NCBI GenBank assembly: GCA_028282845.1
Contig: JANQGY010000015.1
Coordinates: 77,372-141,371 of the forward strand
Reading direction: 5' to 3'
DNA: 64,000 bases
From: a bacterium
GTDB lineage: Bacteria; Fidelibacterota; Marinisomatia; Marinisomatales; JAHJCW01
The notes under the pieces were generated by a model. It had not been told where the DNA came from and searched no databases. It saw only the letters and a program-made list of their open reading frames with translations. Made by a program: the position numbers and the translations under genes. Shown here piece after piece: positions 1 through 64,000 of this stretch (its first letter is position 1; every line of letters starts with the position of its first letter).

Positions 1-1469
1 TCAAAATAAGCTAAATCATTTTTATATTCAATTAATTCGTAGTATTTTGATTTTTTATCGATTGAGTTGATAATCACCACCACTAATTCGGATATGTAGT
101 ACAGTATTAGGCTGGGGTCATTTAGATAGTATTTTCTTGTTTTAAATATTTTTTTCCTTTTAGTAGTTGTCTCGGAACGACGACATTTTGAAATATCATT
201 TTCAGTAAAATTTTCAATATCATCTATCAATTTATTATATAATTGGTCAATGCCATCGTGAATAGAATCATATTTATTATCAAATGATGTGTTTAGACTT
301 AAATATTCAACTAATTCATTTTTTGTAATATTATACATAAAATCTATACTATTGGTCATTGCAAAATCGTTATTAATTTTTTTGGAGTCAATATCTTCCA
401 CAATGGTATTGCTATAATCAACAACAAGATTGACTTTTGAATATTTTGTTAACAAAATTCCAAAGGATAGCATTATTGCACGGGGTGCTATGATAAATAT
501 TATTGCAGTTAATGACCATAAATGTATCCATTGTCCAGCGTTTTCTGACCCGCGATTGATATTAATATTTGAAAGATCAATAGCTGTTGGTAAATCAAAA
601 TTTATAGCGTTTGCTGCTGGTGTTAAAACCACATTGAGTATTTTTTCAACAATATGTGCATTTAGAAATGTACTCTCCCAGTTCACTCTATACTCATTTG
701 TCAGTGAACTAAAATACATCCCAAGAATTATCCCTAGACATAATCCAATAGAATACAAATTTAATCCAATTTTGACTTTCCTAATTATTTGTTTTTCAAA
801 TACTTTTAAATATTCATTAATATATTTATTAGTTGCATTAGTAAAAACTTCGCTCAATGAGAATTGAATACTTTTAAGTTTATTTTTTTTATCTTTATCT
901 ATTTTCTTTTCTAAAATCCATAAAATACTTCTAACTATAAATCCCCTTTTCTGACCTTTATAATGTTCTGCTTTCTTATTATACTTGGTCGAAAAAATGT
1001 TTATTAAATTATTTATTAATTTATAAATTGAATTTACTTTAGATTTTATTTGGTTCTCCGCAAGAACAACAAATACATTTAAATATCTAAATATTTTTAA
1101 TGAAATTATTCCTATATTCCAAAATATCAATGATAATATTGGTACAGACAATAAATTAATTTGTTTGCTCTCTCCGAGTCCACTTGTAAAAGTACCTAAT
1201 AGAATAAAAATAAAAAACAGTGCTATCACAAGTATAGTTGGTACAAAATTAATGCCTAAAACAATATTTACAGGAATTTTCTGATTTAGTAAGTAATCAT
1301 ATATTGTATTTGTTCTTTTAATGAGTCTTCTGGATATATTTTCTTCAGATTGGACATCTTTTGCAGCAGAAAATTTTATCTGGGAGGGGATTAATTCACT
1401 ATGTCTGTCGACACTTTCAAATGAATTAATTAATAATATTTTGGACGCTATTTTTGAATCAAATTTCAC
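1..1469 (-). CDS. Hypothetical multi-pass membrane protein, C-terminal end beyond the window (489 codons visible); possibly DUF2868-like
   Basis: Hand translation of the minus strand gives an uninterrupted frame from GTG 1469-1467 (preceded by in-frame TAA) to position 1. It is absent from the ORF track because it has no stop in the window. Hydrophobic helices include VPTILVIALFFIFILLG, LSVPILSLIFWNIGIISL, IGLNLYSIGLCLGIILGMYF and WIHLWSLTAIIFIIAP. YRVNWESTFLNAH...GQWIHLWSLTA recalls DUF2868 from memory only. Confidence 0.55.
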   Translation of the reverse strand, partial: MKFDSKIASKILLINSFESVDRHSELIPSQIKFSAAKDVQSEENISRRLIKRTNTIYDYLLNQKIPVNIVLGINFVPTILVIALFFIFILLGTFTSGLGESKQINLLSVPILSLIFWNIGIISLKIFRYLNVFVVLAENQIKSKVNSIYKLINNLINIFSTKYNKKAEHYKGQKRGFIVRSILWILEKKIDKDKKNKLKSIQFSLSEVFTNATNKYINEYLKVFEKQIIRKVKIGLNLYSIGLCLGIILGMYFSSLTNEYRVNWESTFLNAHIVEKILNVVLTPAANAINFDLPTAIDLSNININRGSENAGQWIHLWSLTAIIFIIAPRAIMLSFGILLTKYSKVNLVVDYSNTIVEDIDSKKINNDFAMTNSIDFMYNITKNELVEYLSLNTSFDNKYDSIHDGIDQLYNKLIDDIENFTENDISKCRRSETTTKRKKIFKTRKYYLNDPSLILYYISELVVVIINSIDKKSKYYELIEYKNDLAYF

Positions 1470-1539
1470 AACTAATTAAAAATTCCTGTGTTTTTTTCTT
1501 CATAAAATGACGAGATAGGTAATTTAACAAATCAAAGTG

Positions 1540-1614
1540 TCGGGGCGGCGAGATTTGAACTCGCGACCTCTTGACCCCCAGTCAAGCGCGCTAACCGGGC
1601 TGCGCCACGCCCCG
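1540..1614 (-). tRNA. tRNA-Pro (anticodon GGG)
   Basis: Reverse complement CGGGGCG-TG-GCGC...GCGC-CTTGA-CTGGGGG-TCAAG-AGGTC-GCGAG-TTCAAAT-CTCGC-CGCCCCG-A folds as a 75-nt cloverleaf. The anticodon loop is CT-GGG-GG. No CCA is encoded. Confidence 0.9.
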
Positions 1615-1648
1615 TGCATAAAAATTCAATGGGAAATTACTGATAATA

Positions 1649-2038
1649 TTAATTATTAATCAGATCTAATATTGATTTTAGCTGATCACGAACTTCTAAT
1701 AAGACCGAAGCTTCTTTGGGACTTGGAGATGATTTTTCCTTTTCAACTTTTGAAGGAGTTTCCTCCTTTGGCTTTTCAACTATCTGTGGTGTAATCGCCA
1801 ACTGGTTCCGCGCACCTTCGATTGTAAATTTTTTATCATACAATAATTCTTTAATCCGCAAGATAATATCAATATCTTTTTTGCGGTAGGTCCGGTTTCC
1901 CGCTCTATTTTTTGGCGGTCTTAGCTCCCGAAATTCAGTCTCCCAGTACCGCAACACATAAGATTTTAAACCGGTAAGATTGCAAGCCTCCCCTATTGAA
2001 TAATACAATTTCTTAATATCGGTGTTCTTTTCTTCCAT
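1649..2038 (-). CDS. MerR-family HTH transcriptional regulator
   Basis: 129 aa. The N-terminal YSIGEACNLTGLKSYVLRYWETEF...RTYRKKDI is the MerR winged-HTH signature. ATG start. Confidence 0.85.
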   Translation of the reverse strand: MEEKNTDIKKLYYSIGEACNLTGLKSYVLRYWETEFRELRPPKNRAGNRTYRKKDIDIILRIKELLYDKKFTIEGARNQLAITPQIVEKPKEETPSKVEKEKSSPSPKEASVLLEVRDQLKSILDLINN

Positions 2039-2130
2039 AATAATTATTTAAAGTATTACTTCATATTAATAATAATATATTATTTAAGCAATACTTTAAT
2101 GAAGTAGTGGATATGTTTTAATAACCGTAT

Positions 2131-3528
2131 CTATTGATTGACATATTTATTATGAAAATCTATCCATTTTGGCAATACATTTTGAAGCAAAGCTTTAGAA
2201 GGTAGAAATGCAATTCGTAAATGGTGCGTATCGGATTTTTGACCGAAACCTGATCCGTTGACAACACAAAGTCCGGTTTCTTCCAATAAACTCATGCAAT
2301 AATCGAAATCTGTTTTGCCACTAGCCAGATGATTGATCCTTGGAAATAGGTATAATGCTCCGATTTTTCCGAAACATTCCATTCCATCCATTTCTTTAAA
2401 AGAATTGCGTATTATTGTTGCTTTTTCAAACAGCTCATCCAATATCTGTTTTTTCTCGCTGTTGAAAGAAGAAAATTCATCACTGTTTTGGTCGGGAGGA
2501 TTGACCATTAAATAAACTAATGCCTGTCCAATGGTATTAGAACAAAGATTAACCGATGATACTTTAAATAATAGTTCTATGAATGATAGTTCTGAATTCT
2601 CAACATCGGGTGGATTTCTAACTTCCAAATATCCGCCTCTTTGTCCGCATTCACCGTAAAATCCCTTCGAAACACTATGCAGACTGAACAAAGGTATTTT
2701 GCGATCACCGATCGCTTTCGCAAATGAAGTAAATATTCCACCATATAAATTTTCCTGATAAACCTCGTCAGCGATAATCGCAAGATCATGCTTACCAGCG
2801 AAGTCAATAACTTGCTTGATGCTATCATCGTTAAGTATCGCCCCGGTTGGATTAGCGGGATTTATCACAACGATTGCTTTAACGTTTATACCATCGCTGA
2901 TAGCGGCATTAATAGAGTCCTCTAAATTTTCTATATTCAAAGACCAATCATCGTCTTCATCAGGATAATAGTTTACCTGTGCTCCACCACAACGTCGAAT
3001 TGTTGCCGAATATAATGGATATTGCGGAATCGGGATCATAATTCCGTCTTTATTATTTGTGATAAGTAATTCCAAAACGGCTTTAGCGCCTTCGCTTGCA
3101 CCATCTGTCAAGAAAATATTATCCGGATTTGATTGTAAATTCGGTTGCGAAGAGTCAATTCCATCACGCTTATCAATATACTTAGCTACGGACTCACGAA
3201 TAAAAGAAAATCCCTTACTTTCAGTGTATGCCCCCAAACCCGTTTCCATTTGTGTTAATAAATCGTCGGCTAAGTCAAGTGCATAGTTCGAAATTGATTT
3301 TAACTCGCCGATCTTTCTTTCTCTTAAAATCAATTTGGGATTTTCGAGAAGTGATAGAATATCACGGTAAAATGTAATCGGCTTTTGGCCAAGTGCTTGC
3401 GGATTTCCGATATTACAGGGAATAATCTGCTTTCCCTCTTTTTTCAATACCGCTGCTCTTTGAGGAATCCTCCCCCGCACCGCGTATTCTAATTCAACAA
3501 TATTTTTATTAACAATAATACTTTTCAT
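2131..3528 (-). CDS. PLP-dependent aminotransferase, alanine aminotransferase (ALT/GPT)-like
   Basis: 465 aa. The PLP-lysine region SVSKGFYGECGQRGGY matches the ALT-type SxSKG..GECG.RGGY signature. INPANPTG is present. Confidence 0.85.
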   Translation of the reverse strand: MKSIIVNKNIVELEYAVRGRIPQRAAVLKKEGKQIIPCNIGNPQALGQKPITFYRDILSLLENPKLILRERKIGELKSISNYALDLADDLLTQMETGLGAYTESKGFSFIRESVAKYIDKRDGIDSSQPNLQSNPDNIFLTDGASEGAKAVLELLITNNKDGIMIPIPQYPLYSATIRRCGGAQVNYYPDEDDDWSLNIENLEDSINAAISDGINVKAIVVINPANPTGAILNDDSIKQVIDFAGKHDLAIIADEVYQENLYGGIFTSFAKAIGDRKIPLFSLHSVSKGFYGECGQRGGYLEVRNPPDVENSELSFIELLFKVSSVNLCSNTIGQALVYLMVNPPDQNSDEFSSFNSEKKQILDELFEKATIIRNSFKEMDGMECFGKIGALYLFPRINHLASGKTDFDYCMSLLEETGLCVVNGSGFGQKSDTHHLRIAFLPSKALLQNVLPKWIDFHNKYVNQ

Positions 3529-3540
3529 TTTATCTCACCA

Positions 3541-3567
3541 ATTAAAAAGGGCGAATATTTTCGCCCT
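3541..3567 (-). terminator. Rho-independent terminator after pnp
   Basis: Minus strand AGGGCGAA-AATA-TTCGCCCT followed by TTTTAAT, starting 6 nt after the pnp stop. Confidence 0.6.
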
Positions 3568-3573
3568 GATTAT

Positions 3574-5751
3574 TTATCTGTTTCTTTTGAAAGAATTGCC
3601 CCTTCCGCGATTATTATGTTTTCTTTTATTCCTATCGCGATTTCCGCGATCCTTTTTCTCGGGCTCGCGATAACCTTCCGGTTTCGGTAGCAATACTTTC
3701 CGGCTTAGGTCCAAACGTCCTTGATCATCTATTTTGATCAGTTTAACTTTGATCATATCGCCGGTTTTTACGACATCCTCAACTTTTTCGGTACGTTTCC
3801 AATCAAGCTCAGAAATATGGCATAAGCCTTCCTTCCCTGGAGCTATTTCAACAAAAGCTCCAAAAGTCATAAGCCGTGTCACAATTCCATCAAACTCCAT
3901 TCCGACTTCGGGTTCAAAAGTACTGGCTTTCACTAATTCAAGCGCATCGTTGCATTTGGCAACATCATCGCCTGCGATCGAGACCAATCCTTCATCATCT
4001 ACATCTATTTCGCACTCGGTATCGGCAATAATTTGTTTGATGTTTTTACCACCGGGACCGATCAATGCACCGATCTTGTCAGGATCAATCTGCAGGAACA
4101 GTATTCGAGGAGCGTATTCCGAAATTTCATTCGGATCTGGCGCTGCTGTATTCATTAAATCCAAAATATGCAGTCTGCCACGTCTCGCTTGCTCAAGCGC
4201 TTCTTCCATTAATTCAAATGAAATACCGTCAATTTTTAGATCCAACTGGATTGCAGTTATACCGTCTTCAGTGCCAGCTACTTTGAAATCCATATCACCT
4301 AAATGGTCTTCGACGCCCAAGATATCGCTGAGTATAGCGTATTTCTGATCTTCAAGGATCAAGCCCATAGCGATTCCGGCGACATGCTTCTCAATATTGG
4401 CTCCGGCATTCATCAATGCCAATGATCCTCCACAAACTGAAGCCATTGAAGACGAACCGTTTGACTCCGTTATTTCCGAAACTAATCTTATCGTATATGG
4501 GAAATCATCATATCTCGGCAATACCGGTTTTAAAGCCCTCTCCGCCAAATTACCATGGCCAATTTCACGCCGACTGGTAAATCCAATCCTACCAACTTCA
4601 CCAACCGAATATGGCGGAAAATTATAATGTAACATGAACTGTTTTTTATAATCCTCTTCCATTCCGTCAATGATCTGTTCATCGCGTTTGGTGCCTAAAG
4701 TAGCCACAACAAGAGCCTGCGTCTCACCGCGGGTAAATAGCGTTGAACCATGCGTACGCGGTAATATCCCCTGCTCAATAGTGATTTGTCTTATATCGGT
4801 TAATTTTCTTCCGTCGGAACGTACTTTTTTCGCAAGAATTTGGTCTCTGAAAGCAGTCTTCAGTTTATCATTAATGATATTATTAATATCCTTTTCCTGC
4901 TCAGGAAAATCCTCTTCTAATTTTTCGATAGCTGTCTCGTGCAATGCATCAGTAGCATTCTGACGCTCTAATTTGTCAGCTATTTTAATTATTTTAGCAA
5001 TTTCCTTATCAACAAGCTCACTTACCTTCTTCTCAAGATTTTCATCTTTTTCGATCGGGACAACTTCTCGCTTGCTCACTTTAAGATCTTTGTGCATTTC
5101 TTTTTGCAGTTCAATGATCTGAACGATGCTTTCATAGGCAAATTTTAAAGCATCAATCAATTGATCCTCAGTAATAATCTTTGCTTCGCCTTCTACCATC
5201 ACAATCGAGTTTTCATTGCCGGAAACGATCAGATCAATTTGTGATTCCTCCATCTCTTTAATAGTTGGGAACACAATAAACTTGTTGTCAATCATTCCAA
5301 CCGAAACGGTGGCGATCGGACCTTCCCAAGGTATATCGGATACGGTCAATGCCGCCGATGCACCAATACCGGCTAATACACCGGCCGAATTTTTACCATC
5401 GCTTGCTAAAGCGGTAACAATTACCTGAGTTTCATTTCTATAATCTTTTGGAAATAGCGGTCTGATCGGACGATCTGTCAATCGGCTTGTCAATACCTCT
5501 TTTTCGGACGGTTTAGCTTCACGCTTAAAAAAGCCGCCCGGAATTTTTCCACCGGCATAATGCCGCTCACGATATTCTACTTGCAGCGGGAAATAATCTA
5601 AATCTTCCCGTATTTCTTTTGCTGAATTAACGGCAGCTAAAATCGTGGTTTCGCCATAAGTTACCAGTACTGCCCCATCGGATTGCCGTGCAATACGACC
5701 GGTTTCAATACTAAGCGTTCTTCCGCCAATTTCCTTTTTATATAATTTCAT
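3574..5751 (-). CDS. pnp: Polyribonucleotide nucleotidyltransferase (PNPase)
   Basis: 725 aa with two RNase PH domains, then KH and S1 (GMEFDGIVTRLMTFGAFVEI) and a basic tail. It lies directly downstream of rpsO, as is usual. Confidence 0.97.
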   Translation of the reverse strand: MKLYKKEIGGRTLSIETGRIARQSDGAVLVTYGETTILAAVNSAKEIREDLDYFPLQVEYRERHYAGGKIPGGFFKREAKPSEKEVLTSRLTDRPIRPLFPKDYRNETQVIVTALASDGKNSAGVLAGIGASAALTVSDIPWEGPIATVSVGMIDNKFIVFPTIKEMEESQIDLIVSGNENSIVMVEGEAKIITEDQLIDALKFAYESIVQIIELQKEMHKDLKVSKREVVPIEKDENLEKKVSELVDKEIAKIIKIADKLERQNATDALHETAIEKLEEDFPEQEKDINNIINDKLKTAFRDQILAKKVRSDGRKLTDIRQITIEQGILPRTHGSTLFTRGETQALVVATLGTKRDEQIIDGMEEDYKKQFMLHYNFPPYSVGEVGRIGFTSRREIGHGNLAERALKPVLPRYDDFPYTIRLVSEITESNGSSSMASVCGGSLALMNAGANIEKHVAGIAMGLILEDQKYAILSDILGVEDHLGDMDFKVAGTEDGITAIQLDLKIDGISFELMEEALEQARRGRLHILDLMNTAAPDPNEISEYAPRILFLQIDPDKIGALIGPGGKNIKQIIADTECEIDVDDEGLVSIAGDDVAKCNDALELVKASTFEPEVGMEFDGIVTRLMTFGAFVEIAPGKEGLCHISELDWKRTEKVEDVVKTGDMIKVKLIKIDDQGRLDLSRKVLLPKPEGYREPEKKDRGNRDRNKRKHNNRGRGNSFKRNR

Positions 5752-5759
5752 TAACTATT

Positions 5760-6029
5760 TTATCCTCTTATTCCCAAGTCCTTAATCAATTTGGTATATG
5801 ATTCCGGATTGGTTTTTATTAAATATTTCATCAATTTTTTACGTTGAGAAACTAATTTTACAAGGCCATGCCTTGAATGATTATCTTTTTTATGAACTTT
5901 TACATGTTCAGTTAAATCTCGAATCCTTTGAGTCAATAATGCTATTTGCGCTTCGGTTGAACCGGAGTCTTTTGCATCTTTACCAAATTTCTCGATTATT
6001 TCTTTTTTCTTTTCTCCACTAAGTGGCAT
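5760..6029 (-). CDS. rpsO: 30S ribosomal protein S15
   Basis: [34 protein letters not shown] is typical S15. I moved the start to ATG 6029, which has GGAGG 4 nt upstream; the track start 6044 lies inside the ribF stop region. Confidence 0.95.
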
Positions 6030-6040
6030 TTTTCCTCCTA

Positions 6041-6979
6041 TCATATCTGCATATATTTATTTAGCAGATTTTTACATAGTTTTTCATCTTTAATTAATTG
6101 TTGCTTTAAATCTTCTTTAGATTCAAACTTATTCTCATCACGAATTCTTTCCAAAAATTCGATATAAATCTCTTTATCATACAGATTGGTGATCTGCGGA
6201 TTAAAAAAGTGGACCTCCATTGTCAATTTGCGCTCACCGAATGTCGGTCTGACGCCAAAATTACACATTCCATACAATTGATGTCCATTAACTCTTCCGC
6301 GCGTGAAATACACCCCTGGCTTAGGCAATAATTGATTTTTATCAACCGGATCAAGATTTGCCGTTGGATAATCTAATTCATGTCCCCTGCCCTTACCTTC
6401 GACAACCATTGCTTTATAGCCAAAAACACTGCCCAACTCAAACGATGCCCGCCGGACAAATCCATTTTTGATCAATTCCCTAATACCACTGCTTGATATT
6501 TTATTTCCTTCATCAGATACCGGATCAACAATATCCAAATCAATATTATTCGTAGCACAGTATTTTTTCAGATATTCCGGAGAGCCCTGCCGGTCCTTAC
6601 CAAAATGATGGTCAAATCCAATAACGATATGAATTGGATTCAATTTTTCCACTATGATCTTATCCAAAAATTCTCGGGCGGTGGTAGTGGAAAATTCAAA
6701 AGTAAACGGTATGACCAATACTCTGTTGACCTGTAGCCTATCCAAAATATCCAATTTTTGATCTAATGATTGAATTAAGGAAATATTTTCATCGGACAAC
6801 ACCTGCCTTGGATGAGGATCAAATGTAACCACGACCGATTCAGTATCCTTTGCTTTACCAATAGATACTAAATGTTTCAATATTTCCTGATGACCGCGAT
6901 GCAATCCATCAAAAGTACCAATGGTAACTACACTTTTGTCGAGTGTTGGAAATTTATCTATAGAGAAATATTTTTCCAT
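6041..6979 (-). CDS. ribF: Bifunctional riboflavin kinase / FAD synthetase
   Basis: 312 aa with [11 protein letters not shown] (nucleotidyltransferase) and a C-terminal riboflavin kinase region (PTANL, E.H). Confidence 0.93.
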
Positions 6980-7611
6980 TGCTTCTCGAATGTTTCAATC
7001 TTTATCGAATCATCTATTCGATAATTTCCAACCGCATTGCGAACAAGTTTTATCAAATGCCCAACAGTTCCAAGCGCTTTGGCTATATCACTACCCAATA
7101 CTCTAATATAGGTTCCTTTGGAGCAAGTTACGGAAAATTCAATGAGATCATTTTCAAGTTTGATCAATTTAAGGTCATAAATCTCAATTTCAATTGATTG
7201 GCGTTTAATTTCAATATTTTTGCGAGCAAGATCATACAATTTTTTCCCACCCACCTTTTTAGCTGAAAACATCGGTGGTATCTGTTTCTGCTTGCCAATA
7301 AAACCATTTAATATTTTTTCAACCATTTTAATTGACAATTCGGGTACCGCCGACCGATTTACTATTTTACCTTCAATGTCAAGTGTATCGGTTTCAACAC
7401 CTAACTTTAGTGTTGCAGTGTAGGATTTATTCTCTGAACTAACTGCAGTTAATTGTTTAGTATCTTTACCTGTACCGACTATCAAAACTCCCTCGGCGAA
7501 TGGATCCAATGTTCCGCCATGGCCAACTTTTTTCTCTTTCGTAAGATTACGTATCTTTTTAACTACATCAAAAGATGTCCAATCAACCGGCTTATATATA
7601 TTATAAATCAT
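6958..7611 (-). CDS. truB: tRNA pseudouridine(55) synthase
   Basis: KPVDWTSFDVV...GHGGTLDPFAEGVL contains the catalytic Asp motif. The track start 7635 is TTG; ATG 7611 gives the usual N-terminus. Confidence 0.92.
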   Translation of the reverse strand: MIYNIYKPVDWTSFDVVKKIRNLTKEKKVGHGGTLDPFAEGVLIVGTGKDTKQLTAVSSENKSYTATLKLGVETDTLDIEGKIVNRSAVPELSIKMVEKILNGFIGKQKQIPPMFSAKKVGGKKLYDLARKNIEIKRQSIEIEIYDLKLIKLENDLIEFSVTCSKGTYIRVLGSDIAKALGTVGHLIKLVRNAVGNYRIDDSIKIETFEKQWKNISL

Positions 7612-7969
7612 TTGAGCTTTGGTGTATAGTATCAATTAACCGGTCAATTTTCTCTGAATATTCAATTGTTTCATCATAATAAAATGTCAATTCAGGTATA
7701 TTTTTAATATGTAATTCAGGTGCTAAATATTTACGAAACGTACCTTTCAGCAAATTTAATCCGGCGGTTATTTCTTCCGTATCTAAACGGGGTTTCAGAA
7801 CGCTATAAAATACTTTAGCCATTCGTAAATCCGGTGTGATCTTAGCAGATGTAAAGGTAATAAATCCTAAATGTGACAGGTCAATATATCTAACTTTTAT
7901 CTCGCCGAGAATTTCTAATAATTGATGTTCGATCCTCTCGGTACGCTTGTACGGTTTTTCTGATCTCAA
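7601..7969 (-). CDS. rbfA: Ribosome-binding factor A
   Basis: 122 aa in the position typical for RbfA between infB and truB. Only a TTG start is available (7969), overlapping the infB stop as TTGA. Confidence 0.88.
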   Translation of the reverse strand: MRSEKPYKRTERIEHQLLEILGEIKVRYIDLSHLGFITFTSAKITPDLRMAKVFYSVLKPRLDTEEITAGLNLLKGTFRKYLAPELHIKNIPELTFYYDETIEYSEKIDRLIDTIHQSSNDL

Positions 7970-10485
7970 GATGCTTCAAGCTTCCGTTTTACTTTAATGA
8001 TTTCATAAGCTTCTATGATATCGTTCTCATTATATTTCTTTACCTCTTCCAATCCAATACCGCATTCCAATCCTTCTTTTACTTCCTTGGCATCATCTTT
8101 AAAACGCTTAAGCGATGTAATGGCTTGATTGTCAAACAGTATTTCGTCATCACGTATCAGCCTTGCTTTAGCATTACGCGAAATAAGGCCTTCTTCTACC
8201 TTAGCGCCTGCAATAAATCCGATTTTGGGAATTTTGAATTGCGTCAGTACGATAGCCCTGCCAAGTATTTCTATTTTCTGCTCCGGTTCCAACAAACCTT
8301 CTAAAGCAAGTTTAAGTTCTTCAACCGCTTTATATATAATATTATAAGTGCGAATATCAACACCGGTACGTTTGGCTTGTAATTTCGCATTGGAACCGAC
8401 CTGAACATTAAAACCGACAATTACCGCTTTAGATGCTTCAGCAAGCAGCACATCCGATTCGGCAACCATTCCGACTGATTTATGAATTATATTAAGGCCT
8501 ACTTCACCGGTATTTAATTTCATTAAGGTTTCGGATAAAGCTTCAATCGAGCCGTCCACATCACCTTTAATAATCAGCGGCAACTCCTTCATACTACCTT
8601 CTTTGATCATAGCTGACATAGAATCTAAAGTATGGGCCACAATTTTCTTTTGGTCAATTTCACGGCTTCTGCGCTGACGTTCATTGGCAATTCTTTTTAA
8701 TTCGCGTTCATCTTCCAACGCTACGAATATATCGGCAGCCTGCGGTACTTTATCAAATCCCAAGATTTGTACCGAATCAGATGGAAACGCTTTTTTGATG
8801 CGCTTCCCTCTCTCATTCATAATCGCTCTCACTTTTCCGGGGTAATTACTACATAAGAATGGGTCGCCGACATTTAAAGTACCTTTCTGAATAAGTATGG
8901 TAGCAATTGGTCCATAACCTTTATCAAGCCGTGAATCAACAACAGTTCCTTTTGCCAAGGTATCTTTATTGGCTCTCAATTCCAACATTTCCGCTTCTAA
9001 TAATATTGCGGTCATCAGGTCATCTATCCCGGTTCCGTTTTTAGCCGAAGTTGGAATACTTTGTACTTTTCCGCCCCAACTTTCTACCAATACATTGTGA
9101 TCGGCAAGTTGACGCTTAACTCTTTCTTCATCGGCGCCCGGCTTATCAATTTTATTGATCGCCACCACAATTGGTGCATCGGCAGCTTTGGCGTGATCAA
9201 TAGCCTCAATTGTTTGCGGCATAACGGCATCATCGGCGGCGACAACTAACACAACAATATCGGTAACCTGAGCGCCGCGTGCCCGCATTGCGGTAAAAGC
9301 CTCATGTCCGGGAGTATCAATGAAGGTTATCGTTTTACCATCTTCCAATTCAACTTTGTAAGCGCCGATATGCTGAGTAATGCCGCCGGATTCACCTGCC
9401 ACTACATTTTCATTACGGATAAAATCTAAAATTGAGGTTTTACCATGATCAACATGACCCATTACCGTAACAACCGGAGCTCTTGAAACAGCATTATCGT
9501 CATCTTCTTCAGTGGTATCCAAAGAAAATAATTCGCCTTCATCAGTACTTTCCTGTTCAGCTTTATAACCAAATTCCTCAGCGATTAACTCGATAACATC
9601 CCATTCGAGCCTTTGATTAATGGTTGCCATTATTCCCAAACCAAAACAGGTCTTGATGATTTCACCGGACGGAACATCTAACAATTTTGACAACTCGTCA
9701 ACACTGGCAAATTCAGTGATTTTGATTTTATTAGGTTCATCGACATCCTGACCGTCAATTCTTTCGCCTTTATCTTTTTTATACTGCTTCTTCTTTTTCC
9801 GTGAATCTATTTTAGCCAAAGTTTGTCGAACAGTATCCTTGGTTTTCTGTGCCGTCTTATCCTCTTTTTTCGTACCGGATTTTTCCTTCTTGGGGCTTTT
9901 TCCTTTGCTATCTAAATCAGATAGGCTAATCTTTCTTAATTTGCGTTTTTTGGCGGGTTTCTCTTTGGGAGAATCACTTTTTGCAGGTTGTTTTGCATCC
10001 GTCTCCTGCTTAATCTCGGAAGGTTTTTGTTCTACTTCTTCTAAGTCTTTTTCTACTTTAGCTTCTACCGCTTTTTGTTGTTCTAATTCAGCTTTTTTTA
10101 ATTGTTCAGCGGCTTCTCGTTCTTTTTTCTCTCGGGCTATTTGTTTTTGTTTGGCTAATTCCGCCTCTTTAATACTCTTGGCTTCTTTTTTCTCAAGGTC
10201 GCGCTGCTCATCAAGGGAAAGTAATTTTAATTTTTTGCCACTGGCTTGTTTTTCTTTTATGCGTTCATCTTGAATTTCCCTGCGAATCTGATCCTTACGG
10301 TAACGTTCCACATTCTCTTTGTCTTTAGCAAATTCGGATAATATAATTTGATGGGTATTCTCATCTACCGGAGACATGTGGCTGGCAACTTCCACACCTT
10401 GATTCTTCAGAAACTCTAAAATCTCAGTGTGAGAAATATTCAGTTCCTTGGCAATTTGAAATATTCTTAATGGTTTATTTGCCAT
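7966..10485 (-). CDS. infB: Translation initiation factor IF-2
   Basis: 839 aa with a K/E-rich N-terminal region, a GTPase domain (GHVDHGKTS, DTPGH, NKID) and C-terminal IF-2 domains. Confidence 0.97.
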   Translation of the reverse strand: MANKPLRIFQIAKELNISHTEILEFLKNQGVEVASHMSPVDENTHQIILSEFAKDKENVERYRKDQIRREIQDERIKEKQASGKKLKLLSLDEQRDLEKKEAKSIKEAELAKQKQIAREKKEREAAEQLKKAELEQQKAVEAKVEKDLEEVEQKPSEIKQETDAKQPAKSDSPKEKPAKKRKLRKISLSDLDSKGKSPKKEKSGTKKEDKTAQKTKDTVRQTLAKIDSRKKKKQYKKDKGERIDGQDVDEPNKIKITEFASVDELSKLLDVPSGEIIKTCFGLGIMATINQRLEWDVIELIAEEFGYKAEQESTDEGELFSLDTTEEDDDNAVSRAPVVTVMGHVDHGKTSILDFIRNENVVAGESGGITQHIGAYKVELEDGKTITFIDTPGHEAFTAMRARGAQVTDIVVLVVAADDAVMPQTIEAIDHAKAADAPIVVAINKIDKPGADEERVKRQLADHNVLVESWGGKVQSIPTSAKNGTGIDDLMTAILLEAEMLELRANKDTLAKGTVVDSRLDKGYGPIATILIQKGTLNVGDPFLCSNYPGKVRAIMNERGKRIKKAFPSDSVQILGFDKVPQAADIFVALEDERELKRIANERQRRSREIDQKKIVAHTLDSMSAMIKEGSMKELPLIIKGDVDGSIEALSETLMKLNTGEVGLNIIHKSVGMVAESDVLLAEASKAVIVGFNVQVGSNAKLQAKRTGVDIRTYNIIYKAVEELKLALEGLLEPEQKIEILGRAIVLTQFKIPKIGFIAGAKVEEGLISRNAKARLIRDDEILFDNQAITSLKRFKDDAKEVKEGLECGIGLEEVKKYNENDIIEAYEIIKVKRKLEAS

Positions 10486-10499
10486 ATAAAAGTTACCTA

Positions 10500-11804
10500 T
10501 TAGCTATTTGGTATTTCGTCCTGATCTGTTGTCTCTTCTTCGGATTCTTCTTTTTTATCAACTTCAATTAGCGATTGGATCAAATCATAAATTTGTTCAA
10601 GATTATCCTCGTTGATCTTATCAGCGCTGAGCAATTTATCCTCACTGGCTGATAATAATTCGGCGACATTGGTAACGTTTATTTTCGCCAAACTTTTCGC
10701 AATATCTTTCGGTATTTCCGATAAACTGCTCAATGTTATTTCTTGATTGCGTTGATAAATTTTATATTCGTCAGGAGCAAAAGCATCAATTTTATAGTCA
10801 ATTAATCTTGAGGCTAAGTTAATGTTCACACCGCCTTTGCCGATCGCAGTCTCAAGCTCTTCCTTATCAAACAAGGCAACGCAATATTTTCTTTCATCGT
10901 CAATATGCAATTCGGTTGGCTTCGCCGGAGACAGTGCTCTCGTGATAAGTACTTCCGGCTTATCGCTATGATTCACAATATCTATTTTCTCATTGTTCAG
11001 TTCACGTACGATTGCCTGAATACGGCTGCCGCGCATTCCAACGCAGGCGCCAACGGCATCAATCCTTCGATCATGAGAACGTACAATGATTTTAGCCCTT
11101 TCACCGGGATGACGGGCAATCTTGGTTATTTCGATTATTCCATCCTCGATTTCAGGTACTTCCATTTCAAAAAGTTTATACAGAAAATGGTTGTCCGCTC
11201 TTGATACGACAATATCCGGCCCCTTCGCTGTAATTTCAACCGATTTGATCACAGCCCGTGTCGTATCGCCGCGGCGGAAACGTTCCGATGGAATTTGCTC
11301 TTTGCGGGGCATTCGCAACTCGGCATGATCAATATTGATGAAAATATTATCGCGTTGCACTTGATGAACAACTCCGATAATGATCTCGCCCACGCGATTG
11401 GCATAATCCTCATAAATATATTTTCGCTCAACATCTACGATTCTTTGTGAGAAGAATTGTTTAGCATGCGCAATTATGCGACGGCTGAAAATGCGCGGAT
11501 CAATCACTTCAACAAACGGATCACCAATTTGCAGATCGCTCAAATCTGGATCAAGTTTCAATACTTCATCTAAAGTTATTTCAAAATTTGGATCACTAAC
11601 TTTATCCACGATTGTTTTTTCAGCGTATATCTCAATTTCTCCTTTATCAATATTCACAATGACGCTACAATTAGAAGAATCGCCATTTTGTTTTTCAATG
11701 ATGTATAGGAACAACTGTTCAATAATTGAACCTAATTCACTGCGATCAACATTTTTATCCCGTGCTATTTCCGAAAATACTTCGATTAATTCTCTGTTTA
11801 TCAA
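10500..11804 (-). CDS. nusA: Transcription termination/antitermination factor NusA
   Basis: 434 aa with an S1 domain and two KH domains. The start codon is TTG, preceded by GGAGGAG. Confidence 0.95.
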   Translation of the reverse strand: MINRELIEVFSEIARDKNVDRSELGSIIEQLFLYIIEKQNGDSSNCSVIVNIDKGEIEIYAEKTIVDKVSDPNFEITLDEVLKLDPDLSDLQIGDPFVEVIDPRIFSRRIIAHAKQFFSQRIVDVERKYIYEDYANRVGEIIIGVVHQVQRDNIFINIDHAELRMPRKEQIPSERFRRGDTTRAVIKSVEITAKGPDIVVSRADNHFLYKLFEMEVPEIEDGIIEITKIARHPGERAKIIVRSHDRRIDAVGACVGMRGSRIQAIVRELNNEKIDIVNHSDKPEVLITRALSPAKPTELHIDDERKYCVALFDKEELETAIGKGGVNINLASRLIDYKIDAFAPDEYKIYQRNQEITLSSLSEIPKDIAKSLAKINVTNVAELLSASEDKLLSADKINEDNLEQIYDLIQSLIEVDKKEESEEETTDQDEIPNS

Positions 11805-11817
11805 AACTCCTCCAATA

Positions 11818-12252
11818 CTAACTAAATGATATTATAACATTTGCCTGCTTAATATTGGCATAATCCACATGACTGATTTTAGACTTTTCCTCGATGAAAA
11901 TCCCCTTACCATCAATATCTTTAAGGATGGCTTTAACAACATTGATCTTTTCACCATCAATAATTTTTATTTTCAGTTTTCTACCGATATTTTTTCGATA
12001 CTGAAACGGTTTCTCCAAATTTGCCGTAACTCCGGCAGAGGTTACTTCCATTTTGTACCCATCCGGATAATACTTGTCAATTACTTCCGAATCCCTGATA
12101 ACCTTAGTTAAATCAGTAATTTCATCAATACTGATCGAGCGTTCAGAATCAACTACAATTCGCACTGCATCATACTGATGATTCTCCTGAACAGCCATCA
12201 AATGCAAATCCGGAGTAAGCAATTTTTTTATATTTTTTTCTAATTCATCCAT
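11818..12252 (-). CDS. rimP: Ribosome maturation factor RimP
   Basis: It sits upstream of nusA with typical RimP length. I chose ATG 12252 (MDELEKN...), because the GTG extension at 12285 lies inside the upstream terminator hairpin. Confidence 0.88.
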   Translation of the reverse strand: MDELEKNIKKLLTPDLHLMAVQENHQYDAVRIVVDSERSISIDEITDLTKVIRDSEVIDKYYPDGYKMEVTSAGVTANLEKPFQYRKNIGRKLKIKIIDGEKINVVKAILKDIDGKGIFIEEKSKISHVDYANIKQANVIISFS

Positions 12253-12261
12253 GTTATGTAA

Positions 12262-12286
12262 ACAAAAAGTGGGCAAAGCACCCACT
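12262..12286 (-). terminator. Rho-independent terminator upstream of rimP
   Basis: Minus strand AGTGGG-TGCTTTG-CCCACT followed by TTTTTG. Confidence 0.5.
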
Positions 12287-12342
12287 TTCCATCTCGCAAA
12301 TTTACCTGTTAAAATTAATTTTTACAAGCGATTAACTATCGG

Positions 12343-13017
12343 TCAACCTTCAATTTTACCTTTTAATTCTTCAGCCATTTTCTGGGTCGAAAATAATAAG
12401 TCATCCTCTTCCAAAATACGATTTACGATCTTCAGCGCTTTATCTGATTTTCCGTTAGAATTTAATTGGTTGGCATATAATAATGTTATTTCATGGCTGT
12501 AAACAGTACCATTTGCGATAGCGGCTCCTTTTGAATAATATTCCTCCGCTAAATCATTGTTGCCGTTTCCTTGAGCAATATCAGCTAACATTTTATAAGC
12601 CGCAGTCAATAACTCCGGTGCTTCACCTTTCTTAATAAAATCAGTTAAGTATTTATCAGCCTCAGCATGATCAGCTTCATCATATAACAGTTTTCCCAAA
12701 TAATAACTCCCCTGTTTGCCAGCTGTGGTGCCGCTGTAATCGTCAATTAATGTTTGCAGTTGAAAACGGGAATTTTCAAAATCTCCTAAGTCTTGTGATA
12801 ACATAGCTTTGCCCAATAAAGCATTGGCTTCGGTATTGCTGTTAGCACGGCTGTTTCCGGTCAAATAAATCATAATAATAACCGCCGCAATTCCTATCGC
12901 TACGCGGTAAATCAATTTTTTCCTTTCAGAAAACCAATTCTGAGCATCATTAACAAATTCCAAAAAGGGGTCTTTCTTCAATTCCTTCTTAGTCATCTTC
13001 TTTTTCGGTTTTAACAT
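12343..13017 (-). CDS. Membrane-anchored TPR protein (YfgM/UPF0070-like)
   Basis: 224 aa with a basic N-terminus, one TM helix (VAIGIAAVIIMIYL), then TPR-like repeats (GSYYLGKLLY, AAYKMLADIAQ). Confidence 0.7.
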   Translation of the reverse strand: MLKPKKKMTKKELKKDPFLEFVNDAQNWFSERKKLIYRVAIGIAAVIIMIYLTGNSRANSNTEANALLGKAMLSQDLGDFENSRFQLQTLIDDYSGTTAGKQGSYYLGKLLYDEADHAEADKYLTDFIKKGEAPELLTAAYKMLADIAQGNGNNDLAEEYYSKGAAIANGTVYSHEITLLYANQLNSNGKSDKALKIVNRILEEDDLLFSTQKMAEELKGKIEG

Positions 13018-13044
13018 TCAATTCTCCATTATTATTAAAGCCTG

Positions 13045-13116
13045 TGAGCTCGAGAGGAATCGAACCTCTATCTAATCCTTAGGAGGGACTTGTTCTATCC
13101 GTTGAACTACGAGCCC
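13045..13116 (-). tRNA. tRNA-Arg (anticodon CCT)
   Basis: Reverse complement GGGCTCG-TA-GTTC-AACGGATA-GAAC-A-AGTCC-CTCCTAA-GGATT-AGAT-AGAGG-TTCGATT-CCTCT-CGAGCTC-A, a 72-nt cloverleaf. Confidence 0.85.
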
Positions 13117-13225
13117 GTTGCATAAAATAGCGTGCGAAAGTTACTGCATTACTTTTTTTTACAAAAGTAATATACTCTACACTTTAGTGAAACAATTTCT
13201 CATAAATTCAATTAAACATAACATC

Positions 13226-14146
13226 ATGAAAAATATATTTATAGTTACAATAATTACAATTGGAGTGATAGCCTTGATGTCTCAGACCAAAGATACTAAA
13301 TACAATAAACTTACGCCTGAAGAAGAACAAGTGGTCATTCACAAAGGTACCGAGCGTCCTTTCAGCGGTGAATATGACCTCCATTTTGAGAAAGGTACTT
13401 ATTTATGTAAACGCTGCGATGCACCGCTTTACCTGTCGGAAGATAAATTCAATGCTCATTGCGGTTGGCCTAGCTTTGATGATGAAATAGCAGGTGCCGT
13501 AAAGCGATTACCCGATCCCGATGGTTTTCGGACTGAAATTGTCTGCGCAAATTGCGATGCCCACCTCGGACACGTATTTGCAGGCGAGGGTTTTACTGAT
13601 AAAAATATTAGACATTGTGTTAACTCAATCTCCTTAAATTTCGACCCTATGAAAGTTGCTAACAAAACCGAAAGAGCGCTATTTGCCTCAGGATGTTTTT
13701 GGGGCACCGAATATCATCTATCAAAGGTTGATGGTGTAATCTCGACTACAGTCGGTTACACCGGTGGTCATAAAGCTAATCCCACTTATCAGGAAGTATG
13801 CACCGGAAATACCGGACATGCCGAAGCAACTGAAGTGATCTACAACCCAAGCAAGGTTAGTTACGAAGAACTTGCCCGACTATTTTTTGAAACTCACGAT
13901 CCGACGCAAGTAAATCGCCAAGGACCCGATATTGGCACGCAATACCGGTCGGCAATTTTTTATTTAGATGATGAGCAAAAGCAAACTGCCAAAAAATTAA
14001 TTGCATTACTTGAAGAGAAGGGATTGAAAATCGCTACCGAAGTAACCGAAGCAGCAAAATTTTGGGAAGCTGAAGACTACCATCAGGATTATTATGACAT
14101 TAAGGGCACTACCCCCTATTGTCATTTTTATACTAAACGATTTTAA
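13226..14146 (+). CDS. msrAB: Fused peptide-methionine sulfoxide reductase MsrB-MsrA with N-terminal hydrophobic signal/anchor
   Basis: The MsrB part has CxxC...CxxC zinc motifs and RHCVNS. The MsrA part has GCFWG. The track start 13118 is TTG and overlaps the tRNA-Arg region; ATG 13226 gives MKNIFIVTIITIGVIALMSQ. Confidence 0.92.
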   Translation: MKNIFIVTIITIGVIALMSQTKDTKYNKLTPEEEQVVIHKGTERPFSGEYDLHFEKGTYLCKRCDAPLYLSEDKFNAHCGWPSFDDEIAGAVKRLPDPDGFRTEIVCANCDAHLGHVFAGEGFTDKNIRHCVNSISLNFDPMKVANKTERALFASGCFWGTEYHLSKVDGVISTTVGYTGGHKANPTYQEVCTGNTGHAEATEVIYNPSKVSYEELARLFFETHDPTQVNRQGPDIGTQYRSAIFYLDDEQKQTAKKLIALLEEKGLKIATEVTEAAKFWEAEDYHQDYYDIKGTTPYCHFYTKRF

Positions 14147-14155
14147 TTTGTAATC

Positions 14156-14379
14156 GTCATTCTAAACGAAGCCCACAGAGTGGACAAGTGAAGAATCCAT
14201 AGATTCTTCGGCACTATGTTTCTCAGAATGACAAGTTCTTTGTTATGGTTGCGAAAACTTATGCGCAGTAATGTACGGAAATCCAATTTGGATATAGATT
14301 CCCAATCAAGTTGGGAATGACAAAAGGATTATGAACATTATTCTTAATTATAGTGTTCTCCCCTTTATAAGGGGGAGAA
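14156..14379. repeat. Island of nested palindromic repeat units (GTCATT...AATGAC family)
   Basis: Unit 14156-14232 runs GTCATTCT...GAAGAATC-CATA-GATTCTTC...AGAATGAC. Unit 14297-14321 is GATTCCCAA-TCAAG-TTGGGAATGAC. Hairpin 14356-14379 is TTCTCCCC-N8-GGGGAGAA. Related units occur at 31.3, 34.5 and 59.8-60.1 kb. Confidence 0.8.
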
Positions 14380-14542
14380 TTAAAGAGGGGGTATAAATTT
14401 GTTACAGATTCTCCCATTTACCTATTTAGCAAATTTAAGCATGGCAGTTTTGACACGCGCCTTCACTCTGTGATGCTCCTTTTCCATCAGAAGGTAACAG
14501 GCAAGTGTGGTACGACAAGTGCGTTTGCCGTTGATGTAGGAA

Positions 14543-15349
14543 CTAACCCTGTCCGATCGTTCCGGTGGAATAATTCAACTCCGATCCGAAAGCGCTGTGT
14601 GGAATAGAAAATATTATCAACATCACAATGGCAGCTATGATCGTTAAATAAGTACGCTCCTTCTTCCAATTTCCGAAAACCGCAATCACCCAAAATATGA
14701 AAGCGACCAAAGTCTTATTATCGGTCAAATCCCATCCGAAAGGAACGCCGGTCCATAAGTCTCCAAAAGCACATTTTTGAACGACAGGACCAAGAATCAT
14801 TCCGCCAAGCGTAAGGAATATTAAAGTAATTATTCCGTACAATTTGTACTTCTCCCGTTTGGCTAAAGCTAATATCCCTGATAGATTGGATAACAACATG
14901 GCAAAAAACATAAAGAAAATGTGCGGAGTGAGCACTGCTGACGGAACATCGCCTTTAAAGCGGATTATGATATGTTCAGTCTCAAATATCATATTATCAG
15001 TATTTACATCATATAATGAAATAAAATATTCCAATTTTCCGGCCGGTGGTTGATTGGGTAAAACTCCTTCCAATACATCATTAACGCGAACCAATTCAAC
15101 TTTGGTAAAATCGTCAGCGGTTGGATATTTTCTATAATATAAATTACCGATTACATTAAAATCGGATATTTCCAATATAACCGGAGCCGGTTGGGAAGTG
15201 CTGTGGCTGCGAAGTAATTCAAGTTTGTGTTCCACCCCATTATACGTAAATGCAATTCTCTTTTCATAGGTCGGACCTGTGGTGCGTTGATAAACCGCAG
15301 CGCTCAAAGTAATGATAATAGCCAACAACCAAAACAAAAAAGTTTTCAT
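14543..15349 (-). CDS. Membrane protein with N-terminal signal/anchor, extracytoplasmic domain and C-terminal polytopic region
   Basis: 268 aa, ATG start overlapping the upstream small ORF (ATGA). The C-terminal TM region contains AFGDLWTGVPFGWDLTDNKT. Confidence 0.7.
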   Translation of the reverse strand: MKTFLFWLLAIIITLSAAVYQRTTGPTYEKRIAFTYNGVEHKLELLRSHSTSQPAPVILEISDFNVIGNLYYRKYPTADDFTKVELVRVNDVLEGVLPNQPPAGKLEYFISLYDVNTDNMIFETEHIIIRFKGDVPSAVLTPHIFFMFFAMLLSNLSGILALAKREKYKLYGIITLIFLTLGGMILGPVVQKCAFGDLWTGVPFGWDLTDNKTLVAFIFWVIAVFGNWKKERTYLTIIAAIVMLIIFSIPHSAFGSELNYSTGTIGQG

Positions 15350-15519
15350 TCATTTATTCCTTTATTCAGTAATTTGTAAAGATTTATTCCAACCAACATT
15401 CCGCAAAATATAAATATTAAAAATTCTGCTACCGTTGCTGTACTTCTTGTCAAAAATATAAGTGCAACACCAAGAAATACCACAACGTAAGCATAATATC
15501 TAAAGTTTGTTTTTTTCAT
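15346..15519 (-). CDS. Small 2-TM membrane protein (57 aa), not in the ORF track
   Basis: Hand translation: MKKTNFRYYAYVVVFLGVALIFLTRSTATVAEFLIFIFCGMLVGINLYKLLNKGINE. The start overlaps the upstream stop by 1 nt and the stop overlaps the downstream ATG (ATGA). It resembles the adjacent 62-aa protein in layout and termini. Confidence 0.5.
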   Translation of the reverse strand: MKKTNFRYYAYVVVFLGVALIFLTRSTATVAEFLIFIFCGMLVGINLYKLLNKGINE

Positions 15520-15707
15520 CAAATGTCCTGATTATATTTTGTCTTTTTCCAATTCAAATAAGCGTTGATAAAAAATAATGCTGCGGCCGTCAAACTCAGT
15601 GCAACACTGCGCTTTTCACCGAACAATATAAGTGGCATCAACAAAAAAATGCAGCCGAATAATAACCACATTATAGTTAGAAACCTATAGATCTTGGTAT
15701 TATTCAT
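15519..15707 (-). CDS. Small 2-TM membrane protein (62 aa)
   Basis: MNNTKIYRFLTIMWLLFGCIFLL...AAALFFINAYLNWKKTK has two hydrophobic helices. It is tightly coupled to its neighbours. Confidence 0.55.
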   Translation of the reverse strand: MNNTKIYRFLTIMWLLFGCIFLLMPLILFGEKRSVALSLTAAALFFINAYLNWKKTKYNQDI

Positions 15708-15710
15708 TGA

Positions 15711-16076
15711 TTATAGAATATCAACAAGGAAAAGCGAGTAAATACCTATTCCAAATGATAGAATCGAAGTGGCGCGATGGGTTAGCTGCATTGTTCTATT
15801 CTCCGATTTATTGCTAATTAAAATAGAGCCCGATACTACCGAAACTATAAAGAACGCGACGGTGAACATCGCTGTTAACAGCGGGAGAAATGTTATTTCC
15901 CAAGTTTTAATCTGCACATAAACAGCTAAGATGTAGATCAAGCCCAAAGCAAATGAAGTTATTTTGTGAAGAGTTGAAAGTAATGGTTTGTACGGCATGC
16001 CCTTGCGCGACATCACGACGCCCGACAAAATTGAAAGGATACTTAAAATCAACATCCATATAACTGCATTATTCAT
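15711..16076 (-). CDS. 4-TM membrane protein (121 aa)
   Basis: Four hydrophobic segments; no recognisable motif. Confidence 0.65.
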   Translation of the reverse strand: MNNAVIWMLILSILSILSGVVMSRKGMPYKPLLSTLHKITSFALGLIYILAVYVQIKTWEITFLPLLTAMFTVAFFIVSVVSGSILISNKSENRTMQLTHRATSILSFGIGIYSLFLVDIL

Positions 16077-16088
16077 AATTTTACCTAA

Positions 16089-16931
16089 TCATCTAGTTTG
16101 TGCTAATGAATCAATTATATTTTTACATCCACCGTTATTCAAATGATCCGTATGTTCCTGTATAGTATCAAATTTTTTGCCACAAATTTTTTCGCATTCC
16201 ATTTCATAATCTGATGCTTGATAAAACTTCTCGATAAGCTCATCAAATGTAGGATTACTTAGTGAATATTTCCACTCGCCTTTTTTTACTAACTCTAAAG
16301 TAATCTTCCACATTGCTGCCGCTAATGCACCGCAACCGCTGCCACGAAAACCAATTCCTCCGGCAAAACCGGCAACCATCACGGCTTCCTCATCGGAACC
16401 ACCCATTCTTTTGACCACTTCGGAAGCACAGCTTTTAGATTCCTTGGCATTAGGTGGCAATTCCAACGCCAGTCCCTGATGCGCGACTTCAATGGCATCA
16501 GGAGCCCATTTTGCTGCGAGATTAAAGCATCCGATCGCCTTACCGGTGAGCATATATTTTGCAAGTTGAAGCTTACTGCCAAAATCAGTTTCGGTTATTT
16601 CCTCACATTCGGTACTATTGGATTTTGTTAAAAAAGACTCTACCATGTGCTTAGTGGCAATTAGCGCCATTGCGATTGCTTCACCTTGTTCCTCTTTTCT
16701 TCTATAAGCTTCAGTCCCTAAAGCTAGCGCCGCACCCCACAGCATACCGCATTGATAGCCTTGTTGGTAAATACCTCCGGCAAGCGGATCAATAGCCTGC
16801 TCTTCAGCTTCTTTTGGATTACCGAACTCACGGTTCAGTATATAACTGAAGGTCCTGCTACAAGTACCTTTCTTTAGAAATGTTCTTCTTACTTTTAGTT
16901 TCGACATCTGATTACACTTTGATAATTTCAC
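16089..16931 (-). CDS. C_GCAxxG_C_C-family putative redox protein (two-domain)
   Basis: It contains QCGMLWGAALALG and GSGCGALAAAMW cores with flanking Cys residues. GTG 16931 overlaps the upstream stop (GTGA); ATG 16907 is an alternative start. Confidence 0.75.
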   Translation of the reverse strand: MKLSKCNQMSKLKVRRTFLKKGTCSRTFSYILNREFGNPKEAEEQAIDPLAGGIYQQGYQCGMLWGAALALGTEAYRRKEEQGEAIAMALIATKHMVESFLTKSNSTECEEITETDFGSKLQLAKYMLTGKAIGCFNLAAKWAPDAIEVAHQGLALELPPNAKESKSCASEVVKRMGGSDEEAVMVAGFAGGIGFRGSGCGALAAAMWKITLELVKKGEWKYSLSNPTFDELIEKFYQASDYEMECEKICGKKFDTIQEHTDHLNNGGCKNIIDSLAQTR

Positions 16932-17599
16932 TTTTTCCTAATAGTATAATATCTTGATCTAAATTGTGTGGGATCTTCTTTATACATTTCAACTTCTTTA
17001 ATATCAGATTTAAATAATTCTAATAGATCACTATTCTCAATTTTAGAAATGTTATTTTCTAGACATGAGCAGTATTTATCCCACCAAATATTCTCATCCA
17101 AACTGAATGAATCAAGAATTTCACAATTATTATTTCCAATGAGTTTAGTCTTTTCATCATTACCTTGATAATCATCATGAATTATGAAATACCCATTTGG
17201 TTTTAAATGTTTCAGTAGGTTAATAAAACCCTTCTCGAAACCGATTACATTCAAAAAGCCTTCGGCAAGAATAATATCGAAATAATTGATTTTGGGGTTA
17301 ACATCATTTAATGAACTATTATGGATAGTGAATTTTTCTTGATAATTGAGTTCCTTCACCTTCCTTTGGAACTCATTAATAGACCTTCTATCAATATCTA
17401 TAGCTGTAACATGGCTATCGAACTTCTCAACAATAAAAAGCGAAGGCACTCCTGAGCCGCAGCCTACGTCCAATACTTTACAATCTTTAATTTGTGGAAT
17501 TAGCGAAATCGCATTATCTAAATATGGCAATAATTGTTTTCTACACTTATCTCTTACGCGAAAATATTGCGTTTCTAATTTTTGTTCTGACACTAACAT
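16928..17599 (-). CDS. Class I SAM-dependent methyltransferase
   Basis: Motif I is VLDVGCGSGVPS, with acidic D at the end of beta-2 (AIDID). Confidence 0.85.
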   Translation of the reverse strand: MLVSEQKLETQYFRVRDKCRKQLLPYLDNAISLIPQIKDCKVLDVGCGSGVPSLFIVEKFDSHVTAIDIDRRSINEFQRKVKELNYQEKFTIHNSSLNDVNPKINYFDIILAEGFLNVIGFEKGFINLLKHLKPNGYFIIHDDYQGNDEKTKLIGNNNCEILDSFSLDENIWWDKYCSCLENNISKIENSDLLELFKSDIKEVEMYKEDPTQFRSRYYTIRKK

Positions 17600-17965
17600 T
17601 TAAAATAATCCGTATTCATTTGGTGAATCATCAATCGCTTCCTGCGATGCTTCCCACGATTCAACTATCTTGCCATTTTCGAATCGGAAAAGGTGTAATA
17701 CCGAGTATTCTTTTGAATCGAGCACAATCCTGCCATGGACAGTAACTAATTCACCTTCCGCCACCGTTCTGAGCGGTTCGTAAATTTTATCAGAATATTG
17801 TTTATGGGCATCTTCCATTGCTTCCAAAAGTGATTGTCGATCACCTTTGAAATAAGGCATGTGATGTTTGAAATCAGGATGCACATATTTAGCATAAGCT
17901 TCTTTGATCTTTCCTGCTTGAACCTCAGTCAAAAAGGCAATTGCTATTTCTTTATTTGTCATCAT
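17600..17965 (-). CDS. NTF2-fold (SnoaL-like) protein
   Basis: About 121 aa from ATG 17965 (MMTNKEIAIAFL...). The alpha+beta cone pattern ends with FRFENGKIVESWE. Confidence 0.65.
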   Translation of the reverse strand: MMTNKEIAIAFLTEVQAGKIKEAYAKYVHPDFKHHMPYFKGDRQSLLEAMEDAHKQYSDKIYEPLRTVAEGELVTVHGRIVLDSKEYSVLHLFRFENGKIVESWEASQEAIDDSPNEYGLF

Positions 17966-18009
17966 TCCCTCTATTTTTAAATAATCAATGTACAATCGCT
18001 AATCAATTT

Positions 18010-19074
18010 TTAGAATCCGAATCCGCGTTTAGCCAATTGGTGAGCGATCCAATCGGAAGCTGCGTAAACTGAAATTGAAATAATTAAGAATCCCGTCAAT
18101 CCAATTTCCACGCCATACAACACAACTGCCAACCACCCGATTAGCACCCAATGGAAAAAGTAAATTTCCGTTACATTTCTGCTCCAACGCTTAAATTGAT
18201 CAATGATGAATTGCGGTAGAATTTTTGTTACCACAAATAATAGACTGATCCAAAATAAGCAGAATAATAGGTACACAATATTTGCCGACAAGTCGTGGTG
18301 ATAATAACCCGTTTCAGTGGCCATACCAAGGTCCAGCTTGAAAATACCAACAAATATGAAAATGAATATCATCATAAGAATAAAAGAAACAAACAACAAA
18401 ATTTTATAAAATGAATTTTTATTAGCAACTCGTATCAGATAAGTCGCAAAGAGATAGCCCGTGATCGGATAGAAAATCCAAGTTAAAAACGAGAAGGAAC
18501 TATGCTCGTTTGAGCCCCAAAACAGGCCGGTTACAGCCTGTAAAATGTATCCTTCAACTTGGATGTTTAGCATAACAAAATTCAGTAAAGCGAATGCCAA
18601 GCCAAGCAAGCCAATCCCTAAAGGATCTATCTTTGACCATTTGATAAAACCAAAAAACATCATACTTAGTCCAGCGAATTGCAAAATATCTATTTCGATC
18701 AGCATTTCTATGGCCGAATACAAATGTTCGGGATCGTCAAGCGCTATATAACCAAGTAATTCAGGCAGGAATCCACGTAGAAAGTTGAGCAAGTAACCGG
18801 TAAGTAAAATTGTAACGCCGCGTTTGATAAAGTATTTGTAATCGGTTTGGCGGGTATATAAAAACCCAATGCCCATCAGGAACATAAATATCGGAGCAGC
18901 CGGGATTCCGCCAAAAAACTCGACCGTCATTCCAATCACAGATTCCACCACTTCCTCTTTGGAGAATATCATTTGGACATGAACGAGCACCATGAATATA
19001 ACCGCGAGACCGCGGGCAATATCCAACTCAAGTTGCCGACCGGCATTAACCTTATCTGTTGCGAATAATTTCAT
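18010..19074 (-). CDS. Polytopic membrane acyltransferase-like protein (DUF1624/HGSNAT-like)
   Basis: 354 aa. The N-terminal RQLELDIARGLAVIFMVLVH motif is followed by about 10 TM helices. Confidence 0.65.
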   Translation of the reverse strand: MKLFATDKVNAGRQLELDIARGLAVIFMVLVHVQMIFSKEEVVESVIGMTVEFFGGIPAAPIFMFLMGIGFLYTRQTDYKYFIKRGVTILLTGYLLNFLRGFLPELLGYIALDDPEHLYSAIEMLIEIDILQFAGLSMMFFGFIKWSKIDPLGIGLLGLAFALLNFVMLNIQVEGYILQAVTGLFWGSNEHSSFSFLTWIFYPITGYLFATYLIRVANKNSFYKILLFVSFILMMIFIFIFVGIFKLDLGMATETGYYHHDLSANIVYLLFCLFWISLLFVVTKILPQFIIDQFKRWSRNVTEIYFFHWVLIGWLAVVLYGVEIGLTGFLIISISVYAASDWIAHQLAKRGFGF

Positions 19075-19176
19075 TTTACGGTTTGTAAACTAAATAGAAT
19101 TATAGGATATCAGACAGGATAATTTGTGCTACAAATTTGTGCAAACACTATAGTCTTTATTTTCTGTTCTAGATTA

Positions 19177-20463
19177 TCACCATATTTTTATACGCTGATC
19201 AGTGGGGATAAAGTATTTTGAATTTTCATCTATTTTAAATGAATTATAAAATTCATTCCGATTATAAATTGGACCAATGGCACGATATTTCTGCGGTGTA
19301 TGCGCTCTTGTTATTGTTGATTTTTCAAATTCGGGAGTAGCTTTTTCCCTCCAAAATCTCGCTAATTGAATAAAGTAATTTTCAATTTCTGCAGAGATAT
19401 GATCGTCGGAAATCTTATTGGAATTATTCTCTATGTTTAGCTTTAGCGCTAATAAGGATACTTCCACACCGCCAATATCAGCAATATTTTCTTGGAGAGT
19501 GGCTTTTCCATTTACAAATAAACTATCCTGAATTGTGTATTGGCTATACTGCTCAATTATATCAGAATATATATTGTCCCAATCATTTTTGTCAAAAATC
19601 AAACCTGATAAAATTTTCTTAAGTATATTAATATGTTTTCCATCCGCATTGTAGTTTCTACCAACATTATCAAACGCATGGGTCATTTCATGAGCAATTG
19701 TCCGGCCAATGGTTCCATACAAATAGGCATTATTATCTGCTAGGTCTAATTGAGCATCAAATAAAATACCGGCATGAATCTTCACCATATTTTCTTTAAA
19801 ATTGTAGGCACAATAAGTCTCAAATGGCGGAACTGCCCAATTATCTACATTCCCTTCAATTTCTGATTTATAATCATTCGATAATCGTATATTATTTTTA
19901 TAATCATTTGAACTCAATAAAGGTATCTTTGGAAAATTAGATAATTTTGGCGCTCCAATTTTAAATTTCATATTATCCAATTTTGAAATAAATAATTCTT
20001 TATATTTCTCTCCTATCTTGTTACTATCGATAATTTTGATTTGGTAGGCTTCTTTCAAATGTTCAATTACATCATTTAACTTGTCTTCTTCTTTCTGCGA
20101 AAATGTTATTTTTGAGAAAACAATTCCAAGTAGTGTGGGAAATTTGGTTTGAACCATTTCAACTCTTTGTCTATCATTGCCAAATTTGCCGGATGAACTT
20201 TCATATAAATTCCGCAATTGCGATAACACAAATTGATGTTCTTCATCAAGTTCGTAGCTTTGTTCCTTAGAAAGTATCTCAGCAGATTTGATCATTATAT
20301 CATCCCAAAGGATTCCCCAATTATTAACGACAGTGCCACCCCCAGGGATTTTGGTATTTTGTAGCCATTCGGCATTTGCGTATTCATAAAAATCAGCTAT
20401 AGAATCTGATGCTTGTCCGAATACTAAATTTCCGATTATTAAAATTATTACAAACTGTTTCAT
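19177..20463 (-). CDS. Short M13-family (neprilysin/PepO-like) zinc metallopeptidase
   Basis: It has a signal peptide, HEMTHAFD (HExxH), ENIADIGG (third zinc ligand motif) and a C-terminal ...IKIW. At 428 aa it is much shorter than classical M13 enzymes. Confidence 0.8.
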   Translation of the reverse strand: MKQFVIILIIGNLVFGQASDSIADFYEYANAEWLQNTKIPGGGTVVNNWGILWDDIMIKSAEILSKEQSYELDEEHQFVLSQLRNLYESSSGKFGNDRQRVEMVQTKFPTLLGIVFSKITFSQKEEDKLNDVIEHLKEAYQIKIIDSNKIGEKYKELFISKLDNMKFKIGAPKLSNFPKIPLLSSNDYKNNIRLSNDYKSEIEGNVDNWAVPPFETYCAYNFKENMVKIHAGILFDAQLDLADNNAYLYGTIGRTIAHEMTHAFDNVGRNYNADGKHINILKKILSGLIFDKNDWDNIYSDIIEQYSQYTIQDSLFVNGKATLQENIADIGGVEVSLLALKLNIENNSNKISDDHISAEIENYFIQLARFWREKATPEFEKSTITRAHTPQKYRAIGPIYNRNEFYNSFKIDENSKYFIPTDQRIKIW

Positions 20464-20520
20464 AACTATCCTTAATTCACCAAATGTTCAGCTAAATTTT
20501 AGTATGCATTTTTACTATGT

Positions 20521-21033
20521 TCATAAATCATTCTGCTGCATTTTTTTCCGAATGTACAAAATCTTTGTTACCGATGCGACCGATTCGTCTTTCTCATCTT
20601 TTATTTGAGCTTCAAGTTTATGGTGATATTTTTTACCGTTTTCTGTATTCTTTAAAATTGTTTTAATATTATCGTCAGTAATTAAGAATCTAGCCGTAAC
20701 AGTACCAATCCCCGGTTTGACAAAATCAATGTTAGCACTCTGATCCCAAACTACGTAGCCTTTACCCAAAATTTGGATCAACATTAACATAAAAAACGGA
20801 TCGGCCATTGAATATAAAGAACCGCCAAAATGTGTTTTAACATAATTGTGATTATACCAGCTCAACTTCATTTCAACAATTATTTCTTTAAAATCCGGGG
20901 AAATATACTTAACAATAATACCTGTCCCCCAATATGGCGGGTAAATATTTAACATGAATTTTAATAATTTGGATTTCATAATTCTGATGGCGGTTGCATC
21001 TAAACCAAAATGTTCTTTAAATAGTTTTTTCAA
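20521..21033 (-). CDS. Hotdog-fold protein (DUF4442/PaaI-like thioesterase)
   Basis: YPPYWGTGI...THFGGSLYSMADPFFMLM is typical of this family. The track start is TTG; ATG 20979 is an alternative. Confidence 0.7.
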   Translation of the reverse strand: MKKLFKEHFGLDATAIRIMKSKLLKFMLNIYPPYWGTGIIVKYISPDFKEIIVEMKLSWYNHNYVKTHFGGSLYSMADPFFMLMLIQILGKGYVVWDQSANIDFVKPGIGTVTARFLITDDNIKTILKNTENGKKYHHKLEAQIKDEKDESVASVTKILYIRKKMQQNDL

Positions 21034-21087
21034 TAATCAATATTTAATAAAAAATAATCAATAATCAATCAACAATCAACAATCTGA
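21034..21087. repeat. AATCA-rich short tandem repeat tract
   Basis: The tract reads caataatcaat...aataatcaataatcaatcaacaatcaacaatc. A similar tract lies at 31396-31432. Confidence 0.6.
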
Positions 21088-21124
21088 TTATTCCACCCAA
21101 TGCCGGGCGAGTCCATCGCTTTAG
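21088..21124 (-). repeat. Decayed duplicate of the 3' end of the GNAT gene (direct repeat of 22597-22634)
   Basis: ttattccacccaatgc-cgggcgagtccatcgctttag aligns with ttattccacccaatgctcgggcgaatccatcgctttag, with 1 indel and 1 substitution. Confidence 0.8.
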
Positions 21125-21168
21125 TCTAAGTAAGTTTAACAATTTAGGATTCTGATAAAGAACAGTCA

Positions 21169-22476
21169 TTATATCCCATGTTTAGATCTAGTTGTGCCGT
21201 CTTTTTCACCTATCATCAATAATTTGTATCCATTTACCTGATTTGATTCATCCCTTACGAATTGTACAATGTAATCTTCAGAGTCACTAAAAACAAATGA
21301 ATCTTCGTCGAATGGAAGTAAAACAAATTCTTCATTAATGCCCTGATGCCAAAACAAATAATTATCTCTCAGAATTATTTGTTGGTCTTTACCATATACT
21401 CCAACATATTCATCCAGAACAACAGTATTTTGTAATAAATCTTGATATTTTTTTTCTGCAATCAATAAATACCATTCTAATTCTTCAATCTTTTTGCTAT
21501 CCTCATTACTATCTATTAAATCACTTAGTGCAGTTATATACGCTTTTCTGTATGCTAAATATTCATATATTTCAATATCCGGTTGTATTCCCTTACCTTC
21601 CCAATCTTTGAAAAATGGTCGGCCGATCGGCATTTTAATTTCAAGCATTATATCAGGATAATAATAATACTCTCTCCAATGAGCCGCACCCTTTGTTCGT
21701 TCACCAATTATTTTAGCTCTTTTATTTCTTTGCATCATTGAACTGAATGATTCAGCCGCTGAAGCTGTTTGTATGCTGGTAAGTATATATAGTTTAGTAT
21801 CAGAAAGAATTTTACCGGAGACTTCATGAGTCCAAGATTGCCCGAGAGAATCTGTTTCGGGAAAGTACAAACTGCTTGTTATTGTTGGTTCTTCAAAAAA
21901 GTAACTGGATAGTAAATCAACCATTGTACCATGTCCTCCAAAATTGTATCGCAGATCTAATATTATTGCATCCGTATTTGATAGATATTCCATTGCTGCA
22001 ATTGCCGTTTCACCTGCGTATTTTGGATCACTAAATCTATCAAATCTTAAATAGCCAATATTTCCGGAGAGGATTTCTATATTTTTAAAATAATAATTTT
22101 TCTTGGCAAGTTGTACCACTTTTTCAGATGTTAAACTTATTTTATTTTTATTCTTATTCGATTCAGAGTTTTTTATAATGCTAAAACCAATATGATAATC
22201 TTCAACAAGATCATAAATATCAGAATCTATTTTTTCTATTAATTCTTCATATTCGTATATATCATTATATTGTCCTGTCTTTAGATTGTCTAATAAACCT
22301 TCCTTTATAATTTTTGCTTTTTCAGGATATACATAATGCTTTTCAAAACTATTTATAATTGTATTTACGACAGTCTCAATTTTTGCATTATCAAGTTCAA
22401 TATTGTTATAATTACCTTGTCCAAATGATAGGAATGGGATAAGAATTGTACAAATTAGTAAAGTTATCTTTTTCAT
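21169..22476 (-). CDS. S41-family peptidase (tail-specific protease-like), secreted
   Basis: It has a signal peptide, DLRYNFGGHG and the Ser-containing motif LTSIQTASAAESF. Confidence 0.85.
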   Translation of the reverse strand: MKKITLLICTILIPFLSFGQGNYNNIELDNAKIETVVNTIINSFEKHYVYPEKAKIIKEGLLDNLKTGQYNDIYEYEELIEKIDSDIYDLVEDYHIGFSIIKNSESNKNKNKISLTSEKVVQLAKKNYYFKNIEILSGNIGYLRFDRFSDPKYAGETAIAAMEYLSNTDAIILDLRYNFGGHGTMVDLLSSYFFEEPTITSSLYFPETDSLGQSWTHEVSGKILSDTKLYILTSIQTASAAESFSSMMQRNKRAKIIGERTKGAAHWREYYYYPDIMLEIKMPIGRPFFKDWEGKGIQPDIEIYEYLAYRKAYITALSDLIDSNEDSKKIEELEWYLLIAEKKYQDLLQNTVVLDEYVGVYGKDQQIILRDNYLFWHQGINEEFVLLPFDEDSFVFSDSEDYIVQFVRDESNQVNGYKLLMIGEKDGTTRSKHGI

Positions 22477-22596
22477 AGGATTTCCTTAATTATTTGTTGA
22501 TTAATTCTACTGAGAAATTTGCTAATTAGATACTTATTTGTGGATATGGTTGTCCACTCTATTAGCTAATAACATTAAGTATTTAACAGATATCCG

Positions 22597-23139
22597 TTAT
22601 TCCACCCAATGCTCGGGCGAATCCATCGCTTTAGCGCAAATAACTTTTCCTTTATTAATCAGCCCTTCGGAAGTAAGCGGCATTACCATCCAAGCATCTT
22701 TCACCGCTTCAGGAATGGGATAAGGCGCGGGGTAGCCCAAATTGCCGGCATCGTTAATAAAACCATGCTTGGGGTAGTATGTGATGTGACCCAAAACAAA
22801 CACAACCTTTGAACCAATTTCCTTGAGCCTTCTAAGCCCCGCCTTAATCAGCATACCGCCAATTCCCTTATTCTGATATTCAGGAAGCACCGCCAAAGGA
22901 GCCAAAATGTGCATTAAAGTGTTGTCATCGCCATTTTCAATTGTGGCTTTAGTAAATAGAATGTGCCCTATCGGTTTATCACCATCAAAAGCAAGCAAGG
23001 AAATACGCGGTTCGGCAGTATCGTCTTTTAAAAGGTCAGCAGTTAAATCGGCTACCGAGTCTTCGTTAAAAGATTCATATTGGATATTAATAATATCATA
23101 AATATCGTTTTGAAGACTTTGTCTAAATGTAATAATCAT
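22597..23139 (-). CDS. GNAT-family N-acetyltransferase
   Basis: The acetyl-CoA binding motif is QNKGIGGMLIKAGL. ATG 23139 is used because the track start is TTG one codon upstream. Confidence 0.88.
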   Translation of the reverse strand: MIITFRQSLQNDIYDIINIQYESFNEDSVADLTADLLKDDTAEPRISLLAFDGDKPIGHILFTKATIENGDDNTLMHILAPLAVLPEYQNKGIGGMLIKAGLRRLKEIGSKVVFVLGHITYYPKHGFINDAGNLGYPAPYPIPEAVKDAWMVMPLTSEGLINKGKVICAKAMDSPEHWVE

Positions 23140-23193
23140 CAAAAAGTTATTGTACTCAAAATTGAATTATAGAGATAGAATGAAATGTGGTAA

Positions 23194-24126
23194 TCAATTA
23201 GAATTCTTATTCATTTTCAATTTTACGGTGTTTTGTTCCATACCAGATATATATTTGCTAAAATAATCAATTCTATAAGTAATTCTTCTGTTGATTTCAC
23301 TAAGTGATACATCAAACGGAATTTCTATTTTGCTTTTAGCAGATATTATCTCCGCTGTTGTTCCTATTGCAATTAACCTAAAAGACTGCTTTTGATCTAC
23401 TTTTCTATATTTTTTAAATTTTTCCTGTTCAGCATCCAATAATATATTTTGAGGAATGAATATAAATATTGTGCGAATATTTGCTTCGATATTTCCCGAG
23501 TTTTCTAATATTATTTCATTTATCTTTATTGAATCGCCAGTCTGAGTTGTATCTTTAAAATACATGTTAAGAATAGGTTTACGAGAAAATTCATCAAGTA
23601 GAATACTTTGTTGCTCCTTCCAAATTTCTAATTGTTTATCAGTCGATTCAACTATCTTATTCAACTGATTATTATATTTATTAATGTTTTCTTCAAACAT
23701 ATTTAGTGATGAAGAAAAGTTATTGACAGAGCTATTTAATGTTTTTGTATTCGTTTTGTAATTATCACTTTGGTTTATAACTATTCTATTTAATGTATCA
23801 ATACTGTTTGAAAAATTATCGATTTGAACAGGAAGTTCTTTTAATTTATGCGACAGCTCATCTATAGCACCACCTATTTCTGAGATATTATTTTTATAAC
23901 CTTCCAAATTTTCAAATAGTTTTTCTGTGTTTTGATTTGTGGACAAAATAGTGTACACTGAAATCCATAATGCTATAAAAATAAATATGGTTTGCAGCAA
24001 TTTTGATAAAGAATCAAAATATGATCGGTAATATTTTACAGTATCACGGAAATAGACAATAACAGTTGCAATTATTGCTAGTATAAAGATTATTGTAATT
24101 GTAATTATTAATGGAGATGTTGTCAC
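23194..24126 (-). CDS. Uncharacterised 2-TM protein with long coiled-coil and C-terminal beta-rich domain (island gene X1)
   Basis: 310 aa. The only possible start that keeps the TM helices is GTG 24126, overlapping the X2 stop (GTGA). TM helices span about aa 5-25 and 44-62. An N/S/K-rich heptad region spans about aa 65-180. I recognise no motif. Confidence 0.7.
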   Translation of the reverse strand: MTTSPLIITITIIFILAIIATVIVYFRDTVKYYRSYFDSLSKLLQTIFIFIALWISVYTILSTNQNTEKLFENLEGYKNNISEIGGAIDELSHKLKELPVQIDNFSNSIDTLNRIVINQSDNYKTNTKTLNSSVNNFSSSLNMFEENINKYNNQLNKIVESTDKQLEIWKEQQSILLDEFSRKPILNMYFKDTTQTGDSIKINEIILENSGNIEANIRTIFIFIPQNILLDAEQEKFKKYRKVDQKQSFRLIAIGTTAEIISAKSKIEIPFDVSLSEINRRITYRIDYFSKYISGMEQNTVKLKMNKNSN

Positions 24127-25091
24127 AATGCTGATTTAAACAAATTTTCAAATTCGTTCTTGTCAATTATTTTTACTAAATCGGTTTCAAGCTTTCTATA
24201 ACTTTGTGGTATACGTTCATTTGAAACAATGTATCCTAAATTTGCGTTATTTTCACCAATCTCATACTCTATACGTTTTATTATTTTCCTGATAGTAGTA
24301 TGTGGAATCCTGACGAGAGTATTTTTTACTTCTATTAAAATTTTATTACCCTTGAAAATGATTTCAAAATCATAATGCCCTTTATATATTTCTTTAAAAT
24401 CGATTTTAAGCTTTTTAAACATATTGTGAATATTTTTTTCAAATTCAATACCTGAAGCAATTGTTTGCATTGGTTTAGGTTCAATTGATCTTCCTAGGCG
24501 GAAAAAATATGAAATAAATACAATTGTTATTAATCCTATAATAAATACAGATGTAATTATAAATTGATTATTTATCGAAAATGTACTATTTATGGATTGC
24601 ATTATTTCAATAGTAGTTGCTATAATTGCCGTTGCAACAACAGACGAGGTAAGTGCAATTACTGTTTCTGCATACTTATTCTTTTTTACTTTTATTTCAC
24701 TTTTATAATCATCTATTATATTTTCTTCAATCTCATTTATGTTACCATAAGTTCTTCTTAAGTTTTGAATAATGTTCTTTCTATTATTAGCATTAATAAA
24801 ATCGTTTTGAATAATGTTAGAATAGAGTTCAGATACAATCTCTTCAACATTTAATAAAGCTTCTTGCTTGATTCGATGTTCTCGCGATTTTGATTGAAGT
24901 AAATACTCTATTTCATTTTCTTTATAGTAAGAATTCTCTAATACAATTCTTTTTAATATTGTTGAAATTACATCATGGTTTGCTATCATTGCTCTTTCAT
25001 CTTTAGCGCCAATAGTTTTTTTTCTACTAATTAGATAAATCAGTATTGTGATAAGTATTCCACTAATTGTAAGAATTAAACTAAAATCCAT
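24123..25091 (-). CDS. Uncharacterised 3-TM protein with C-terminal PD-(D/E)xK (Mrr-cat/restriction endonuclease-like) domain (island gene X2)
   Basis: 322 aa with TM helices at about aa 3-22, 143-163 and 176-197. The C-terminal GIEFEKNIHNMF...HYDFEIIFKGNKILIEVKN...LGYIVSNERIP places D241-x12-E254-x-K256 in a restriction-endonuclease-like pattern. Confidence 0.72.
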   Translation of the reverse strand: MDFSLILTISGILITILIYLISRKKTIGAKDERAMIANHDVISTILKRIVLENSYYKENEIEYLLQSKSREHRIKQEALLNVEEIVSELYSNIIQNDFINANNRKNIIQNLRRTYGNINEIEENIIDDYKSEIKVKKNKYAETVIALTSSVVATAIIATTIEIMQSINSTFSINNQFIITSVFIIGLITIVFISYFFRLGRSIEPKPMQTIASGIEFEKNIHNMFKKLKIDFKEIYKGHYDFEIIFKGNKILIEVKNTLVRIPHTTIRKIIKRIEYEIGENNANLGYIVSNERIPQSYRKLETDLVKIIDKNEFENLFKSAL

Positions 25092-25153
25092 AGCAAATCC
25101 AATTAATAGGCTTTCTCTTTCTTCAAATCCCTTGTTATTAATTCTATAAAATT

Positions 25154-26254
25154 TTATTTACCGGCTTTTGTACGATTATCCTTTTTACATAACATTTGGC
25201 AATTTTCTGCAATTGTCTTTCCGCCCTCATGCCAAGGAGTAATATGATCTGCTTCCATCTCAGTAATATCAAATTTCTCTCCACACTTAACACAAACTCC
25301 TTTTTGTTTTTCGTATGCCTCTCTCTTCATGTTATCAGAAAATGCACGTATTGAAAGATATTTTTCTTCTCCTGTAAAGATATACGGATAAATACCTGCT
25401 TTTTTTGTAACATCTTCATCTTGCATTAATTCGGCGACTTTAACTTCTATTTTATCTGAATTATATTTTTCTTTATTAAATTGATTATATAGATTGCCCC
25501 AATTGACTGTTGACATTTCATTTCGATATATTGTAAAGTTCTCTCGTACCCAAGCAATTACTTTTTGGAAATAATGCCACAACTCATCAGAATTCTTGTC
25601 ATTTTGATGTTTTGCCATATATTCAGCAACATTCCCATTATTTATCCAAGAAATTGCTGTTTCAAGATATTCTTGTCTAATTGGTTTTCCTTTAATCAAT
25701 AATCCACCGTCTTTCGCTAATAGATATGCCGCGCAATTTGATTTACTAAATTTTAACTTAGCATCTGAAAGCCAAGGTCCGGTGTAAACAGCATTTCGAA
25801 GCTCTTGATCAGTTAATTTTTCACCCGCTATGTTTATAATTTTAAACCAATCCAACCTCTCTTTATCAGTTCCCTCACAAAAATATATCATCAATTCATA
25901 GTTTAATATTTGGTTTTGTTCTTCATCAGTTAGATTATGAAAATATTTATCTAGATTCCCATCTTTTAAGGAAAAATCTCCATTCACATATTGTCCGATA
26001 CTTATGGTACGTTGTTGACCGTCTAACATTTCAAATCCATCTTTATTCTTTAACCAGTACATAACATTTAGTGGAAAATTTTTCTTTATGGATTTGATGA
26101 CTTCTTTTCTTTGTTTGTCATTATAAACAAATTCACGTTGATATTTGGGACGTACATCAAGTTTGCCACTATAAGCAACAACACCTTCTTCCGCATTATC
26201 TTTATATCCTTCAATTACTTCACGAACAGTAATACGATTTAATTCAATTTCCAT
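25154..26254 (-). CDS. DUF262 (ParB/Srx-like, DGQQR) - HNH endonuclease fusion protein
   Basis: The N-terminus has KYQREFVY...LDGQQRTISIGQY. The C-terminus has CVKCGEKF...ADHITPWHEGGKTIAENCQMLCKKDNRTK (HNH). Confidence 0.9.
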   Translation of the reverse strand: MEIELNRITVREVIEGYKDNAEEGVVAYSGKLDVRPKYQREFVYNDKQRKEVIKSIKKNFPLNVMYWLKNKDGFEMLDGQQRTISIGQYVNGDFSLKDGNLDKYFHNLTDEEQNQILNYELMIYFCEGTDKERLDWFKIINIAGEKLTDQELRNAVYTGPWLSDAKLKFSKSNCAAYLLAKDGGLLIKGKPIRQEYLETAISWINNGNVAEYMAKHQNDKNSDELWHYFQKVIAWVRENFTIYRNEMSTVNWGNLYNQFNKEKYNSDKIEVKVAELMQDEDVTKKAGIYPYIFTGEEKYLSIRAFSDNMKREAYEKQKGVCVKCGEKFDITEMEADHITPWHEGGKTIAENCQMLCKKDNRTKAGK

Positions 26255-26261
26255 TTCGTTT

Positions 26262-27299
26262 TTATATTTTTCTATTTTTTATAATTACTCTTGCATAAGG
26301 CACTTCAACAACTCCATCATTAATCATATAAAGATCGCCATCAACTGCACCTCTTTTTTGAATATTTTTTCTATATTCTTTATGTTCTTCTTTGTAAGGT
26401 TTAACACCAATTTCAATTCCTGAATTGGAAATACCTAATCCAATAATTTCAAATTGATCCGGATTATACTTATCTAAAAATGTAATTGGTACCCCCATTG
26501 CGCCATTAAAGTCACAAGGAATATCGGTATATTTATTTACATTTATAGCATCATAGTTTTCATATTTGGGGTAATCCTCAGGACTATATTTCTTATATAA
26601 AGTAATATTTTCTTTATGTTTTTCAACCTCCAAGTTTGTGAACCAACACGAAGTTGAGACACGAGCTATTTTATTGCCATATTCATCTTTATGATGAAAT
26701 TTTTCCCAATCATCTGGAACTATAAAAAACATACCTACATTAAAATTCGTGTAACCTGTTCTAATATTATCTTCTTTGAACAGTTTAAAAATCTCCCTAT
26801 ATGTCATTGCGTTAGTATTGCCGATGATTAAATAATCCTTTTTATATTTTTCTAATTGTCCTACATATTCACGGAACATAGAAAATGGTGGATTGGTTAC
26901 AACAATATCCGCTTCTTCAAGTAATTCAATACATTCTTTACTGCGGAAATCCCCTGTCCCAATCATTTCAGTAATAAATTCCTCTGGATCAGGCATACGA
27001 TTATTGTTTTTATCACCGGTATATTCCAGTTTATATGGTGGTTCTTGGGAAAACAAATTTGCTTCTTTGTAATGTGTAGCAATTAATTTTTTTAACCCTA
27101 AATGCTCAAAATTTAAACTGAAATACTTTACAAAATTGCTTTCTCTTGGATCGTCGCAATTACAAAAGACCACCTTACCTTTGAATTGATCTTTATAGTT
27201 ACGTAGCTCTTTTTCAATGTCATCAAGTTGGGTATAAAACTCATCTTTCTTTTCTTTACTTGCTATATGCAAATTTTTATTAGAAGACAGTTTTGTCAT
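26262..27299 (-). CDS. Adenine-specific DNA methyltransferase, EcoRI-methylase-like family
   Basis: It has DEFYTQLDDIEKEL..Y...GKVVFCNCDDP and the catalytic VVTNPPFS (NPPF). ATG 27299 is used because the track start is GTG one codon upstream. Confidence 0.85.
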   Translation of the reverse strand: MTKLSSNKNLHIASKEKKDEFYTQLDDIEKELRNYKDQFKGKVVFCNCDDPRESNFVKYFSLNFEHLGLKKLIATHYKEANLFSQEPPYKLEYTGDKNNNRMPDPEEFITEMIGTGDFRSKECIELLEEADIVVTNPPFSMFREYVGQLEKYKKDYLIIGNTNAMTYREIFKLFKEDNIRTGYTNFNVGMFFIVPDDWEKFHHKDEYGNKIARVSTSCWFTNLEVEKHKENITLYKKYSPEDYPKYENYDAINVNKYTDIPCDFNGAMGVPITFLDKYNPDQFEIIGLGISNSGIEIGVKPYKEEHKEYRKNIQKRGAVDGDLYMINDGVVEVPYARVIIKNRKI

Positions 27300-27307
27300 C
27301 ACTTTTT

Positions 27308-27351
27308 AATAAACCTTCTCTTTCATCTACATTCCGTTACGATTGACAAGT
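27308..27351. repeat. Tail half of the bipartite island repeat (copy C), overlapping the 3' end of the 27327-28277 gene
   Basis: Minus strand CTTGTCAATCGTAACGGAATGTAGATGAAAGAGAAGGTTTATT aligns with copy A CTTGTCAATCATAAAGTGTAGATTGAAGAGAAGGTTTATT. Confidence 0.75.
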
Positions 27352-28277
27352 CCTTGCCATTCTTTGGGGTATTTACCGTTTTTATCAGAATTTGATGGCA
27401 CATATATTGGTTTATCAATTGGTCTTAATTTTAGTTCGCCATTTATCAGTTGTTTAATTCTTTTTTTAGATACATCACAATAAGATTTCTCTTTATCAAT
27501 ACCAACAACGTTTCTTTCATTTTTTAAAGCAGCAATTGCTGTTGAACCTACTCCAACAAATGGATCCAGTACCCAACTATTCTTATTTGTAAGGGCCAAT
27601 AAACATCTTTCTACTAATTCAACAGGAAACTGACATGGATGCTCGGTTTTTTCAGGGTGATTCGATTTTACATTTGGTATGTTCCACAGTCCGGTTTCCC
27701 AATCTTTTAACACAATATTCCAAATATCTGATGGATTTTTGCCTTTCGGATTTCCGGATAGTTTACCTTTATTCGGTCCTTTGAAGTGTTTTTTCCCCGG
27801 ATATTTTGATGGAATTCTAACATCGTCCAAATTAAATATATAGTTATCAGATTTTGTGAACCACAAAATTGTTTCATATCTTCCTGAAAATCTATTTGAC
27901 GCATGTAGCCCGTGTCCGAAATGCCATATAATTCTATTTCTTAATTTTAGACCGAATTTTTTAAATATATCATAATAAAAAATATCTAAGGGAAATATTT
28001 CTCCTTTATTTACATAATTTCCAACCTGCCAACAAATACTTCCTTCATTTGACAAAACCCTCACAAGTTCAGAAATTATATTCTCTTGGAAATTTAAATA
28101 TTCACTTATCGTGGTTTTATTTTCATACGATTTGCCAATATTGTATGGTGGTGAGGTAATTATTAAATCAAAATGATTTTCTTCTAAACTTTTTAATGCG
28201 TTGAGCGCATCATCACAAACTATTGAATACTCTATATTTGGGTTTATATAATTAAATAATGATTCTTTACTTTTCAT
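27327..28277 (-). CDS. Beta-class N4-cytosine/N6-adenine DNA methyltransferase (N6_N4_Mtase family)
   Basis: Motif IV DLIITSPPYN is N-terminal and motif I DPFVGVGSTAIAA is C-terminal, which is the beta-class order. Confidence 0.9.
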   Translation of the reverse strand: MKSKESLFNYINPNIEYSIVCDDALNALKSLEENHFDLIITSPPYNIGKSYENKTTISEYLNFQENIISELVRVLSNEGSICWQVGNYVNKGEIFPLDIFYYDIFKKFGLKLRNRIIWHFGHGLHASNRFSGRYETILWFTKSDNYIFNLDDVRIPSKYPGKKHFKGPNKGKLSGNPKGKNPSDIWNIVLKDWETGLWNIPNVKSNHPEKTEHPCQFPVELVERCLLALTNKNSWVLDPFVGVGSTAIAALKNERNVVGIDKEKSYCDVSKKRIKQLINGELKLRPIDKPIYVPSNSDKNGKYPKEWQGLVNRNGM

Positions 28278-28318
28278 AATTAGAATTTAATGAACTTTTT
28301 ATTTCTTTAAACTTATCG

Positions 28319-28555
28319 TTATTGATTAGTATGAATTTCAGAATTATTATCACATTCCTCACAAATAAAATCACCCTTTGGATTAATCCTGTTATTGGCA
28401 ATGCAAGTTTGAATATTGTTCAGGTCAAATAGGCGATTGACAAATTTACCGGAACCAAAAGCGACGCTATTTCCACAATGGTTGCATATCTCGGTTTGTA
28501 TATTTTTTGCGTTCTTTGTGTCTTCGTGGTTAATCAATATATTTTCTTTCTTCAA
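28319..28555 (-). CDS. Small zinc-ribbon protein (about 78 aa)
   Basis: CNHCG...x41...CEEC gives four Cys in two CxxC pairs. Only TTG starts are available; TTG 28555 overlaps the upstream stop (TTGA). The 5' part overlaps a head-type repeat copy. Confidence 0.45.
   Translation of the reverse strand: MKKENILINHEDTKNAKNIQTEICNHCGNSVAFGSGKFVNRLFDLNNIQTCIANNRINPKGDFICEECDNNSEIHTNQ
28501..28550. repeat. Head half of the bipartite island repeat (copy C')
   Basis: Minus strand AAATATATTGATTAACCACGAAGACACAAAGAACGCAAAAAATA aligns with copy B GGTATATTGATTAACCACAAAGGCACAAAGGACACAAAGAATTA. Confidence 0.65.
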
Positions 28556-28938
28556 ATCTTTTTAATAAAATCAACAATTAAATATAAAGCCCCGAAAGCG
28601 GCTCCGCCAAAAATTAATATATTTGATGATAAAGCATTAAACTCATAGCCCTCGGCGTTCATGTATAATATATGTAACAGGGCATGCAAAATTAGAAAAA
28701 TACTTATGCCAATTCGTGTACCATTCATTACTTTTTCATTTTTGCTCGCAACAAGAGCAACTATAGTTGAAAATATGGGGATATGTAAGAATAGAAAGAC
28801 TAATTTACCATTTTCATCCGATAGCCAATTTGTAATTGGCAATACCCTCCATTCATGATTCAGCATGGCGTCCAATTCATGCGTGAATAATATACCAAGA
28901 CCGATATAAAAAATAATATTTAACCAAGATTTAGACAT
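28552..28938 (-). CDS. 4-TM membrane protein (128 aa)
   Basis: It has four hydrophobic helices and a THELDAMLNHEW motif after TM1. ATG start. Confidence 0.65.
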   Translation of the reverse strand: MSKSWLNIIFYIGLGILFTHELDAMLNHEWRVLPITNWLSDENGKLVFLFLHIPIFSTIVALVASKNEKVMNGTRIGISIFLILHALLHILYMNAEGYEFNALSSNILIFGGAAFGALYLIVDFIKKI

Positions 28939-28949
28939 TTAATACACCT

Positions 28950-29050
28950 AATAAACCTTCTCTTCAATCTACACTTTATGATTGACAAGTTTTTGATTGT
29001 TATAATTCTCTGTGTTCTCTGTGGCTTCATAATCTATCAATATACCTTTT
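28950..29050. repeat. Bipartite island repeat, copy A (head plus tail)
   Basis: It lies between the RES gene stop and the next start codon. The head has tandem ACACAGAGA units. The tail has hairpin TCAATC-N10-GATTGA followed by AGAGAAGG. Confidence 0.8.
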
Positions 29051-29058
29051 CCGATATT

Positions 29059-29520
29059 TTATTTAAAAATTCTATCGTCAAATGGAAACGGTGTTTTTGT
29101 TTTAATCTTAACATTTTTGAAATCCGTATGCTTAGGATTTATAAGAATATTGAAGTCGCCTTTAGTTACAGCTGATGGAACCTGCATTAAACAAAATTTG
29201 TTTTCTACTACAAAATTATCACCGATAGATTGAGTTCTTTTTGAATAAGGATTCCACTCTTTCCAATCTTTAGGTAATTTTGAAATATGTACTTTTTTTA
29301 TTTTTAACGAATCGGGTATTTCAACTTCAACCATATAATAATCAGACGGTAAAGTTGATATTGAAAAGTGTACGGCAATCTCTGCCATTGCCAGCGATCG
29401 GTTTTGAGCTGTATAGATTAATTCTGTTCCGGGTGAATTCCATCTTGCTCCTTTTTTTGCTGCACCTTTTCCTGAAAGAGTTCTTAAATATTTTTTCCTC
29501 GTTAAGCGATATACAATCAT
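29059..29520 (-). CDS. RES-domain toxin (NAD+-targeting toxin family)
   Basis: 153 aa with GARWNSPG (R), SLAMAEI (E) and MQVPSAV (S). The start overlaps the antitoxin stop by 1 nt. Confidence 0.9.
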   Translation of the reverse strand: MIVYRLTRKKYLRTLSGKGAAKKGARWNSPGTELIYTAQNRSLAMAEIAVHFSISTLPSDYYMVEVEIPDSLKIKKVHISKLPKDWKEWNPYSKRTQSIGDNFVVENKFCLMQVPSAVTKGDFNILINPKHTDFKNVKIKTKTPFPFDDRIFK

Positions 29521-30017
29521 CAGGCAAAAATGCCATGATCAATTCTTGTTAATTCTCCGATCACCATTTCCTTACCATAAGAATCTTTTAATAAATCCAT
29601 TGGCCTTAAACTACGGAGAGCATAATTCGGCGTTCTTAACCATTGTTTAAATTGTTCTTCACTGTCAAAAATATCATAACCCAATTCAACAACTTCAGCG
29701 ATTTCAATAATTTTTTCTGAATGGATGGGTTTAAAACTTTTTTTATCCAATTTATATCTATTAATTGTTTTGGTAGAGGTATCAAGATATTTAGCAAATT
29801 CAGCAAGTGTAAAGGTAGATTTCTCTCTAATTAGTTCAAAGATTGGGAATGGAATACCGGTTTGGATAGCAATTACAATTAAATGTATATTATTTAAGAA
29901 TTCATCAAAAGTAATGTTTTTACCTTTCAATAAGTTTTTCTGACTTTTCTTTTCAATGGAATTAAAAAATAATCTGATTTCATTGTCTAATTTATCATCA
30001 ATATTTTTAGTTTTCAT
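29520..30017 (-). CDS. Xre-type antitoxin with C-terminal DUF2384 (MbcA/ParS-like) toxin-binding domain
   Basis: It has an HTH-like middle part (TLAEFAKYLDTSTKTINRY) and a C-terminal WLRTPNYALRSLRPMDLL...GELTRIDHGIFA. ATG 30017 is used because the track start is TTG. Confidence 0.88.
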   Translation of the reverse strand: MKTKNIDDKLDNEIRLFFNSIEKKSQKNLLKGKNITFDEFLNNIHLIVIAIQTGIPFPIFELIREKSTFTLAEFAKYLDTSTKTINRYKLDKKSFKPIHSEKIIEIAEVVELGYDIFDSEEQFKQWLRTPNYALRSLRPMDLLKDSYGKEMVIGELTRIDHGIFA

Positions 30018-30037
30018 ATGCAACCTGCTAATTATTA

Positions 30038-30076
30038 ATAGGACTATTGTCCTATATATTATGACATATGTCCTAT
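30038..30076 (-). promoter_or_regulatory. Candidate operator of the Xre-RES operon
   Basis: ATAGGAC-TATT-GTCCTAT (30038-30055) is a perfect inverted repeat. A second GTCCTAT half-site lies 21 bp away inside ATGACATATGTCCTAT (30061-76). The sites are 20-60 bp upstream of the antitoxin ATG. Confidence 0.45.
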
Positions 30077-30120
30077 TTGATGCAAGGAATATTAATTAAA
30101 TAAAAAATATTGGATTAGTA

Positions 30121-30232
30121 AACTTTTTCCTTCTTCCTATCTACGCTAAAACTACGATAGGCAAGCTTTTATTTGATATAATTCTTTGTGTCCTTTGTGC
30201 CTTTGTGGTTAATCAATATACCTTCTCCTTTT
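30121..30232. repeat. Bipartite island repeat, copy B (head plus tail), overlapping the gpsA stop
   Basis: The head has three tandem CACAAAGG units. The tail has hairpin CCTATC-N14-GATAGG followed by AAGAAGG. Confidence 0.8.
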
Positions 30233-31211
30233 TCAGATCGCGCGTCATTAATTCTTTAACCTTGTCAACCGGATTCTCACCGTGGAATAATACCGATTCC
30301 ATAGCTTCAGCTATAGGCATGTGAACTTTGTATTTGTCACGCAGTTGCAGCATGGATTTGGCAGTCTTCACCCCTTCCGCCACCATCTTCATTTCAGCAA
30401 GGATGTCATCCAATTTACGCCCCTTGCCAAGCTCCTCGCCCACATAGCGGTTACGGCTGTGCTTGCTCAGGCAGGTTGCCATCAGGTCGCCAATTCCGCT
30501 CAAACCAAAAAAAGTTTCCGGCTTAGCGCCCATAATTACGCCGAGGCGGGTCATCTCGGTCAGTCCGCGGGTGATGAGGGCGGCTTTGGTATTGTCGCCG
30601 TAGCCCATTCCGTCACAGATTCCCGCCGCAATGGCGATGACGTTCTTCAGCGATCCGGCAAGTTCCACGCCTAAAATATCAGTATTAGTATATATGCGCA
30701 AATCTTGCGATGCAAACTCGTGCTGCACAATTTTGGCGGTTTCGGTATGTTCACAAGCGGCAACTAGGATTGTGGGCATTTTAAGTGCGACTTCCTCAGC
30801 ATGACTTGGTCCGTATAAAGTAACGATGCGCTCCTTTTCAATTCCGCCCGCTTCCGCGATGACTTGGCTCATCGTTTCCAAGCTGTCATTCTCAACACCT
30901 TTAGCCAAGTTCACGATTATTGCATTATCTTTAATGAATGGTACACTTTCACCAATTATTCCGCGCACAATGTGAGATGGTGTTGCCACCACAACTATTT
31001 CAGCGTCTTTTAATGCAAATTCAAGATCAACCGTTAATTCAATCTCTTTGGATATCTTTAACTGCGGTATCAAATTATGTTGGCGGGTCTTCTGCATCTC
31101 GCGCACTTCGTCCTCGAATTTGTGCCACCCAATCACTTTATGACCATTATCGCTCAAATGCTGAGCCATTGTTCCGCCCCAAGAACCAAAACCTAGTACT
31201 GTAATGTTCAT
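30213..31211 (-). CDS. gpsA: NAD(P)H-dependent glycerol-3-phosphate dehydrogenase
   Basis: 332 aa with N-terminal VLGFGSWGGTMA (Rossmann fold) and GLSGIGDLMATC. Confidence 0.95.
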   Translation of the reverse strand: MNITVLGFGSWGGTMAQHLSDNGHKVIGWHKFEDEVREMQKTRQHNLIPQLKISKEIELTVDLEFALKDAEIVVVATPSHIVRGIIGESVPFIKDNAIIVNLAKGVENDSLETMSQVIAEAGGIEKERIVTLYGPSHAEEVALKMPTILVAACEHTETAKIVQHEFASQDLRIYTNTDILGVELAGSLKNVIAIAAGICDGMGYGDNTKAALITRGLTEMTRLGVIMGAKPETFFGLSGIGDLMATCLSKHSRNRYVGEELGKGRKLDDILAEMKMVAEGVKTAKSMLQLRDKYKVHMPIAEAMESVLFHGENPVDKVKELMTRDLKKEKVY

Positions 31212-31257
31212 TGTCTATTTATTATTGTTTATTGATTAATTTTTTGTAATCAGTTTT

Positions 31258-31348
31258 GTCATTCCTGCGAAAGCTTGCTCGCCTTGGGTGGCTTATGTGC
31301 AGTGGCGTGCAGGAATCCATTATAGGTTCCCGTTTTCACGGGAATGAC
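31258..31348. repeat. Palindromic repeat units (GTCATT...AATGAC family)
   Basis: GTCATTCCTGC...GCAGGAAT (31258-31316) is followed by TTCCCGT-TTTC-ACGGGAATGAC (31327-31348). Confidence 0.75.
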
Positions 31349-31430
31349 AATGCGTATTTGATCTCTTGAATATAAACTATTATATTTTTCCGAATAATGC
31401 CGATCATCAATAATCAATCGTCAATCAGAA

Positions 31431-33230
31431 TCAATCAAGGTCTTCGTATATCTTATCTATTATATCAACGTAGTTCTTGAGAACTTCCTTGCGTTTTACA
31501 CTTAGCTTTGGTGTGGTTTCACCGCTTTCAATCGTCCACTCATTTGGCAATACGGTAAATTTTTTGATCCGTTCATATTTGCTGAATTTTTCCATAGTGA
31601 CGGCAACTTCTTTTTCAAGCAATTCATACACCAAGTGATGGTCAACCAAGGCTTGCCTATCGGAAGTATCAATATCTTTTTCTTTTGCCCATTCTTCCAA
31701 TACTTCAAAGGAAGGCACTAACAATGCCGCAACGAACCTGCGTTTGTCACCAATTGCCAAAGCTTGTTCAATATATTTCGATGATGTAAGTGCAATTTCT
31801 AGCGGCGCCGGGGCAACATTCTTTCCGCCGGCAGTTACCAAGATAGCTTTCTTTCTGTCCGTGATCATCAGATAATTGTCTTCATCAAATTTTCCAATGT
31901 CGCCGGTATGGAACCAACCGTCTTTGTCAATTGCTTCGGCGGTCGCTTCGGGATTTTTGTAATATCCTTTCATAACATTGGGACCTTTACAAAGTATTTC
32001 ACCATCATCGGCAATCTTGACTTCTACTTTTTCAAGTAAGCAGCCCACCGTTCCAAACTTATAGAGTTTTTCTTGGTTAGCGGAAATAACCGGACTTGTT
32101 TCGGTTAATCCATAACCTTCTAAGATTGGAATATTGGCTGAAGCAAAGAATTCGCCGACTTCCTTGGAAAGCGGAGCGCCACCGCTAACGAAGAAACGCA
32201 GCTTGCCGCCTACCCTATCCTTAAGTTTAGAGAATACTAATTTATCAGCAAACCGGAATTTGAAGGCTAAGAACCCACTTGGTTCACTGCCACGAGTCAG
32301 GAATTTGGCTGCCTGACCACCGACGCCAACAGCCCACCAAAATATTTTTTGTCTAATCGCCGGATCTCCCGCTACTTTGTCTAAGACACGAGCATGGATC
32401 TTTTCAAATACGCGCGGTACGGAGATCACTAAGGTTGGTTTCACTTCCGCCATATTTTCACCGACGGTATCAACGCTCTCAGCATAATAAGTTTGTGCGC
32501 CAAGCGAGAAACCGGTATAATGACCGGTCATTCTTTCAAACACATGACTAAGCGGCAGGAATGAAAGGAAGGTGTCATCGGGTCCAAAGTTGATATGTTT
32601 TTGTCCGGCTAACACGTTTGAGACTAAATTATCATGGGTGAGCATTACGCCTTTTGGATTTCCGGTTGTTCCGCTTGTATAGATCAATGTTAACAGATCA
32701 TCCGGTTTAATATCTTTGGAAGATTCTTTAATATTGAATTTAGTATCTTTAATATGCTTTTCGCCTAATTCAAGCAGATGGTCAAAACTGATAATATTTT
32801 TTGATGGATCATGGGTATTGTCCATGGCAATAATGCCTTTCAGATTGGGGCTGTCATTGATGAATTCCAATACCTTATCAGTTTGCGATTGATCTTGGGT
32901 GATTACATACAACGAATCGGAATCATCAATAATATACTTGATTTGAGAAGCTATCAGGGTCGGATAAACCGTAACCGAGACGGCACCGATACATGCAATG
33001 GCATAGTCACTGAAAGCCCATCTTGGACAATTAGTGGATTGAATGGCAACTTTATCATCTTTGCCAATACCAAGCGTTGCAAGTCCTGCTGCGAATTTCT
33101 CAACAATATCTCTTACTTCACTGAATTTATATCCTTTCCATTCACCATTTACTTTTTCAAAATATGCTGAACGGTCTGCGTTTGCATCAGTGGAATAAAT
33201 AAACATACCGGGGATTGTTGTATATGACAT
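31431..33230 (-). CDS. Long-chain fatty acid-CoA ligase (AMP-forming)
   Basis: 599 aa with the AMP-binding motif LIYTSGTTGNPKGVMLTH and GYGLTETS. Confidence 0.92.
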   Translation of the reverse strand: MSYTTIPGMFIYSTDANADRSAYFEKVNGEWKGYKFSEVRDIVEKFAAGLATLGIGKDDKVAIQSTNCPRWAFSDYAIACIGAVSVTVYPTLIASQIKYIIDDSDSLYVITQDQSQTDKVLEFINDSPNLKGIIAMDNTHDPSKNIISFDHLLELGEKHIKDTKFNIKESSKDIKPDDLLTLIYTSGTTGNPKGVMLTHDNLVSNVLAGQKHINFGPDDTFLSFLPLSHVFERMTGHYTGFSLGAQTYYAESVDTVGENMAEVKPTLVISVPRVFEKIHARVLDKVAGDPAIRQKIFWWAVGVGGQAAKFLTRGSEPSGFLAFKFRFADKLVFSKLKDRVGGKLRFFVSGGAPLSKEVGEFFASANIPILEGYGLTETSPVISANQEKLYKFGTVGCLLEKVEVKIADDGEILCKGPNVMKGYYKNPEATAEAIDKDGWFHTGDIGKFDEDNYLMITDRKKAILVTAGGKNVAPAPLEIALTSSKYIEQALAIGDKRRFVAALLVPSFEVLEEWAKEKDIDTSDRQALVDHHLVYELLEKEVAVTMEKFSKYERIKKFTVLPNEWTIESGETTPKLSVKRKEVLKNYVDIIDKIYEDLD

Positions 33231-33350
33231 AGATTCACCTCTTAGTTATTAGATTACAGATAATTGGATAATATTGTCTTCAAGCTAATCAATTATTATT
33301 TTTAAATATAGCTAAATATATTGACAATCCTTTTTAATAACATCTATTTT

Positions 33351-33380
33351 TTGACCCGATATTTTTGACAGTTCTATGAT
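33351..33380 (+). promoter_or_regulatory. Candidate sigma70-type promoter of tRNA-Leu
   Basis: TTGACC (33351-56), an 18-nt spacer and TATGAT (33375-80). The mature tRNA 5' end lies 8 nt downstream. Confidence 0.4.
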
Positions 33381-33387
33381 TTTGATT

Positions 33388-33471
33388 GCCGGGGTGGCGG
33401 AACTGGTAGACGCGCCGGTCTCAAAAACCGGTCTCAGCAATGAGGTGTCGGTTCGATTCCGACCCTCGGCA
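33388..33471 (+). tRNA. tRNA-Leu (anticodon CAA)
   Basis: GCCGGGG...CCGGT-CTCAAAA-ACCGG with a long variable arm (TCTCAGCAATGAGGTG), a GGTTCGATTCC T-arm and acceptor CCTCGGC-A. 84 nt. Confidence 0.9.
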
Positions 33472-33475
33472 CAAT

Positions 33476-33504
33476 AAAAAAGCCTCCAAATTGGAGGCTT
33501 TTTT
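33476..33504. terminator. Bidirectional Rho-independent terminator
   Basis: AAAAA-AGCCTCC-AAATT-GGAGGCT-TTTTT lies between tRNA-Leu (+) and the end of the 33523-34035 gene (-). Confidence 0.7.
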
Positions 33505-33522
33505 ATTCATCAAATTAATAGA

Positions 33523-34035
33523 TTATTTATCTTCTTCTTTTTCCCGGGCTTTCTGAATAATCGTCAGACCTTCCAAATCATCAACACTGTTCTTGACTGT
33601 TGTCAGCTGTTGTTCGATATCAGTCAATCTCCGTGAAGTCCTGCGACGCTCACTGTCAACATCGGCGCGTAAGTCGCCGAGATCACGATCCAAACCTGAA
33701 ATCTCATTGTTAATGGTCCGGACTGCCTCATCAAGATCGTAAGCAACATCTTCAATTTTACTCGTTAAATCAGCGCTTACGGCATTCACAAGATTGGTGT
33801 TAGCAACTATGTCTTGCTGCGCCGTTTGCAAATGCTTACCTCTACCGATAAATTGCAGATCAAGACGTTTTAAATTATCTCTGAACTCTTTGTTCACTTC
33901 ATCAATATGTGTGAACTGCTGTTTCTCCATTTCATCCATACGATCCATAACTACGGTATAGGTATAATAAACATATACACCACCCACTAATAATAAGATC
34001 ATAAGAAGTAGAATTATTTTGTCTTTTACGCTCAT
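33523..34035 (-). CDS. Membrane-anchored coiled-coil protein
   Basis: 170 aa with one N-terminal TM helix (IILLLMILLLVGGVYVYY) followed by heptad-rich sequence. Confidence 0.6.
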   Translation of the reverse strand: MSVKDKIILLLMILLLVGGVYVYYTYTVVMDRMDEMEKQQFTHIDEVNKEFRDNLKRLDLQFIGRGKHLQTAQQDIVANTNLVNAVSADLTSKIEDVAYDLDEAVRTINNEISGLDRDLGDLRADVDSERRRTSRRLTDIEQQLTTVKNSVDDLEGLTIIQKAREKEEDK

Positions 34036-34057
34036 TGGTTCCTCGTTGTGATTTAAT

Positions 34058-34372
34058 TTACTTTAAAGTTTTTGCTCTTGATTTTGTACTTTTTGCTTTA
34101 GAAGTACTAGGCCTTTTCTTGGCAGTACCGAGTCTTTTAGAAGCACTAGTTCTTTTCACCGGGGCTTTTTTTCTGACAATTCCGGTTTTTTTTGCGGATG
34201 GTTGATTAAGATTACCAATCATTGCTTTAAAATCTTTATTAAAATCGTTGATCGTCGCATCAATGCGATTGATCAATTCATCCAATATAGACTGACTATA
34301 ATAATCGTCTATACCGGTAAAGATTTCATCCAATTTTCCCTGCAATTGATTAAGTTTTTCTTTTTGACCCAT
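34058..34372 (-). CDS. Small protein with helical N-terminus and lysine-rich, histone H1-like tail
   Basis: 104 aa. The C-terminal KKAPVKRTSASKRLGTAKKRPSTSKAKSTKSRAKTLK is strongly basic. Confidence 0.55.
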   Translation of the reverse strand: MGQKEKLNQLQGKLDEIFTGIDDYYSQSILDELINRIDATINDFNKDFKAMIGNLNQPSAKKTGIVRKKAPVKRTSASKRLGTAKKRPSTSKAKSTKSRAKTLK

Positions 34373-34509
34373 ATTCTCTAATTAGTTTACGCACAAACTT
34401 AACTAAACTATCCTAAAAATTGAAAGTTAATTTGTTATGGAAAAATGATAGAGAGCAATTTCTATTTTATCTCTATTATTTCGCTAAAGTGATGGCTGCT
34501 AAAACCATT

Positions 34510-34615
34510 GTGATTCTGAACACAGTTTAGAATCTATATATGGATTCTTCGTTTTACTTAGAATGACAAAACTATTGCACTGCCATTGCGAAGAGTGTAG
34601 CGATGAAGTAATCCT
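34510..34615. repeat. Palindromic repeat units (GTCATT...AATGAC family)
   Basis: GTGATTCT...GAATC-TATATAT-GGATTC...AGAATGAC spans 34510-34567. GCCATTGCGAAGAG...GAAGTAATCC (34582-34615) is a half copy of the 59828-59909 unit. Confidence 0.75.
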
Positions 34616-34689
34616 GTAGTAAGAACAAGATTGTTTCTCCATGACTCAAAGGGTGTTATAGAGACATAAGATATTACGTCTCTGTAAAG

Positions 34690-35664
34690 TTATTGAATTA
34701 CTGTTCCAATTCGGTTGAACCGGGGAATCCATGTCTTTAGGTTCAATGAAAAATATACGAATAGCGCTTCGCCTAATATATATTCTTCCGGTACAAAACC
34801 CCAAAATCTTGAATCCAAACTGTCATCACGGTTATCACCCATTGCCCAATAATAATTTTGCTCAACAATATAATAATCCATATCCGTTATTGCTACACCG
34901 TCAATATGTAAAAATCTGAAATCGGCGGCGTTGATTGATCCCATCCATGGATTTAATAAATTGCCCTGCGGATAGTAGTCATCATAGACAAACGGTTTAC
35001 CTTTTCGCCGATAAAGATCATTGGGATCAATATTTGTAAATTGGTATTCTACAGTACTGTTTCTTAGTGATGCCGAATGTCCATCGTATAAAATAATCGG
35101 CAACCAATAACGCCAATTGGTATCTTGGTCAATACGGACTGTATCACCCGCTTGCGGAATGCGAATCTTTTTGAAGAAATCCTTGTTGCCGTTATCAGGT
35201 AAAAACAGATCCTGCTGTTGGTAATCGGTTGTCAATAAAGGACCAAGAAATTTACCGTTTTCAGATAGCGGCACTAACACATCATTAACATATACTTCCC
35301 GGTTTATAATCTCAATTGTGTCGCCTGGTCCCGCTATGCAGCGCTTGACATATTTATGGTAAACATCATGGGGATATTTGAATATTATTACCTCCCCGGG
35401 CCGCGGTTCCTTAAACTTTGGGAATCTCGTATAAGGAATATTGAAGCCCTTGTCAGTATAAGGAATTCCAATCCAATCCGGTGTTCGCATACCATATACA
35501 AAGCGGTTCCCGATGAGAAAGTCACCGGTCATAATGGTGTTCTCCATACTGCCGGTGGGTACAATATAGGCTTCAATTATTGTTACTTTTAGCAACAAGG
35601 CGATAATAATTATGGTACCCCAAGATTTAACTTCTTTTATTACTTTTTCTGTTTTATTGTTCAT
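34690..35664 (-). CDS. lepB: Signal peptidase I
   Basis: It has PTGSMENTI (catalytic Ser), KRCIAGPGD (Lys) and GDNRDDSLDSRFWGFV. Confidence 0.93.
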   Translation of the reverse strand: MNNKTEKVIKEVKSWGTIIIIALLLKVTIIEAYIVPTGSMENTIMTGDFLIGNRFVYGMRTPDWIGIPYTDKGFNIPYTRFPKFKEPRPGEVIIFKYPHDVYHKYVKRCIAGPGDTIEIINREVYVNDVLVPLSENGKFLGPLLTTDYQQQDLFLPDNGNKDFFKKIRIPQAGDTVRIDQDTNWRYWLPIILYDGHSASLRNSTVEYQFTNIDPNDLYRRKGKPFVYDDYYPQGNLLNPWMGSINAADFRFLHIDGVAITDMDYYIVEQNYYWAMGDNRDDSLDSRFWGFVPEEYILGEALFVYFSLNLKTWIPRFNRIGTVIQ

Positions 35665-35683
35665 TTCCGTTTCAAGCTAAAAA

Positions 35684-36619
35684 TTAATGGGTGAAATTTA
35701 GTTCGATTCCCTCGAATTTCTTAAGCCTATATTTCTTACCCAAAGTAACGGCAATGCCGTCAAGCCGAATATCCTGTTGTATATTATTAGTACCAAGATA
35801 ATGATAAATAGCCTTTTCGAGTTTTTTGAGTTTGGGCATATCTATTTTTAATTCCGGTGAACCGATTTGTTCCTTGGCAAAGGTTTTTACCTCATTAAAA
35901 ATCAATATTCCATTTTTTTCTGAAATAATGTCAATCTCACCATAAGGATGACAGTTTTCATTCATCCCTATAATCCAATGTCCATCATTCATTAACCTGC
36001 ACGCTGCAAGTTGTTCTCCGACTTTCCCTATTCGTTTATTTTCCGCAAGCCACTTGATTGAAGGTAAGTTCTGTTTTACCGGTTTGAATGACTTGCGGTG
36101 GATTGGCGTCGCTTTGAATTTAATAAGCGTCTCGATATGACTTTTGGTACCATATCCTTTATGTTTGGCAAATTCAAATTCCGGAAATATTATGTCATAA
36201 TTCTGCATGATTCTATCACGTGTAACCTTAGCAATAATTGATGCTGCCATGATCTCTTTAACCTTAGTATCACCCTTAACAATGCCCTCATTCTTAATTA
36301 TTTGATTGGGCAGTTGATAGCCGTCAATTAAAGCTAAGCTTGGTTTTTGATTGAGCCTGCCAAGTGCCATTTGCATCGCTTTATGAGTAGCCGCAAGGAT
36401 ATTCAGTCGGTCGATTTCAGTTTCATTGATAATTCCAATCCCAACTGAACTTGCCGCTGACTGAATTTCTTCAAATAGTAATTCCCGTTTTTTAGGAGTC
36501 AATTTTTTGGAATCACGTAGTCCTTCAATTTCTGCACCGTCTAAAATAACGGCAGCAGCCACCACTGGACCCGCTAACGGGCCCCTACCCGCTTCATCCA
36601 CACCGGCTATTATCGCCAA
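35684..36619 (-). CDS. rnhB: Ribonuclease HII fused to a YraN-family (UPF0102) endonuclease-like domain
   Basis: The N-terminal IAGVDEAGRGPLAGPVV... is RNase HII through about aa 190. The C-terminal GKVGEQLAACRL...GEIDIISEKNGILIFNEVKT matches the YraN pattern. TTG start overlaps the comEC end. Confidence 0.88.
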   Translation of the reverse strand: MAIIAGVDEAGRGPLAGPVVAAAVILDGAEIEGLRDSKKLTPKKRELLFEEIQSAASSVGIGIINETEIDRLNILAATHKAMQMALGRLNQKPSLALIDGYQLPNQIIKNEGIVKGDTKVKEIMAASIIAKVTRDRIMQNYDIIFPEFEFAKHKGYGTKSHIETLIKFKATPIHRKSFKPVKQNLPSIKWLAENKRIGKVGEQLAACRLMNDGHWIIGMNENCHPYGEIDIISEKNGILIFNEVKTFAKEQIGSPELKIDMPKLKKLEKAIYHYLGTNNIQQDIRLDGIAVTLGKKYRLKKFEGIELNFTH

Positions 36620-38940
36620 TTCCTAACCTCAATATTTTTATTTGATGAATTTAGCCAAACGGCGCCTTCCACTTCTGTTAATATTATTTTGAGTGGACCT
36701 ATTTTTAATATTTCTTCGATAGTTGGATTGTGTTTACTAATCCTTCTTCCTGTAACAACCATTATATCAGGATCAATTGCATTGATCAAATCTTGCAATT
36801 CATCGGTCAACTTCTTTGGATAACTTATCTTTAATATATCTGATTTCAGGACGTCATTATTTTCTAATAGTAACCGACATTCCTCAGCAGTAAGTTGGTC
36901 CAATATTAAAAACGTATTATTCTTATTTGTCAATCTTAGGGCATAATTATTTTTAGCATTTGTAGCATGCAACGGTAACAAAAATTGAATATAAGTCTGC
37001 TCATCAATTTGTAAAACATCACCACGCACTATTCTATTGTATTCTATACCTTTAATATCTAATAGATTTACCAAATAACTATCAAAACTTGAAGTAGAGT
37101 CAAACCCCACATCCCAAAAATTATTTATTGGCATTTTTTCAGAGAGTTTAACAGTACCGACTTTGTAATTGCTATTACCATAGGGTCTTATAAAATGATC
37201 TAATTCTCTTATTTTTAAATATTTCAAAACCGGTAAAATAGTTCTGTCAATATTGTTTGAGAACATACTATGTACACCATTATTGATTAATACAGAACTA
37301 TTGTTATTCTTTATAATTGCTGATTCGTTAGTTCCAAGATCCAAGAAAACTATATCGAGTCCATCCTTTACCAAAACCTTTGGCCAAATTATTAGATTCA
37401 GCAAAATGCTGCCAAATATCAAAATTCTGCTAATCTGCCATTTTATAAGTGAAAATACAATCAGCAATATTGATATATAAACTGATAATGACAGTATATC
37501 GAATTGAGGAGTAGCTAATGATGCAAACGGAAATTTATCAAATAGCGCTATTGAATCATAAATTGTTTCCTTTACCAACCAACTCATTTGATCAAAAAAA
37601 TAGCTCAATGGTGGTATCCAGAAGAATAATAGTTTTATGAAGCCAAGTGCGACAAATATTCCAATCAAAGGTATTACAATCAGATTAGCTATCACGGCAA
37701 TTAACGGTATCCGATCAAAATAGTACGCCGTAATCGGAATAGTACCTATTTGGGCTGATAGAGATATTAAGAATAATGTCCAGAAAAAACGCGCTATATC
37801 ACTCTTAATGTTAGTTGGACGAAGGAACTCAGGAAGAATTTTGTTAAATATGGAATAGAAATATACTATTGAAATTACCGCTGTAAAACTTAGCTGAAAT
37901 CCAAGATCGTAGATTGAGTTAGGATCAAATATCAAAATTATAAATGCCGCACTTGCCACAATATTCCAAGCGTTCGCACGCCTATTAAATATGGGTGCCA
38001 TGATATACAGTCCGGCCATGATAGATGCTCTAACAACACTTGGACGACCTCCTGATATTAACGAAAATGCAATCAATCCCAGAATGATGGCAATTTTATC
38101 CCAGCCCCATCGTATCCGCAAGGTTCGAACAAGCACAATCAAGATCAACATGACATAACCCACGTGTAAACCGGATACTGCCAGCACATGTACAACGCCA
38201 ACATTGGCAAATGATTCCCGTAAATCCTGATCTATTTTTGTTCGGTCCCCGACAATTAAGGCTGAGAAAAGTGCAGCAGTCTCAACATCCGAGTAGGCTG
38301 TCAACTTTTTTCTTATTGTCTCTCTGAGTGAATTAAGTGAGGAATTGAATGACCAATTTATTCGAGGATAATGGTTAATGATCTCTTTGGAATAAATTCT
38401 GCCGACTACATGTTGATTATGATAATATTTTTTGAAATCAAATTCGCCGAGATTGCGTATTCTTCCATATAGTCCAAACTTCCCCTTACCAATAATTGTA
38501 TCACCTATTGCTACCGAATAATTCTCTGCAGGATAAACTATATATCTGAATTTGCTTTCTAAAGTTTCATTTTCAAACGTGATCAGTAGATTTTCCAATA
38601 CATATCTTTGTTCGGTTGAAAAAACAGTAATATCTTGAATGATTCCTTTATACACCACGTTTTGGCCATCAATTTTGTTAGCTTCAATTACGCTATTAGA
38701 AAATTCATGGTTTTTACTATAATGGACTGCGTATCCAATTATGATACTAAGTAGGAAAATGACTATATATGAATTTTTCCATTTCCACCTCATAATCAGG
38801 ATTGTAAGTATTCCAATTGGAATTAATACAGATGATACTGATATGGTGAAATATTTTTCTGATAATAAACCGATTATAATTCCAATTACAATATGTGCCA
38901 TTGGAATTTGTTTCAACACGTCTTTAAGATTAGTTTTCAT
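36610..38940 (-). CDS. comEC: ComEC/Rec2-family DNA internalisation protein
   Basis: 776 aa with an N-terminal OB-like region, a polytopic competence domain (VHVLAVSGLHVG) and a C-terminal metallo-beta-lactamase-like region. Confidence 0.88.
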   Translation of the reverse strand: MKTNLKDVLKQIPMAHIVIGIIIGLLSEKYFTISVSSVLIPIGILTILIMRWKWKNSYIVIFLLSIIIGYAVHYSKNHEFSNSVIEANKIDGQNVVYKGIIQDITVFSTEQRYVLENLLITFENETLESKFRYIVYPAENYSVAIGDTIIGKGKFGLYGRIRNLGEFDFKKYYHNQHVVGRIYSKEIINHYPRINWSFNSSLNSLRETIRKKLTAYSDVETAALFSALIVGDRTKIDQDLRESFANVGVVHVLAVSGLHVGYVMLILIVLVRTLRIRWGWDKIAIILGLIAFSLISGGRPSVVRASIMAGLYIMAPIFNRRANAWNIVASAAFIILIFDPNSIYDLGFQLSFTAVISIVYFYSIFNKILPEFLRPTNIKSDIARFFWTLFLISLSAQIGTIPITAYYFDRIPLIAVIANLIVIPLIGIFVALGFIKLLFFWIPPLSYFFDQMSWLVKETIYDSIALFDKFPFASLATPQFDILSLSVYISILLIVFSLIKWQISRILIFGSILLNLIIWPKVLVKDGLDIVFLDLGTNESAIIKNNNSSVLINNGVHSMFSNNIDRTILPVLKYLKIRELDHFIRPYGNSNYKVGTVKLSEKMPINNFWDVGFDSTSSFDSYLVNLLDIKGIEYNRIVRGDVLQIDEQTYIQFLLPLHATNAKNNYALRLTNKNNTFLILDQLTAEECRLLLENNDVLKSDILKISYPKKLTDELQDLINAIDPDIMVVTGRRISKHNPTIEEILKIGPLKIILTEVEGAVWLNSSNKNIEVRNWR

Positions 38941-39102
38941 ATTGTGTGTAATTCATAATATTCAAACTTAGTAATTCTGTATTTTTAGAGAACAGCAAAC
39001 TAAAACATCAAAATCATATTACCATTATTGGATAAAGCTGTCGTAATTTAAGAAATAATTATACCTACCTAATGATTAATCTAAAAATACAAGGAATTAA
39101 AT

Positions 39103-39243
39103 ATGATCACATTCAGTGAACGACAATTACAAATCCCAAAGATGAGCAAGCCGGTTTATTTGGTGATAGGTGGTATGTTAAAATTTGGCAGCACCTACAC
39201 TCCGGCGATAAACCGGTTCAAATTTAAGCAGAAGGAGGCGTGA
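39103..39243 (+). CDS. Possible 46-aa upstream ORF coupled to the thiolase-like gene
   Basis: Hand translation: MITFSERQLQIPKMSKPVYLVIGGMLKFGSTYTPAINRFKFKQKEA. The stop TGA overlaps ATG 39243 (TGATG). Coding status is uncertain. Confidence 0.25.
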   Translation: MITFSERQLQIPKMSKPVYLVIGGMLKFGSTYTPAINRFKFKQKEA

Positions 39244-40349
39244 TGAATGTCGCAATCTTAGGAGTTGGATTTTGTGGATCCTTTCCAAAATCGGATGGGT
39301 TATCTTATCGAGAATTAATTCGTAGAGCAGCTACTCAAGCTTACGCGGATGCCGGCATAGAAGCCGCTGAGCTTGAAGGCGCTGTATCTTGCGAAGAAGA
39401 CTTCATCTCAGGCTATTCCATCTCCGACGAATATGTTCCCGATCAATTAGGTGTACAGATGAAATCCGTTTACACCATCTGCGGTGATTTTTTGCATGGA
39501 CTCTCCTCTGCTACAATGCAACTCAAGACCGGTCGTTTCAAACTTTTGGCTGTCGAGTCGTATTGTAAAGCCAGCAATATCCTCAATAAGGATGAAGTAT
39601 TAAACTTTGCATACGATCCTGTGTGGAATCGTTTTGATGTTACGCCCAATTATTTAGCAGGCATTGAAATGCAACAATTCCTCGAACGTTCCGAGTATTC
39701 CGCCGACGATGTGGCGAATGTTGTCACCGACGCCAAGGCTAAGGGTCTATCCAATAGTTTGGCACCCTACGGATCGCATCTGCCCAAGAATGAAATTCTT
39801 GACGGTCGGTCGGTAGCCAGTCCAGTGACAGAGGCTATGATTGCTAAACCGGCCGATGCTGCTGTCGTCTTCGTTCTTGGAACGCAAGAAGCGAATATTA
39901 AAAAAGCCCGCAAACCAGTCTTTATTTCAGGTACCGGATGGAGTTCAGGCAATTCTGTTCTAGAACGCCGTGATCATGCGACCTCTACAGGTACAGTTGA
40001 TGCAGCAAAAATGGCTTTTTTGGAAGCAGGCGTTTCAGATCCGAAGAAAGACTTGGATGCTATTTATGTTTCAGACTTATACGCCCACCGTGCTCTTATT
40101 CATTTAGAGGCAATGGGAATTAAAGGTGGCTTGAACGAAAAAATTAATCCTGATGGTGGCTCAATATCAACAGGTGATCTTATTGAAGCAAACGGTGGAG
40201 CCCGACTTTACGATGCTGTCCTTCAACTTCGAGGTGAAGCCGGTAGCCACCAACTACCCAATGTTAAACGTGCCGCTGCACAAGGATGGAGAGGACTTCC
40301 CACTGATTCCTGTGCTGTTGTAGTAATTGATCAAGAAAGGAGGAGCTAA
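39243..40349 (+). CDS. Thiolase-like (SCP-x/nsLTP type) protein, subunit 1
   Basis: MNVAILGVGF... and C-terminal INPDGGSISTGDLIEANGGARLYDAVLQLRGEAG follow the SCP-x thiolase layout. AAGGAGG lies 4 nt upstream of ATG 39243. Confidence 0.85.
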   Translation: MNVAILGVGFCGSFPKSDGLSYRELIRRAATQAYADAGIEAAELEGAVSCEEDFISGYSISDEYVPDQLGVQMKSVYTICGDFLHGLSSATMQLKTGRFKLLAVESYCKASNILNKDEVLNFAYDPVWNRFDVTPNYLAGIEMQQFLERSEYSADDVANVVTDAKAKGLSNSLAPYGSHLPKNEILDGRSVASPVTEAMIAKPADAAVVFVLGTQEANIKKARKPVFISGTGWSSGNSVLERRDHATSTGTVDAAKMAFLEAGVSDPKKDLDAIYVSDLYAHRALIHLEAMGIKGGLNEKINPDGGSISTGDLIEANGGARLYDAVLQLRGEAGSHQLPNVKRAAAQGWRGLPTDSCAVVVIDQERRS

Positions 40350-40351
40350 TC

Positions 40352-42547
40352 ATGAGTTCAGCTAATCGAGTAGGTGTTATTGGTGCGGGAATGACTCGTT
40401 TCGTCCGTCGGGCGAAAGAAGCTCCCGGAGAATTAGCGGCAAAAGCCGTAGAAATGGCTTTGAAAGATGCCGGATTAACCATCAACGACATTGATGCCGT
40501 TATTCATGGAACGGCTCCTGACGCGTTTGATGGCGTGCACATGAAAGGTGAACATTTGATCGCCGGTTCAGGTGGCGTCAACAAGCCGTACATGCGACAT
40601 TTCGTGGGCGGTGGAACAGGTGTATTCAGCCCCATTCATGGTTGGATGCATGTTGCTTCCGGCAAATTCAAGACTTGCTTGGTTGTTTGTGAAGAAAAGA
40701 TGTCTCCCTGTGTGCCCCACCCGGCTGGCGCATTCCTGACAATCTTTGATCATACGACGGAACAACCACTAAAGCTTACATTGCTTCATATTTTTGCCAT
40801 CGAGATGTGCCGCTTCATGCACAAGTATGGCTACACGGAAGAAGAACTTGCACGCATTTCGGTAATCAGTAAAAAGAATGCGCTCGGCCATCCTGCCGCG
40901 CAGGTTGCGAAAGAGACTAGCGTGGAAGAAGTTATGGCCTCCCCTGTCCTTTCATGGCCTGTCAAACGTTTGGACATCAGCCCGACCTCAGATGGTGCGG
41001 TTGCAATCGTATTAGCAAATGAAGAAGTCACGCGCAAGCATTGCAAAGCTCCTGCATATATTGACGGTGTTGGTTTCCGTCTGGATACAGCTTACTGGTG
41101 CACACGTGACTTAGCCTATCCCGAATACGTTGCCAGAGCGGCCGGCGATGCATATAAGATGGCGGGAATATCAAACCCGGAAAAAGAAATTGACTTCTGG
41201 GAACCCTACGATCCCTTTGATTACAAAGCCCTTCATCATATGAATGGCTTGCTCCAGGATCCCACCGGAAAGAGAGTGAAAGAACTCCTGCTTTCAGGCG
41301 CATTTGAAAAGGATGGTTCTCATCCAATCTGCCCATCTGGCGGAGCCTTGGGTGTAGGTAACCCGATTGCAGCCACCGGTCTCATGAAGATTGCCGAGCT
41401 TTACTTCCAATTGACCGGCCAAGCCGGTGCGCGGCAGTTAAAGGGAGACCTCCAACGCGGTATCGCCCAAGCCTGGGGTGATCTCATGCAAGTAGGTACG
41501 GTCGTAATTATGAACGCCGACAAAGGAACGGTCTCCAAATCAACGCTATGGAAGGAAATGACAAAAGAAAATCTTCCCGGTGGAACGCCTATTAAAGACG
41601 TAAAAGAAGTTCCGTATGTCGATTACAAGCCTGAAATCAATTATTCTTGGGATAACGGCATGGCTCTAACAACATACTTAGAAGGTTTCAAAGCTGGAAA
41701 GATTAGGGGAAGTAAATGCCCATCATGTGGACGCATGATGATTCCGGCTCGCGCTTTCTGTGAAGTTTGTAACTTAAAAGAAGTCACGGACTACTACGAT
41801 CTTCCCGATACTGGTACGGTCAAAACCTTCACCCTTTCAAATGTGGATTGGGACTCATCAATGCTAGGAGATGGCAAAGTGAACATCTTTGCCGTGATAG
41901 AGATTGATGGTACGCAAGAAAATATGGGACTTGTCCATCGCATAAAAGATGTTGATCCAAAAGACGTGAAAGTCGGCATGCGCGTGAAAGCCGTATGGAA
42001 ACCGGAAGAAGAACGCACGGGCAACGTCATGGATCTGGATTATTTCCGTCCCCTCAAGGATGGAGATGCCACCGACGTCGCACCAACACGTATCAAACCG
42101 GTGGAACTTAACCCGGTGACAGCGAAATCACATCCGGGGAGAATTCCCTTGGACTATCGTTACACGGCCGGAATAGCGGGAATCAAATTTTATGAGGATT
42201 TGGCCCAAGGTAAACTTACCGGAACTTTGAGCGACGATGGCAAAACGATTCACATACCTCCCACACAATTCGATGAAAGGAAAATGTGCAGCATGGATGT
42301 GATCGCTAATGCCAAAGAGATTGATCCCAAGAGTGGAAAAATTGTAGGCTACACTATAGTGACGGAAAATCGCCAAGGCGAAGAATTAGCTAAACCGCAA
42401 GTGATCGTACAAGTGGGTTTCGATGGAGTGCACGGCACAATCTTCGGCAAATTGGAAACTGACAATCCTGAGGGCGTCAAGACCGGCTTGAACGTGGCTC
42501 TACAGCCGACGAAAGAATGCGGACCTAACTACGTGCTTTTTAAATAG
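40352..42547 (+). CDS. Thiolase-like domain fused to two DUF35 (zinc-ribbon/OB-fold) domains, subunit 2
   Basis: Residues 1 to about 390 are thiolase-like (VGVIGAGMTRF, CPSGGALGVGNPIAATG, QLTGQAG). They are followed by CPSCGRMMIPARAFCEVC plus an OB fold (DUF35), then a second DUF35-like OB region without the Cys ribbon. Confidence 0.85.
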   Translation: MSSANRVGVIGAGMTRFVRRAKEAPGELAAKAVEMALKDAGLTINDIDAVIHGTAPDAFDGVHMKGEHLIAGSGGVNKPYMRHFVGGGTGVFSPIHGWMHVASGKFKTCLVVCEEKMSPCVPHPAGAFLTIFDHTTEQPLKLTLLHIFAIEMCRFMHKYGYTEEELARISVISKKNALGHPAAQVAKETSVEEVMASPVLSWPVKRLDISPTSDGAVAIVLANEEVTRKHCKAPAYIDGVGFRLDTAYWCTRDLAYPEYVARAAGDAYKMAGISNPEKEIDFWEPYDPFDYKALHHMNGLLQDPTGKRVKELLLSGAFEKDGSHPICPSGGALGVGNPIAATGLMKIAELYFQLTGQAGARQLKGDLQRGIAQAWGDLMQVGTVVIMNADKGTVSKSTLWKEMTKENLPGGTPIKDVKEVPYVDYKPEINYSWDNGMALTTYLEGFKAGKIRGSKCPSCGRMMIPARAFCEVCNLKEVTDYYDLPDTGTVKTFTLSNVDWDSSMLGDGKVNIFAVIEIDGTQENMGLVHRIKDVDPKDVKVGMRVKAVWKPEEERTGNVMDLDYFRPLKDGDATDVAPTRIKPVELNPVTAKSHPGRIPLDYRYTAGIAGIKFYEDLAQGKLTGTLSDDGKTIHIPPTQFDERKMCSMDVIANAKEIDPKSGKIVGYTIVTENRQGEELAKPQVIVQVGFDGVHGTIFGKLETDNPEGVKTGLNVALQPTKECGPNYVLFK

Positions 42548-42754
42548 ATCGTAAATAAAGGAACTATTGAGTACATTCGCTCCTTGTGGGTGAATGTACT
42601 CGAGTATCCGAAAGGCGGCTGTGTGAGCAATATTTCAAACGAAAAATCCAACCTATACAATTAGATATCTTGATTCGATTCCTGAATATTCTGATACCTA
42701 TTAACTGCCTGAAGGATTTTTATTTGAATAATTTACCAATATATTCTAATATAG

Positions 42755-42782
42755 GTGCCTCGAAAATTTTGAGGCGCTTTTT
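42755..42782 (+). terminator. Rho-independent terminator about 200 nt downstream of the thiolase operon
   Basis: GTGCCTC-GAAAATTTT-GAGGCGC followed by TTTTT. Confidence 0.55.
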
Positions 42783-42791
42783 ATTAAATTT

Positions 42792-43478
42792 ATGGATCAT
42801 AGCTTAGCAAAAAACGGAGATAACCAACTCATTATATTGCGCTTGACTTGCGTAATAATCTTCGCAATTGCGATGGGAATATTGGAAGCTATTTGCGTTG
42901 TTTATATTCGACAAATAATTTTCCCGCCCGATGGCATTATCACTTCAACACCAAGCGCTAATTTTAATTTCTCTTACGAGATAATCCGTGAATTAATGAC
43001 AATAATCATGCTGACTACAGTAGCTATGATATCTGCCTATAATTGGCGAACCAGACTCGCAATGTTCTTTTTAGCTTTTGGCACCTGGGATATTCTCTAC
43101 TATATCGGACTAAAAATATTTTTGAATTGGCCTGCCAACATCATGGAATGGGATACACTATTTTTGATACCAATCGCCTGGTACAGTCCGGTCATCGTGC
43201 CCGTATTAATAAGTGTTTACTTCATTGCAGGCAGTATTTTTATCATTACCCATGAAGGCAACGGCACTAAACTTAAATTCACTCCAATGGTCATTATTTT
43301 ACAACTAATTGCATTTTGTATATGGTTATTTACGTTTATGAATAATACATCGCAGATTACTGAATTTGGCTACACTGATGTAAAATATTCATGGATTCTA
43401 TTTAATGTTGCTTTGCTATTTGGTATTGCAAGTTTACGTTTATCTTTAACAAAATCTACAAAAGTTGACAATGTCTAA
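42792..43478 (+). CDS. Polytopic membrane protein (hypothetical)
   Basis: 228 aa with about 6 hydrophobic helices. ATG start. Confidence 0.65.
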
Positions 43479-44595
43479 ATCAATTGGTATTCTAACAGCC
43501 GGTGGAGATAGTCCCGGTTTGAACGCTGCGATTCGAGCGATCGGTAAAACGGCGGAAAAAACCTATAATATGAATGTTATCGGATTTCGCGATGGTTTCA
43601 GAGGATTAATGGAAAATAGATTTGTCAGACTTCATAGTCAGGAACTATCGGGAATTCTTACGCATGGCGGTACTATTCTTGGCGCTAACCGTGATAAACC
43701 GCACAAAATGCCGGTTGGCGATAAAATTTTAGATATGACCGATGTACTGGCACAAACTTATCATAAGCATCATCTTGATGCCTTAATTTGTATCGGGGGT
43801 GGTGGCACGCAAAAAAATGCCTATAGATTATTGAGAAAAGGATTGAATATTGTTACTCTTCCTAAAACTATTGATAATGATGTTTTCGGTACGGATTTTA
43901 CATTTGGCTTTGACACTGCCATGGGCATTGCAACTGCGGCAATTGACCGCCTGCACAGCACCGCGCACAGCCATCATCGAATTATCGTGGTTGAAATAAT
44001 GGGACATAATACCGGTTGGCTTACCCTCGGAGCGGGTTTAGCCGGCGGAGCTGATGTGATACTAACTCCTGAGATTCCCTACGACAGCGACATAATCGCT
44101 GCTGCGATAAAAAACAGACGGAAAGAAGGTAAAAATTTCAGCATCGTTGCGATAGCTGAAGGCGCCGTTACTAATAAATCAGCTAAAAAACTAACTGCTG
44201 TTCAACAGAAATATGAATCAGCCTCCAATAAAGATGACAAGGAAAATCTTAGAGTAGAATACAAATTAATCGAGAAAAAAGTTACAGGACAAACCATGAA
44301 ATTATCCTCAAAGCTTGAAGAGTTAACCGGATTGGAATCGCGCGTAACTATTTTAGGACATGTCCAAAGAGGCGGCACACCCTCGGCTTATGATCGAGCG
44401 CTCGCAACACAGCTTGGCACTGCGTGCGTTGATCTTATTGAACAGGAACAATACGGTATCATGGTTGCTTTAAATAATGGCAAAGCCGAGCCAATTCCCT
44501 TAAAGGATATTGTCGGAATTAGAAAAACGATTCCCTTAGATCATCCATGGATTGTGAGCGCACGAGAGATCGGTGTCTGTTTAGGGGATGAATAA
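43471..44595 (+). CDS. pfkA: 6-phosphofructokinase (phosphoryl donor not resolved)
   Basis: It has [26 protein letters not shown] and GHVQRGG. ATG 43471 is used because the track start is TTG. Confidence 0.92.
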
Positions 44596-44611
44596 GAGTA
44601 TATTTTTCAAT

Positions 44612-44640
44612 AAAAAAGGCTCAGATAACTGAGCCTTTTT
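44612..44640. terminator. Bidirectional Rho-independent terminator between convergent genes
   Basis: AAAAAA-GGCTCAG-ATAA-CTGAGCC-TTTTT. Confidence 0.75.
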
Positions 44641-44654
44641 GTATAGTTTAAAAT

Positions 44655-45701
44655 TTATTTTGAATTTAGAAACTTCTCTCTCTGATCCTTGAAATATTGA
44701 TCATTGGGTCGCAATTTAATACATTCATCAATTACCTTAATCGCTTCATCCGTTCTGCCCATCTTCCATAATATTTCGGCTTCGGTATCTTTATAACCTG
44801 CTACAGTTTCTCGGTCATAGGCCTTTGTCATTTTAATAGCATCTCGAATTTTTTCTAACGCTTTTTCAAGATTCATTTCCAATTCACTCATGCGCCAGGC
44901 AAAACTATTGTAAATACTTGCCGTATATGATTTGGTTAATTCCAATAGATTGATATATCGCCGCCAAGCATCAGCTTCGGCTTCTTTATCCTTTTGTTTC
45001 CTAAGAATTGAAATTACGCTTCTAAATGCGTACTGTGAATATTCACTATTTAAATTTTCCGCAATAAATATTTCAAGATCAGTTGCATCCTCAGCAATAA
45101 ATGAATTGAGTTCTACTAATTTATAATATACAAAATCCTTGTCACCTACACCGGCATCGGCAACCGTTTTCCAAACATCACGTGCGGCGACAAGATCACC
45201 CTTATCTTCATATTTACTTGCTAATTCCGTCCATAACTCAAAGTTATCCGGATCATTAGTGGTCTTACTTATGAGATCAGGAATTGTGCCTTCTCCACTT
45301 TGGATCCTCTTCAATTCTTTAAGAAATACATTGGATGGTCTATAACCGATAATGCGGTCTATTTCCGAACTATCCTGATCAACAAAAACAATTGATGGGA
45401 ATCCTCTGATATGATAATGATCCACTAAAGCTTTGCCTTCTTCCTCTTCAAGCCGCATTTTAACAGCAAGCATGTTCTCATTTAGAAAATCTATTACATC
45501 AAGATTTGTAAATACATCGGCATCCAGCCGGACACACCAGCTTCACCCGTCTTTTACAAAGTCTATCATTACATATTTATCACCGGCTGATTCTAATATT
45601 TCAGCAAATGTTTTACTTTTTTCCCATTTTATGGAAGGTTCTTTTTTCTGACATGAAAATAGAATTAGTAAGGCCAATAATATTGACAATCGTTTCATCA
45701 T
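44655..45701 (-). CDS. Thioredoxin-fold plus TPR lipoprotein with in-frame TGA at the CxxC position (candidate selenoprotein, U-S-W-C)
   Basis: The frame is continuous from ATG 45701 to stop 44655 except for TGA 45545-45543. The N-terminus is MMKRLSILLALLILFSC (lipobox), followed by ...MIDFVKDG-U-SWCVRLD... in a Trx fold. The start overlaps the upstream stop (ATGA). The track shows only the 272-aa distal part. Confidence 0.68.
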
Positions 45702-46096
45702 TTATCCTTTAGTATATTGATTATTTCCTTAGGAGGTTTAACCGCCTTTCCGATTTTATTGATGAAGGAATGAATGGTCTCGCCATTTGCGCACAAAATA
45801 TTACCCGATTTCATAACTTCATATTCAATTTTTAGTTTTGATCGAGGTCGATCTTTAATTTTTGTAATTATTATAATATCATCATCAAATTTAACCGGAT
45901 TTTTATAACTGCAATTACAGGCTATAACCGGTAAATAATACCCTGCTTTTTCTATGTCGGGGACACTGATCCCCACAGAGCGTAATAATTCCGTTCTTGC
46001 TTCTTCAAAATATTCAAAATAACGGGCATAATATACCACTCCCATTTGATCAACATCGCGGTAATAAACGTGTACTTTATGCTTATATTCAATCAT
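45698..46096 (-). CDS. Acyl-CoA thioesterase, YbgC/4HBT family
   Basis: VHVYYRDVDQMGVVYYARYFEYFEEARTELLR is a hotdog fold with the catalytic Asp. Confidence 0.85.
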   Translation of the reverse strand: MIEYKHKVHVYYRDVDQMGVVYYARYFEYFEEARTELLRSVGISVPDIEKAGYYLPVIACNCSYKNPVKFDDDIIIITKIKDRPRSKLKIEYEVMKSGNILCANGETIHSFINKIGKAVKPPKEIINILKDK

Positions 46097-47052
46097 GCTT
46101 CAACTGTAAAGGCACCGATCTTGTCATATCGTTCAATACGATTGTCAAATAATGATTCTTTGGGAATTTTTTTGAATGCTTTCAATTCGTCTTTCAAAAT
46201 TTTCTTCAACAATGCAAACATCTTATACGGATCACTATGCGCACCGCCGATTGGTTCCTTAATAATTTTATCGCAGATACCCATTTCTTCAAGGTCCGCG
46301 GAAGTAACTTTTAAAGCTTCGGCGGCTCGTTTGGCTTTCCCCGAATCATGCCATAGAATTGAGGCACAGCCCTCAGGAGTAATAACTGAATACCAAGAAT
46401 TCTCCAACATCAGCATCCGGTCACAAATACCAATTCCCAAAGCTCCGCCACTGGCTCCCTCACCTATTACAACCGCAATAATTGGCGTTTTCAATTTTGA
46501 CATTTCCAACAAATTCTTTGCAATGGCTTCGCCCTGTCCGCGTTCCTCAGCACCAATCCCCGGATAAGCTCCCGGAGTATCAATTAGGGATATGATCGGC
46601 AAATTATACTTTTCTGCTAATTTCATAATTCTCAACGCCTTGCGATAACCTTCCGGTCGCATCATGCCGAAATTGCGCGATATATTATCTTTTGTATTCC
46701 TTCCTTTTTGCTGTGCGACAAAAGCAACTTTATATTCATCTATTGATCCAATTCCAGTAATTACGGCGGCATCATCGCCAAAATGGCGATCACCATGTAA
46801 TTCAATAAAATCCGGAGCAAGCGCATTTATATAATCCAAACTATAGGGACGTTGCGGGTGGCGGGCTAATTGAACGCGCTGCCACCGGTTCAATTTTGAG
46901 TGAATCCCCGTAATAATTTTATCACGTTTCGATTCCAAGGCTGCCAAATCTGAATTACCGCCATTGCCCTTATCTATGAGTGCTTTGCGCTCAGCAATCT
47001 TATCATCAATATCTTTAATTGGCTTTTCAAAGTCCAAATATTCTCGGTCCAT
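46093..47052 (-). CDS. accA: Acetyl-CoA carboxylase carboxyltransferase alpha subunit
   Basis: LDFEKPI..., IDTPGAYPGIGAEERGQGEAIA. ATG 47052 is used because the track start is TTG four codons upstream. Confidence 0.95.
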   Translation of the reverse strand: MDREYLDFEKPIKDIDDKIAERKALIDKGNGGNSDLAALESKRDKIITGIHSKLNRWQRVQLARHPQRPYSLDYINALAPDFIELHGDRHFGDDAAVITGIGSIDEYKVAFVAQQKGRNTKDNISRNFGMMRPEGYRKALRIMKLAEKYNLPIISLIDTPGAYPGIGAEERGQGEAIAKNLLEMSKLKTPIIAVVIGEGASGGALGIGICDRMLMLENSWYSVITPEGCASILWHDSGKAKRAAEALKVTSADLEEMGICDKIIKEPIGGAHSDPYKMFALLKKILKDELKAFKKIPKESLFDNRIERYDKIGAFTVEA

Positions 47053-47053
47053 A

Positions 47054-49120
47054 TTAATTTCCAAAAATAGATTTTAATATTATTTCCATATCCAAAGTCA
47101 AGCTTTGATTTTGGACATAATAATGATCCAAAACATTCCTGTCCGACCGGCTATATTTTGATTTACGGAGTTTCGCCAATCCGGTAATACCGGGTTTGCA
47201 GATCAATTTTGGATCAGTTACATCAACAGGGACTAAGACTGTCCCCACAAAACTCATATCACCCTTTAAAACAGAAATCAAATATAATAATTTTTGTGCG
47301 AATCCGTTACCATGTTTATTAGTATTGATAACTATCTTACGGCCATTCATACCCCAATACACTCTTTTTGCGACTCTTTTTGAAATGAAATTAATAAATA
47401 CAATCGGCGAAAAAAGTATCAATAATATTATTGCTAAAACTATATCGAACAACCTTTTAGTGATCTTATGTAACTTATGAAACATATTGTATTCAATATT
47501 TACAAAAGAATAATCACCAACATCTTCTACGGAAGCTTTCCCTAATAGTACTTCCTGATTACGAGGAACCATCCGGTACGTCAAATGCAGATCTTTCGTA
47601 CTATCCATAATTTCCAATATTTCCTGATTAGAATATGAATCAGTGGAGAATATCATTTCATTAATACTGTGTTTCTTGATAATATCTCTTAAATCAGCAA
47701 TTGATCCTAAAAATGGCGCTACCAAACTATTACTGTCAATACTGAGATCATGATCAATAAATCCCACAATATCTAAACCTGTATCGAACCGATTTTGAAT
47801 GTTATTTGCAATCTTTAGCGCTTCCTTATCGGTTCCTATAATAACAGTCTTGCGAGTAAATAAGATATGATGCCTTTCTCTAGTTTGCTTGATAAATCCT
47901 TTCGACATCAAATAGTGCGCTAATATCCTCCAACCGGGGATTAAAACAGTGATAATCATAGTTGCGACAATAATTACTAATCTTGAAAAAGCATATTGTT
48001 TAAAGAAGAAAGTGAAAACAGCTGCTAAGAAGAAACCGGACAATGAAGCTAAAATCGCTCTTGTATATGATAATATATATTTTGAATACAGTTCAAACAT
48101 AGCACAGACAATAATCCAAAATATTATGTAAACACCGGGGATTAGTCCCTTACTAACCGTAAAAGCATCTAAACTGTTCAGCCGCAACGGGAAAGCAATT
48201 AAGAAAGCGATCAGGACTGCCAAACTATCAAACAGCACCGAAACTATTTGAGAGCGACGATTATTTATCAATGAAATAAATTTTCGAATAACTATCCCGC
48301 TTCTGATAACTAATTTGGTTAGAAATCCTTTACTTCTTGAAAAATGCTTCTCTGAAAATATAATCATCGCATTGTAAAACGCGTTTAGACTATCATACGG
48401 TGCAGATTTAACCGATTCGCCCTGATAATGAATAATTTGAGTTGTAGGTAAATAATGAATCTCAAAATCATGTTTATATATTTGGTAACATAAATCCAAA
48501 TCTTCTCCGAACATGAAATACTGCTCATCAAAACCGCCAATTTTGTTAAATAGCTCGCCCCGGATAAACATGCACGAACCACTGATTGCTTCAACGGTAT
48601 GAATTTTATCAGGATCTAAATAGTTCAGATTATATTTTCCGGTCCATTTTGATTTGGGAAATATTTTGTCCAATCCCAATATTTTAGGCAAAGCTACAGC
48701 GATTGTTGGAAATGATCGTTTGCAGCCTTTCTGCAACGATCCGTCAGAATTAACGATCTTAGGTCCGACCAAGCCCACATTTTTATTCTCTTGAAGATAT
48801 TTCACAAAGGTCGAGATTGTACCTTCTTCAATGATAGTGTCCGGATTAAGGATAAGTAAATAATCACCGGTTGCATTTTTAGCAGCCTGATTAACCGCTT
48901 TCCCAAAACCAACATTAGCATCATTTTGGATTGTAGCAACTTCACTATGCTTTAATTTTATCTCGGAAAGCGATCCATCAAAAGAATTATTATCAACTAC
49001 TATGATCTCTACATTGCCATTATAATCGGAACGTTTGATAGAATCAATACAATGAACAATGTATTGCTTAACATTGTAACTTACGATCAGAACAGATATT
49101 TTGGGGAGAGCTGAAGTCAC
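47054..49120 (-). CDS. Family-2 glycosyltransferase fused to a large polyprenyl-phosphate glycosyl-phosphotransferase (WbaP-like) module with degenerate catalytic motifs
   Basis: The N-terminal ISVLIVSYN...VVDNNSFDGS is GT2. It is followed by TM helices, a Rossmann-like segment (VIIGTDKEALKIA) and a Bac_transf-like C-terminus (VLKGDMSFVG, KPGITGLAKL). GTG start overlaps the upstream stop (GTGA). Confidence 0.82.
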   Translation of the reverse strand: MTSALPKISVLIVSYNVKQYIVHCIDSIKRSDYNGNVEIIVVDNNSFDGSLSEIKLKHSEVATIQNDANVGFGKAVNQAAKNATGDYLLILNPDTIIEEGTISTFVKYLQENKNVGLVGPKIVNSDGSLQKGCKRSFPTIAVALPKILGLDKIFPKSKWTGKYNLNYLDPDKIHTVEAISGSCMFIRGELFNKIGGFDEQYFMFGEDLDLCYQIYKHDFEIHYLPTTQIIHYQGESVKSAPYDSLNAFYNAMIIFSEKHFSRSKGFLTKLVIRSGIVIRKFISLINNRRSQIVSVLFDSLAVLIAFLIAFPLRLNSLDAFTVSKGLIPGVYIIFWIIVCAMFELYSKYILSYTRAILASLSGFFLAAVFTFFFKQYAFSRLVIIVATMIITVLIPGWRILAHYLMSKGFIKQTRERHHILFTRKTVIIGTDKEALKIANNIQNRFDTGLDIVGFIDHDLSIDSNSLVAPFLGSIADLRDIIKKHSINEMIFSTDSYSNQEILEIMDSTKDLHLTYRMVPRNQEVLLGKASVEDVGDYSFVNIEYNMFHKLHKITKRLFDIVLAIILLILFSPIVFINFISKRVAKRVYWGMNGRKIVINTNKHGNGFAQKLLYLISVLKGDMSFVGTVLVPVDVTDPKLICKPGITGLAKLRKSKYSRSDRNVLDHYYVQNQSLTLDMEIILKSIFGN

Positions 49121-49833
49121 TTATACCAACCGAATATCTTCCATAATCGGAAGCGCCATACATTGAACGCCGTCTCGATCATAATTGCCCGGTTCATTTT
49201 TGATTCACCGATTGTGCGATCAATAAATATAATCGGATGCTCATGAATCTTATATCCTTTTCGGTTGGCATGAAAATTCATCTCGATCTGAAAGGCATAA
49301 CCTTGCGAACGGATATTCTCAAGATCAATATTTTCTAATACTTCTCTTCGCCACACTTTGAATCCGGCTGTCAGATCTTTAATCTTCACTCCTGTAATTA
49401 CGCGCGAATAGAAATTGGCGCCATAACTCAGGAACAAGCGGCTCAAGGGCCAACGCACCACGCTAATTCCATCGCAATAGCGACTTCCGATAACTAAATC
49501 ATTATCTTTAATCAATTCCACCATTAGCGGTACGTCTTCGGGATTATGCGATAAATCTGCATCCATTTGGACAATTACTTGATAATCGCGTTTTAATGCC
49601 CATTCAAATCCAAAGCAATAGGCTGTTCCCAATCCGCGTTTTTTTGGGCGCTCGGCAATGAACAGATTTTTATAATTCTTTTGCAGTCTTTTGACAATTT
49701 GCGCTGTCCCGTCCGGGGAGTTATCGTCAACTACCAATATATGATAATCCTCATTGATTTTCATCAATAAGGAAATAAGAGCTTCAATATTCTTACTCTC
49801 ATTATAGGTCGGCGTGACGATTAGCGTTTTCAT
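49117..49833 (-). CDS. GT2 polyprenol-phosphate mannosyl/glycosyl transferase (Dpm1/Ppm1-like)
   Basis: It has IVTPTYNESKNI, VVDDNSPDGT and QMDADLSHNP. Confidence 0.88.
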   Translation of the reverse strand: MKTLIVTPTYNESKNIEALISLLMKINEDYHILVVDDNSPDGTAQIVKRLQKNYKNLFIAERPKKRGLGTAYCFGFEWALKRDYQVIVQMDADLSHNPEDVPLMVELIKDNDLVIGSRYCDGISVVRWPLSRLFLSYGANFYSRVITGVKIKDLTAGFKVWRREVLENIDLENIRSQGYAFQIEMNFHANRKGYKIHEHPIIFIDRTIGESKMNRAIMIETAFNVWRFRLWKIFGWYK

Positions 49834-50702
49834 CAATTCTTCCTAGATTTAATCTCTAATAAACTATCGCTTAATTTATTACTTTTTATATTTAAAGTTT
49901 GTTCAATTTTATCAGTTTTCAATCCACCTTTTAAGGGTCTCTTTGCCAATTGATTCAGTTCGGTAGTTTTAATCGGAATTATCAATTTGTGATCCAAATC
50001 AAATACGTCGGCTATCATTAATGCAAAATCATACCTGTTCAAATAATCAGCACCGCCATAATGATACAATCCTTTCACATCACGTTCAATAACAAGTTCA
50101 ATTATTTCTGCAAAATCATTTGTCCAAGTCGGATTATTAAACTGATCGTCAACAACATTAAGTTTTTGTCCATTCTTTAATGAATCTATTACCCATTTAA
50201 TAAAACTCGCTTTAGTTCCTTCTTGATAATCAAATAGAACATTAGTTCTAAGTATGCACCAATCCTTAAAATTCTGCGCAATAAATTTTTCAGCAGCCAA
50301 TTTTGTTTTTCCGTAAATGTTTATTGGCGAGGTTTTATCATCTTCACTATAGGGACCATTGCCGCCATCAAAAACATAGTCAGTTGATATTTGAATAAAT
50401 CTACAACTACAATATTGGGCTAAAAATTTGATGGAATTATAGTTGACATCTTCAGCTAAATCGGGCTGTTGCTCACACCGATCAACATCGGTGAACGCAG
50501 CAAGATTGATCACTATTTCAGGTGCATACCTTGAAAAAAATGTGTCTAATTCAGAAGGGTTCGTAATATCCAATTTTAAAATATTTTTATCCGCGTTTCC
50601 ATTTAAGTCAGTGAGAATCAAATCAAATTTAGTAGCAAGTTGAGAATGCAGTGCACTCCCCAACTGCCCCAAAGCGCCGGTGATCAATACCTGTTTACTC
50701 AT
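49833..50702 (-). CDS. rfbD: dTDP-4-dehydrorhamnose reductase
   Basis: It has VLITGALGQLG, STDYVFDG and YGKTKLAAE. ATG 50702 is used. Confidence 0.9.
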   Translation of the reverse strand: MSKQVLITGALGQLGSALHSQLATKFDLILTDLNGNADKNILKLDITNPSELDTFFSRYAPEIVINLAAFTDVDRCEQQPDLAEDVNYNSIKFLAQYCSCRFIQISTDYVFDGGNGPYSEDDKTSPINIYGKTKLAAEKFIAQNFKDWCILRTNVLFDYQEGTKASFIKWVIDSLKNGQKLNVVDDQFNNPTWTNDFAEIIELVIERDVKGLYHYGGADYLNRYDFALMIADVFDLDHKLIIPIKTTELNQLAKRPLKGGLKTDKIEQTLNIKSNKLSDSLLEIKSRKN

Positions 50703-50706
50703 TAGA

Positions 50707-51702
50707 TTATGTGGTCGAGAATGTATGAGCAATTACATCTAATTGTCTGATGAAAGTTGCCTTATCCTTGCCGGGGATAAACACCAACATATTCAGATTA
50801 TAAGTCCGATTGGTTTTTTCATCATACCATGTATAATTTAAAAACGGTCCGCCGGCAGCTTCATCGAGCGATTCCCAAATACCTTTAGTTCGCCAAGCCG
50901 ACCATTCATTAAGCCAAACCAACTCGGTCTCAAACTTATAGTCATTGTACTGGATACTCTTATAATAATTCAGTGGGAACTGTTTGGCATAAATTGCAGC
51001 TTCTTCTTTTTTCTCAAATAGGAAACCGTCTTCCCAATGAACGGAAAACCATTGATAAGGCAATTCACGCCCCAACCAAACAAAATTGCTGTCAGGAAGC
51101 TCTTTGATCACTTCCCATCCCCACGGAATTTGAAGTTCCCAACCATATTCTTGCTTAAGCCTTTCCGTAAGTTTTTTTAAACGGTCGCTACCAAGCAAAA
51201 ATTTGCTTTGTTTCTTTACGAACATCTCATCAAAGTATGCTCTGATAAAATCAGCTTTATCATCCAATTCCCGTTCAATCGAATTAATATCAGGACCGCT
51301 AATCACCATGAATAATTGTCCGCGTCCAAATTGGTCTTCTGAAAATATAACTTGGTCTTTTCCATTAATGGTTTCTTCGAAATTCTCTTCGCCTAAAAGT
51401 GATTGCACTAAGCTTGTTCCGGAAATATTCCGATCATTTCCAATGGAACCAACTACGAGATTCGATTGCCTTTTTAAATCGTTGAAACCCGCCGGATCGG
51501 CGTTAATGAATTTATAAAGAGGTTCGGGCTGCGGAGTATAAATGGTATCAGTAAAAATCTCAGCTAAAGCATTATTAATTGATTCTGAATGCTCTTCAGA
51601 CACGACGATCATAATTTCATCGGCTGCGCCGATGGTCTCGCGTTTTGTGCTACAACTAATGACCAAGCCCATCAAGAACAGGATAATGATATATTTTTTC
51701 AT
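50707..51702 (-). CDS. Lipoprotein, DUF4837-like
   Basis: It has the lipobox LVISC. The overall pattern (DEIMIVVSEE..., PQPEPLYKF) recalls DUF4837 from memory only. Confidence 0.55.
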   Translation of the reverse strand: MKKYIIILFLMGLVISCSTKRETIGAADEIMIVVSEEHSESINNALAEIFTDTIYTPQPEPLYKFINADPAGFNDLKRQSNLVVGSIGNDRNISGTSLVQSLLGEENFEETINGKDQVIFSEDQFGRGQLFMVISGPDINSIERELDDKADFIRAYFDEMFVKKQSKFLLGSDRLKKLTERLKQEYGWELQIPWGWEVIKELPDSNFVWLGRELPYQWFSVHWEDGFLFEKKEEAAIYAKQFPLNYYKSIQYNDYKFETELVWLNEWSAWRTKGIWESLDEAAGGPFLNYTWYDEKTNRTYNLNMLVFIPGKDKATFIRQLDVIAHTFSTT

Positions 51703-51798
51703 ATAATTCTCAAACAGTTTATTCTATAATGAGTTAATAAATTTAATTTATAATATACTTAAATGACAGTATCAATAAAATAGTTCACCGAATATATT

Positions 51799-53157
51799 TT
51801 ATATTTTCGTTAAAAATTGGATGTGGATTTTACCGTTGCTTAATTTATCCCCCCTACCAATACCATAGAATAATTTAAAAACCGAGTTTTTTGTAACTTG
51901 GATTAAACCTGTACCAACACCATAAGGTAAAGGACTATATTTAGTTTGGAAAGCTAAATCTGCAAACAGCGTAAATCTCTGACTTTGACTAAAATCAAAA
52001 TTATATTCAATATTTGAGATAATAACCCATTCGGATTTAAATGCGTCTTCTACATTACCTCTCAAATTATTAACACCGCCATAGCGAATAAGTTCTCCGT
52101 CATGAGTTTCTCCTTTACCAACCCGCTTCCCCTGTCCACTCAATTTGATAAAAATATTGGACTTTTGGGATAATTCAAAATACTTGCCAAATTCAGATGA
52201 TATACCCATACTCACCGTACTCGCGTCATTTTCAGTCCTTTCACCGACGTCGGCAAAAAGCCGTAACAAGTAACCGGAATTTGCTAACCAATAATTGTTC
52301 CGGTGATCAATTTGCCCTGATAAATAAATCGAACGGCTTTCCAGTTCGCCAATACCAAGTGAATCGCCTTTGGCAGTACTGCTAATTTTAGCAGATTTTC
52401 CTCCGAAACCGATCTTGGCAATCCCCGGCACGGTTTTGATGATGCCTACTGTTGATTCATTATTAACAAAATTCCCATCACGCAGATCTTGGCGATAGGT
52501 AACACTTACTCCAATCGGCAGTCCAAAGGGATGGGGTTCTTCAATAAGGAGATTTAATAATTGTGAATCTGAATTTAGACGCTTCCAATGTAAGTCAATC
52601 AGATTAGCCGAGCGCCATTGATTTTCCAAATGAAGATCAATTTGACCATTGATAATCCATTTATTATTGTTATTTGAGGCTCCGAATAAACCGGAAAAAT
52701 AATTGTTAAAATTTGTTTTCAGATTTAATACGGCACCGACTTTTTTACTATTTATCAGTCCATATTCAATTGTCGAACTATCGGTTATAAAAGAATTAAT
52801 ATTAACTATCCGTCTAAATTGATTATTGGTATTGATAAACGGTTTAATACCTAATAATGTTTTGCTGATCTGCTTGGATACGCGTTCATTGATAGCGTTA
52901 TTCTTATATATTAAAGTATCAAGATAAATCTCTTGTCGGATCGTATTATAATGGATGATACTATCGGAATTAATCTTATCCAATAAGAAATAATTACCTA
53001 AATCATCCCAGTTATATAATTTAGTCGTCAATTCATCTAAAATTGATTTAGCGGAATCAACCCGCAGACTATCCGAGTTATCTAAGATAATTAGCTTGGA
53101 TTGTCCGAACAAAAATATCGGAAATAATAAAGTCAATATATACCTAAAAATAGGCAC
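51799..53157 (-). CDS. Omp85-family outer-membrane beta-barrel protein
   Basis: It has a signal peptide and the C-terminal barrel motif RYGGVNNLRGN...EYNF. GTG start overlaps the upstream gene by 14 nt. Confidence 0.7.
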   Translation of the reverse strand: MPIFRYILTLLFPIFLFGQSKLIILDNSDSLRVDSAKSILDELTTKLYNWDDLGNYFLLDKINSDSIIHYNTIRQEIYLDTLIYKNNAINERVSKQISKTLLGIKPFINTNNQFRRIVNINSFITDSSTIEYGLINSKKVGAVLNLKTNFNNYFSGLFGASNNNNKWIINGQIDLHLENQWRSANLIDLHWKRLNSDSQLLNLLIEEPHPFGLPIGVSVTYRQDLRDGNFVNNESTVGIIKTVPGIAKIGFGGKSAKISSTAKGDSLGIGELESRSIYLSGQIDHRNNYWLANSGYLLRLFADVGERTENDASTVSMGISSEFGKYFELSQKSNIFIKLSGQGKRVGKGETHDGELIRYGGVNNLRGNVEDAFKSEWVIISNIEYNFDFSQSQRFTLFADLAFQTKYSPLPYGVGTGLIQVTKNSVFKLFYGIGRGDKLSNGKIHIQFLTKI

Positions 53158-56100
53158 GCAATTCTCCTGATATTGTCAAGAAATCATCATATCTTGAATT
53201 ATCTATATAGCTCAGACTGCTGTTCAATGATAGATTTTTGCCAATTAATATTTGTCCTTGGAAATTAAGCGCTAACGATTTGCCGATCGGCAGACCGTTT
53301 AACGCTTCCGGCGGAATTACAGTATTATTATTATTGTTAACGGTGTTGTAGAATTCAGCTAACACTTTTAAGCTTGTTGTAGATTTGATAAATCGTTTTC
53401 CTTCAAACTTTATTCCGTAAGCAAAAGCATCGAATTTTTGATTATTATGCAATCCGGCATCTTGGCCACCGGAAGTTGAAAGCGCAAATTGCCAGTTTTT
53501 ATCAATACTCCATTTGACTTGTTCCTCAACCCAAAATCCATTCACCATCCTATTGCGTAGTTCCGATATGTTGGATGAATTATCAATTTTATGATATTCG
53601 ATATTAAATAAAGAATTCATATTTTTGACGATGGGTTCGCGCCATTCCAAAACATATTCAGACTGCTTCCTCAAATCATTCCCGCGTGGGTCGGTTCCCG
53701 TTAGATTTTGTGAGAATATGTGCCAATTCCTGATCCTTCGCTTTGAAGTATTATAATCTATTTCATTTCTGATATTAATCTTGGAATTTGAAATTTGGTC
53801 ATCATTTGCAGACGGTGAAAATAGTTTTTCAATCGTCAGTATTTGTCCTCTATACTCAGCTTTAAAATCCGATCTAATATCAAAATCTTTTAATAATTTC
53901 GATTCAGTTTTACCAAAATCAATATAAAACCTTTGTGAACTATTAAAATGAGTGGTCAAATCCCTTGCTCCTGTCAAAACGGTATAACTTATATAATCCC
54001 CGTTCGAATCCGATATGTATTCGTTGAATTCTTCATCATATCTATAAGAACCCAATCCTGTACCAACAGAATCATAGACCACCGCCCGTGATTCAGTGTA
54101 AGTCTCTTCCAATTTTGCTAAGAGTTCCCACCTCACCGGACTCAGTTTGTTAACATATCTGAGGTTCGCTGTTCCGATTGCATAATTTAGTGCTTCATAG
54201 GTCTGCTGATTATTAGATATTCTTTTTTTGAAAATGATCTCTCCCGACCAATATTTGTTGACTTTTCCACTGATCTCAAATTCTCCGAATAAATCTTCCC
54301 TTGTTAATTCTAATTTGGAGGAATCAGCAATTGATGGTGCCTGATCTTTGCGTTGTGTTATTGATGCTGATAAAATATTTTTATTCTTAGAATAGATAAA
54401 TCCCAATCGGGTTACATCAAATCTATAACTTTCCTCTTCATATTCTCCGCTATAACTAAATGTCGGATGAAAATTGCCGGAGAACAATTGCGTATTAAAT
54501 ACATACTGATAGAAATCAGTACTGTCCGAATTAACGTGATTTATATTTGCATAATACTTTGGAATGAACTTTGTACCTCCTGAAATATCAAATACCAAGC
54601 GATCCCGACTGCCTTGATCGGATATATACTGCGATAAAGTTGTTGACGATTTTAATAATTCATTTAATTTCACATTAATATTTCCGGCCAACAATGATTC
54701 TTGGCCTTCTGGAGAATTATCAATATTCCATTCACGATTGAACAAGGGATCACGCTCGTTGCTTATTTCATTAAAATTTTTGTAGCGCTGCCAATTGATA
54801 ATTCCATAGTCAAATTCAGCATCTTGAAATAACTTAATTTCTGCACCGCTAATAGCGACATTATAAGCCAGTCCTAAATTATCATCGTCATTTACGTTGG
54901 AATAAATATTTTTGTCCAAATTGGACAACGAAATATCCCAAATAGTTTTGAATTTGTTAGTGGTATTAATACTTCCGAAAAACTGATATAATTCATGATT
55001 AACCGGTTTATTTACAGTTGTATAAGGAACGTAAAGATCAATATTATCGGCCCGATCAACTTCATTCACATATTCAAAATATATCTCGCCCAAATCACTA
55101 ATTTGGCGGATATACTCACCATTTTCATTATCATTTTGAAAAATAACAGAATATTTGGTTGCCGTTTGATTATCCGGTGAATAAATATATTTGCCATTAA
55201 GCAATATATATTTTCCGTCTTCATCCTGCTTAGCTCCGGAAGCAATCAAAATATTATCACCAACAATTTCCAATGAATCCAATATTACCGAATCGGAAAT
55301 TTCATCAGTATCTAATACATCTTTCTCCTTCAGCCAGGAAAAACCAATTGAACCCCACTTCCCCATCTTTCGTTTTATGGCACTGCTTATAACATTTCTG
55401 CTATATTGATAATCAGAATATTGGTATTCAACATAAATATCGGTATCAAAATCAATTAAGATTCGCGGCGTAAAAGTTATTTCAGCAGTACTGTAATCAA
55501 TTGTGTAATCAAAATTTTCGCCGCGCTTGACAATTTCGCCATTTACATAAACCTTTTCTGTACCCGCTAATACAATAATATCTCGATTTCCGGTTTCCGA
55601 TGTCAACGCATAAGGTCCCTGACTACCATCGGAACCCTTAAATTCTAATTTGAAATAGCGACCCTGTGAACTGGCTAAAGTTGCCTGAACTGCCCAATCA
55701 TTATATTCCAGCTCGCCGCGCAATCCTTCCAATTTTCTATTTACATTCAAATATTTGCCGGTATTTATTGAATAATCAATATCACCGGCTATTATCTGAA
55801 ATATCGGATGTTTAACATGCAAATAAACCTTATCAATTTCATCTAATGTTTGAGTTGTACCTTCCGGCTGAATTGGAATACTCTGATCCGATAAAACTCC
55901 GCTTACAGTTATATCATCGGATAATTGACCCTGCAATTGCAGTTGCAAGCCGCCGCTGAAATCCGAACCGCCGATCGGTGAAACGGAAATATTTCTGTAG
56001 ATGGTACCGGTCGTTGCTAATATGGTTTTTTGTTGTTCATCGTTATTCGGTAAAATGCGCCTAATACTTTCAATTGGTGGTTTATTTCTAACCATTAATG

Positions 56101-56422
56101 AATCTAAAGCCAGTAACTCTATATACAGTGGACCAATTTTTATCGGCAAAGGTTGCGCTAAGTATTTATACGATATTATATACTCTTCAGTATTTACGGC
56201 AGGTTTTGCTAATCTTATCTCGCCGGAAATTGTATTTAATACAAGATCATCAACAAGTTTACCTTTATTGAATACAAATAAACTTGAATCTATTATAAAA
56301 GGTTGTAGCATAATACTTTGTTGTCCCTTAGATACTTGAATAGTATCAACGGTGGAAATTGTCTGAGCTACAAGAAAATTGGTGACAATTATGAACGGGA
56401 AAAATCTATTCAAGACCAACAT
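53144..56422 (-). CDS. Very large outer-membrane protein (1092 aa), function unknown
   Basis: It has a signal peptide, alternating beta-strand-like sequence throughout, and a C-terminal ...GELRAYF (terminal aromatic residue typical of OMP beta-signals). Confidence 0.65.
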   Translation of the reverse strand: MLVLNRFFPFIIVTNFLVAQTISTVDTIQVSKGQQSIMLQPFIIDSSLFVFNKGKLVDDLVLNTISGEIRLAKPAVNTEEYIISYKYLAQPLPIKIGPLYIELLALDSLMVRNKPPIESIRRILPNNDEQQKTILATTGTIYRNISVSPIGGSDFSGGLQLQLQGQLSDDITVSGVLSDQSIPIQPEGTTQTLDEIDKVYLHVKHPIFQIIAGDIDYSINTGKYLNVNRKLEGLRGELEYNDWAVQATLASSQGRYFKLEFKGSDGSQGPYALTSETGNRDIIVLAGTEKVYVNGEIVKRGENFDYTIDYSTAEITFTPRILIDFDTDIYVEYQYSDYQYSRNVISSAIKRKMGKWGSIGFSWLKEKDVLDTDEISDSVILDSLEIVGDNILIASGAKQDEDGKYILLNGKYIYSPDNQTATKYSVIFQNDNENGEYIRQISDLGEIYFEYVNEVDRADNIDLYVPYTTVNKPVNHELYQFFGSINTTNKFKTIWDISLSNLDKNIYSNVNDDDNLGLAYNVAISGAEIKLFQDAEFDYGIINWQRYKNFNEISNERDPLFNREWNIDNSPEGQESLLAGNINVKLNELLKSSTTLSQYISDQGSRDRLVFDISGGTKFIPKYYANINHVNSDSTDFYQYVFNTQLFSGNFHPTFSYSGEYEEESYRFDVTRLGFIYSKNKNILSASITQRKDQAPSIADSSKLELTREDLFGEFEISGKVNKYWSGEIIFKKRISNNQQTYEALNYAIGTANLRYVNKLSPVRWELLAKLEETYTESRAVVYDSVGTGLGSYRYDEEFNEYISDSNGDYISYTVLTGARDLTTHFNSSQRFYIDFGKTESKLLKDFDIRSDFKAEYRGQILTIEKLFSPSANDDQISNSKINIRNEIDYNTSKRRIRNWHIFSQNLTGTDPRGNDLRKQSEYVLEWREPIVKNMNSLFNIEYHKIDNSSNISELRNRMVNGFWVEEQVKWSIDKNWQFALSTSGGQDAGLHNNQKFDAFAYGIKFEGKRFIKSTTSLKVLAEFYNTVNNNNNTVIPPEALNGLPIGKSLALNFQGQILIGKNLSLNSSLSYIDNSRYDDFLTISGELRAYF

Positions 56423-57209
56423 TGATCGTATAAATTTGGTCTTCTATTAAAAGGTATAACAAATTATCCGGTTGATGGATATCCATAATAGTTTTTTCTA
56501 TGGCTATTTTATCCTTTTTACCACTGATTAGATTTATGATAAAATTGAATTGGTCTATCGCAAACCACTCAACACCTTTTTTAAAAATAAAATTATAATC
56601 GCTGTTAGCGGGGAAAGATTTTTCCAACTGACCTAACCGATTAAAGATTACAACTGATTGCTCGTAAACCACTCCGATACTGCCGTCCTTTGCACTGTAT
56701 AGATATTTTGGAGATAATCGTGAAAAATTGTAGATGCTTAAATCAATAAATTGATTTAACTCGAAGGTAGTATTATCAATTTTATATATTTTATCTTCTA
56801 ATTCGGAGTATAATAAAATATTACCCCAGTCATCAATGGTGGTTGCGCTTGGGTAAATATCGCTGAACCCTATTGTTTCCAAATAATTCAATTTATGATC
56901 AAAGGCAATCAGTTTATTCTCTGTTCCGTCAACAATCCAAACATTCAACTTTGATGACAATATATCAATCGGATCAATAAAAGCATCACCGGTTGTACCG
57001 TAACCACCGGAATATTTTATGGAATTATCATTTCCAAAAAATGCAACTTGACGATTATCTGTATCTAATAAATAAATACCGGCATTGTTGACGCAAATTT
57101 TATTTGCAGCTACTTCAACATCATTAAATTGTAGTTTTAGATTGAGCAGCTCATTTTGCGAGAAAAGCAAATTAGCAAGCACTACAACTAAAATAATAAG
57201 ATTACGCAC
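56406..57209 (-). CDS. Secreted beta-propeller-like protein (NHL-repeat-like)
   Basis: It has a signal peptide (GTG start) and repeats such as FIDPIDILSSKLNVWIVDGTENKLIAFD. Confidence 0.5.
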   Translation of the reverse strand: MRNLIILVVVLANLLFSQNELLNLKLQFNDVEVAANKICVNNAGIYLLDTDNRQVAFFGNDNSIKYSGGYGTTGDAFIDPIDILSSKLNVWIVDGTENKLIAFDHKLNYLETIGFSDIYPSATTIDDWGNILLYSELEDKIYKIDNTTFELNQFIDLSIYNFSRLSPKYLYSAKDGSIGVVYEQSVVIFNRLGQLEKSFPANSDYNFIFKKGVEWFAIDQFNFIINLISGKKDKIAIEKTIMDIHQPDNLLYLLIEDQIYTINVGLE

Positions 57210-57220
57210 TGTACACCGTG

Positions 57221-57928
57221 CTACTGTTGTGCTATGATTATAAGGTTATAGAAACTATGCGTATAAGCAACGACACCAAATCCACGTATGGCATAAATAT
57301 ATCCCAAATAGATGCCTGCTAAAAAACGGATCATAAATGGGATCATGCTAATTTCATCGGCAAATTCGCCGATAAAATGAAAATAAGCAAAAATCGCTGC
57401 TGCGATAAAAACAGCGAAGGTCATTTTATACCAATACTTTTCTTTAAAGAATAAATTTAGAATCACTACTATGATCCCGATCAGTAATACCCGGAATAAA
57501 AATTCTTCAAATAATCCCGATCCGACTGCAAGGATAATCTGTTGTAATAATTGCCGACTGTTTTCGTTCAATAAAAATAATTGGCTTTGCAATAGAAAAA
57601 TGTGCAGTACCACTGCCCATAACAAGCTTTCAAATAATATAAACAGAAAATGCGTGCTCCGCAAACTTAACTTTCTGGACTTTTTTCTATTTAATATAAA
57701 TACTGCAAAAAGGCTTATGATTAAAATTATACTAATTACATAGATGCCTACTGTTCCAAGATTTTCAAAAATATTGCGAATTAATACATCAACGCTGTTC
57801 CGTACCGTAGGTAGATCATCTGATGAGACAAACAGAATTCCAAGCTCGTAAATTATGAACAACGGTAAAACATATATTGCACTGTTTAAGGGTGATTTGG
57901 TTTGTTTGAAATAACCGTTGACTAACAT
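57221..57928 (-). CDS. CPBP-family intramembrane glutamic endopeptidase (CAAX protease-like)
   Basis: It has the motifs EEFLFR, FAYFH and HSFYN in TM helices. Confidence 0.85.
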   Translation of the reverse strand: MLVNGYFKQTKSPLNSAIYVLPLFIIYELGILFVSSDDLPTVRNSVDVLIRNIFENLGTVGIYVISIILIISLFAVFILNRKKSRKLSLRSTHFLFILFESLLWAVVLHIFLLQSQLFLLNENSRQLLQQIILAVGSGLFEEFLFRVLLIGIIVVILNLFFKEKYWYKMTFAVFIAAAIFAYFHFIGEFADEISMIPFMIRFLAGIYLGYIYAIRGFGVVAYTHSFYNLIIIAQQ

Positions 57929-57930
57929 AC

Positions 57931-59733
57931 TTAATCGGTTTCAATTTGTAATACTGCGAGCAAAGCTTCCTGTGGTACTTCCACTTTTCCGATCATTTTC
58001 ATGCGCTTTTTACCTTCTTTCTGCTTCTCCCAAAGTTTTCTTTTACGCGTTATGTCCCCACCGTAGCATTTTGCTGTTACATTTTTCTTTATGGCTTTTA
58101 CAGTTGTCCGGGCAATCACTTTTGTACCCAAGGCTGCTTGAATAGCAACTTCAAACATTTGTCTTGGTATGAGTTCTTTTAATTTCCGGCAAAGCGCGTT
58201 ACCGCGATGGTAAGCGTCATCGGCGTGGCAAATAATTGAGAGCGCATCAACCGGTTCGGAGTGAATTAAAATGTCCAACTTCTTGAGATTCCCCGCTCGA
58301 AATTCAAATACTTCATAATCAAAAGAGGCATAACCGCGCGAGATGGATTTTAGTTTATCATAAAAATCAAAGATTATTTCACCAAGCGGCAATTCATAAT
58401 GCAATTGCGCTTTATCACTCGATAAATAGTTTGTATTCTTATAAATTCCTCTCTTCTTTTGGCAAAGAGTCATTATTCCGCCGATATATACTTTGGGAGT
58501 AATTATCTCGGCATTAACAAAGGGCTCCATTACTTCTGAAATATCCTTTGTAGCGGGCATTTTAGCCGGTGTATCTACTTCGATAATATCGCCTGAAGTT
58601 AATTTAACTTTGTAGCGAACATTTGGTGAAGTTGTAACAAGCGAAATATCAAATTCGCGTTCCAAGCGTTCCTGAATGATCTCCATGTGCAGTAAGCCAA
58701 GGAAACCGGCTCTAAAACCGAAGCCCAAAGCACCGCTTGTTTCGGGTTCATAAATCAAAGATGCATCATTGAGTTTTAACTTATCAAGTGCTTGTCGCAA
58801 TTGTTCAAAATCATCGGCATCAGCGGGATACAGCCCGGAAAATACCATCGGCTTGATTTTCTTATAGCCGGACAAACGCTCAGTTGCCTCATTCTGTTTT
58901 ACTGTTAATGTGTCGCCGGGCTCAATGTGTTCAACCTCGCGAATATTGGCAATTACATAACCCACATCACCTGCTTTTAATTCTTTGGTCGGAAGATGCT
59001 TTAATACAAAATGTCCGACCTCGGTTATCTCATAGCGTTCCGGGTGAGCGAAAAATTGAGCGGTCATACCGGCTTTAATTGATCCGTCAAATACCCGGAT
59101 ATACGGTATCGCACCGCGATAATTATCGTACATCGAATCAAATATCAAGGCTCGCGTTGGCTGCTCCTGATTATCAATTGGCGGTGGAATCAAGTCAACA
59201 ACAGCATCCAAAATATTTTGTACACCGGTTCCCTCTTTGGCGCTTACACGAATTATTTCATCCGCATTGCAGCCAACTAATTCCATGATCTGATGTGTAA
59301 CATCGTCTATTCGAGCACTTGATAGATCAACTTTGTTAATCACCGGTATTATAACAAGATCATTCTCAATCGCCAAATATGCATTGCTGACGGTCTGCGC
59401 CTCAACACCCTGTGCGGCGTCAACCAATAGAAGAGCCCCCTCGCAAGCTGCCAAAGAACGGGATACTTCGTAAGAGAAATCAACATGTCCGGGTGTATCA
59501 ATCAAATTTAAAATATAATCTTGTTCATCCGAATGTTTGTACTTCATTTGAATAGGATGGCTTTTGATGGTTATCCCCCGTTCACGTTCCAAGTCCATAT
59601 CATCAAGGACTTGAGCTTTCATCTCTTTTTTGTTAATTGTATTGGTCTCTTCCAATAACCTATCGGCAAGCGTTGATTTTCCATGATCAATGTGGGCAAT
59701 TATGCAAAAATTTCTTATTCGTTCAGTTGACAT
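57931..59733 (-). CDS. lepA: Elongation factor 4
   Basis: 600 aa with IRNFCIIAHIDHGKSTLADR, DTPGHVDF, NKVD and the LepA C-terminal domain. Confidence 0.97.
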   Translation of the reverse strand: MSTERIRNFCIIAHIDHGKSTLADRLLEETNTINKKEMKAQVLDDMDLERERGITIKSHPIQMKYKHSDEQDYILNLIDTPGHVDFSYEVSRSLAACEGALLLVDAAQGVEAQTVSNAYLAIENDLVIIPVINKVDLSSARIDDVTHQIMELVGCNADEIIRVSAKEGTGVQNILDAVVDLIPPPIDNQEQPTRALIFDSMYDNYRGAIPYIRVFDGSIKAGMTAQFFAHPERYEITEVGHFVLKHLPTKELKAGDVGYVIANIREVEHIEPGDTLTVKQNEATERLSGYKKIKPMVFSGLYPADADDFEQLRQALDKLKLNDASLIYEPETSGALGFGFRAGFLGLLHMEIIQERLEREFDISLVTTSPNVRYKVKLTSGDIIEVDTPAKMPATKDISEVMEPFVNAEIITPKVYIGGIMTLCQKKRGIYKNTNYLSSDKAQLHYELPLGEIIFDFYDKLKSISRGYASFDYEVFEFRAGNLKKLDILIHSEPVDALSIICHADDAYHRGNALCRKLKELIPRQMFEVAIQAALGTKVIARTTVKAIKKNVTAKCYGGDITRKRKLWEKQKEGKKRMKMIGKVEVPQEALLAVLQIETD

Positions 59734-59827
59734 GGACTGAAAATACGGTAATTGCCATTGATTTAGAATTTAAAATTATAGATGTCGTAGAATCCCGGTC
59801 AGGTCAAGGATGATAAAAACAGTGCAT

Positions 59828-60092
59828 TGTCATTGCGAGGAGTAGAACGACGAAGCAATCCTTCTGACTAAAATAAATTGAAGAGATTGCTTTGCTTCGC
59901 TCGCAATGACAGATTATTATTTTCCCCTCACCAATTAAGAAATGTCTTGATTGCGGTATGGGGTAGTCTTGACACACCCCGACCAGCTACGCAATCCATC
60001 CCCTCAAGAGGGGAATAAAAAACATGTCATTCTGATCGTAGTGAAGAATCTAATCTGATATTATATAGATCCCCAATGAAATCGGGGGTGAC
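59828..60092. repeat. Island of palindromic repeat units (GTCATT...AATGAC family)
   Basis: 59828-59909 is GTCATTGCGAGGAG..CGACGAAGCAATC / GATTGCTTTGCTTCGCTCGCAATGAC. Hairpin 59999-60014 is TCCCCT-CAAG-AGGGGA. 60026-60092 runs GTCATTCTGA..GAAGAATC...GATCCCCAATGAAATCGGGGGTGAC. Confidence 0.8.
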
Positions 60093-60105
60093 AAAAACAC
60101 TAAGT

Positions 60106-61020
60106 TCAATTATTTGCAATATCTTTGCTTACAAAAACTTCTAATTCCTCACGCAATACTTTAACGTTAATAGGCGTACTGCCAATCGTTTCGCCATCAC
60201 AGTTCAGCGGATCATGTTCGGTAGGAATAATGGAATAACTATCTACTTGTACATATTCAAGAATATCGGAATGGATGTGCTCACCCGTAAAAATCTTTGG
60301 AAACAAATTAAGCATTTCTTTGCGCGTGGCATCCCTTACAATTGATAAATCTATCAAACCATCATCAAGCTTTGCCTTGGGTCCCATACGCATTGAACTG
60401 CCGGTGTATTGTGTCATGCTCCCCAAAATAAAAGTGAACTTTTCATCGTATTTTTTACCGCCAAAAGAAACTTTTGCAGGTCTGAGTTTATGACTCATTA
60501 TCTCCATTAAAGCGGCGTAAGTATAGCGGTTCTCCCCCATCCATCTGACACCTTCCGCGCGCAAATTAATATCGGTTATCATTCCATAACCGATAATATT
60601 AAAAGCATATACTACTTTGTGCTCCATCGTTATTTCTGCTAAATCAATTTTTTTTGTATATCCTTTAACTATCCACTTGGTAGCCTCAATCGGGTCCAAA
60701 CATTGAAAATCATTCATCAGAGAATTGCCGGTGCCGGCCGGAATTAATCCGATGGGTAAACGCCTGTGATCTGAGCGCAACCACATGCCGTTAATGGTCT
60801 CGTGCATTGTACCATCTCCTCCCACCAAGCAGATGCTTTCAAATTCCTCAATTTCCATCGCCCTTGCGATATCTTTGGCATGTCCGGCATATTTTGTTAT
60901 GATAATTTCCAATTCGATTCCACCGGCTTCAAATACCGGTTTGATACTTTCCAATATTTTCAATCCATTGCGCAGCCCACCGGTGGGATTTACGACCAAT
61001 AAAATTCTTCTAACGCTCAT
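60106..61020 (-). CDS. Diacylglycerol/lipid kinase family protein (YegS/BmrU-like)
   Basis: It has LLVVNPTGG, LVGGDGTMHETING and IPAGTGNS. Confidence 0.88.
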   Translation of the reverse strand: MSVRRILLVVNPTGGLRNGLKILESIKPVFEAGGIELEIIITKYAGHAKDIARAMEIEEFESICLVGGDGTMHETINGMWLRSDHRRLPIGLIPAGTGNSLMNDFQCLDPIEATKWIVKGYTKKIDLAEITMEHKVVYAFNIIGYGMITDINLRAEGVRWMGENRYTYAALMEIMSHKLRPAKVSFGGKKYDEKFTFILGSMTQYTGSSMRMGPKAKLDDGLIDLSIVRDATRKEMLNLFPKIFTGEHIHSDILEYVQVDSYSIIPTEHDPLNCDGETIGSTPINVKVLREELEVFVSKDIANN

Positions 61021-61023
61021 ATT

Positions 61024-61476
61024 TTACTCTTTACGATAAATGTTATCACCGATTTTGAGAACTTCGATTTTGACCATTGCTGTGCCATTGCTGATAAAAC
61101 CTAATTTCACAGCCGCTCCATACGAGCAGTCGAGAATCCGATTCTTGATAAAAGGTCCGCGATCATTGATGCGCAGCTCGATAATTTTATTATTCTCAAG
61201 ATTGGTTACTTTAACTATTGAATTTAAGGGTAGGGTTTGATGAGCCGCCGAAATTCCATACATATTATATATCTCACCGTTAGCTGTTCTGCGTCCATGA
61301 AATTTATCGGCATAATAAGAGCTTATTCCGTATTGAATATCACCTACTTTTGACGGTTCTTGTATTCCATACTCGGTGGTTGATGTTATGGTTGGTTTGT
61401 TGCCGGCACAGCTAAATAGCAAAAGCATAAAAAAGAGGGCAAATAAATGACATACGATATATTTAATCTTATACAT
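61024..61476 (-). CDS. rlpA: RlpA-family lipoprotein (DPBB domain)
   Basis: It has the lipobox LLFSC and SYYADKFHGRRTANGEIY...VKVTNLENNKIIELRINDRGPF. Confidence 0.85.
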   Translation of the reverse strand: MYKIKYIVCHLFALFFMLLLFSCAGNKPTITSTTEYGIQEPSKVGDIQYGISSYYADKFHGRRTANGEIYNMYGISAAHQTLPLNSIVKVTNLENNKIIELRINDRGPFIKNRILDCSYGAAVKLGFISNGTAMVKIEVLKIGDNIYRKE

Positions 61477-62389
61477 ATAATTCTACCGCACCTATTAATT
61501 TGGAATAATGGGTTACAGATTGTTGCTTACAGTACTTAATTAAATTATGCTCTACATCTTTATAGAGATTTGGATTATTGAAATTGGCAGTTCCAATTTG
61601 AACGGCTGTGGCACCGGCTAACAAAAATTGGATTACATCCTGAGCATTTGAAATACCACCAATTCCAATGATTGGAATATGCACAACTTGCGCTATCTTG
61701 TGAACCATTGCCAAAGCAATCGGTCTGATTGCCGGCCCGGATAAACCGGCATAGGTTTGGTGAATCGCCGGTTTCTTTATATTGGTATCTATTTGCATTC
61801 CGACAACAGTATTAATAGCTGAAACTGCATCGGCACCGGCTCTTTCTACCGCAAGGGCGATTTTTGTAATGTCAGTAATATTTGGCGACAATTTTATGAT
61901 CAATAATTTCTGAGATAGTTTTCTTAGTTCTGTAGTCAGCTCAAATGATAGCTTTTCATCAACTCCGAATTCCATTCCGCCCCTGTCCACATTGGGGCAA
62001 GATATATTTATTTCATATCCTGTAATATCAGTACTTGAACTTTCTAATTCAGATAATACTTTAATATATTCATCAATCGTTGAGCCGGCAATATTTACAA
62101 TTATTTTGGTGCTCAATGAATCATACTTTGGGATTACATCATTGATAAAATTATTCAATCCGATATTTGCTAAACCGATTGAGTTTAGCATACCGCACGG
62201 TGTTTCCACGATTCTTGGCGGTGGATTTCCTTTGCGTTGCTCTAAAGTAATGGATTTGGTCACAATTGCCCCGATTTTGCTCACATCAACCATATCGGGA
62301 TAATCATGCCCGTAACCAAATGTGCCTGATGCCGTAAAGAGTGGATTATTAAATTCTACTGAGCCGATTTTGCATTTCAGATCAGTCAA
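61469..62389 (-). CDS. pyrD: Dihydroorotate dehydrogenase, class 1B catalytic subunit
   Basis: It has NPLFTASGTFGYG, NISCPN and GIGGI. TTG start overlaps the pyrK end. Confidence 0.92.
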   Translation of the reverse strand: MTDLKCKIGSVEFNNPLFTASGTFGYGHDYPDMVDVSKIGAIVTKSITLEQRKGNPPPRIVETPCGMLNSIGLANIGLNNFINDVIPKYDSLSTKIIVNIAGSTIDEYIKVLSELESSSTDITGYEINISCPNVDRGGMEFGVDEKLSFELTTELRKLSQKLLIIKLSPNITDITKIALAVERAGADAVSAINTVVGMQIDTNIKKPAIHQTYAGLSGPAIRPIALAMVHKIAQVVHIPIIGIGGISNAQDVIQFLLAGATAVQIGTANFNNPNLYKDVEHNLIKYCKQQSVTHYSKLIGAVELYV

Positions 62390-63143
62390 AACTTACCTCA
62401 TTATAATTAAAGACGGGACCATCTTTGCAAACTAAATAATAATTTTCACCATTTGAAATTGCGCAGCCCTGACAAAATCCAAAGCCGCAAGCCATATAGC
62501 TCTCCACCGAAAATTGTCCCGGCACTTTTAAACCGATCAAATATTTTTTAAGCGCCTTGAGCATCGGTTCAGGACCGCAGGCATAAACAAAAGGATTCTT
62601 AACAGAATTATTAATTCTATTTAAAACATCAATAACTGTTCCTTGTGTACCGGCTGAACCATCATCCGTACTTAAATACAAATTATCCTTGGGATAATTC
62701 TTGACAAAATGCTCTTCGGCAGTCTTTGCACCGATAATAGTAACGGGACGTTTGCCAACGTTATCAAAATATTCAGCTAAATTCAATATCGGGGCTAATC
62801 CAATTCCGCCGCCTACCAAAACCGGTGTATAGTCCATATCTTCAAGATTAAATGTATTTCCAAGCGGACCAAGGACCTCTACATAATCACCTTCATTAAG
62901 TGTTTTAAATGCTTGTGTTACAGAGCCGAATATTTTATAAATAATTGTAATGATATTATCTTTGGCGCCTGCGATGCTCATAGGTCTTCGAATCAAGTTC
63001 TCTTTGCGATTAATTACTGATAGAGTAATAAATTGCCCCGGTCCTCTATATTCCCTTGCTATTTCCGGCGCATAAAACTCCATCCGCCAAATGTTACGGG
63101 CTACTTCTGAATTATTACGAATTTCAGCTTGCGAGATTACCAT
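62382..63143 (-). CDS. pyrK: Dihydroorotate dehydrogenase electron-transfer subunit
   Basis: It has the FAD/NAD-binding RRPMSI and GGGIGLAP, plus the C-terminal 2Fe-2S Cys cluster CGFGFCQGC...C. Confidence 0.9.
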   Translation of the reverse strand: MVISQAEIRNNSEVARNIWRMEFYAPEIAREYRGPGQFITLSVINRKENLIRRPMSIAGAKDNIITIIYKIFGSVTQAFKTLNEGDYVEVLGPLGNTFNLEDMDYTPVLVGGGIGLAPILNLAEYFDNVGKRPVTIIGAKTAEEHFVKNYPKDNLYLSTDDGSAGTQGTVIDVLNRINNSVKNPFVYACGPEPMLKALKKYLIGLKVPGQFSVESYMACGFGFCQGCAISNGENYYLVCKDGPVFNYNEVSFD

Positions 63144-64000
63144 TAATTATTGTCGTTTTCAGTTAAACTTAAAATATCCAATTTTTGCTGAGCGACCTTG
63201 GCTTGCTCCGAATCAGGAAATTTTTTAGTGATCAGAGAATAATATTTGCTTGCGCTATCAGCAATAAATAGTTTGGATTCATATTCATTTGCTAAAAATA
63301 ATAATGCCCTAATTGCTGCTTCCGAATTATTTGCATAACCGATTTTCATGTATTCTTGAAGAGCAAGCTCCTTATTAATCAAATACATTTGTTCCGCTTC
63401 TTTTAATTTTTGCAAACTGCTTTTACCATATTCCATATTTTGATTGGTTGCTCTTAAATGCTCGGCATACTCCGAGTCCGGATATTTATCAATGATCTGC
63501 TTCTCTAATTCTAATGAATAATCTGTATCACCTGACTCCTTAGTAATTATACTCAAAGTATAAAGTGCCTTTGCTGCCATGTCGGAATCGGGATAGTTCG
63601 CAATAATCTTATTGAAGTGGATCATTGAAGTATCAAGCTGATCAAAATGGAATGCCTCCAATTCACCCAAAATATATATATGTTCTACGATCTTGGTTGT
63701 ATCAATTTCTTGCACACCCCCATTATCATCTTGATTGATCAAAATCGAGTTCAGATAATTCTTTGCAGCATTATATTGACTTATTTCTTTTAATCTGATT
63801 TTCGCTTCATCTGAAAAATCAGAATTAGTGTACTCTTTAGATACTTGTTGATAATAGTACTCAGCCTTTTCAAAATCCCTCAAGTTTGAGATATATTCTT
63901 CTCCCAAAAAGTAGAATGCCTCAGCGGATACTTCGGTTTTGGGAAATTGAACAACAATGTCATCAAGTTTTGCTATTGCAGACTCATTACCATTTTCTGA
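63143..64000 (-). CDS. TPR-repeat protein, N-terminus beyond the window
   Basis: The frame stays open to position 64000. The track start at 63907 is merely the first TTG. TPR-like repeats include AEYYYQQV and ALYTLSII. Confidence 0.7.
   Translation of the reverse strand, partial: SENGNESAIAKLDDIVVQFPKTEVSAEAFYFLGEEYISNLRDFEKAEYYYQQVSKEYTNSDFSDEAKIRLKEISQYNAAKNYLNSILINQDDNGGVQEIDTTKIVEHIYILGELEAFHFDQLDTSMIHFNKIIANYPDSDMAAKALYTLSIITKESGDTDYSLELEKQIIDKYPDSEYAEHLRATNQNMEYGKSSLQKLKEAEQMYLINKELALQEYMKIGYANNSEAAIRALLFLANEYESKLFIADSASKYYSLITKKFPDSEQAKVAQQKLDILSLTENDNN

Follow-up and report, generated by a model that had tools for sequence, protein, structure and literature searches.

Thioredoxin-like selenoproteins with a UxxC motif are an established kind, listed in catalogues since 2004-2008. 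They include UxxC "thiol:disulfide interchange protein" selenoproteins assigned to PF13098 (Kryukov and Gladyshev, 2004, according to the entry in PMC13188914) and the GOS "Trx-like 2" selenoprotein group, which is of the DsbD-gamma type (cd02953; PMC2398784). The minimal SECIS of Escherichia coli is a 17-nt stem-loop situated 11 nt after the UGA with a G in its apical loop, and in the E. coli fdhF SECIS the upper stem-loop comprises positions 15-31, with G23/U24 in the loop and a bulged U17 (PMC8659212). For the Marinimicrobia (SAR406), three single-cell genomes have been described as having an "orphan SelD", as neither SelA nor SelB and no selenoproteins were detected (Peng et al., 2016). 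Published tables of metagenome-assembled genomes (MAGs) report selA in 24 and selD in 23 of 29 Marinisomatota MAGs. In the literature that we searched, no selenoprotein is reported for this phylum.

Within the 64-kb stretch of DNA analysed here (the window), a minus-strand frame of 348 codons and a stop is open from ATG to TAA except for a single in-frame TGA at codon 53 (Table 1), and its product reads MMKRLSILLALLILFSC...DFVKDG-[TGA]-SWC. A mechanical ORF list divides the frame in two, 45543..45701 (52 aa) and the shortened 272-aa ORF. That the frame continues upstream of the ORF-track start at 45473, through one TGA, to an ATG sharing nucleotides with the TGA stop codon of the thioesterase gene upstream (ATGA), had been proposed in a first-pass annotation, and both points agree with our re-reading of the sequence. 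With a probability of about 0.9, this locus is a genuine bacterial selenoprotein gene, in which UGA is read as Sec and which has been missed by public annotation; very probably, gene callers have shortened a full-length, exported thioredoxin-like selenoprotein.

Table 1. Coordinates, in the window, of the predicted selenoprotein gene, its parts and its neighbourhood.
Feature	Position	Strand	Basis or remark
Full predicted selenoprotein CDS, 348 aa + stop	44655..45701	-	ATG 45701-45699, Sec-UGA 45545-45543, TAA 44657-44655
Shortened ORF of gene finders, 272 aa, start MLAVKMR	44655..45473	-	identical to database protein P0001 (NCBI, Logan)
Putative signal peptide + lipobox MMKRLSILLALLILFSC, Cys17 = 45653-45651	45651..45701	-	pattern read from sequence
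Thioredoxin-fold domain, residues 41-130, cis-Pro P102 = 45398-45396	45312..45581	-	Pfam Thioredoxin_2
Predicted selenocysteine codon, in-frame UGA, residue 53	45543..45545	-	TGA/Cys alternation across relatives
Redox motif U-S-W-C (UxxC), residues 53-56	45534..45545	-	C56 invariant in alignment A1
Conserved SECIS-like hairpin core CGGC-UGGAU-GCCG	45518..45530	-	covariation across TGA sequences
C-terminal all-alpha TPR-like domain, residues ~140-346	44664..45284	-	Pfam TPR + AF2 model of homologue
4HBT thioesterase gene, upstream neighbour	45698..46096	-	Pfam 4HBT_2, 2.3e-17
Terminator-like hairpin GGCTCAG-TTAT-CTGAGCC with A and T runs on either side	44613..44640	.	between selenoprotein gene and convergent pfk

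Residues 1-348 are covered by tblastn matches in 80 loci, and the comparison set consists of 78 species-level relatives, every one of which belongs to the Marinimicrobia/Fidelibacterota. The aligned codon 53 is TGA in 63 of these 78 relatives and TGC or TGT in the other 15. Two complete Fidelibacterota chromosomes, CP070656.1 and CP070638.1, are among the carriers of the TGA form. Apart from Cys, the only alternative to TGA encountered at this site is one Ser variant. In the 63 TGA-bearing species, the coding frame is kept on both sides of the TGA down to a protein identity of 31%, neither frameshifts nor extra stops occur, and the N-terminal part mostly has 45-64 codons and the C-terminal one 290-330 codons. 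Among the protein homologues in databases, the majority are shortened at the same place to 265-272 aa, and a minority are full-length and possess a DGCSWC motif (e.g., P0005 and P0008), with Cys at the aligned position. The first-pass annotation had placed the TGA at the first redox Cys of a CxxC motif, and alignment of the 348-aa product with its homologues bears this out, Cys matching the position of the TGA. Some database entries show Trp at this codon; they are translation artefacts, because the underlying DNA has TGA. Parsimony on a neighbour-joining tree assigns Sec to the root and requires at least 10 changes to Cys, suggesting that Sec is the ancestral state and was replaced by Cys at least about 10 times. 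The family is phylum-wide in Marinimicrobia. In a scan of the related-locus DNA and the window for other conserved ORFs bridged by a TGA, only this Trx-TPR family emerged; the remaining clusters reflect either genuine gene ends or shadows in another frame, and an ORF pair at 15711-16931, lying in one frame across a TGA, looks like two genes.

A conserved RNA hairpin begins 12 nt after the UGA, consisting of a 5' arm CGGC (45530-45527), a loop UGGAU (45526-45522), and a 3' arm GCCG (45521-45518), i.e., RNA positions 16-28 with the loop at 20-24 if the U of UGA is counted as 1. All four pairs are formed in 64/64 TGA sequences, and each of the four shows compensatory double changes; in the Cys forms, single pairs are formed in 6-10 of 15. 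The observed pairing and covariation were reached by 0/500 shuffles, controls in which the register was slid collapse, and RNAalifold returns exactly the CGGC-UGGAU-GCCG helix and no other. The mean hairpin ΔG is -7.0 for Sec forms versus -1.3 for Cys forms (p = 1.4e-7); most Cys forms have lost the hairpin, which persists in only two, those nearest to the Sec clade of the window. Since the alignment is without gaps, the spacing between UGA and hairpin is invariant across the 63 species. The hairpin sits within the codons of the conserved peptide R-L-D-A-D, some of the compensatory changes also replace Ala by Val or Asn, and the codons employed are rare in the source genome (CGG 11%, CTG 8.7%).

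The universally conserved stem has just 4 bp, which is below textbook SECIS length, and the window's own RNA prefers two competing hairpins (-10.3 versus -7.0 kcal/mol). When the window sequence is folded alone, its local structure is ordinary compared with shuffles (z = -1.19), and no SECIS or tRNA-Sec match was obtained from Rfam at gathering thresholds, nor at E <= 10 around the site. The covarying hairpin surfaced by comparison only and not by single-sequence folding. Two other hairpins had been suggested as SECIS candidates in the first-pass annotation, and both can indeed be drawn, the second even being part of the minimum free energy fold of the window sequence. Neither covaries over the 63 species, however; the primary one (45535-45520) was equalled by 208-272 of 500 shuffles and the alternative one, directly after the UGA, by 13-436 of 500 according to the measure used, so that their identification as SECIS is not sustained; the conserved register is 45530-45518. 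Like the fdhF SECIS, the hairpin lies inside the ORF with its core 12 nt after the UGA, has with an optional extension a length of 17 nt (positions 14-30), and exposes a G-containing apical loop, here with GG within the loop. It differs from fdhF in that only 4 bp are universally conserved, in its loop sequence (UGGAU versus GGUC), and in the absence of a conserved bulged U from this putative SelB site. Its distance and its G-containing loop fit a SelB-type SECIS.

If residue 53 is entered as Cys, Pfam assigns the product to Thioredoxin_2 (2.2e-12, 47.6 bits versus a cutoff of 27); the scores for DsbH, Thioredoxin_7, and the DsbD and DsbH models of NCBIfam stay below the respective cutoffs. 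P102 and C56 are invariant in alignment A1, PDB sequence matches of the thioredoxin domain include 2KUC and DsbD-gamma, the U-S-W-C site aligns with WCgpC of 2KUC, and Cys occupies the aligned site in the PDB thioredoxin-fold relatives as well. Structural comparisons are based on an AF2 model (pLDDT 94.3) of P0005, a Cys homologue with 60% identity; its thioredoxin domain superimposes on DsbD-gamma with TM values of 0.74-0.77. In this model the TPR-like C-terminal domain comprises 13 helices, and Foldseek retrieves TPR superhelices for it as well as the TPR portion of YbbN; the closest solved folds are DsbD-gamma, DsbH, and YbbN. Pfam TPR_2/TPR_14/TPR_8 matches are located at residues 307-335 of the window's product, and the motifs NSFAWRM and DTEAE..W are invariant in the C-terminal domain. 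At the N-terminus, L-F-S-C17 fits a lipobox pattern that is present in its strict form in 57 of 75 homologues with complete 5' ends, most of the remaining ones showing either a type-I-like signal or a less strict lipobox; the N-terminal signal segment is a low-confidence helix in the AF2 model of the homologue. Homology and such patterns suggest the function and location of the product, which is probably exported and lipid-anchored.

If the TGA were a real stop, the locus would code for a 52-aa signal-peptide fragment and a separate 272-aa cytoplasmic protein starting at Met77, as is implied by the two ORFs of the gene callers and by the presence of an ATG at 45473. However, Met77 is not kept among homologues, in which the starts picked by gene callers vary (products of 262-297 aa), and the 272-aa piece lacks strand β1 and the active-site start, i.e., the first part of the thioredoxin fold, as had been remarked earlier. 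Moreover, W26, D47, and F48, all encoded upstream of the TGA, are invariant in frame, 15 species possess one uninterrupted protein with Cys at the site, and hairpin covariation is confined to TGA forms, so that this explanation seems very improbable to us. To regard the locus as a decaying pseudogene, or the codon as a sequencing or assembly error for TGT or TGC, is harder still to defend and hardly credible. The source is a metagenome-assembled contig and TGA differs by one nucleotide from TGC or TGT, but the identical codon is found in an independent Logan assembly (SRR20820733) and TGA recurs in the 63 other species described above, the sequence on either side of it is under purifying selection, and compensatory changes maintain a dedicated RNA hairpin.

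Somewhat less remote, yet still improbable, is a readthrough of UGA that does not involve selenium, either by hairpin-stimulated near-cognate or suppressor decoding (inserting Trp, Cys, Arg, or Gly) or by a reassigned code. Such a reading might draw on the Trp in some database entries, which the DNA contradicts, on the "orphan SelD" status of the SAR406 single-cell genomes, and on the lack of Sec machinery in the regions searched. Indeed, ARAGORN found no tRNA-Sec in the window and 80 loci, tblastn with E. coli SelA, SelB, and SelD queries matched only IF2 and LepA in 1.29 Mb of related loci, NCBIfam recognized no Sec-machinery gene among ten size-matched window ORFs, and none of tRNA-Sec, selA, selB, or selD occurs in the 64-kb window or in the 10 kb past its right-hand edge; the DNA covered by these searches is uninformative for the genome as a whole. 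On the other hand, published tables list selA and selD for about 80% of the Marinisomatota MAGs, and one of the MAGs in the published table, B10T1B10, is a TGA-bearing locus of our comparison set (L026). TGA is the stop of 20 of the 58 window genes, among them infB, gpsA, and accA, so that the code is not reassigned; the first-pass annotation had already called a reassigned code unlikely. In addition, alternation with Cys, barring one Ser variant, at a redox-active position is the signature of Sec, and the hairpin matches a SelB-type SECIS in its place and its G-containing loop. Reading of the UGA as Sec in a truncated thioredoxin gene, the core of the original proposal, is thus upheld by the conserved TGA, the Cys orthologues, and the covarying hairpin.

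We therefore propose that the UGA would be recoded to Sec during translation, rather than to another residue, by the canonical SelA/SelB/SelC/SelD system, SelB with Sec-tRNA(Sec) presumably being recruited by the CGGC-UGGAU-GCCG hairpin of the mRNA. The predicted 348-aa lipid-anchored product would present a thioredoxin domain of the DsbD-gamma/DsbH type, with its U-S-W-C site, fused to a TPR-like domain of about 200 aa. The likeliest role for such a protein may be that of a periplasmic thiol:disulfide (selenylsulfide) oxidoreductase, in which the TPR domain might hold client proteins and electrons might be supplied by an inner-membrane donor of the DsbD/CcdA type. A candidate client is the exported MsrB-MsrA for which the window codes at 13118-14146. 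The existence of this selenoprotein probably explains why SelD of SAR406 was called an orphan. More tentatively, and with the odds somewhat against all of it holding together, the Trx-TPR lipoprotein might be an ancestral, phylum-wide Marinimicrobia (SAR406) selenoprotein, a client for the "orphan" SelD, and a CnoX-like extracytoplasmic "seleno-chaperedoxin" in which an unusually small 4-bp SECIS is so closely interleaved with R-L-D-A-D that Ala is exchanged for Val or Asn where pairing of the RNA requires it. If this were true, the SelD of SAR406 would gain a client protein and a new extracytoplasmic architecture would be defined.

For annotation, the consequence is that public translations of this family either lack signal peptide and active site or give the TGA as Trp. 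The family has no NCBIfam selenoprotein model, and one built from the 78 loci would mend hundreds of entries; in 90% clusters of the family, up to 326 sequences fall into a single cluster. From a biological point of view, the finding assigns selenium a place in redox reactions of the cell envelope in an ocean phylum that is abundant and largely uncultured. In addition, the family forms a natural series in which Sec/Cys exchange and the co-evolution of SECIS and protein can be studied, the hairpin decaying after replacement by Cys. What is known about the mechanism of Sec decoding is unchanged by this finding.

Among UxxC thioredoxin-like selenoproteins, the gene described here is a new member. 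With the PF13098 UxxC and GOS Trx-like 2 groups it shares the Thioredoxin_2 family, Sec as the first residue of UxxC, Cys orthologues, a marine origin, and a SECIS that closely follows the UGA within the coding sequence. In contrast to them, it has a lipoprotein signal at its N-terminus and a TPR domain of about 200 aa at its C-terminus, and in our sample the family is confined to Marinimicrobia/Fidelibacterota. The GOS counts may include it. Searched against the NCBIfam selenoprotein models, the best match is to the C-terminus of TsoB (NF045694), with 61.4 bits versus a cutoff of 805, and PDO_seleno_TRX (TIGR02187) reaches 16.7 versus 185.

DsbD gamma and DsbH provide the best matches for the thioredoxin domain (23-27% identity, with the TM values given above) and resemble it in a predicted exported location, a CxxC-type site, and a cis-Pro loop; they differ in that here Sec stands for the first Cys, no DsbD membrane domain is fused, and a TPR extension is present. 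CnoX/YbbN (E. coli 3QOU and Salmonella 3QDN) has the same domain order, with the thioredoxin fold N-terminal to the TPR helices, and 3QOU is the top match in a whole-chain Foldseek search (E = 1.5e-6). Identity with CnoX/YbbN can be rejected, as sequence identity is 13-14%, TM 0.25-0.31, and rmsd 22 Å, the domains are oriented differently, and no sequence-level match to CnoX/YbbN appears in Pfam, NCBIfam, or PDB sequence searches. CnoX is a cytoplasmic protein, and that of E. coli is not known to have a CxxC motif. In contrast, the protein encoded here possesses a predicted signal peptide with a lipobox pattern and a UxxC site.

The minus-strand frame that a mechanical ORF list splits in two is very probably a genuine selenoprotein gene, and we put the probability of this reading at about 0.9. 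Direct reading of the sequence confirms what the first-pass annotation had described, namely a frame broken by a single TGA, divided in the ORF list, whose start codon shares bases with the stop (TGA) of the 4HBT thioesterase gene that precedes it (ATGA). Its upstream codons had been proposed to supply a lipoprotein signal and half of a thioredoxin fold. The N-terminus, MMKRLSILLALLILFSC, is a signal peptide that fits a lipobox pattern. With Cys placed at the TGA, the product scores above the threshold of Pfam Thioredoxin_2 (2.2e-12, residues 41-130), with TPR-family Pfam matches near the C-terminus. The residues around the TGA read MIDFVKDG-(TGA)-SWCVRLDAD. The terminator-like hairpin beyond the gene probably acts in both directions.

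Table. Coordinates of the features discussed.
Feature	Positions	Strand	Remarks
Putative selenoprotein CDS	ATG 45701 to TAA 44657-44655	minus	sole interruption TGA 45545-45543 (codon 53)
Pieces of this frame in the mechanical ORF list	45543..45701; 44655..45473	minus	52 aa; 272 aa
Conserved hairpin (RNA 16-28, U of UGA = 1)	CGGC 45530-45527; UGGAU 45526-45522; GCCG 45521-45518	minus	common to all TGA-bearing genes
Terminator-like hairpin	44613-44640		flanked by A run and T run; between selenoprotein gene and convergent phosphofructokinase gene (43465-44595)
C_GCAxxG_C_C family ORF	16089-16931	minus	Pfam 4.7e-20; ends in TGA
121-aa hydrophobic ORF	15711-16076	minus	same frame, 12 nt after that TGA
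MsrB-MsrA fusion	13118-14146	plus	Pfam SelR and PMSR

Among 5.8 billion predicted proteins, 89 relatives were identified, most of them 265-272 aa long with about 76-78% query coverage and cut short at the same point as the window ORF. Full-length relatives (336-374 aa) are a minority and carry Cys opposite the TGA (DGCSWC), so that the alignment proposed as a check in the first-pass annotation comes out in its favor. Three entries (P0056, P0075, and P0079) show Trp at this position; in P0079 it is a translation artefact, because the underlying DNA (locus L085, 1334-2389) reads TGA, and the hairpin is intact there (CGAC/GUUG). The full length of some public entries stems from the source rendering an in-frame TGA as Trp, as checked for P0079. 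In the close relative P0010 (locus L086, 1046-2062) the Sec/Cys codon is TCA (Ser), so that the motif becomes S-S-W-C, and the hairpin is broken, with A17 opposite C27; either Ser has replaced Sec here or the short contig (2.6 kb) contains an error.

Scanning one genome per GTDB species yielded 80 loci. Those with titles are mostly assigned to Candidatus Neomarinimicrobiota, Marinimicrobia, Fidelibacterota or the ‘FCB group’, and a few bear other bin labels (Lentisphaeria, Gammaproteobacteria). Collinearity of the window with the closest loci, one of them a Neomarinimicrobiota single-cell genome, extends beyond 10 kb with amino-acid identities of 50-79%, and would place the window in this phylum too. 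The aligned codon is TGA in 63 species and TGC or TGT in 15, two loci being cut off, and in all these loci an open, conserved frame flanks it on either side, with N-terminal parts of mostly 45-64 codons and C-terminal parts of 290-330 codons. Upstream of the TGA, W26, D47, and F48 are invariant. A neighbor-joining tree with parsimony places Sec at the root and requires at least 10 changes to Cys.

The hairpin common to the TGA-bearing genes lies at constant spacing from the UGA, since the alignment has no gaps. Each of its four pairs is formed in 64 of 64 TGA sequences, and compensatory double changes occur at every one of them (C-G to U-A, G-C to A-U or U-A). The observed values were reached in none of 500 shuffles, sliding the 3' partner lowers pairing from 86% to 15-54%, and RNAalifold returns exactly this helix and no other. 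Among the Cys forms, pairing at each position occurs in just 6-10 of 15, folding is kept only in the two nearest the window's Sec clade, and the mean local hairpin energy is -1.3 kcal/mol, versus -7.0 in Sec forms (p = 1.4e-7). In this genome, whose G+C content is 36%, the hairpin codons are seldom used (CGG 11% and CUG 8.7% of their families). Some pairing changes alter the protein: where Arg is CGA, its partner codon is Val GUC and not Ala GCC, and CGU-UUG has Asn AAC as its partner. At the R-L-D-A-D codons the protein sequence thus follows the RNA pairing. At loci L003, L021, L034, L049, L074-L076, and L078 (+16 to +30 from the UGA), Arg CGG to CGA or CGU is matched by Ala to Val (GUC), Asn (AAC) or Ser (AGC) with the base pair kept; this Ala position is free to vary in Cys forms (K, E, Q). 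The two hairpins drawn in the first-pass annotation show no covariation. In the window mRNA (45500-45545, minus) both outrank the conserved core (-10.3 versus -7.0 kcal/mol), and competing folds are preferred in 8 of 64 TGA sequences including this one; the fold of the window sequence alone is little informative (z = -1.19).

A reassigned code, already considered unlikely in the earlier reading, is excluded, as TGA ends 20 of 58 window genes, including infB, gpsA, a fadD-like ligase, and accA. A sequencing error or pseudogene is likewise excluded, because the identical TGA occurs on an independently assembled Logan contig (SRR20820733) and the codon is conserved across 63 species. Two genes separated by the TGA, as the ORF list would have it, make an implausible reading: homologs do not conserve Met77, both the first strand and the active site of the fold are missing from the 272-aa piece, and in 15 species a single unbroken protein is encoded. 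Read-through of the UGA without Sec is unlikely, given that the alternation with Cys falls precisely on the redox position and that the geometry of the hairpin is that of a SECIS. Sec insertion at the UGA, as first proposed, is therefore supported, although through a different hairpin (45530-45518).

tRNA-Sec, selA, selB, and selD were found neither in the window, nor in 10 kb past its right-hand edge, nor in 1.29 Mb of related loci, an absence that is weakly informative because these cover a small part of each genome. Three SAR406 single-cell genomes were reported with an ‘orphan SelD’, and no SelA, SelB or selenoprotein genes were detected (Peng et al., 2016). In the source data of a Challenger Deep MAG study, 0.8276 (24/29) of the Marinisomatota MAGs carry selA (K01042), 0.7931 (23/29) carry selD (K01008), and none has selU; for all 586 MAGs, the main text gives selA 49%, selB 47%, and selD 50% (PMC8938466). 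The Sec trait is thus on record for the phylum. One of these MAGs, B10T1B10, is locus L026, a TGA form. The ‘orphan’ calls are probably due to incomplete genomes together with this unannotated selenoprotein gene.

The model of the closest full-length Cys homolog (P0005, 60% identical to the window product), built from a 51-sequence alignment (pLDDT 94.3, pTM 0.85), has a thioredoxin fold at about residues 25-133 and, behind it, 13 TPR-type helices. The best whole-chain Foldseek matches in the PDB are E. coli YbbN/CnoX and its Salmonella homolog, which share the Trx-plus-TPR architecture, although identity is 13-14% and domain orientation differs. The Trx domain is best matched by DsbD-gamma (TM 0.74-0.77) and DsbH. 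Searches by sequence point the same way, with hits to 2KUC and DsbD-gamma and, at scores under their cutoffs, to the NCBIfam models of DsbD and DsbH. U53-x-x-C56 and cis-Pro P102 are in place, and signal peptides occur across the family, 57 of 75 members having a strict lipobox. On these features, the protein would be a thiol:disulfide oxidoreductase that is exported and probably lipid-anchored, with clients bound by its TPR domain. The likely start of the MsrB-MsrA fusion, MKNIFIVTIITIGVIALMS, resembles a signal peptide or membrane anchor; speculatively, this enzyme might be a client, because an exported methionine sulfoxide reductase needs periplasmic reductant. A 170-aa Thioredoxin_9 family gene (L083, 6244-6756) lies about 4 kb past the window's right-hand end. 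The C_GCAxxG_C_C ORF and the hydrophobic ORF behind it were considered as a TGA-bridged selenoprotein (15711-16931), a 2026 review listing a ‘C-GCAxxG-C-C form 2’ family; they look like two adjacent genes, the second with its own ATG and no redox context at the TGA.

The E. coli SECIS has a 17-nt upper stem-loop (nt 15-31) 11 nt after the UGA, with G23/U24 in the loop (PMC8659212). The core described here spans 16-28, or 14-30 with an optional two-pair extension, and its loop (20-24) contains GG; its position fits the characterized element. UxxC thioredoxin-fold selenoproteins are already catalogued, the GOS survey counting ‘Trx-like 2 (cd02953)’ and other Trx-like groups (PMC2398784), and the protein joins them. 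None of the curated NCBIfam selenoprotein models recognizes it, and the literature searched holds no link of selenoproteins to Marinimicrobia. It is thus a solid discovery at the level of annotation, of some evolutionary and ecological value and no surprise to a selenoprotein specialist. It stands apart from the known kinds in its fusion to a TPR domain, its lipoprotein signal, its spread across the phylum, the Sec majority with Sec as the inferred ancestral state, and a very small SECIS that is interwoven with the codons of a conserved peptide motif.
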